Below, in pieces: positions 1 through 17,582 of a stretch of 17,582 bases of DNA (positions are counted from its first letter, which is position 1; each line of letters opens with the position of its first letter). The stretch covers positions 1-17,582 of the forward strand of contig CAYYJU010000013.1 of the NCBI GenBank assembly GCA_964472335.1, in the 5' to 3' direction. This DNA comes from an uncultured Candidatus Saccharibacteria bacterium. GTDB lineage: Bacteria > Patescibacteriota > Minisyncoccia > Phycocordibacterales > UBA9973. The position numbers and the translations under genes were made by a program. The notes under the pieces are model-generated. The model made no database searches, was not told the origin of the DNA, and saw only the letters and a program-made list of their open reading frames with translations.

Positions 1-375
1 CTTACTTTCTTTTCTCTTACCTGATGCCATTGTTCTTCGTACATTACCTCTGACAGTTCTTGAATTTGTTTTTGTACGTTGACCTCTGACTGGCAATCTC
101 TTCATGTGCCGACTTCCTCTGTAACTCTTCACATCTTTTAATCTCTTTATGTTTGCTGATATTTCTCTTTTCAAATTTCCTTCTATTGTCATACTTTCTA
201 TGACAGCACGAATTTTATTTTCTTCGTCATCATTTAAATCTTTAGCGTGGCGTCCAGCGTCAATGTTTACTTGTGCTAAAATTTTTCGAGAAGTAGAAAG
301 ACCGATACCATATAGCACGGTCAAACCAAATTCTAATCTTTTTTCGTCTGGTATTGTTATTCCAAGAATTCTCAT
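1..375 (-). CDS. rpsM: 30S ribosomal protein S13, 3' end cut by the window edge
   Basis: Not in the ORF track. The reverse strand from ATG (373-375) reads MRILGITIPDEKRLEFGLTVLYGIGLSTSRKILAQVNIDAGRHAKDLNDDEENKIRAVIESMTIEGNLKREISANIKRLKDVKSYRGSRHMKRLPVRGQRTKTNSRTVRGNVRRTMASGKRKESK with no stop before position 1. This is a typical S13 sequence (YGIG, SYRGxRH, PVRGQRTKTN motifs) and lies directly downstream of rpmJ, as in bacterial alpha operons. Confidence 0.93.
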   Translation of the reverse strand, partial: MRILGITIPDEKRLEFGLTVLYGIGLSTSRKILAQVNIDAGRHAKDLNDDEENKIRAVIESMTIEGNLKREISANIKRLKDVKSYRGSRHMKRLPVRGQRTKTNSRTVRGNVRRTMASGKRKESK

Positions 376-377
376 AA

Positions 378-488
378 TTATTGTTTTTGTTTATGCTTAG
401 GGTTTGAGCAGATAATTCTTAAATGCCTGGCTCTTTTAACCATTTTACAATTGTGACAAATTTTTTTTACTGCTGATTTTATTTTCAT
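378..488 (-). CDS. rpmJ: 50S ribosomal protein L36
   Basis: Not in the ORF track because it is too short. The reverse strand reads [36 protein letters not shown] (36 aa) with the L36 zinc-ribbon pattern C-x2-C...C-x4-H. Its TAA stop is 2 nt before the rpsM ATG. The infA-rpmJ-rpsM order is conserved. Confidence 0.9.
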
Positions 489-512
489 AAAAGACTTTTA
501 CTTAAATGACAC

Positions 513-540
513 AAAAAAAGGGAAAAAACCCTTATTTTTC
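513..540 (-). terminator. Weak hairpin plus T-run between infA and rpmJ, a possible attenuator or partial terminator
   Basis: The minus strand reads gaaaaat-AAGGG-tttttt-CCCTT-tttttgtg: a 5-bp stem (3 GC), a 6-nt loop, and a T-run after the stem. It sits about 25 nt upstream of the rpmJ ATG. The stem is short, so termination strength is doubtful. Confidence 0.35.
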
Positions 541-595
541 AATACTATAACTTTTTAAAAACCGTATTTACTATAATACACTATTCTTAAAAAAA

Positions 596-826
596 TTACA
601 ACCTTTTTACTATCCTCCCCTTTCCACCATAGGAATCAAGGACGACTTCGACAGAATCACCGACTAAAACCTTGATTCTGTGCATTCGCATTTTCCCAGA
701 TAAATATGCCAAAATTTCTTTATCTACATCGTTTTCTTTTATGTTTACTCTAAACAAAGTAGATGGTAATGCCTCTGTTACTGTCCCTTTTGTCGTCAAA
801 GGTTTTTCGTTTTTAATTTGACTCAT
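596..826 (-). CDS. infA: Translation initiation factor IF-1
   Basis: The 76-aa ORF has the S1-like IF-1 sequence (GTVTEALPSTLFRV...AYLSGKMRMHRIKVLVGDSVEVVLDSYGGKGRIVKRL). It has an ATG start and the conserved position upstream of rpmJ. Confidence 0.95.
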   Translation of the reverse strand: MSQIKNEKPLTTKGTVTEALPSTLFRVNIKENDVDKEILAYLSGKMRMHRIKVLVGDSVEVVLDSYGGKGRIVKRL

Positions 827-836
827 TTATATTTTT

Positions 837-865
837 ATATTAACAGAATTATGACCAATGGTCAA
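837..865 (-). promoter_or_regulatory. Putative sigma70-type promoter for infA
   Basis: The minus strand reads TTGACC (865-860), a 17-nt spacer, then TAATAT (842-837), followed by 10 nt and the infA ATG. The -35 box overlaps the inverted repeat TGACCA-t-TGGTCA. Confidence 0.45.
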
Positions 866-889
866 TGTGTTTTATATTGATAATATTAA

Positions 890-2227
890 TTATTTTGGAT
901 AATTTACAGTAACCTTGATGTCTTTCAATTTACTTGGTATGGATCTAACCCAAAACGGACTAAGCTCAAGCTCAGCAGAATCTACATGAGGATACTGTGA
1001 TAGTATCTCATTGAAGTCTTTTTTTGATTTACCTAAAAGTGACCCCGCAAAACTAGCGTCATCAAACTTCCAGACAACCTTGGCACTACCAGATAAATTG
1101 AAGTTTATATTCTGAACATCGTTGAATGATATGTCTTGGTCTATCATGGTAAAAACTAAATCTTTAATATTTGGTATATAAATCTCACTGTCATCGTAAT
1201 TGGCGATACTGTCTTTGGCAATTTTTGTAGTCAATTCTTTTTCGCTAAACAAAAAACCATACAATGTACCTTTTACTTTGACTGGTAAATTATTATCTAC
1301 TGATGTAAACTCGACACCTTCTTCGTCTATATTCAAAAAGGCTGCGTCTTTGAATAAGATAAACCCGTTTGGAATCTGGTCAATAGCTTTTTGTAAGAGC
1401 TTATCTTTCAAGCTTACTTTGAGTTCATTGAAAACCTTTTGCTGTTCGGCTTCGGCAATAACTGGAGTCTTGCCTTTAAAGCCACCTGTTATTGCTCCGT
1501 TGCTTCTTCCATAAAACTTTTCATATTTTGGAGTTCCCTTGAACCCAGATATAGTGAAATCTAGTGGTTCACTATTGTATTCTACTCCAGCTTCTAATCC
1601 CAAAATACCTACTTCGACTTTCCCAGCAGTGCCATCTATATTCATACCTGGAACGACGACCTCACCAACAGTTTTGTAAAATTTACCATTTGAACCTTCG
1701 AGCTTTGTATTATTTGCAAGTTTTTGAGGGGCAATACTAAATGTATTATATAGAAAGATTTTACCTTTAGAATTTAAAGAGACTTCTTTCTCTTCTCCGC
1801 CAGGAACTTTTTTGACTTCTTCCCCAGAAATAATAACCAAGTCAAAAGATAAGCCATTCGAATTTATATCTTTTATGGCGGACCAATTTTTATCCAAAGA
1901 AAAATCATTTATCTTTGGGTTTACGGTAACTGTAGCTCTGGCAAAGAGAAAAGATAGAGCAAATATAAAAAATATTATAGAAATAAAAGCTACCAACCAA
2001 AGCCCGTGACGAGATTTTGTATTTTTATTTTCTTTAAATTCTCTATATTCTGGAATTTCTCTTTTAGTAAATTCTTGCCTAGGAATTTTTTTTATCGTTG
2101 GATATTTTTTTACCTCTTCCATCCTTGGAGTATCTCTTTGGGTGGTATATCTGACCATCTCCTTTTTAGGAGATTTCAAGGAAGAATTTTTTACTTTCAC
2201 CATGTCTTGAAATAAATTTTTAGGCAT
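890..2227 (-). CDS. Hypothetical single-pass membrane protein: basic N-terminal tail, one TM helix, large C-terminal domain
   Basis: The 445-aa ORF has an ATG start 2 nt after the stop of the upstream actin-fold gene. The first ~75 aa are lysine/arginine-rich, followed by the hydrophobic segment LWLVAFISIIFFIFALSFLFA and then ~350 aa with no motif I recognise. Confidence 0.7.
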   Translation of the reverse strand: MPKNLFQDMVKVKNSSLKSPKKEMVRYTTQRDTPRMEEVKKYPTIKKIPRQEFTKREIPEYREFKENKNTKSRHGLWLVAFISIIFFIFALSFLFARATVTVNPKINDFSLDKNWSAIKDINSNGLSFDLVIISGEEVKKVPGGEEKEVSLNSKGKIFLYNTFSIAPQKLANNTKLEGSNGKFYKTVGEVVVPGMNIDGTAGKVEVGILGLEAGVEYNSEPLDFTISGFKGTPKYEKFYGRSNGAITGGFKGKTPVIAEAEQQKVFNELKVSLKDKLLQKAIDQIPNGFILFKDAAFLNIDEEGVEFTSVDNNLPVKVKGTLYGFLFSEKELTTKIAKDSIANYDDSEIYIPNIKDLVFTMIDQDISFNDVQNINFNLSGSAKVVWKFDDASFAGSLLGKSKKDFNEILSQYPHVDSAELELSPFWVRSIPSKLKDIKVTVNYPK

Positions 2228-2229
2228 AA

Positions 2230-3474
2230 TTATATTTTATCTTGTAGTAAGAATTTTTCAAAGTTACGTTCGGGTACTTTTGCTAAAAAACGATTTATAT
2301 AAGCCCCATCGATGGTGAGAAAAGCATTAAACATGGAGTCTTCCCCGAATTCTGCTATCCCGTGCAAATTTTCAATATTTAAAAATACAATCTGAAATTT
2401 TGATTCCGTCAGTGTGTATTGATTGAATTGCTCAGTCTTTATTATTTCTGCGAAAAATTCTGCTAAATCTTTGTCTACAGTGGTATATACAAAGGCTGGT
2501 ATAGAGATATCATTGGACAGGTTTGCTAGAGATTCTTGAAATTTCTTTAACCATTCTATTTTTAGCCTTGCTATTGCTGGCTCTAATGTATTTAAAGTAT
2601 TCGCTGCTGCGTGTCCATCTTTGAATAATGAAATTAATGACTTAGCTTCTGCTAGTGAGCATTTCATAGTAGAAGCAACCTCGCGTATCATAAAGTTTAT
2701 GCCGAGTGGGAAAGAAGTGGACTCTCGTAAAATATCGTTTTTTACCATAGAAATATCAGTAATTTCTCCTCCAATATTGATCAAAAGAAAATTATTTTGA
2801 TCTACAAATAAATCACGAATTATTGTAAAAGCTGCCAATGTAAATGGAGAAAATTTTATCTCACTACTTATAGCGCTAGAAGTGAAATGTTTGGCTATGG
2901 TTTCTTCTATTTTTTTACATACTTTTTCTTCGCTCATTGAAACGAAGATAGTCATCTCTACTTCTTTAGCTTTTTTACCTAATGGCTTTATGGTCTCATA
3001 GCCATTTAAAACTATTTTAATATTTTTTAATTCAATCAATCGAAGAGCATGGTCAGCATCTGCATATTTCTTTAGATAGTCTTCTTTGAGGAGAGCTATG
3101 TCTTTTTGTATCAACTCTTCGGATAATTTTGAGGTAAATATAAAAGGTGTATCTTGTTTATAACTAATAACTCTGGTCTGAGAAATATGCCATGGTGATG
3201 AAAATATACAGAAAATCCTAGATGGAGCACCTAGACCTTTAGTGTAGATTTTATTTGTTACAGTTTCTAATGCTTGAATCGTAAGAAGTAAAAATCTATC
3301 TGGGTCTACCTTGTCTTCAAGTATTATCGGCTCACGAATAGAAGTAATTATTTTAGGTACGCCAGATTCTCTTATATAAAAAAGGGCAGCTTTTACAGAC
3401 GAAGAGCCAATATCAAAAACTAGGACTAGCTCATCTTTCTTTTTTGATTTAGAAAAAATACCCAAGATATTCAT
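2230..3474 (-). CDS. Actin/HSP70-fold ATPase, divergent FtsA/PilM-like
   Basis: The 414-aa ORF has a phosphate-1-like motif (LVLVFDIGSSSVKAAL) near the N-terminus. It also has a phosphate-2/adenosine-like motif (FLLINIGGEITDISMV ... FPLGINF ... LAEAKSLI) at the spacing seen in FtsA/PilM. I cannot tell from sequence alone whether it is FtsA or PilM. Confidence 0.6.
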   Translation of the reverse strand: MNILGIFSKSKKKDELVLVFDIGSSSVKAALFYIRESGVPKIITSIREPIILEDKVDPDRFLLLTIQALETVTNKIYTKGLGAPSRIFCIFSSPWHISQTRVISYKQDTPFIFTSKLSEELIQKDIALLKEDYLKKYADADHALRLIELKNIKIVLNGYETIKPLGKKAKEVEMTIFVSMSEEKVCKKIEETIAKHFTSSAISSEIKFSPFTLAAFTIIRDLFVDQNNFLLINIGGEITDISMVKNDILRESTSFPLGINFMIREVASTMKCSLAEAKSLISLFKDGHAAANTLNTLEPAIARLKIEWLKKFQESLANLSNDISIPAFVYTTVDKDLAEFFAEIIKTEQFNQYTLTESKFQIVFLNIENLHGIAEFGEDSMFNAFLTIDGAYINRFLAKVPERNFEKFLLQDKI

Positions 3475-3493
3475 AGTGAAATTATATCACTAC

Positions 3494-5245
3494 TTACGAA
3501 ACAAGGACAGCCTTTATGCGTCTAATACCCTGTGCCACAGATTCTTCTTTTTGAATTTTAAAAATTGATAGTTCGTTTGTATTTTTCACATGTGGACCAC
3601 CGCAAAATTCAAGACTAAATGTATCATTATTTACTTCAGGAGTTTTACCTATTGAATACACAGAGACCATGTCAGCGTATTTGACGCCAAATTCCATCTG
3701 AGCGCCTAGTTTTTCTGCTTCAGCTTTTGGCATTTCATGACGAGTGACATTTAGACTTTCTTTTATTTTTTCATTTACCAAGTCCTCTACTTTCTTTTTT
3801 TCTTCATCAGTTAATTTATGGTCACAAAGAAAATCTATACGCAAACGCTCCTCAGTGATATTACTACCTCTTTGTTTTATATTTTTATCCACTACTTGCT
3901 GAAGTGCAGCTAATAATAAGTGATGAGCTGTGTGAAGACGGATGGTTTTTTCATTATGATTTGCTAGTCCCCCTTTAAACATACCTGCAGATGATGTCTG
4001 AGATAATTTTTGATGTTCTGCCATCTTTTTATTAAAATCTTCTTTATCTATAGTCTGTCCTTTTTCTTTTGCTAGTTCTTCGGTTAGCTCTACAGGGAAG
4101 CCATAAGTAGTAGCTAAAATAAATGGGTCAGTACCCTTTTCAAATTCTTTTGCTCCTTCGTTTAAAGTATTTAAAAATCTTTCTTCTTCTTTTTGAAAAA
4201 TTGATTTAATATCTATGTTTTTTAAATCTGGATAAGTAGGTGAATATTTATCGACAAAAAATTTAATTAAATTTGTACTTAAAACTTTATGCGATTCTAA
4301 GGTGCGCATTTTAAATACTGCTCTTCTGATTAATCTCCTTAGTACATAACCCTGATTTTTATTTGCTGGTATAACACCATCGGAAATTAAAAAAGTGGCT
4401 GTCCTTGTATGATCTACAATAACTCTGATAGACTTTTCATCATACTTAAGAGAAGATTCTTTTACTATGTCTAATGCACCTTTTAACAGATCCGTGTCAT
4501 AAGCTGTTTGTTTACCTTGCATTACCGCAGTGATACGCTCTAGTCCTGCACCTGTGTCTACATTTTTTTGTTTTAATTTTCCAATTACTTTTCCATCTTT
4601 CTTTTCATATTCCATGAAAACATCATTCCATATCTCTATGACCCTCTCATCTTTTATTGCTTCCAAGAAATCCGTGTGTGACAAATCTCCGACATCTCCA
4701 GACATGTCATAAAACATTTCACTGCAAGGACCACATGGGCCATTGTCTCCTGGACTCCACCAATTATCTTCAGCTCCTAAGGCATAAATCCTGTTTTCAG
4801 GTATACCTAGGCTCATCCAAATCTTTTTTGATTCTTCATCAAAAGGAGCATTTTCATCTCCTTTAAAAATAGTAAAATACAGACGATTTATATCTAAACC
4901 TAATCCTTCTTCTTTATTAGTTAAAAACTCATAACTCCACTTTATCGCATCTTGCTTGAAATAATCTCCAAGAGACCAATTCCCCATCATTTCAAAAAAA
5001 GAAAAATGGCGCTTATCACCAATATCTTCTAGGTCTCCGGTGCGTACACATTTTTGTATATCTGCTATTCTCTTTCCCATCGGGTGAGATTGCCCCAAGA
5101 GATATGGAACCAATGGTTGCATACCGGCAGTATTAAAAAGTACTGATGGATCGTTTTCAGGTACGAGAGAAGCTGAAGGAATTATTTTATGTTCCCTCTT
5201 TTCAAAAAATTTTAAAAATCTATTTCTGATCTCACTTGAATCCAT
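3494..5245 (-). CDS. alaS: Alanine--tRNA ligase, short form ending after the editing domain
   Basis: N-terminal AlaRS signature (EIRNRFLKFFEKREHKIIPSASLVPENDPSVLFNTAGMQPLVPYLLG), WWSPGDNGPCGPCSE, and the editing-domain zinc motifs HTAHHLL and CGGPHV. It ends ...GIRRIKAVLVS*. I place the start at ATG 5245 (MDSSEIRNRF). The track start at 5311 is a TTG that overlaps the upstream gene. Confidence 0.9.
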   Translation of the reverse strand: MDSSEIRNRFLKFFEKREHKIIPSASLVPENDPSVLFNTAGMQPLVPYLLGQSHPMGKRIADIQKCVRTGDLEDIGDKRHFSFFEMMGNWSLGDYFKQDAIKWSYEFLTNKEEGLGLDINRLYFTIFKGDENAPFDEESKKIWMSLGIPENRIYALGAEDNWWSPGDNGPCGPCSEMFYDMSGDVGDLSHTDFLEAIKDERVIEIWNDVFMEYEKKDGKVIGKLKQKNVDTGAGLERITAVMQGKQTAYDTDLLKGALDIVKESSLKYDEKSIRVIVDHTRTATFLISDGVIPANKNQGYVLRRLIRRAVFKMRTLESHKVLSTNLIKFFVDKYSPTYPDLKNIDIKSIFQKEEERFLNTLNEGAKEFEKGTDPFILATTYGFPVELTEELAKEKGQTIDKEDFNKKMAEHQKLSQTSSAGMFKGGLANHNEKTIRLHTAHHLLLAALQQVVDKNIKQRGSNITEERLRIDFLCDHKLTDEEKKKVEDLVNEKIKESLNVTRHEMPKAEAEKLGAQMEFGVKYADMVSVYSIGKTPEVNNDTFSLEFCGGPHVKNTNELSIFKIQKEESVAQGIRRIKAVLVS

Positions 5246-5252
5246 TTTTTTA

Positions 5253-5729
5253 TTAACTCTGGAATTTATCGTCGATTTTTTCTCCAGCCATTCTTCTGAT
5301 AGGTTTTTCAATTATATTTACTGCGGTTAGCACCACAAATATAATACCAGTGACTATGAAAGCTAGACTGAAAAATCCGAAACCAGAAGCCATACCTACC
5401 CCTGCTGTGACCCACAATCCTCCTGCAGTGGTGAGACCCATCAATCTATTTCCTTGTAAAATTATAGAACCAGCTCCTAGAAAACCAATACCTACGATAA
5501 TTTGTGAAGCTATTCTAGTAGGATCAAATCCTCCAAAAGTTCCGTGTTTTATTGCTATCATTTCAGAAATTATTATGAACAAAGCTGCTCCGATAGAAAC
5601 CAAAGCATGAGTCTTCATGCCAGCTTCTTTGTGAACAATAGCTCTCTCTAAACCAATAAATAGACCTAAGCCTGCAGCTACTACTAATCTTAAAATAACA
5701 TCACCGTTTTGTATTAAAAATTGAGACAT
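5253..5729 (-). CDS. MgtC/SapB family membrane protein
   Basis: Multi-pass hydrophobic protein with the MgtC-family N-terminal signature (RLVVAAGLGLFIGLERAIVHKEAGMKTHALVSIGAALF). I prefer ATG 5729 (MSQFLIQ). The track start at 5744 is a TTG overlapping the mnmA stop. Confidence 0.8.
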   Translation of the reverse strand: MSQFLIQNGDVILRLVVAAGLGLFIGLERAIVHKEAGMKTHALVSIGAALFIIISEMIAIKHGTFGGFDPTRIASQIIVGIGFLGAGSIILQGNRLMGLTTAGGLWVTAGVGMASGFGFFSLAFIVTGIIFVVLTAVNIIEKPIRRMAGEKIDDKFQS

Positions 5730-5736
5730 AAACCAA

Positions 5737-6936
5737 TTATACAACTACTCCACCACCTAGGCAAATGTCACCATCATAGACTACTACAGACTGACCACTC
5801 GCCACCAAGACTGGTTTTTCAAAAATTATCTCAGCACTGTCTTTTGTTTTTATTTTAATTTTGCAAGATAAAAATTCTCCATGATAGCGAATCTGTGCTG
5901 TATATGTTTTATCTTCTTTTGGTATTTCTGAAATCCAATTTATACTCTGCAGTCCAAGATAAAAAGGTGTGCTTTCTTTGGTCTTCGCAACCAAAGCTGG
6001 GTCAGCTATATTCAAGACAGAGTGCGAGCCATGAGAAAGCATCACCTTTTTATCTTGGGAAACAACTAAAATATTTTTCTTTATATCTTTTGCTACAACA
6101 TAATAAGCTCCATCATTCGGGCTCTTTTTAGTGATTACGAAACCATGCCTTTCTCCGAGAGTATGAAACACGGCACCATCATGACGGCCAATCACTTCCC
6201 CGTTCTCATTTACCACATCACCCTTTTTTTCTTTTATGTAATGCTTTAAAAATTCTTTTAAATCAATCGCACCTAAAAAACAAATACCCTGACTATCATG
6301 TTTTTCAGCTACTGGTAATTTGAATTTTTTCGCTAACTTCCTAACCTCTGTTTTCTTTAGGTGTCCTATAGGGAATAAAATTTTAGACAGCTGTTTTTGA
6401 TTTAAAGTCCAAAGGAAATATGATTGGTCCTTGCTTGGGTCTACCCCCTTTAAAAGGCAAGAATTTGTTCTTTCTTCACCTTTCGCAACCAAAGCTGGGT
6501 CAGCTATATTCAAGACAGAGTGCGAGGTGTGAGAAAGAATCAAATTCTTGCGCATTGCATAATGCCCAGTAGCTACAAAATCCGCGCCCATAGAAAGTGC
6601 CTTTTTTAAAAAAGCTCCAAACTTTACTTCTTTATTACACATGACATCTGGGTTTGGAGTCCGCCCAGCTTTATACTCTCTTATCATATAGTCTGCTACT
6701 TCATTTTTATATACATCTTCAAGATCAAGTGCTAGAAATGGTATGTCTAAATACGCAGCCACACGCATGGCGTCTCTCTTTTCATCTTCTTCATTGCATT
6801 CTATGAAATCTGGGTGCCAAGTCTTTATAAAAACCCCCACTACTTCATAGCCTTTTTGTTTTAGTAAGGTAGCGGAAACAGCGCTATCTACGCCCCCAGA
6901 AAGCCCTACAAATATTGTCTGCTTTTTTCTTACCAT
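5737..6936 (-). CDS. mnmA: tRNA 2-thiouridine(34) synthase MnmA carrying two in-frame repeat insertions
   Basis: PP-loop SGGVDSAV, catalytic-Cys contexts PNPDVMCNKEVKF and DSQGICFLG, ATGHYA, KDQSYFLW, and C-terminal GQSVVVYDGDICLGGGVV. At 399 aa it is longer than typical MnmA because ..LSH(T/G)SHSVLNIADPALVAK.. occurs twice. Confidence 0.92.
   Translation of the reverse strand: MVRKKQTIFVGLSGGVDSAVSATLLKQKGYEVVGVFIKTWHPDFIECNEEDEKRDAMRVAAYLDIPFLALDLEDVYKNEVADYMIREYKAGRTPNPDVMCNKEVKFGAFLKKALSMGADFVATGHYAMRKNLILSHTSHSVLNIADPALVAKGEERTNSCLLKGVDPSKDQSYFLWTLNQKQLSKILFPIGHLKKTEVRKLAKKFKLPVAEKHDSQGICFLGAIDLKEFLKHYIKEKKGDVVNENGEVIGRHDGAVFHTLGERHGFVITKKSPNDGAYYVVAKDIKKNILVVSQDKKVMLSHGSHSVLNIADPALVAKTKESTPFYLGLQSINWISEIPKEDKTYTAQIRYHGEFLSCKIKIKTKDSAEIIFEKPVLVASGQSVVVYDGDICLGGGVVV
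5954..6058. repeat. Palindromic element copy A (~105 bp) inside mnmA
   Basis: Imperfect hairpin. The arm 5954-5969 (ccaagataaaaaggtg) is the exact reverse complement of 6043-6058. Further pairs are tgctttct/agaaagca, tgg/cca and tcgca/tgcga. The 45-bp core at 5984-6028 is identical to copy B. Confidence 0.85.
6457..6551. repeat. Palindromic element copy B (~95 bp) inside mnmA
   Basis: Imperfect hairpin. The arm 6457-6467 (gcaagaatttg) is the exact reverse complement of 6541-6551. Further pairs are ttctttct/agaaagaa, cacc/ggtg and tcgca/tgcga. The 45-bp core at 6482-6526 is identical to copy A. Confidence 0.85.
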
Positions 6937-6951
6937 AGATGTAATTTACCT

Positions 6952-7884
6952 TTATTTTAAAAATTTAGCTATATTTAGCTTGTGCTCAGAAAAACTCTTT
7001 GCATAGTGAGTATTCCCTTCTTTGTCGTGAATATAATATAAATAAGATGATTTCTTTGGATTCAATGCGGCATTTATAGCCTCTAATCCAGGGTTGCCGA
7101 TAGGTTCTCTTGGTAATCCTTTTACTTTGTATGTATTTGGTTCGGCGTCCACCTGAAGTGGCATACCTATACTTAGTCTCTTCCATAAGATTCCAGATAT
7201 CAATTCGCGGTCAGCATCACCACTCGCTTCTTTTTCTAGTATTGAAGCCATGATAATTATTTCATTTTCAGTTTTTCCAGACAGAGAGATAGCTTCACGC
7301 AGTGGGGCAATTTTTTTCTCATAATTTTTACTCATAGATTCAATAGCTTTTATCTCTGTATCTGTGCTCAAGAAATAATAAGTGTCAGGGAAAAGATAAC
7401 CCTCTTTGGCTTTTAATAGAAAATTATTTTTATTAAAATATTTTAATTTCTTACTATATACTTCTACTATTTCATTTATATTTAAGCCTTCAGGTATGGT
7501 GACTGCCACTCTAGTTGTGTAGCGTTCCCCTTTTACTATGAGGAGAGCCGCTTTATATACAGGCATTTTTTCTTCAAATAAATAGTCTGAGAATTTTATA
7601 CGTTTCTCACCACCAAAGGCTATGGCAAAAATTTCAAACATAGAACTTGAACGTATAATATTTTCCTTCTTTAATTTTAGTGAAATACTATGTAGGCTCA
7701 TTCCTGGCTCTACTTGTAATATAGTACCTGGTATAAAATTAGATGGCGCACTAAAAAGAAAAAAATATATTAAAATAAAAAAAACTAATACAAAAAAAGA
7801 AATCCCAAAAAACTTAAAGTTTCTAGACTTTAAAAAAGAATATCTTTCATCCTTTAAAGGAATATCTTGTATATTTTCTTCCAT
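6952..7884 (-). CDS. mltG: Endolytic murein transglycosylase MltG (YceG-like)
   Basis: N-terminal TM anchor (FFGISFFVLVFFILIYFFLF) and YceG-family motifs (MASILEKEA, GLPREPIGNPGLEAINAALNP, YLYYIHDKEGNTHYAKSFSEH). I prefer ATG 7884 (MEENIQD), 1 nt after the upstream stop. The track start at 7938 is a TTG overlapping the upstream gene. Confidence 0.85.
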   Translation of the reverse strand: MEENIQDIPLKDERYSFLKSRNFKFFGISFFVLVFFILIYFFLFSAPSNFIPGTILQVEPGMSLHSISLKLKKENIIRSSSMFEIFAIAFGGEKRIKFSDYLFEEKMPVYKAALLIVKGERYTTRVAVTIPEGLNINEIVEVYSKKLKYFNKNNFLLKAKEGYLFPDTYYFLSTDTEIKAIESMSKNYEKKIAPLREAISLSGKTENEIIIMASILEKEASGDADRELISGILWKRLSIGMPLQVDAEPNTYKVKGLPREPIGNPGLEAINAALNPKKSSYLYYIHDKEGNTHYAKSFSEHKLNIAKFLK

Positions 7885-7885
7885 A

Positions 7886-9286
7886 TTAAGTCGGTAAGTT
7901 TGTAGGTGGAGAAGCGTCAGTAGATTCAATACGCTCAAGTGTAGGAACTTTTAATATCTGACCAGGGAAATGCCACAGGGTAGCAATCTCTTCGGTGTTT
8001 AAGACGAAAGTTTGTGGGTGAAAATATGGCAAAAAGAAAGGTTGTATTAAAACTGAACCCGCAATAATACTTTCAAATGGCCAACTAAGTGCATGCTTGT
8101 TGAACAAATGATGCCTCATAGGTAAATGGAAAAATCCTCTCTCTCTGTATTCATGAAGCATTCTATCTGCAAGCAACATTACTTTTTCTTGTGAAAGACC
8201 AAATAATCCACTATATGCATCTGCCTGTGTGGAATTCATACGCACTAGTCCATTTACATCCGGAGCATCGTACTGACGAAAGATAAGACGGATATTTCTT
8301 CTACTACTCATATCCCAAGCTTCTTTTTTTGCTACATACATCACTCTTATACCTGTCTCAAAACCAATCTTTGAAGTTTTAGCACTCATAGCTTTTGCTG
8401 CTCTATCTAGATAAGCAGGCACACGAACTTCGATTCTAGAGTTTCCGGGATCACCTGGGCGTGCTTTTATACTAGTGTAATCTTTAAGTAACTTAAATAA
8501 TTCATTTCTAGCTTCTACTACCCAATCATGAGTACCAAACCAAGTACCTTTGGTGTGATACATCTTCTTTACAGGAGTGATCACAATCTGCAACCACATT
8601 TGCTCACCTTTTTTTAATGAACCAAAAAGTTCTACAACTGGAGAAATCGGATCTACTTTATATTCTTCTTTTGGATCTTTATCTAGTCCAAAATCAACAT
8701 ATGTTTTTAGTGGATAGGCTTCTGGCTTTAACAAACCGAATTCGCAACCCCATCCCATCCATGCACTCTCTGGACTTATTTTATCAACTGCCAAAGTATA
8801 GTCTGGGACTTCTCTTATTTGGGACTGAGGATACTGAGCATACATCTGTGTCTCTATAAGACCTCGAATACGGGTAGGTGTGCGAATATAAAAATGTACT
8901 TGTCCATCGATAGACGCTATTTCCAAAGAAAACCAAAACCAGACGGCTCCTTGCCAATACTCTTCTTTACCTCCTTTATAACTCCAGTGATAGAGAGCAT
9001 TGGTAATAAAAAGCTCCATAGCTTTTGGTGAACGCAACACTTCTCTCGGAGGAATAATTTCTAGAAGGACAAAATCAATACCGGAAATAAAATCTTGTCT
9101 TATATAATGAATCCACATTTTGTACGCTACCCAGCCGATAAAAAAAGTTCCTATCAGTGGAAGGATGCCTTTTACCAAACCATACAACATGTCGTAATAC
9201 CAAAGAAGAAAAACAGCTACTGCAGCAAGAAGCCAAGGCCAATATTCCATAATTGCAGTTTCTAGACCTTCTGTAAGCTGATCCAT
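7886..9286 (-). CDS. Hypothetical membrane protein: two N-terminal TM helices and a ~390-aa domain of unknown function
   Basis: The 466-aa ORF has an ATG start. Its hydrophobic segments are WPWLLAAVAVFLLWYY and LPLIGTFFIGWVAYKMWIHYI. It is Trp/Tyr-rich and I found no P-loop (GxxxxGK[ST]) or other catalytic motif. Confidence 0.7.
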   Translation of the reverse strand: MDQLTEGLETAIMEYWPWLLAAVAVFLLWYYDMLYGLVKGILPLIGTFFIGWVAYKMWIHYIRQDFISGIDFVLLEIIPPREVLRSPKAMELFITNALYHWSYKGGKEEYWQGAVWFWFSLEIASIDGQVHFYIRTPTRIRGLIETQMYAQYPQSQIREVPDYTLAVDKISPESAWMGWGCEFGLLKPEAYPLKTYVDFGLDKDPKEEYKVDPISPVVELFGSLKKGEQMWLQIVITPVKKMYHTKGTWFGTHDWVVEARNELFKLLKDYTSIKARPGDPGNSRIEVRVPAYLDRAAKAMSAKTSKIGFETGIRVMYVAKKEAWDMSSRRNIRLIFRQYDAPDVNGLVRMNSTQADAYSGLFGLSQEKVMLLADRMLHEYRERGFFHLPMRHHLFNKHALSWPFESIIAGSVLIQPFFLPYFHPQTFVLNTEEIATLWHFPGQILKVPTLERIESTDASPPTNLPT

Positions 9287-9306
9287 GTTAATAGTGTAAT
9301 ATAAAA

Positions 9307-9347
9307 AAATTAAAAAATACAGCTTTTTTAGCTGTATTTTTTAATTT
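9307..9347 (-). terminator. Perfect 17-bp hairpin, a likely intrinsic (bidirectional-type) terminator after the sigma-r4/HARE-HTH gene
   Basis: aaattaaaaaatacagc (9307-9323), loop tttttta, gctgtattttttaattt (9331-9347). The arms are exact reverse complements. The minus-strand transcript continues with ttttttatatt after the stem. It begins 14 nt after the upstream gene's stop codon (9361-9363). Confidence 0.7.
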
Positions 9348-9360
9348 AATATTTTATTCT

Positions 9361-10389
9361 TTAAACTACGTTGTAAAGTCCACTCTTATCAACTTTAAAG
9401 TATTTGGGATTTACTAAATTCACTAATATTGTGTTTTTCTTGAAGTATCTTTCTTTGTTTACTTTTTCAATCACATCATCTTTTGTCATAGGGCCTTCTC
9501 TCTTTAGTATGTCTCGTATTACTTCACGAGCAGTACCAGCTTTGTAACCCCACTCAGATAAAGCATACATTCCTCTCCCTACTAATACAAAGCGAGAATC
9601 TTTTATAAGTTCGTTGTGGCAAGTAGCATAATGTACTTTCTTATTAAATGTCTTTGAAATAGAATTTGCTACCTCTTTGAAATGCATTGGTGAACCGTGT
9701 CTTCTCATGACTAAGAAAGCATAATCTTTTACTCCACGAGTACGGACATTTGGACTTGAAGCTTTACCCCATTCTCCAAATGGATTCTTTGCAATCTTCT
9801 TTGACATAGATAGCCATCTCTTTGCTATCTCATCGTCTCGGTATTGCTCGGATACATCTTTCATATGATCAAAAAACATTTTAATCATTTCGGTCTCTGG
9901 TATTAGGTCTTCGTCTTTTAGACTTGTGTAAAGTTTCTTCAATGTAGCGTGAACTTTTTCACTCATCTCATCATCTACGCTAAAACGAGTATGAAAATGA
10001 TCATCTTCGCGGTGCTTTTTAAAAGAATCACTCAAAGTAAGGAAAAAGTGAATATGGTTTTGAGTAGTCTTGTCTTTTGATATGTATGGCAATAACTCAT
10101 GCTCTGGAATAATTGAACCTAGGTTTTTTATAAGTTGTTTCAATTCTTCAAAAGCTGCTTGTTCTAATTTGTAAGCATCTGACTTTTTAATAGCAGACAA
10201 AGCCACGTCTTCTATTTGACGCACACGCTCTCTGGTGATTTTATATTTTTTACCAATTTCCTCGAGAGTGTGCCTCTCGCCGTCAGGTGTCAACCCAAAA
10301 CGGTTCATAATAACATCAAAAGACCGGTCCGTAAGATGTGAAATTATTTTTTTAGTAATTTTTTTTGGTTTAAAAGTTATTGTTGACAT
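9361..10389 (-). CDS. Sigma-70 region-4 HTH plus C-terminal HARE-HTH (RNAP delta-like) domain protein
   Basis: The N-terminal segment DRSFDVIMNRFGLTPDGERHTLEEIGKKYKITRERVRQIEDVALSAIKK matches the sigma-70 region 4.2 pattern. The C-terminal segment KDYAFLVMRRHGSPMHFKEVANSI...ELIKDSRFVLVGRGMYALSEWGY matches the HARE-HTH pattern (..D.RF..vg.g.w.L..w). No sigma region 2 is evident. Confidence 0.6.
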   Translation of the reverse strand: MSTITFKPKKITKKIISHLTDRSFDVIMNRFGLTPDGERHTLEEIGKKYKITRERVRQIEDVALSAIKKSDAYKLEQAAFEELKQLIKNLGSIIPEHELLPYISKDKTTQNHIHFFLTLSDSFKKHREDDHFHTRFSVDDEMSEKVHATLKKLYTSLKDEDLIPETEMIKMFFDHMKDVSEQYRDDEIAKRWLSMSKKIAKNPFGEWGKASSPNVRTRGVKDYAFLVMRRHGSPMHFKEVANSISKTFNKKVHYATCHNELIKDSRFVLVGRGMYALSEWGYKAGTAREVIRDILKREGPMTKDDVIEKVNKERYFKKNTILVNLVNPKYFKVDKSGLYNVV

Positions 10390-10426
10390 AAATTTATTTT
10401 TTTTAAATTAATTCTTACTTTTACTT

Positions 10427-12247
10427 TTATGATCTATTTTTCTTTACTCTATCTAACTCGGTTAAATATTTTTTTCTTAGTCTTACAGATTTTGGAGTGA
10501 CTTCTAGGTATTCATCATTGTTCATGACTTCTAGCCCCCTCTCAATACTTAAGATAAATGGAGGATTTAAAGTGAGAGCTTCATCAGTACCAGAAGCTCG
10601 CATGTTTGTGAGCTGTTTTCCTTTAGTAGGATTTACAGCCATGTCTTCTCCTTTTAGAACATTACCTACAACCATACCTTCGTAAACTTCACTACCATGT
10701 TCTATGTATAATATACCACGTTCTTGCAAATTTGCCAAGGCAAATGCCACAGCTTTACCTCCAATCATAGAAGTCATAGATCCATATGAGCGCTTTTTTA
10801 TTTCCCCAGCGTGTTCTTTGAAGCCAGTGACTCGTGAACTCATTATTCCCTCTCCTTTTGTATCAATAATAAATTCGCCACGATAGCCGAGTAATCCACG
10901 AGTAGGTATATCAAAGATAATTCTCGCAATACCGTTTTTTTCAACCATATCCTTCATGATTCCGCGTCTCTTGCCGATTTTCTCAATTACACTTCCACTT
11001 GATTCCATAGGAACATCTATCACTAGCTCTTCATATGGTTCTGTCTTTACCCCATCTTTTTCTTTGATTATAACCTCTGGTTGAGATACCTGCATCTCAA
11101 AACCTTCTCGGCGCATATTTTCCAAAAGGATTGCAATGTGAAGCTCTCCTCGTCCATATACTTTGAAAAAACTTGGACCAGATTTATCACCTTGGTCTGG
11201 AGAAAAATCTACTTTCAATCCTACGTTTATCTCTAGTTCTTTTTCTAGTCTTTCTTTTATCTGACGAGAAGTGACAAATTTTCCTTCAGTGCCTGCAAAT
11301 GGAGAGTCGTTGACTAAAAAATTAAGAGATAAAGTAGGTTCATCGATAGCGATGTGTGGCAATGGCTCCACAGATTCATCTTCACAAATTGTCTCTCCGA
11401 TATAAATATCCGGTATACCAGATATCATCACTATATCTCCGGAAGTCGCATACTCTACATCTTTTCTAGCTATACCTTCAAAAGAAAAAAGTTTTGTAAT
11501 CTTTCCTTTTCGTGTTTCATTTATTTCTTGTTCATCATGAGAAAAACCTTTTACCAAGACTGAGCTACCAGAAACTATTTTTCCAGAGTATATTCTGCAT
11601 ACAGCCATTCTTCCTAGGAAGTTGTCATAGCCTAGATTGAAAACTTGAGCAGACATTTTACCGTCTTGATCCTTGGAAGCAGGTTTTACTTTTTCTAAAA
11701 TAAGATCTAACAATGGTGAAAGATCTTTCGAATCATCACCCAATTTTTTAAATGCTTTTCCTTCTCGTCCGATAGCATATATAGTCTCAAAATCTGCTTG
11801 TTCTTCACTGGCACCTAATTCAAAAAATAATTCTAAAATTTCATCATGCACTCTGTGAGCATCAGCAGCTGGTTTATCTATTTTATTTATTACCACTATA
11901 GGCCTTAGTCCTAACTCGAGAGATTTCTTTAATACGAATCTTGTCTGTGGCATTGGTCCTTCTACAGCATCCACAAGCAAAAGCACAGAATCAATGGCTC
12001 GCAACACTCGCTCTACTTCAGAGCCGAAGTCCGCGTGACCTGGAGTGTCTACTATATTTATCTTTGTATCTTTATAGTAGATTGAAGTATTTTTAGAATA
12101 TATAGTAATACCACGCTCTTTTTCTAGGTCGTTTGAGTCCATGGATACACCTTCAGCATTGCCACCATTTTGCTTCATCAAATAATCAGTAAGAGTCGTC
12201 TTGCCGTGGTCCACGTGAGCTATTATCGCTATATTTCTTATTTCCAT
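10427..12247 (-). CDS. typA: Translational GTPase TypA/BipA
   Basis: The 606-aa ORF has G1 AHVDHGKTT, G3 DTPGHADFG and G4 NKID, then the BipA-type domain order and C-terminal region (e.g. LLGYRGEF, VEVTPKSVRLRK-like tail). Confidence 0.93.
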   Translation of the reverse strand: MEIRNIAIIAHVDHGKTTLTDYLMKQNGGNAEGVSMDSNDLEKERGITIYSKNTSIYYKDTKINIVDTPGHADFGSEVERVLRAIDSVLLLVDAVEGPMPQTRFVLKKSLELGLRPIVVINKIDKPAADAHRVHDEILELFFELGASEEQADFETIYAIGREGKAFKKLGDDSKDLSPLLDLILEKVKPASKDQDGKMSAQVFNLGYDNFLGRMAVCRIYSGKIVSGSSVLVKGFSHDEQEINETRKGKITKLFSFEGIARKDVEYATSGDIVMISGIPDIYIGETICEDESVEPLPHIAIDEPTLSLNFLVNDSPFAGTEGKFVTSRQIKERLEKELEINVGLKVDFSPDQGDKSGPSFFKVYGRGELHIAILLENMRREGFEMQVSQPEVIIKEKDGVKTEPYEELVIDVPMESSGSVIEKIGKRRGIMKDMVEKNGIARIIFDIPTRGLLGYRGEFIIDTKGEGIMSSRVTGFKEHAGEIKKRSYGSMTSMIGGKAVAFALANLQERGILYIEHGSEVYEGMVVGNVLKGEDMAVNPTKGKQLTNMRASGTDEALTLNPPFILSIERGLEVMNNDEYLEVTPKSVRLRKKYLTELDRVKKNRS

Positions 12248-12324
12248 AATTTAATTTTTCTTTTAACCCTTATAAAACAAAAAAGCCTTTGGGCTCTATT
12301 TTGCATCTTTTAATAATAACATAC

Positions 12325-12353
12325 TTTATAGAAAATGACAAGTCCTTGGTCAA
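12325..12353 (-). promoter_or_regulatory. Putative sigma70-type promoter for typA
   Basis: The minus strand reads TTGACC (12353-12348), a 17-nt spacer, then TATAAA (12330-12325). It begins 24 nt after the uppS stop and lies about 75 nt upstream of the typA ATG. Confidence 0.45.
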
Positions 12354-12376
12354 ATTCTCCTTTATTATAACATAAA

Positions 12377-13099
12377 TTATTTACCATGCCTACGGCTACG
12401 CAAACTATACTCATCTAAAACACTAAAAAAGTCCTCTTTACTAAATGCTGGCCAGTAGGTTTTCAAAAAGAAGAACTCGCTATACACGCTCTGCCATGGC
12501 AAAAACCCTGATAGGCGCATCTCCCCGCTTGTTCTTATTATTATATCTGGGTCTGGTATATCTTTTGTATATAAATTGTTTGAAAAGTCTTGTTCTGTAA
12601 TTTTAGATATTTCTTCTTTAGTCTTAGTCTCAGATATTTTTTTTACTGCATCCAATATCTCTTGTCTGCCTCCATATGACATTGCGAGCACCATCGTCGT
12701 CTTGAAATGCTTGGTATCATCTTCTATTTTTTTTATCATTTCTTGAATATCTTGAGAAAAACGTGATATATCTCCGACTACTTTTATTCTTATTTCATTT
12801 CTAAATAAAGACTCGACGCCATCTGTAAAAGCAAACTTAAATAAATCCATAAGGTAACTTACTTCTTCTTCTTTCCTTTTCCAGTTCTCAATTGAAAAAC
12901 AATAAAAAATTATATACTCAATTCCGATATCTTTTGCCCATCTTCCTACATTTCTCATCTTCTCATAACCTTTTCTGTGCCCTTGAAAAACAGGTACACC
13001 TTGTTCTTTGGACCACCTCCTGTTGCCATCCATTATTATGCCTATGCATTTGGGTATTTTTTTATCCCGATTTTGGTCGGGATTTTCTTTTTCTTTCAT
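12377..13099 (-). CDS. uppS: Di-trans,poly-cis-undecaprenyl-diphosphate synthase
   Basis: The 240-aa ORF carries cis-prenyltransferase signatures (IGIIMDGNRRWSKEQG, FSIENWKR, IRTSGEMRLSGFLPWQSVYSEFFF). Confidence 0.92.
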   Translation of the reverse strand: MKEKENPDQNRDKKIPKCIGIIMDGNRRWSKEQGVPVFQGHRKGYEKMRNVGRWAKDIGIEYIIFYCFSIENWKRKEEEVSYLMDLFKFAFTDGVESLFRNEIRIKVVGDISRFSQDIQEMIKKIEDDTKHFKTTMVLAMSYGGRQEILDAVKKISETKTKEEISKITEQDFSNNLYTKDIPDPDIIIRTSGEMRLSGFLPWQSVYSEFFFLKTYWPAFSKEDFFSVLDEYSLRSRRHGK

Positions 13100-13103
13100 A
13101 TAA

Positions 13104-13400
13104 TTAAAAATGATCTAAGAAACCATGATAAACAATTTTAAAATCTTTAAATACACCAGTACTAGAAGACCACTCTATTTTAATATCTTCTACTTTAGAT
13201 AAAAGTGAGCCTTTTTTTAATTTTTCTAAAAAGATATTTAATTTATCTTCTTCGCCTTGTGCAACGACTTTCACTATACCGTCTGATAAATTTTCTACTG
13301 TACCTGTGAGTGTTAGTTTCCTAGCGTTTCTATGTGTGAAATCACGAAAAAGTACACCTTGTACTCTGCCAGAAATTATACAAGTAATTTGTTTAGTCAT
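13104..13400 (-). CDS. acyP: Acylphosphatase
   Basis: The 98-aa ORF has the acylphosphatase signature ISGRVQGVLFRDFTHRNARKLTLTGTVENLSDGIVKVVAQGEE. Confidence 0.88.
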   Translation of the reverse strand: MTKQITCIISGRVQGVLFRDFTHRNARKLTLTGTVENLSDGIVKVVAQGEEDKLNIFLEKLKKGSLLSKVEDIKIEWSSSTGVFKDFKIVYHGFLDHF

Positions 13401-13403
13401 GTT

Positions 13404-13489
13404 TGGTGCGTCGGGAAGGATTCGAACCTTCGTAGCCCGGAGGCGACAGATTTACAGTCTGTTGTAATTGACCACTCTACCACCGACGC
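13404..13489 (-). tRNA. tRNA-Tyr (anticodon GTA), 86 nt with an encoded CCA
   Basis: The minus strand reads GCGTCGG-TG-GTAG-AGTGGTCAA-TTAC-A-ACAGA-CTGTAAA-TCTGT-CGCCTCCGGGCTAC-GAAGG-TTCGAAT-CCTTC-CCGACGC-A-CCA. It folds as a full cloverleaf with a 7-bp acceptor stem, a GTA anticodon flanked by T and A, a long variable arm typical of bacterial tRNA-Tyr, and a TTCGAAT T-loop. Confidence 0.93.
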
Positions 13490-13560
13490 ATAGGAAATAT
13501 ACTAGCATAAAATAACACAAAAAAAACTTTTTTGCATCTTTTATGAGCTATTTATTCCCT

Positions 13561-16281
13561 TTAGACCTTTGAGCTTGGTCTTATTTGTATTGGGCTTTTT
13601 ATTTTACCTTGTCCCTTTTTGTTTTCAATTAGAAGCTCACCATTTTTTATGCTTGCTACAATCTTATCTCCTTTTTTGACTTTATTGGAAATAATATAAG
13701 AAGCCACAGGATTTAAAATTTTATTTTGAATTAAACGATTTAGAGGTCTCGCACCATAGTGTGGGTCATATCCTTCTTTTGCAAGATAAGAAAAAGCTTC
13801 GTCTGCTACTTCAAAACTAATACCTTTTGCAAGCAAGCGGTCTTGGACTACTCTCATTCTCAATTTTACAATTTCTTTTATTGCGGATTCGGATAAAATA
13901 TCAAAGACAATAATCTCATCTAATCTATTCAAGAATTCGGGACGAAAATGATCTTTCAAGGTATCTGTGATTTTATCTTTCATATTTGAGTAGTTCTCTT
14001 TGTCAGTATTATTTGAAAAACCTACTGATTCCATTTTTTCTACAAATTGTGAGCCGATATTTGAAGTGAGGATAATGATAGTATTTTTGAAATTTACTAT
14101 TCTACCTTTTCCATCAGTAAGTCTACCTTCGTCTAATACTTGCAGTAGCATATTGAAAACTTCAGGATGAGCCTTTTCAATTTCATCAAATAGTATCACA
14201 GCATAAGGTCTATGCCTTACTGACTCTGTGAGCTGTCCTGCTTCATCGTAACCTACATATCCTGGAGGTGAACCAATAAGTTTTGATATTGAGTGTCTCT
14301 CCATGTATTCGGACATATCTACTCTAATGATAGCTTTATCATCGTTGAACATAAATTGACCTAGGGCTTTTGTGAGTTCTGTCTTTCCTACACCAGTCGG
14401 ACCCAAGAATATAAATGAGCCTATTGGCCTATTTGGGTCACCTATGCCCGCACGAGAACGTCTGATGACATCTGCTACTTTTATTATAGCTCCATCTTGA
14501 CCCACCACTCTCTTCTTTAACTCTTCTTCCATTTTTTCAAGTTTTTCTCTTTCTTCTTCTAGCATCTTGGTCAGTGGTATGCCTGTCCAACGAGCTACGA
14601 CTTCTGCTATATCTTCAGCGGTGATTTCTTCTTTCAAGATTCTGCGAGATTTTTGTAGTTTCTTTAATCGTGCAAGCTTTGTATCTAATTCCTTTTTTAA
14701 TTCTGGAATTTTTCCATAGCGTATTTCAGCTACTCGAGAAAGGTCCGAACGCATCTCTGCCTCTTCTGCTTCTAGGCGGATAGTGTCGAGCTCTTGCTTG
14801 ATTGTACGAATCTCGGCTACGATTGCCTTTTCATTGTTCCATTTTAATTCTATTTCTTTTGTCTTTTCATTTAGATTTGCTATCTCTTTATCTACTTCTT
14901 TTAATCTATTTTTTATTTCAATATTTTTTTCTCTAGTTTCTTTATTTTGTTTACTCTTATCAGCACCCCTGACAGCTACCTCTTTTTTGAGAGCTTCTTT
15001 TTCTATCTCCAATTTCATTATTTTTCTATGTGCATCTTCTAAAACAGCTGGCTTGTTTTCAAGCATTATTTTAAGAGAAGATGATGCTTCATCTATGAGG
15101 TCTACTGCTTTGTCTGGCAAAAATCTATTTGTGATATATCTAGCAGAAAGATTGACTGCAGAAATTATAGCGTCATCTGTAATACGAACACCATGAAAAA
15201 GCTCGTATCTTTCTTTTAGTCCACGAAGTATAGTGATCGCATCTTCTAAAGAAGGCTCATCTATATACACAGGCTGAAAACGACGAGCCAATGCAGGATC
15301 TTTTTCAATGTGTTTTTGATACTCTCGCAAAGTGGTCGCTCCGATAGCTCGAAGTTCTCCACGAGAAAGCACAGGCTTTAGCATGTTTGAAGCATCCATG
15401 GTGCCTTCTGCCCCACCAGCTCCGACGATGGTATGAATCTCATCAATAAAAAGTATTACCTTGCCGTCTGATCTTTCTATTTCTTTCATTATCCCTTTTA
15501 GTCTTTCTTCAAATTCTCCACGATATTTTGTACCAGCTACGAGTAGTCCCAAGTCTAGAGACACGAGCTCTTTATCTTTGAGTGATTCTGGGACATTGCC
15601 TTTTACTATTCTTTCAGCCAGACCTTCTACTACTGCCGTCTTTCCTGTCCCTGCTTCTCCGATTAAGATTGGATTATTTTTTGTCCTTCTGGATAGAATT
15701 TGCATGATACGAAGTATCTCACTATCACGACCTATCACTGGATCCAATTTATCTTCTTTGGCAAGTTTAGTCAGGTTGCGAGTATATTTTACAAGAAGTT
15801 TAAATTTTCTTGGCTCACCTACGTCAGTAATATTTTGCCTGCGAAGTTCTTCTAAAACTTTTATGACTTGATCTTTGTGAATTCTAAATCGTGCCAATGT
15901 CTCTCTAGCTTCACTTGTGACTTCGAGAATAGCAATAAATAAATGTTCGGTAGATACAAAATCATCTTTCATGTATTCAGCGAGCTTGGCTGATTGCTCT
16001 ATCACTTGAGCCAAGTCTGGATTTAAATAAATTTGATACGCAGGCGAAACAGTACTATTAGATTCTGGTAGCTCAATCAATTCTAAGACAGAGTCAGTAA
16101 GAAGCATCGTATCTATCTCGAGCTTGTCTAAAATAGAATTTACTATAGATTCTTCAGCTAAAAGCAGTGCTGCAAGTAAGTGCAAAGAAGAGACATGGTT
16201 TACTCCACGCTCTATAGCGAGCTCATGAGCTTTCTTTATCGCGTCTTTTGCTTTTGTTGTAAATTTGTTTAATGGTGGCAT
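13561..16281 (-). CDS. clpB: ATP-dependent chaperone/disaggregase ClpB
   Basis: The 906-aa ORF has a Clp N-domain repeat, NBD1 Walker [10 protein letters not shown] and Walker B ILFIDEIH, a long coiled-coil middle domain, and NBD2 Walker [10 protein letters not shown] and Walker [12 protein letters not shown]. The middle domain points to ClpB rather than ClpA/C. Confidence 0.95.
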
Positions 16282-16285
16282 ATTT

Positions 16286-16819
16286 TTATTGTGTTACTGG
16301 TGTTTCCCCTGCTGGTGGGACGACTGGAGGTACAGGAGGAGTTTCATTTTTTGCTAATTCAATGATAGTAAAATCTTTTTGCTCAATTACTTTTGATACT
16401 TTTTGTTCCCCTAATACAGATTTTATAATATACACTTCTCCTTCTTTTGGTGCTGGTATTAGAGAAGCTATGACTACTTTATTTTCTCCGAGAAATAATC
16501 CGCTACCTAAAACTTTGTCTTTATCAGCTGTCTCTCCTTTTAATACCAAGGTCATAGTGAGTGGCTTGATTGCTTTCAAATCTTCGAGTAATTTCTTTTG
16601 ATCATTAGACAAAGCTGGAGTGCTCACAGTATTGGTGACGCTGGCTGGTACTACTTTTTCTACTGTCTCTCTGACTATCTGTGTGAGTGGCACAGTGACC
16701 GAACCTGGAGCTTGTTGCATCAAAGTCACAGTGGTTATACCTGTCGCAATAGAAGTGACAAACGATAGTAATACCGCTAGTAATATAAGCTGTGATTTAT
16801 TTAATTCCTTTATGTCCAT
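16286..16819 (-). CDS. Hypothetical membrane-anchored protein with a proline-rich C-terminus
   Basis: The 177-aa ORF has an ATG start and one N-terminal TM segment ([24 protein letters not shown]). A beta-rich segment follows, then the tail [19 protein letters not shown]. Its stop is 4 nt before the clpB ATG. Function unknown. Confidence 0.65.
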
Positions 16820-16825
16820 AGGTCA

Positions 16826-16854
16826 ATTATATCTCAAAATGACCTCAAAATCAA
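16826..16854 (-). promoter_or_regulatory. Putative sigma70-type promoter placed for a leaderless transcript of the 177-aa gene and clpB
   Basis: The minus strand reads TTGATT (16854-16849), a 17-nt spacer, then consensus TATAAT (16831-16826), followed by 6 nt (tgacct) and the ATG at 16819. The expected transcription start falls on or next to the A of the start codon. Confidence 0.5.
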
Positions 16855-16856
16855 AA

Positions 16857-17582
16857 TCAGGCTTTTGCAGAATAACCTTTCTCTTTTTCTTGTTCCAATG
16901 TAGATATTTCTTCTTCTAAGTCTTGTGGAATTTCATCAAATAGTTTACTTGGAATTACGACATCATAAACTTTATATTTTTCATTTAGACCTGAATTCTT
17001 TAAAAAATCCAAATAAGATTTCTCTAGATCCAGAGCAATTGGATTAGCCCAGTTTGACCAATAGCCATTTAGACCGGGCTCTTTTTTAAAGTTTTCTTTC
17101 CAAGGTGCAAGCTCTTCACTGTTTTCCAATCTTTCCATTTCAGCTTTATAGTCGTCCACTGGTCCATCTTCTCCTTTCCATTTTTCTACATGCATAACAT
17201 GTGGCACTTCGCTATTTTCCTTAATCGCCCAATATAAATCTTGCCACCTAGACATGGCATGTTTTGCTTTTTGAAATTTTTTGGCTTCATCTAACTTAGC
17301 TTGAAGTCCTTCTTTGGTTTCTAATTTACTTTTTGATTCTGCTTGCGTATTCAGAGCTTCTGCGTGAGTTTTCCCGGCCATCCTAGTATGGGCATAAGAC
17401 ATGGACCCCGGTGTATGCGTCAGCTCTCCTTGTTGTTTATTTAATTCAGCTTGAATTCTAAGAGCCTCTCCTCCTGTCATACCTTCTGGTAATTTATCAC
17501 TAGAATAACCATTCGCTTCACGCCAAGATTTATCTCTAGTAGCTAATTCATCTACGGTCATCTGACCCCCAGCAACTTCTGC
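16857..17582 (-). CDS. Hypothetical soluble protein, possibly the C-terminal part of a longer ORF running off the window
   Basis: The track ORF starts at ATG 17561, but the frame stays open upstream to the window edge (..AEVAGGQ-MTVDEL..), so the true start may lie outside. The protein is charged, helical-looking and Trp-rich (SRWQDLYWAIKEN, GYWSNWANP). It has a TGA stop and no motif I recognise. Confidence 0.6.
   Translation of the reverse strand, partial: AEVAGGQMTVDELATRDKSWREANGYSSDKLPEGMTGGEALRIQAELNKQQGELTHTPGSMSYAHTRMAGKTHAEALNTQAESKSKLETKEGLQAKLDEAKKFQKAKHAMSRWQDLYWAIKENSEVPHVMHVEKWKGEDGPVDDYKAEMERLENSEELAPWKENFKKEPGLNGYWSNWANPIALDLEKSYLDFLKNSGLNEKYKVYDVVIPSKLFDEIPQDLEEEISTLEQEKEKGYSAKA

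Follow-up and report, generated by a model that had tools for sequence, protein, structure and literature searches.

The mnmA locus and its two palindromes

The window, meaning the whole 17,582-nt stretch of DNA that was analysed, belongs to a genome of the Patescibacteria, of the Paceibacteria/Nomurabacteria kind. Its minus strand carries mnmA, the gene of a tRNA-modifying enzyme, and the coding sequence hosts two long palindromes (Table 1). The ORF contains the Pfam domains tRNA_Me_trans, _M and _C (2.6e-72, 8.3e-20 and 8e-18) and matches MnmA proteins of the PDB at E ~1e-81. The PP-loop motif SGGVDS and the contexts of the catalytic C100 and C219, which a sequence-only reading of this DNA had judged intact, are invariant columns of the homologue alignment.

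Table 1. Features of the mnmA locus, in positions of the window
Feature	Position	Strand	Basis
mnmA coding sequence, 399 aa, hosting both elements	5737..6936	minus	ORF list, translation, Pfam and PDB matches
Family-A palindrome at protein site 1, 95 nt, ~residues 129-160, between GHYA(M) and LLKG	6457..6551	minus	inverted repeat and fold
Family-A palindrome at protein site 2, 105 nt, ~residues 293-328, between NILVVSQ and INW of the C-terminal barrel	5954..6058	minus	fold
Net site-1 insert, measured against the empty L002 allele, 27 codons (81 nt), ~L132-N158	6463..6543	minus	codon-threaded alignment with L002 and L023
45-nt core, apical part of the hairpin, site-1 copy, identical to 5984-6028	6482..6526	minus	sequence and repeat search
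45-nt core, apical part of the hairpin, site-2 copy, identical to 6482-6526	5984..6028	minus	sequence and repeat search

The two 45-nt cores lie in the same orientation with their starts 498 nt (166 codons) apart, just as the sequence-only reading had reported, and in-register similarity amounts to 81% across 96 nt (5956-6051 against 6454-6549). Translation of mnmA reproduces exactly the two in-frame peptides that it gave; tryptic peptides that span the inserts would include, as an example, those with SHSVLNIADPALVAK. Within the window, matches to a 29-nt piece of the core are confined to the two copies, where 200 shuffles lead one to expect 0. The palindromic nature of both segments also holds, over 95 nt and 105 nt. 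The inverted-repeat arms of site 1 are 6457-6487 and 6521-6551, and the outer stem of the site-2 hairpin is perfect over 15 bp. Folded as RNA, site 1 reaches -38.1 kcal/mol (z -5.7) and site 2 reaches -45.2 kcal/mol (z -6.8), a stability equalled by 0 of 200 shuffles for each palindrome. A sliding-window energy scan ranks the two as the top local structures of the whole window, above the tRNA-Tyr gene. No transposase domain is present among the window ORFs scanned, in agreement with the earlier remark that the window has none.

Insertion status and predicted loops

Both segments are gaps when the protein is aligned with the solved MnmA structures from E. coli, B. subtilis and S. pneumoniae. 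Among the homologues, P0037 and P0067 have short alleles at both sites, and other close relatives have a short allele at one. By orthologue alignment, both segments are lineage-specific inserts, the status that had been proposed for them. Some of the short, "empty" site-2 alleles keep a mini-palindrome, which in L023 has a 15-bp stem (z -7.7).

The AlphaFold2 model of the window MnmA (mean pLDDT 79.8, pTM 0.73) depicts both inserts as low-confidence coil between confident host strands, with pLDDT values of ~56-66 for residues 134-156 and <50 for residues 298-320. Structure prediction was one suggested check on whether the inserted peptides form surface loops, and low-confidence loops are what the model predicts at both sites.

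Exchange of hairpin families at two fixed positions

An insert of 20-45 aa occupies each of the same two positions in almost all of 120 homologues (66-80% identical). The insert peptides fall into about a dozen or more unrelated families, classed by motif; single-linkage clustering of the same peptides chained all of them together through the host flanks. Family A, the window's own, has the motif LSHGSHS.LN.ADRALVA, and further families are represented by FSQSLGD..TTPSKKH, KNFGAFALGDIGQGTHD, FLHPADGTFR and DIFLLKNSSRLAPSRS. The inserts outside family A are hairpins too, in every case for which DNA was obtained. Their core is common to both sites of one genome, and their basal stems are copy-specific and self-complementary. 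The element units measure 95-118 nt.

The family-F element, read as its reverse complement, is family O, which means that mnmA accommodates one DNA element both ways round, with an open frame each time. Some of the dozen-plus peptide families are, on this comparison of their DNA, one element in opposite orientations.

Turnover at the two positions is visible among close relatives. With inserts masked, the MnmA of P0006 is 92.9% identical to that of the window, yet its sites hold families N and B; the next relative, P0037 (88%, inserts masked), is short at both sites. Nucleotide identity between the window and L022 is mostly 0.8-0.95 along mnmA and 0.44-0.59 inside both insert blocks. At site 1, L022 fills the same GHYA to L.KG gap with a different hairpin, one whose outer stem is perfect over 21 bp. 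Family sharing between genomes is ~8-11% and flat across 75-90% host identity; as far as these alleles sample it, sharing does not track the host phylogeny. Within a genome, by contrast, both sites carry the same family more often than expected, in 24 of 107 genomes against 9.7±2.4 (the maximum in 10,000 permutations is 18). These comparisons between genomes show that the gain, loss and replacement of hairpins far outpace the divergence of mnmA.

The apical loop was also considered as a mimic of a tRNA anticodon, an idea drawn from the sequence alone, and this was dropped because unrelated families fill the same sites.

Conservation of core, arms and peptide

Family A was examined in an alignment of 19 distinct copies (A3), whose consensus structure has 35 pairs. 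All 19 copies have stems of ~40 bp. Pairing is retained in 95.2% of cells, against 85.8% in shuffled alignments and 40-50% when partners are slid. Double-sided changes affect 17 of the 35 pairs (62 cells), and 0 of 500 shuffles match the observed values on any measure. In the long stem, 494 of 532 cells are Watson-Crick, with 9 G·T and 15 A·C. This lack of wobble enrichment points to the DNA duplex, and not solely the mRNA, as the level at which symmetry is kept.

Identity of the central core is 94.5% within genomes and 87% between them, for copies at the same or at different sites alike, and the outer arms are ~67% identical in every comparison. Family-A copies, as aligned, group by genome and not by site. 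Host mnmA DNA is 75.5% identical between genomes overall and 52% at third codon positions; the corresponding mean for the 55-nt core is 87% (up to 100%, for L003 against L005), and core identity depends only slightly on host identity (r = 0.21). A derivation of the outer stems from site-specific host flanks was rejected, given that arm likeness is 0.673 at the same site and 0.676 at different sites. Both sites and an intergenic copy have a common outer-stem consensus.

The termini of the mnmA elements read (C)GCAAGAT. At the junctions of at least 30 copies, no direct repeat indicative of a target-site duplication was found. Some intergenic copies have TA ends, which the coding copies lack.

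Substitutions inside the element are spread evenly across codon positions, with a nonsynonymous:synonymous ratio of ~4:1, which implies that the peptide itself is free of sequence selection. The mnmA frame is open in all 19 copies and the other sense frames in 0 of 19, by a DNA scan independent of ORF calling. Elements that have to be read through would be expected to show just this. Translational bypassing of the T4 gene-60 type was rejected, since the open frame is never interrupted and the elements lack matching take-off and landing codons.

The substitution pattern bears directly on the reading of the segments as ancestral protein sequence, or as a domain duplicated within MnmA, in either case functional at the protein level. 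The two peptides are indeed similar to one another and conserved among many relatives, as such a reading would have it. It is nonetheless very improbable, and can be regarded as effectively excluded: the nonsynonymous changes are abundant and show no codon-position bias, the segments are missing from the three solved structures and from close relatives, a 93%-identical relative has unrelated peptides in their place, AlphaFold predicts low-confidence coil, and the underlying DNA forms a palindrome whose arms co-vary. The sequence-only reading had named homologous peptides in unrelated phyla, or a core found nowhere else, as signs of ancestral sequence or duplication; MnmAs of other phyla lack the peptides, and the element is present outside mnmA (L012).

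The main rival reading is that the hairpins serve mnmA in cis and are kept by selection for this function, either as DNA or through mRNA pausing, stability or processing. Any long hairpin would then suffice, which would account for the differing families. Strong compensatory covariation of the arms speaks for such a function, as do the filling of both sites in nearly all relatives, a core conserved above the level of host synonymous sites, and the mini-hairpin that persists in some "empty" site-2 alleles such as that of L023. A cis-acting role is still unlikely. P0037 and P0067, short at both sites, indicate that the hairpins are dispensable, and the absence of G·U enrichment in the long stem counts against selection specific to the mRNA. 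A requirement for a generic hairpin would also leave the conservation of a dozen unrelated cores unexplained. Rfam 15 contains no matching family, its best match being a generic miRNA-precursor hairpin that scores 23.9 bits, where the gathering score is 245.

Distribution within and beyond mnmA

The distribution of family A was surveyed by exact matching to a degenerate 22-base core pattern, which addresses this one family. Across 185,579 species genomes the pattern has 13 matches in nine loci, 12 of them in mnmA (mostly paired, 498-522 nt apart) and one intergenic. The intergenic copy, in L012, starts a few nt past the recO stop codon and places the same element outside mnmA as well. In JGI metagenome contigs, 7/7 matches lie in mnmA, which brings the share of pattern matches in mnmA to 19 of 20 for species genomes and JGI metagenomes together. 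The same pattern has no match in viral contigs and none beyond mnmA on contigs of 173-378 kb, and an exact 25-mer of the window core has none in the genome scan. An exhaustive search of representative proteins with the 32-aa insert returned nothing beyond a deleted MnmA and two repeat proteins that are spurious matches; no other protein family thus has the insert peptide at detectable similarity.

Hairpins of other families do, on rare occasions, lie outside mnmA in related genomes, where the DNA examined spans ~8-21 kb per genome, around mnmA for all loci except L012. In L005 a sigma-factor gene has a family-F/O hairpin (-47 kcal/mol) after its stop codon, and in L013 and L006 another such hairpin (-52.8 kcal/mol) occupies the yceG-mnmA spacer. 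A control on seven neighbouring gene families, with 6-11 genomes each, uncovered one palindromic in-frame insert, a GC-rich palindrome in BipA of L009 that is unrelated to the mnmA elements. With a single insert among seven neighbour families, mnmA is strongly enriched. The extremity of this enrichment would also suit a cis-acting function in mnmA; the occurrence of one element in both orientations (families F and O) and at intergenic positions goes against it.

The RNAfold window scan is noisy, and most of its "hits" in other ORFs are ordinary coding sequence.

The architecture recurs in independent NCBI, ENA, JGI and Logan assemblies, on contigs of up to 672 kb, with the ORF intact each time and with copies that differ in compensated ways. 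An assembly artefact or chimera is for these reasons barely credible as the source of the elements and, like the ancestral reading, effectively excluded. The one locus that lends it colour is L024 (2x coverage; protein P0122), in which a deletion or collapse between the two repeats shows that such repeats can confuse assemblers; this deleted MnmA variant may itself be an assembly collapse.

The sequence-only reading had likened the elements to Rickettsia palindromic elements (RPEs). The translated-through, in-frame palindrome on which the likeness rested stands; dispersal through many genes does not, as 19 of 20 matches to the strict core pattern lie in mnmA. An ordinary dispersed transposon of the MITE or RPE type, inserted at random across the genome and seen in mnmA because two loops tolerate inserts, would be palindromic, enzyme-less, in frame and compatible with the ORF, as these elements are, and the behaviour matches that described for RPEs (PMC10969869). 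Intergenic copies exist, and the palindrome in BipA of L009 provides an unrelated in-frame case. Such a transposon is distinctly unlikely here. Nearly all exact-pattern matches, in species genomes and metagenomes alike, are in mnmA, long contigs contain none beyond it, the seven neighbour families contribute one insert in total, and no target-site duplication was found. Many families also swap at the same positions, and random insertion followed by a tolerance filter would not predict the recurrence of different families at the same codons at such density.

Selfish palindromic cassettes as the favoured explanation

On present evidence the elements are probably selfish, translated-through palindromic cassettes that have a gene-specific hotspot, lodge in two permissive surface loops of MnmA and act at the nucleic-acid level. 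Judged from their alleles and alignments, they are dispensable palindromes that join a conserved apical core to a freely co-varying stem. Their mobility is inferred from the patchy distribution. Three observations weigh against such cassettes: a generic selfish repeat would not be expected to stay so nearly confined to mnmA as family A does, the copy junctions show no target-site duplication, and the analysis identified no enzyme that could mobilise the elements, the window ORFs scanned being free of transposases. A function at the sequence level is an alternative reason for the conserved core.

The ribosome would read through the elements and add ~20-27 (sometimes more) neutral, disordered residues to MnmA; the open frame, the neutral substitutions and the low-confidence loops are the observations that suggest this translation. 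Short-tract gene conversion between the direct repeats might keep the two copies of one genome alike, or both might be re-seeded from the currently active family. The arms could be held complementary by arm-to-arm correction, through template switching or intrastrand conversion, or alternatively by selection for a hairpin extrusion needed in propagation. Candidate mobilisers are a trans-acting hairpin-specific recombinase, a Y1 transposase, or homologous replacement after natural transformation. Incoming palindromes may preferentially replace resident palindromes or insert into them. The persistence of the hotspot would be best explained by trapping, because an imprecise loss would break the reading frame.

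A more specific proposal, possible but rather doubtful, would make the elements gene-specific "homing" palindromes. These ~100-nt enzyme-less hairpins would have a core recognised by a trans-acting hairpin-specific recombinase or nuclease, or by post-uptake recombination machinery. They would be exchanged in either orientation at two mnmA codon positions across Paceibacteria, with arms that are continuously re-symmetrised. In a variant of this proposal, the hairpins would have been recruited to control mnmA at the level of DNA or RNA. If the homing proposal is true, the palindromes would represent a new class of site-specific selfish element inside a translated gene.

Significance

Full-text literature searches gave no description of such elements in Patescibacteria. 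The elements extend translated-through palindromes, described in Rickettsia (RPEs) and in some mitochondria, to the Candidate Phyla Radiation (CPR). They also go beyond what is reported for RPEs, in that a single housekeeping gene contains two fixed hotspots, with exchange among about a dozen or more families at the same codon positions, arm complementarity maintained at the DNA level, and a core conserved far above host synonymous sites. The mnmA sites thereby offer a natural system for the survival and spread of long palindromes in tiny genomes and for the entry of new sequence into protein loops. There are practical consequences as well. L024 illustrates how direct repeats can lead assemblers and gene callers astray, and the inserts inflate the apparent divergence of MnmA in CPR phylogenies.

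Comparison with known systems

The ~100-nt hairpin units with a conserved structure recall REPINs, whose DNA hairpins are the trans substrate of a Y1 transposase encoded by a single-copy gene. In the related genome L003, a weak RAYT-like match (27 bits) to such a Y1 transposase gene has one 25-nt hairpin on both flanks, the sequence of which is unrelated to the mnmA elements; no RAYT-like gene lies within the window. REP and REPIN sequences are extragenic, high in copy number and marked by GTAG or CGTC tags (PMC3733652), whereas those of mnmA lie inside the gene, occur in few copies and start with (C)GCAAGAT.

Correia/NEMIS, QMITE and SPRITE elements are small and non-autonomous, have inverted-repeat ends, and often lie just downstream of genes, with some overlapping ORFs (PMC5896051, PMC10969869). 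The intergenic hairpin copies resemble these MITEs in beginning a few nt past a stop codon, in a terminator-like manner. They differ from MITEs in their very low copy number and in the outcome of the searches, which detected neither a target-site duplication nor a parental IS. Moreover, MITEs have short TIRs around unique sequence, whereas the mnmA unit is a near-perfect palindrome throughout.

With inteins and group I introns, the palindromes share fixed positions in a conserved gene, a sporadic distribution that departs from the host phylogeny, and a cycle in which copies are gained, decay and are lost. Unlike these, they encode no endonuclease (~100 nt leaves no room for one) and give no sign of RNA or protein splicing. 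The strict open frame in all 19 copies argues that the elements would remain in the protein, unlike introns and inteins. REPIN/RAYT systems, classical MITEs, and homing introns and inteins each have one or two properties in common with the mnmA elements and differ in others.

Long coding inverted repeats whose arm identity is maintained are known from mitochondrial genes of Nematomorpha (PMC6649704). Arm-to-arm conversion or template switching has been proposed for these palindromes, which are possibly parasitic (PMC6649704). The stems in mnmA are comparable in that they are 93-95% paired despite ~30% divergence in arm sequence. The nematomorph arms encode conserved parts of proteins, whereas those in mnmA encode dispensable, neutrally evolving loop residues. 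The nematomorph repeats, furthermore, do not form shared families; those in mnmA do, and are common to genomes and to both sites, each family with its conserved apical core.

The closest known system is that of the RPEs, enzyme-less elements of ~100-150 bp in several families that occur both in frame in conserved genes and in intergenic sequence, and whose encoded peptides are compatible with the fold of the host protein (PMC10969869). The mnmA elements are likewise palindromic and in frame, fall in predicted loops and have intergenic copies, a likeness drawn from features rather than from sequence homology and across different host phyla. RPEs are dispersed, R. conorii having 44 of them spread over genes unrelated to one another (PMC10969869), whereas family A, under a strict pattern, is almost confined to two codon positions of mnmA. 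At these positions, families replace each other on short time scales. RPEs are also reported to lose repeat identity over time (PMC6649704), whereas the elements in mnmA keep their arms complementary through compensated changes.

Strand relationships and intergenic copies of the hairpin families

Comparing site 2, the second of the two occupied MnmA loop positions, in the L003 mnmA with site 2 of the homologues P0063, P0040 and P0077 shows that a single DNA element, read on one strand or the other, encodes both peptide family F (DIFLLKNSSRLAPSRSVAS) and peptide family O (LRSATARVLR.FSAEKY), two classes of hairpin insert in mnmA. DNA families are therefore fewer than peptide families, and both insertion orientations occur.

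Hairpins of family A, the window's own class, and of family F/O also lie between genes, and all of these intergenic copies have a terminator-like placement (L012, L005/L014 and L013/L006; see table). In the spacer after the window's sigma-factor-like gene (9361-10389, minus strand), folding energy reaches -27.7 kcal/mol around an AT-rich hairpin (scan window 9251-9350); relatives carry other hairpins in this spacer, including the family-F/O element of L005.

Features in the window, related loci (L) and MnmA homologues (P)
Feature	Locus	Position	Details
Family-A hairpin, intergenic	L012	7665-7770	few nt past recO stop codon
Family-F/O hairpin, intergenic	L005 (L014 same)	6090-6205	after sigma-factor gene stop codon
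Family-F/O hairpin, intergenic	L013 (L006 same)	3470-3590	in yceG-mnmA spacer
Spacer with AT-rich hairpin	window	9287-9360	hairpin 18-bp perfect
GC-rich near-perfect palindrome in BipA/TypA	L009	1158-1230	in frame; -55 kcal/mol; peptide YPTPALPKGEGEDRLPLGGRSGGGD
Deleted MnmA, P0122	L024	551-1084	1220-nt contig from Hainich groundwater, covered 2x
MnmA insert LVRPSAEI	alignment A1 (MnmA homologues)	ahead of FVATGHY	
MnmA insert AEGPERSRRA	alignment A1	C-terminal barrel	
MnmA inserts (L)APQEAG or VPSE.EGG	alignment A1	central domain	
Alanyl-tRNA synthetase, two overlapping ORFs	L001	5491-7241	411 aa catalytic part; 172 aa tRNA_SAD part
Y1/RAYT-like transposase gene	L003 (GCA_028718635.1, JAQULK010000001.1)	6508-7240	226 aa; PF01797 27.4 bits; NF047646 27 bits, under that model's cut-off

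Variation in MnmA and other coding sequences

In the deleted MnmA, the site-1 repeat is joined in frame to sequence downstream of the site-2 repeat, and the catalytic middle of the protein is missing. The contig sequence matches the L005/L014 genome. Either a rare deletion mediated by the repeats or a collapse of the direct repeats during assembly could explain it. Other MnmA positions also carry small lineage-specific inserts (P0017 and L006/L013; P0010/L007; P0008/P0013/P0021/L005).

BipA/TypA orthologues lack the palindromic insert found in L009. This insert resembles the GC-rich insert families of some MnmAs (KEGVGGG..TPP..GGE).

In the window and at other loci, alanyl-tRNA synthetase occupies a single ORF (579-605 aa), whereas two ORFs are called for it in L001; a frameshift or an error in sequencing could account for this, or the gene may truly be split there. 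In the window, its ORF (TTG start as listed) and the upstream MgtC ORF overlap by 59 nt (3494-5311 and 5253-5744); the true start codon is probably downstream of the listed TTG.

A RAYT-like transposase unit

The same 25-nt hairpin, CAGACAGCGCCT(T/A)AGGCGCTGTCTG, lies on either side of the RAYT-like gene in L003. These hairpins have no sequence kinship with the mnmA elements. Together, gene and flanking hairpins form a REPtron-like unit that is inserted between sigma-factor and DUF8128 genes.

Follow-up and report, generated by a model that had tools for sequence, protein, structure and literature searches.

In-frame hairpin repeats have been described in the housekeeping genes of Rickettsia, where they are known as RPEs (Ogata et al. 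2000/2002, via PMC10969869). Here, we describe a comparable element within mnmA of an ultra-small CPR bacterium. The window, meaning the whole stretch of DNA that was analyzed, spans 17,582 nucleotides (contig CAYYJU010000013.1 of assembly GCA_964472335.1), and its mnmA carries two copies, A and B, of a palindromic repeat that we call family 1. RPEs are hairpin repeats of ~100-150 bp that form several families in a tiny genome, sit in frame in unrelated housekeeping genes, and place a conserved passenger peptide in surface loops; copies also occur outside genes, and they are not known to have a transposase (PMC10969869). Family 1 is like RPEs in each of these respects, and it shows the features of an RPE-like functional class: a single stable hairpin, dispersed copies, and stop-free in-frame insertion. 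However, RPE hosts belong to a different phylum and the likeness drawn here is one of features, so that we do not claim membership of the RPE families, for which Rfam contains no model. RPEs are also reported to lose repeat identity over time (PMC6649704), whereas the arms of family 1 have undergone many double changes and are still complementary, and its cores are homogenized within genomes. Two further differences are that the sister families of family 1 have stems built from local sequence, and that the native MnmA loop was replaced rather than merely extended.

Long perfect inverted repeats are also found in the coding sequence of Nematomorpha mitochondrial genes, for which template switching has been proposed (PMC6649704). 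As in those palindromes, both arms of the family-1 hairpin are translated, the arms remain complementary while diverging, gain and loss are dynamic, and perfection is binary, which suggests active arm-to-arm conversion (PMC6649704). Nematomorpha palindromes are without a shared core and consist entirely of local gene sequence (PMC6649704), whereas copy A has a 68-nt core that is found at many loci. Reporter work in E. coli describes template switching whereby the polymerase takes the nascent strand as its template and so perfects imperfect inverted repeats (PMC7202029). Such switching predicts Watson-Crick double changes without intermediates, together with growth of the stem into its flanks (PMC7202029). 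It is a mutational mechanism and not an element family (PMC7202029); for the present locus, we infer it from comparative patterns.

Family 1 also resembles REPs and REPINs in being a ~100-nt hairpin-forming, non-autonomous repeat in a genus where RAYT/IS200-like Y1 genes are abundant. REPs, however, lie outside genes, are marked by a GTAG/CGTC tag, and are found on the flanks of their RAYT gene. In contrast, copy A and the copies at six other sites lie inside ORFs, and no tag was established. The Y1 profile (PF01797) had no match in the source genome. Across the genus, Y1 genes occur in 76 of 100 genomes, with up to 13 per genome. The 800 kb surrounding family-1 copies contain six Y1 genes, all 2-6 kb away, which equals the background density, and the family-1 profile had no matches near five Y1 loci. 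Y1 genes are present in 8 of 13 element-bearing genomes, compared with 76% overall. Mobilization by Y1 proteins was thus rejected: the source genome lacks the gene, copies are not enriched near it, and the presence of the two is uncorrelated. More generally, we found no transposase linked to the family-1 element.

Bacterial MITEs have terminal inverted repeats and a target-site duplication and are derived from DDE insertion sequences. Family 1 is likewise short, dispersed, without a transposase of its own, bounded by terminal inverted repeats, and occasionally fused in frame. Unlike MITEs, it has no direct repeat that would represent a target-site duplication at the ends of copy A or of the inspected intergenic copies, it has no parent insertion sequence, and the element is one hairpin. 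When empty sites are compared with filled ones, sequence is seen to have been replaced and not duplicated. In a literature search that covered part of the journals, we found no description of coding palindromic elements in CPR/Patescibacteria.

The gene that hosts both copies is intact. Judging from its sequence, the mnmA product is a complete MnmA: the Pfam tRNA_Me_trans HUP domain covers residues 7-222 (E = 2.6e-72), followed by the PRC-barrel (227-294) and the C-terminal barrel (329-398), and the solved structures 9hlv, 2hma, and 2der are matched at E about 1e-81. The PP-loop SGGVDS and the catalytic Cys contexts DVMCNKE and GICFLG are retained, and protein identity to genus orthologues is 69-79%. 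The reading frame is unbroken across copy A, where it is translated as ..VVSQDKKVMLSHGSHSVLNIADPALVAKTKESTPFYLGLQSINW... Copy A occupies the linker that joins the PRC-barrel to the C-terminal barrel, while copy B occupies the beta-hairpin loop after GHYA in the catalytic domain. Both insert sites correspond to gaps relative to solved MnmA structures and to length-variable loops of relatives. The predicted read-through peptide of the insert is, for example, SHSVLNIADPALVAK. The source genome comprises 538 kb in 42 contigs and is ~90% complete.

Coordinates of mnmA and of the family-1 features within it (positions are those of the window; A1 is the family alignment described in the text)
Feature	Position	Strand	Description
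mnmA (tRNA 2-thiouridylase)	5737..6936	(-)	399 aa, intact ORF; hosts copies A and B
Copy A, full-length 105-nt palindromic element	5954..6058	(-)	translated QDKKVMLSHGSHSVLNIADPALVAKTKESTPFYLG; columns 6-110 of alignment A1
mRNA-5' arm, outer stem	6043..6058	(-)	sense ccaagataaaaaggtg, codes S-QDKKV; exact complement of 5954-5969
mRNA-5' arm, outer 7 nt	6052-6058		native-like
mRNA-5' arm, inner 9 nt	6043-6051		family arm type
mRNA-3' arm, outer stem	5954..5969	(-)	sense cacctttttatcttgg, codes T-PFYLG; non-native
mRNA-3' arm, outer 7 nt	5954-5960		complements the native-like Ser-Gln-Asp codons
Single bulged base, outer/inner stem junction	6042	(-)	A1 column 22; kept family-wide
Inner stems, 3' half	5970..5989	(-)	agaaagca partner, 4-bp helix 5979-5982, TGCGA helix; A1 columns 75-94
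Inner stems, 5' half	6023..6041	(-)	sense TGCTTTCT-CA-TGGC-TCGCA; A1 columns 23-41
33-nt apex	5990..6022	(-)	same in copies A and B; loop identity A vs B 1.00
Copy B	6452..6556 (about)	(-)	family profile E = 4.5e-21; 498 bp from copy A

Copy A forms a long and highly stable hairpin. The initial annotation had outlined this structure, and a base-by-base check found all of its coordinates for the 5954-6058 hairpin to be correct. The 16 bp between 5954-5969 (ccaagataaaaaggtg) and 6043-6058 are perfectly reverse complementary; further inward, 5970-5977 pairs with 6034-6041 once the bulged t is skipped, tgg pairs with cca, and tcgca (5985-5989) pairs with tgcga (6023-6027). The apex contains the mini-hairpin agctg-ggt-cagct at 5995-6007, and the outer arms are translated as SQDKKV on one side and PFYLG on the other. 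Folding of positions 5940-6070 gave structures far more stable than dinucleotide shuffles both as RNA and as DNA. As mRNA-sense RNA, the region reaches -50.6 kcal/mol, compared with -27.5 +/- 3.1 in 200 shuffles, none of which was as stable (z = -7.4). As plus-strand DNA, it reaches -30.8 compared with -12.1 +/- 2.5 (z = -7.6). Both folds thus lie at z about -7.5. When the whole source genome was scanned for inverted repeats with perfect arms (arm >= 12, loop <= 90), 72 were returned, whereas shuffled genomes gave 3-11 seed matches. The majority of these are short and terminator-like, and copy A is among ~10 that lie within long ORFs.

The two copies in mnmA are closely related in their cores. 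Copy A matches the family profile at E = 2.2e-26 (nhmmer), and a 45-nt core is identical between copy B (6482-6526) and copy A (5984-6028). The stems of copy B differ but are compensated, with CACC/GGTG in place of CGGC/GCCG and an outer arm of GCAAGAATTTG/CAAATTCTTGC. The apex mini-hairpin is peculiar to the source genome; other copies of the subfamily have GACCGAGC, not GACCCAGC.

Family 1 is a palindromic repeat family of the genus (Candidatus Nomurabacteria, ultra-small CPR bacteria). BLAST matches occur in 30 of the 151 genus genomes searched. An exact 21-nt inner-arm pattern, taken from the inner-stem 5' half (A1 columns 23-41), matched 31 genome stretches and 67 metagenome stretches, and the records of the 31 genome stretches are titled Candidatus Nomurabacteria, Paceibacterota, or Patescibacteria. 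This inner-stem half is the most conserved part of the family (mean entropy 0.30 bit). In anatomy, the repeat has a 68-nt core that is conserved and a single bulged base, and it ends in arms of 16 bp; the offset of the bulge and the length of the core do not vary among copies. Family 1 is probably mobile, and the source genome contains only two copies, both in mnmA (BLAST and family profile).

Family-1 copies occupy fixed positions in genes and also lie between genes. In genes, the in-frame sites are fixed and number seven, spread over five genes: two each in mnmA and leuS, and one each in tgt, murI, and a SAM-dependent methyltransferase (hosts identified with Pfam). At least 25 copies are intergenic. 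Both mnmA sites are occupied in many species, and a murI that contains the element exceeds the empty murI of the source genome by exactly 35 aa (105 nt). We show that an ancestor shared by several species acquired the element in the surface linker of MnmA. Orientation and frame are the same at each of the seven coding sites, giving the peptide ..LSHGSHS[VIN]LN...AEEST.... This one-frame rule is explained by stops in the remaining two sense frames and by the net charge of about +5.7 in the open antisense frames.

We consider that copy A is probably a canonical full-length family-1 copy that is maintained as DNA, read through during translation, and re-templated at the foot of its stem; we put the probability of this reading at roughly 0.6. 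The element is read through in its sole stop-free sense frame and replaced about 10 native residues of the MnmA linker. Arm-to-arm templating would keep the arms complementary, most likely as quasipalindrome correction, in which replication switches template at the hairpin, and the core of copy A was probably homogenized with that of copy B, 498 bp away, through gene conversion. Since the foot of the stem abuts Ser-Gln-Asp codons that are under protein selection, native-like bases would be fixed there and their complement copied to the far arm, and this fixing and mirroring would explain why the outer stem resembles ordinary MnmA sequence. The element is probably tolerated selfish or by-product DNA, with a hydrophilic peptide that would protrude from the loop and is likely to be neutral for the host protein.

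Other palindromes in the lineage build their arms from local sequence. Family 2, which is unrelated to family 1, has the core GAGTCCGGATATTTTT...GCCTC; it is present in 103 of 161 genus genomes, and a single genome has as many as 18 candidate copies. Its arms of 15-22 bp are perfectly complementary and completely different at each locus. At mnmA site A, the family-2 arm consists of the native CAAAACAAAAAC codons, with a perfect complement of 16-20 nt. In the source genome, polA and tgt each have a family-3 core and three further genes, leuS among them, have a family-4 core, again with locus-specific arms. The tgt insert was also considered as a decayed third copy of family 1, and this was rejected: it belongs to a distinct, related family whose second copy lies in polA. 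In rsmH, the conserved GFSF codons and the downstream KENP codons form a perfect inverted repeat of 11-16 bp across the genus, including the source genome, and its outermost pair covaries between species. This palindrome contains local gene sequence only and is exactly of the Nematomorpha kind. In both the sister families and the rsmH palindrome, the arms are copied from local sequence.

SbcCD attacks hairpins and, in E. coli, template switching at quasipalindromes is kept in check by 3' exonucleases. In the genus, the ExoVII large subunit was detected in 0 of 31 genomes compared with 12 of 14 control genomes, and SbcD_C in 0 of 31 compared with 5 of 14. The absence of ExoVII and SbcD argues for a permissive background for palindromes in this lineage. 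A broader process is possible, although we advance it tentatively and think it rather unlikely: an undescribed form of hairpin copying may operate across the genus, and perhaps in many CPR bacteria, with mobile apex cores and stems built from adjacent sequence. Stems would then overwrite coding DNA, and templated correction would keep stems and cores perfect. The drivers might be the loss of hairpin-policing nucleases or a Y1 HUH protein. If such a process exists, it would represent a class of elements that remodels protein loops, with copy A as one product.

Under our preferred reading of copy A as a full-length family-1 copy, its outer stem combines element and host sequence. Empty sites in the genus read VS-QNKNISHSNILTNIRIENT-NW at site A, encoding VS-Q[ND]K[NK], and GHYA-QNKKNNLL-KG at site B. 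The S-Q-[DN]-K codons on the left side of copy A therefore look native, as the empty sites carry them. On the other side, relatives without the element have ..IRIENT-NW where copy A has PFYLG. The initial annotation's description of the outer stem as ordinary MnmA sequence thus holds for the left Ser-Gln-Asp codons and fails for PFYLG, which is non-native. Relatives without the core keep Q[ND]K, and both PFYLG and the complementarity are absent from them; this leaves the outer stem tied to the element. About 10 native linker residues that are seen in empty-site relatives (..ISHSNILTNI..) are absent from site A, so the remaining native linker is short, as the annotation had surmised.

The two parts of the stem probably differ in origin. 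By position-weight log-odds, TCC CAA GAT (A1 columns 4-12) in copy A fits the native profile better by 11 bits, of which roughly 5 are estimated to come from two bases outside the stem. The adjoining AAA AAG GTG (columns 13-21) fits the element-arm profile better by 4.7 bits. Within the outer 7 bp, copy A departs from the family arm at three positions, and each departure is complemented on the opposite arm. On our reading of these sequences, the outer stem would be a hybrid, with ~9 inner bp of the family arm type and ~7 outer bp that follow the native Ser-Gln-Asp codons and are compensated opposite. The inserted unit would then be the element including most of its stem, with the foot re-templated on the protein-constrained side; the foot matches the gene sequence because complementarity between the arms is maintained in the DNA itself. 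Two options had been put forward for the insertion. Each is partly right. The first, an insertion of the full 105 bp, is supported at the level of the family, where pairing spans columns 6-110 and murI gains 35 aa. The second, extension of the palindrome into host sequence, is also supported, though for the outermost ~7 bp only.

An alternative is that only a core of ~70-85 nt is repeated and mobile, and that the 16-bp stem is native SQDKKV plus a mirror copy made at or after insertion. Under this alternative, AAAAAGGTG at site A would predate the arrival of the core. Because the left arm resembles native Q-N-K at both mnmA sites, where the empty forms are VS-Q[ND]K[NK] and GHYA-QNKK, a purely local origin of the stem deserves serious consideration, although we judge it unlikely. 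It would agree with the use of native CAAAACAAAAAC as an arm by family 2 at the same site, with the wholly different arms of families 2, 3, and 4 between loci, and with the native fit of columns 4-12. However, family-1 outer arms have a sharp length mode of 15-17 bp (93 copies), and their consensus, AAAAATNNNAAAKYAG, is found at unrelated loci, intergenic ones included, with TAG in intergenic copies at the position of CAG in coding copies. Two different leuS sites of one genome have identical arms. In two species (L153 and L181), the element arm adjoins an intact native SQNKN. Together with the element-like columns 13-21 of copy A, these observations stand against a core-only insertion.

We show that the element evolves as DNA, and not as a peptide or an RNA structure. 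Alignment A1 contains 57 family-1 copies, is gap-free, and draws on all seven coding sites and on intergenic DNA. When copy A's structure is imposed on it, 85% of cells are paired, compared with 71.6% after shuffling (0 of 500 shuffles reach this value), and sliding the partners by 1-3 columns reduces pairing to 41-51%. The long helix (columns 6-36/82-110) is 91.7% paired, whereas the five flanking columns on each side are at 42%, equal to background. The family-wide limits of the palindrome are thus positions 5954 and 6058. Pairs 23-30/87-94, 33-36/82-85, and 38-41/75-78 are 92-93% paired and show compensatory changes. Double changes are seen at 25 of 28 long-helix pairs, with 294 cells changed on both sides compared with 26 on one side; as the copies share ancestry, these counts exceed the number of independent events. 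Arm identity across copies is only ~0.5-0.6, while pairing within copies is ~90%. The cores are more alike by genome than by site: identity is 0.87 when different sites of one genome are compared, 0.76 when a given site is compared across genomes, and 0.75 between unrelated pairs, which indicates that cores are homogenized within genomes. The palindrome limits, the double changes, the core likeness by genome, and the codon-position data given below all point to a DNA-level element.

The hairpin could instead be an mRNA structure selected to tune translation, stability, or nuclease processing of its host genes, and the initial annotation had suggested that it may act in the mRNA. The stability of the sense RNA (-50.6 kcal/mol) and the covariation of the stems would be expected of such a structure. 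However, G-U and U-G make up about 16% of the non-Watson-Crick cells in A1, which is their chance share, and the predominant changes are A-U to U-A and A-U to C-G swaps, for which there is no viable RNA intermediate. The Watson-Crick double changes, the chance-level G-U, and the A-U to U-A swaps indicate complementarity of DNA and not selection on an RNA fold. The element also occurs in intergenic DNA and in unrelated genes, its site is empty in many species, and it matches no Rfam family. We therefore find the suggestion of a role in mRNA unsupported and the selected structure improbable. A known RNA family or ribozyme was likewise rejected, as copy A returned only sub-threshold look-alikes of microRNA precursors in Rfam and family 2 returned nothing.

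It is very improbable that the insert is a selected protein module (LSHGSHS..LN..), such as an interaction peptide shared by tRNA-handling enzymes. The single frame and orientation at seven coding sites, as well as the three hosts that act on tRNA, are compatible with such a module, but the stops and the antisense charge already account for the one-frame rule, and MurI is among the hosts. Variability in the insert shows no excess at codon position 3 over positions 1 and 2, and intergenic copies with an in-frame TAG are conserved to the same degree as coding copies, which argues that the peptide is a passenger. Both inserts are the least confident segments of an AlphaFold2 model of MnmA, with pLDDT <50, in a model that is weak overall (20-sequence alignment; mean pLDDT 61.5, pTM 0.43).

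The probability is negligible that the hairpin is an artefact of assembly or amplification (an inverted chimera) or a palindrome that arose by chance: amplification can in general create inverted chimeras, but genomes that were assembled independently, by several unrelated studies of different places, have the element at identical codon positions, which rules out an artefact, and 0 of 200 shuffles fold as well. Three further candidates were rejected. An origin of the element from the native mnmA linker was considered because of the common SHS.L, TTTCTCA, and TAACGAAT; local alignment against shuffles gave p = 0.03-0.25. The bulge-helix-bulge motif of an archaeal-type intron is absent from the predicted fold. 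As to translational bypass, all coding copies are open in one frame, which argues for read-through.

The locus combines in-frame repeats of the Rickettsia type with perfected palindromes of the hairworm-mitochondrion type, in a free-standing bacterial lineage. For annotation, the inserts make conserved CPR proteins longer, interrupt alignments at fixed positions, and may be taken for lineage-specific domains. Hundreds of genomes have been sequenced from this lineage, and in them the same protein loops can be followed in nature through empty, filled, decayed, and re-templated states. Comparative genomics can thus now address by what steps a hairpin extends into coding sequence, how tiny genomes without ExoVII and SbcD homogenize their repeats, and how much insertion a protein loop can absorb.

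A second palindromic family (family 2) is much commoner than the mnmA element (family 1), the 105-nt in-frame palindromic repeat. We found family 2 in 103 of the 161 genus genomes, with a maximum of 18 candidate copies per genome; it is absent from G000, the genome to which the window belongs. Its core is GAGTCCGGATATTTTTCTGCTGAAAAATTCCTCAAGACTCGCGCCGTCGCGCTCCGTAGCCTC, translated in frame as KSPDIFLLKNSSRLAPSRSVAS. The arms (15-22 bp) are perfectly paired within each copy, and arm sequences are unrelated between loci. A comparison of family 2 with Rfam returned no match.

Two further hairpin-forming families occur in G000. Both copies of family 3 are in frame, differ in their arms, and encode the peptide RRHSH[SP]VLEG.DLSG.SKDSSE. 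The motif TCGCACTCTGTyCTGGAA is common to family 3 and the mnmA element, and the two may therefore be distant relatives. Family 4 has the core CCGCTTTACCCGCAAGCGGG and the peptide ALPASG. Its hosts are a 601-aa PheT-like ORF, a 596-aa FAD-oxidase-like ORF and leuS, with different arms in each; in the genome as provided, a run of about 100 Ns breaks up the leuS copy, whose reading frame is not the same before and after the gap.

Locations of palindromic and hairpin-forming features (C, contigs of G000; L, loci from relatives)
Feature	Location	Remark
Family 2	L199-L228 (genus relatives)	also mnmA site A of L037/L041
Family 3, copy in polA	C2:2951-3038	outside window
Family 3, copy in tgt	C25 about 4056-4221	outside window
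Family 4, three in-frame copies	C23:2546-2615, C11:3523-3578, C12 about 3830-3965	outside window
rsmH, 16-bp perfect inverted repeat	C20:4777-4852	outside window
A-run/GC-stem/T-run hairpin, example	window 9307-9347	also many intergenic sites of G000

The inverted repeat in rsmH is a coding palindrome composed solely of the gene's own sequence. Its first arm consists of the codons of the conserved RsmH motif GFSF(L/M), while its second arm encodes (K)KENP. Versions of this repeat occur throughout the genus; their arms measure 11-16 bp, and the outer bases covary. Across G000 as a whole there are 72 long perfect inverted repeats, the majority of which are hairpins of 30-50 nt that lie between genes and comprise an A-run, a GC stem and a T-run. 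These intergenic hairpins are probably bidirectional intrinsic terminators.

Of 100 genus genomes, 76 contain Y1 HUH genes (PF01797, IS200/RAYT-like; about 210-250 aa), and a single genome can have as many as 13; such genes also occur at L127-L131, and none were found in G000. This gene number is unusually high considering genus genome sizes of 0.5-0.9 Mb. Neither the ExoVII large subunit (PF02601), present in 12 of 14 control genomes, nor SbcD_C (PF12320) was found in any of the 31 genus genomes searched.

MnmA loops A (the linker between the PRC-barrel and the C-terminal barrel) and B (after GHYA) carry at least six further unrelated hairpin-forming inserts across genus species (L097-L126, L149-L196), for example PPDKGGLRGV, FAQSLGPSLRSATPS, NPFYFELPEGPNPVIGGRAQGRKIGRG and AFALGDKRTGNPR. 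Relatives from other genera of the family likewise have strong hairpins at these loops, with z down to -8.9. Where site A is empty, as in the relatives L116, L102 and L121, the sequence coding for the native 20-aa linker (..SNILxN.RI..) forms a small inverted repeat in its own right, 7-11 bp long (for example CAACATTCTCA/TGAGAATGTTG in L116). At site A of L113, the linker SQNAYAEESNVLHWVELKDV retains the right half of the mnmA element and is again of the native 20-aa length. This linker looks like a remnant of the mnmA element after internal deletion.

Follow-up and report, generated by a model that had tools for sequence, protein, structure and literature searches.

Most known cases of translated, in-frame palindromic repeats come from Rickettsia. 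The Rickettsia palindromic elements (RPEs) are repeats of ~100–150 bp that lie in frame in housekeeping genes, are translated to function-compatible surface peptides, also occur outside genes, and have no known transposase (PMC10969869). Two palindromes of 95 and 105 nt in the window, i.e. the whole 17.6-kb stretch of DNA that was analysed, resemble them: they are in frame, lie in predicted disordered surface loops of MnmA, and have intergenic relatives. A repeated palindrome of about RPE size is present in at least 19 distinct related copies (window and related loci), and the insertion is in frame and non-disruptive, with an intact mnmA gene, homologous copies that are open, and probable translation. 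Dispersal over many unrelated genes is not seen. RPEs occupy dozens of unrelated genes (R. conorii has 44 insertions), whereas the mnmA family is nearly confined to two loops of one gene. In further contrast to RPEs, numerous unrelated families fill these loops throughout a whole class, the host phylum is Patescibacteria/CPR, and the outer arms are mirrored host sequence and not part of the element. Judged by its MnmA relatives, the host, an ultra-small bacterium, appears to be a Paceibacteria- or Nomurabacteria-like member of the CPR. RPE membership by descent is unlikely for such a host, and the likeness is one of descriptions. The locus extends translated palindromic inserts to the candidate phyla radiation, and here they are unusually concentrated, i.e. 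in two loops of one conserved gene.

Quasipalindrome-associated template-switch mutation is reportedly covered by the Ripley/Lovett model. In a template switch at a quasipalindrome, one arm is copied onto the other, which yields perfect stems, multi-base changes in one step, and stem extension into the flank (Mönttinen & Löytynoja 2022; PMC8794818). This is a mechanism and not an element family, and it is silent on the origin of the 66-nt unit, the conserved irregular helix, and the mnmA hot spot described below.

ERIC/IRU, REP/BIME, and MITEs (e.g. Correia elements) are also comparable, as short non-coding hairpin repeats that are often found in transcribed intergenic DNA after genes, in one orientation, and conserved across species; compared with them, the copy number of the mnmA family is very low. 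MITEs are bounded by conserved terminal inverted repeats and flanked by target-site duplications, and the mnmA element has neither. ERIC elements are occasionally intragenic (PMC10969869). REPs are 20–40 bp long, G+C-rich, marked by a GTAG/CGTC tag, and associated with a RAYT transposase (PMC3733652). The mnmA element differs in its length of 95–105 nt, its A+T-rich arms, its intragenic position, and palindrome ends that lack a GTAG/CGTC tag. The hairpins also match no curated Rfam covariance model near its gathering score; permissive E-values gave only generic, miRNA-precursor-like hairpin matches of at most 28.8 bits, versus gathering scores of at least 82.

On balance, we lean towards the reading that the two palindromes are copies of an RPE-like, translated passenger element with a unit of ~66–68 nt, the outer arms of which are mirrored from the local flank by template switching.

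Two palindromes inside mnmA

Both copies lie within the gene for MnmA, a location that the original prediction, made from the sequence alone, had not recognised. The features are as follows.

5737–6936, reverse strand: host gene mnmA, tRNA 2-thiouridine(34) synthase, 399 aa, intact, with both hairpin copies in frame inside
5954–6058, reverse strand: copy A, palindromic over 105 nt and in frame, located at site A (the linker joining the PRC barrel to the C-terminal barrel of MnmA), encoding SQDKKVMLSHGSHSVLNIADPALVAKTKESTPFYLG
6043–6058, reverse strand: left outer arm of copy A on the sense strand, CCAAGATAAAAAGGTG, holding the Ser293 wobble base and the entire Gln294 codon, i.e. host sequence
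5954–5969, reverse strand: right outer arm of copy A on the sense strand, CACCTTTTTATCTTGG, encoding T-P-F-Y-L-G and perfectly mirroring the left arm, which derives from the host
5954–5969 with 6043–6058: outer stem of copy A, 16 bp, perfect
5970–5977 (tgctttct) with 6034–6041 (agaaagca): next stem of copy A, with a bulged t at 6042
5979–5981 (tgg) with 6029–6031 (cca): inner stem of copy A
5972–6039, reverse strand: conserved portable unit of copy A, ~68 nt, with the same family-wide conservation as in copy B
5984–6028, reverse strand: core of copy A, 45 nt, matching that of copy B at every position
6457–6551, reverse strand: copy B, an imperfect palindrome of 95 nt that lies in frame at site B, directly after the GHYA motif, and encodes about ...RKNLILSHTSHSVLNIADPALVAKGEERTNSC...
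6541–6551 (caaattcttgc), reverse strand: left outer arm of copy B on the sense strand, encoding R-K-N-L and adjoining the GHYA anchor
6457–6467 (gcaagaatttg), reverse strand: right outer arm of copy B on the sense strand, encoding T-N-S-C and mirroring 6541–6551
6468–6475 (ttctttct) with 6532–6539 (agaaagaa): next stem of copy B, with a bulged t at 6540
6477–6480 (cacc) with 6526–6529 (ggtg): inner stem of copy B
6470–6537, reverse strand: conserved portable unit of copy B, ~66–68 nt, comprising the inner irregular stems and the loop, common to all family members
6482–6526, reverse strand: core of copy B, 45 nt, the same sequence as 5984–6028 in copy A

All coordinates and strings of the original prediction agree with the sequence to the base. 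Its description of two copies with one hairpin architecture and different arms also holds: the 45-nt core is identical, and the RNA folds of A and B have z values of −5.5 to −8.0 on both strands (0/200 shuffles equally stable). The folding energies on the two strands are −51.5/−49.2 kcal/mol for copy A and −40.5/−38.1 kcal/mol for copy B; with DNA parameters, the z values of the two copies are −5.7 and −7.6. The inner helix of the portable unit reads CTTTCT-CA-CGGC-TCGCA ... TGCGA-AT-GCCG-A-AGAAAG on the sense strand, plus a loop of 33 nt. The copies are 498 nt apart, and the core has no further match in the window (none arose in 200 shuffles). They are the sole long hairpins of their kind in the 17.6 kb, the remaining strong ones being one terminator-like hairpin and one tRNA.

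The mnmA product has a HUP domain (7–222), a PRC barrel (227–294), and a C-terminal barrel (329–398) according to Pfam, its top PDB matches are the MnmA structures 9hlv, 2hma, and 2der (E~1e-81), and the invariant columns of the homologue alignment include the catalytic Cys100 and Cys219. In comparison with solved MnmA structures, residues 129–149 (copy B) are unmatched, and site A corresponds to gaps of 21 residues. In the AlphaFold model, pLDDT is <50 at 136–145 and 152–155 in the copy B region and at 299–321 in the copy A region, so that the inserts are predicted to be disordered surface loops. Some relatives have empty sites (L083 at site A, L084 at site B). The net gain per insert is ~21–22 residues (~66 nt), versus a palindrome span of 32–35 codons (95–105 nt).

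Like A and B, all homologous copies are open reading frames without stops, and both inserts are probably translated as part of MnmA. An intron, an intein, and translational bypass were considered and rejected, because removal of RNA or peptide would not demand that every homologous copy be in frame and stop-free. An assembly artefact was likewise rejected, as the architecture recurs across many independent assemblies and samples. Such inserts inflate and diversify MnmA sequences, and they create direct repeats, through which the gene can suffer deletion or collapse in assemblies (as in the A-to-B deletion P0121). Gene calling, domain annotation, and phylogenies of CPR genomes could all be misled by them.

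Host sequence in the outer arms and distribution of the family

The hairpin stems extend into conserved host codons, i.e. Gln294 of VSQ and the Ala of GHYA. V292, S293, and Q294 are kept in at least 90% of 60 MnmA homologues, some with an empty site included, and the Gln294 codon, which is part of the copy A stem, is present at empty sites too. At site B, the stems of unrelated families begin in or at the GHYA Ala codon (L004, L006, L083, and L102). Minimum-free-energy boundaries were blurred at site B by spurious outer pairs, and an anchored mirror test was preferred there. Across families, the sequence immediately after the left host anchor is mirrored immediately before the right anchor at site A (11.6 versus 5.4, n=10) and at site B (9.5 versus 4.6, n=22), with 0/5000 permutations in each case. 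The original prediction had offered different perfect-palindrome masters as one source of the two arm sets; this fits poorly with stems that enter conserved host codons and with right arms that mirror the left host sequence in unrelated families.

In the reading that we favour, the transferable part would be the unit of ~66–68 nt (22 codons), set mid-way in a native surface loop of 11–12 residues. The outer 11–19 bp of the arms would stay behind, as native loop codons on one side and their reverse-complement copy on the other. The mirroring would most likely be made and renewed by intramolecular template switching in replication (quasipalindrome correction or extension), and would halt where conserved residues would be overwritten, i.e. 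at GHY(A) and KGxD at site B and at VSQ and NWI at site A; stems would also grow as far as the constrained residues if a stable hairpin, of DNA or RNA, were selected for. The two cores of one gene may be held identical by gene conversion or by templated copying between the sites. The insert would be transcribed and translated as two disordered loops of ~21–22 residues each, tolerated by MnmA, and would be passenger or selfish DNA, as RPEs are. A simple form of "cores swapped, arms stay" was found to be unsupported: at site B, L102, the closest relative with a different family, has wholly different arms of 27 bp.

To describe the distribution, insert clusters were defined by blastp (3-mer single-linkage over-merged them). 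The 120 MnmA homologues have at least 38 clusters of insert sequences in these two loops; most homologues are occupied, and some are without any insert. A metagenome search matched 12 stretches, one of which (L094) is a chance match; of the 11 real ones, 10 are in mnmA and 1 is intergenic. Relatives of the family in intergenic DNA lie directly after stop codons in sense orientation (three in L006, one in L095), and all family copies are oriented one way relative to genes. The flanks (~80 kb) and flanking genes of the closest relatives contain no family copy. A search of 1.84 billion representatives with the insert peptide had an MnmA-derived protein as its sole match, a word-indexed protein search with the peptide returned no candidates, and an exact 23-mer of the core had 0 matches in the genome contig collection. 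Five matches of a relaxed motif in viral contigs were dismissed, all being high-GC chance matches without a hairpin.

Part of this distribution would suit a MITE-like, non-autonomous transposon, in which the entire palindrome of 95–105 nt is mobilised by a transposase, A and B stem from masters with different terminal inverted repeats, and the covariation reflects selection on the masters for a hairpin or repeats recognised by the enzyme. The intergenic copies and the single orientation are in line with this, as is conservation at all codon positions (see below), which is expected from turnover of young copies. In L089, moreover, A and B are ~95% identical even in their outer arms, and many outer arms have a CAAGATAAAAAG-like motif in common. 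That motif is, however, accounted for by the host sequence Q-(D/N)-K-K, which is present at both sites. No consistent target-site duplication was found beside the stems of the 19 copies (k is 0–1 where the boundary is correctly placed), the termini are unconserved (mean outer-arm identity between copies 0.58), and the stems include host codons that are also found at empty sites. In addition, the net insertion is ~66 nt instead of 95–105 nt, very few copies lie beyond mnmA, and domain searches of the window and of syntenic relatives revealed no transposase gene. Taken together, a transposon of this kind seems unlikely to us.

A further proposal, about which we are equally doubtful, is that Paceibacteria harbour a transposase-independent mobile hairpin. 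Units of ~66 nt would be template-switched into and between existing hairpins, the arms would be rebuilt from the flank, and two codon-precise mnmA loops would be permanently occupied while families turn over. If true, covariation-rich, "RNA-like" hairpins in genes would be a by-product of DNA copying, of which mnmA would keep a natural record.

Covariation and strand symmetry

The covariation set consisted of 19 distinct copies (alignment A1), in which columns 20–87 are conserved and columns 1–19 and 88–106 are variable. The fraction of paired cells is 89.5%, versus 45–50% once the partner is slid. As originally predicted, arm changes are compensatory: both sides are changed in 20 of the 33 pairs, and 81 doubly changed cells were observed, versus 21.8±4.3 in shuffles (0/500). 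The left arms fit their own right arms better than the right arms of other copies (13.4 versus 7.0; 0/10000 permutations). For example, the orthologous arms of copy B are GCAAGAATTTG/CAAATTCTTGC in the window and GCAATAAGTTG/CAACTTATTGC in L081, with two differences, each compensated on the opposite arm. The inner 4-bp stem has the consensus CGGC/GCCG and the variants TGG/CCA (copy A), CACC/GGTG (copy B), and CGTC/GACG (copy A of L103).

The 79 cells without Watson-Crick pairing comprise 13 G·U, 20 A·C, and 46 others, i.e. there is no excess of G·U. In a set of 32 hairpins, drawn from many families at these two sites, G·U makes up 45/901 pairs in the sense orientation and 76/971 in the antisense orientation, and 13 of the 32 are more stable as the sense strand. 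Functional RNA hairpins generically show covariation with tolerated G·U pairs and a transcribed-strand bias; here covariation is present, but G·U is not enriched, A·C is as frequent, and the sense strand is no more stable than the antisense strand. Of the original prediction, the hairpin and its compensatory arm changes stand; selection of the pairing as an RNA hairpin is not supported, given the lack of G·U excess and of strand asymmetry.

The same counts bear on a functional structured RNA that would act in cis on the mnmA transcript, and elsewhere within 3′-untranslated regions, e.g. in processing, stabilisation, attenuation, or protein binding. Strong covariation, an inner helix and parts of the loop conserved at all codon positions, the conserved bulge and internal loops, and sense-oriented relatives directly after stop codons would all be compatible with it. 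The pairing is nevertheless neither G·U-enriched nor different between sense and antisense, the generic Rfam matches do not assign the hairpins to a family, and the many unrelated insert clusters, together with homologues without insert, indicate that mnmA requires no specific RNA. A hairpin of ~30 bp inside a coding region would, moreover, impede translation and not aid it. We regard this explanation as improbable.

We would give a comparably small chance to a selected DNA structure, in which a host protein active in, e.g., replication, recombination, or defence would bind or use a cruciform or a single-strand hairpin, the arms of which would co-vary through ordinary compensatory substitution. 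Such a structure would explain why complementarity is strand-symmetric and Watson-Crick only, and why the inner helix is conserved with fixed irregularities. However, mirrored multi-base and length changes are hard to obtain via independent point mutations, unrelated sequences fill the same two loops, and no gene in the neighbourhood of mnmA (window and syntenic relatives) hints at a partner protein. The outer arms at site A of L081 and L082 have also decayed while mnmA is still intact.

Strand-symmetric complementarity restricted to Watson-Crick pairs is predicted by the template-switch model as well, and the arm covariation looks like DNA-level mirroring of local sequence instead of a selected RNA hairpin. 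If the local flank is mirrored, each copy has its own arms and is yet self-complementary, and substitutions as well as multi-base and length changes recur on the opposite arm without selection on RNA. Perfect stems and multi-base compensatory changes are known products of template switching (PMC8794818). The mirrored host flank, the mirrored two-base changes, and the Watson-Crick-only spectrum found here are features of such products, which is consistent with the mechanism but does not prove it; we infer template switching as the source of the mirroring, and likewise the unit's first entry into the site. The decayed arms in L081 and L082 show that mirroring is not continuous. Arm-to-arm correction, if unchecked, should remove the asymmetric internal loops and the bulge, yet every copy retains them, which points to some sequence-specific constraint on the unit. 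For RNA discovery, the case calls for caution: covariation in a coding gene can be of textbook quality and still be strand-symmetric, wobble-poor, and partly made of host codons, so that compensatory change alone is no proof of a selected RNA.

Conservation of the unit

The core is conserved to the same degree at every codon position (identities of 0.85, 0.87, and 0.84 at positions 1, 2, and 3, respectively), whereas the host has an identity of 0.49 at position 3, i.e. is saturated. Plain duplication of coding sequence is excluded by these values, in agreement with the original prediction, and the pattern confined to synonymous sites, which had been named as evidence against a maintained hairpin, is absent. 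A peptide module LSHGSHSVLNIADPALVAK that was duplicated and selected for MnmA function, with an incidental palindrome, is effectively refuted by the codon-position test and has next to no chance of being correct: both copies are in frame and stop-free and the peptide is recognisably conserved among relatives, but intergenic DNA contains members of the family as well, disorder is predicted for the inserts, no solved MnmA structure has them, and dozens of unrelated peptides substitute for them in homologues.

Between genomes, the inner 68 nt are 0.866 identical. With saturated synonymous sites, a unit identity of ~87% indicates that passive passenger DNA is an insufficient explanation without recent spread or function. 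A Mantel test of host versus element divergence (r=0.22, p=0.25) has no power to distinguish vertical descent from transfer, the host tree being star-like. For copies A and B within a genome, the identity of the inner 68 nt is 0.88–0.985, and that of the outer arms ranges from 0.38 to 0.95. An unrelated family in L002 shows the same pattern, i.e. an identical core with different perfect arms.

Two hairpins within the mnmA gene

The genes of the window are all on the minus strand. Both hairpins lie within the ORF 5737-6936, which encodes MnmA, the tRNA 2-thiouridine synthase (399 aa, three of three Pfam domains), and the closest relatives of this protein are annotated as Nomurabacteria, Paceibacteria or Patescibacteria. 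All strings and coordinates that the original prediction gave for copies A and B are present in the sequence.

Hairpin features of the window
5954-6058, within mnmA, copy A (site A): linker that joins the PRC barrel to the C-terminal barrel, coding content SQDKKVMLSHGSHSVLNIADPALVAKTKESTPFYLG
6457-6551, within mnmA, copy B (site B): immediately after the GHYA motif, coding content ...RKNLILSHTSHSVLNIADPALVAKGEERTNSC...
9307-9347, terminator-like hairpin: perfect 18-bp stem, A+T-rich, AAATTAAAAAATACAGCT...AGCTGTATTTTTTAATTT
13404-13489, minus strand, tRNA-Tyr (GTA): between an acylphosphatase-sized ORF and clpB

A core of 45 nt is identical in the two copies (5984-6028 and 6482-6526) and has no third occurrence in the window (0/200 shuffles). 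RNA folding yielded -51.5/-49.2 kcal/mol for the two strands of copy A and -40.5/-38.1 kcal/mol for those of copy B, with z values of -5.5 to -8.0 on either strand and no shuffled sequence as good; with DNA parameters, the z values were -5.7 and -7.6. A scan of the whole window revealed no further hairpins of this type, the only others being the tRNA and the stem at 9307-9347. The latter occupies the 74-nt spacer between the ORF 7886-9286 and the sigma-factor ORF 9361-10389, and looks like a bidirectional terminator.

At the protein level, MnmA residues 129-149 have no counterpart in the solved structures 9hlv, 2hma and 2der, and site A corresponds to 21 residues of gaps in the same comparison. 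The domains of the AlphaFold model are confident, and pLDDT values <50 are found at residues 136-145, 152-155 and 299-321, i.e. at the inserts. Empty sites exist among the syntenic relatives: the locus L083 has no insert at site A, and the locus L084 none at site B.

Correlated changes in the stem arms

The family sample consisted of 19 distinct copies, namely the two window copies, site-A or site-B copies from nine related genomes or metagenome contigs, and the copies from L095 and L006 described below; two copies from the locus L103 were added later. In alignment A1, the copies were anchored at the conserved inner helix, and the alignment is essentially ungapped. Its 33 pairs are standard in 89.5% of the cells, a share that drops to 45-50% if the 3′ partner is shifted by 1-3 columns. 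Both sides have changed at 20 of the 33 pairs, and 81 cells are doubly changed, versus 21.8±4.3 after shuffling (0/500 shuffles). An alignment-free test gave a match of 13.4 between the left outer arm and its own right arm, versus 7.0 with the right arms of other copies (0/10000 permutations). The arms of copy B are GCAAGAATTTG/CAAATTCTTGC in the window and GCAATAAGTTG/CAACTTATTGC in its ortholog at the locus L081, and both differences (2/2) are compensated. The alignment statistics, the alignment-free test and the orthologous compensation therefore bear out the proposal that the differences are correlated between the arms. The inner 4-bp stem varies likewise: the consensus is CGGC/GCCG, the window has TGG/CCA (copy A) and CACC/GGTG (copy B), and copy A of L103 has CGTC/GACG.

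The comparison of codon positions was clear-cut. Between genomes, the host gene mnmA is saturated, with an identity of 49% at third positions and 26-45% at fourfold sites, whereas the core of the element is about equally conserved at codon positions 1, 2 and 3 (85%, 87% and 84%). Therefore, the evolution of the element is unlike that of coding sequence. The 79 non-Watson-Crick cells of the alignment comprise 13 G·U, 20 A·C (which the opposite strand would show as G·U), and 46 of other kinds. Over 32 hairpins, representing many families and both sites, the G·U share is 5.0% for the sense strand and 7.8% for the antisense strand, and the sense fold is the more stable one in only 13 of the 32. 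Thus, the original prediction holds for a maintained hairpin that duplication of coding sequence cannot account for. Selection of the pairing as an RNA hairpin is not supported, since there is neither an excess of G·U nor a bias for the sense strand. The constraint on pairing is not RNA-like; the arms complement each other as in a DNA palindrome.

Host sequence in the arms and occupancy of the two loops

At its start, the stem of copy A takes in the Ser293 wobble base and the entire Gln294 codon, and V-S-Q is conserved to at least 90% in 60 homologues, empty-site ones included. The site-B stems of unrelated families (L004, L006, L083, L102) start within or at the GHYA Ala codon. Across families, the twenty-odd bases that follow the left host anchor recur as reverse complement just before the right anchor; the mirror scores (own versus other) are 11.6 versus 5.4 at site A (n=10) and 9.5 versus 4.6 at site B (n=22; 0/5000 permutations for each site). 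Hence, the stem arms are partly host sequence. The lengths fit this: the net gain is 21-22 residues (~66 nt), the conserved family block ~68 nt (alignment columns 20-87), the palindrome 32-35 codons, and the native loops, with 11-12 residues, are about as long as both outer arms combined. No target-site duplication is present beside any family copy. The longest perfect stem seen at site B, 27 bp, belongs to L102 (~10380-10465) and begins exactly at the GHYA Ala codon (GCACAGCGGGTACAGAAAAATTCTTCCG...).

The GHY to KDQ spacing at site B is at least 35 residues in 102 of the 120 closest MnmA homologues and 22 or fewer in nine; of the 120, 71 have a filled site A and 28 a short one. The 173 filled sites form 38 blastp clusters (17 with at least two members), many of which are found at both sites; the largest, the ‘SHGSHS’ cluster of the window, has 59 members, 25 at site A and 34 at site B. 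Wherever DNA was available, filled sites contain strong hairpins (-30 to -78 kcal/mol). In L002, which carries an unrelated family, the cores at the two sites are identical and the arms differ, each being perfect, which is the pattern of the window. The original observation is confirmed, and it generalises.

In the eleven genome loci closest to the window, strong hairpins within ORFs are nearly all in mnmA, and the remaining strong ones are intergenic. The exception is a 70-nt in-frame hairpin with a perfect 26-bp stem in the AlaRS ORF of L011 (8078-8147); therefore, in-frame inserts in these genomes are not strictly limited to mnmA. Two different hairpin families adjoin in one loop at site B of L010 (7302-7530) and in the protein P0083, with a GHY-KDQ spacing of 76 residues, so that insertions can stack at the hot spot. 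In P0121 (an MnmA-like protein of 177 aa, from the representative library and related to L089), the site-B copy is fused directly to the sequence following the site-A copy; this deletion of ~500 nt between direct repeats reflects either genuine recombination or a collapse of the assembly at the repeats.

A probable palindromic element with mirrored arms

Outside mnmA, the family of the window is rare. One intergenic copy lies immediately past a stop codon in L095, and L006 carries a more distant subfamily, of which one copy is in mnmA and the three others, lying within 21 kb, are in intergenic spacers.

Intergenic subfamily copies of L006
9247-9349, gene-sense orientation, fills its spacer directly after a stop codon
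9892-9990, gene-sense orientation, fills its spacer directly after a stop codon
20293-20385, gene-sense orientation, fills its spacer directly after a stop codon

The stop codons are those of yceG, an RNase T-like exonuclease gene, and rpsI, and one of the three copies overlaps the mnmA start or stops a few bases short of it. The orientation relative to the genes is the same in all family copies. A search with the insert peptide against 1.84 billion representative proteins had an MnmA-derived protein as its sole match. A 22-nt motif matched 12 stretches in metagenomes, 11 of them real (10 in mnmA and one intergenic); the match in L094 is due to chance. The flanks of the closest relatives (~80 kb) contained no family copies, viral contigs no real copy, and Rfam no matching family.

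Taken together, the results point to a palindromic repeat element at the DNA level, with arms that mirror the local sequence, and not to a selected RNA hairpin. The simplest account is a unit with mirrored flanks. A portable hairpin unit of ~66 nt would be placed in the middle of a tolerant MnmA loop, and its stem would be lengthened into the flank and held perfect, with one arm serving as template for the other, until conserved residues would be overwritten. The two units within one gene would be homogenised; the inner-unit identity is 0.88-0.985 within genomes versus 0.866 between genomes. Intramolecular template switching at quasipalindromes would do exactly this, and it is documented to generate, in a single step, perfect stems as well as compensatory changes of several bases (PMC8794818). 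At site A of L081 and L082, the arms are decayed. A simple exchange of cores with retained arms is unsupported, as the different family at site B of L102, the closest relative with another family there, has quite different 27-bp arms.

The irregularities of the inner helix (bulge, internal loops) are present in all copies, the unit is ~87% identical between genomes despite saturated synonymous sites, and copies outside mnmA are rare. To account for this, the unit would need to have a function, to be recognised by some enzyme, or to have spread recently with a marked preference for the sites. Both sites have an A-rich left flank, Q-(D/N)-K-K, which we conjecture to act as microhomology or target.

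Like the Rickettsia palindromic elements, the element is palindromic, in frame, tolerated and, as it appears, translated, and has extragenic copies as well (PMC10969869). Three features set it apart from them: nearly all of its copies are in a single gene, the arms consist of mirrored host sequence, and the two sites are contested by many families. mnmA is an extreme hot spot, and covariation is possible without an RNA function.

A third variable position of mnmA lies between ‘KKGEV’ and ‘VIG’ (window residues ~241-243, ~6205-6215), where L083, L089 and L004 have 8-9 additional residues (ILVPSEVEGG, LVPSESEGG, LAPSGVEGS) that are absent from the window and may represent another small palindromic insert. 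The AlaRS ORF of the window (3494-5311, 605 aa) starts with TTG, shares 59 nt with the MgtC ORF (5253-5744) and exceeds those of relatives (581-591 aa) by 14-24 residues, so that its start is probably over-extended. The AlaRS gene of L081 (5491-7241) is broken into two ORFs of 411 and 172 aa.
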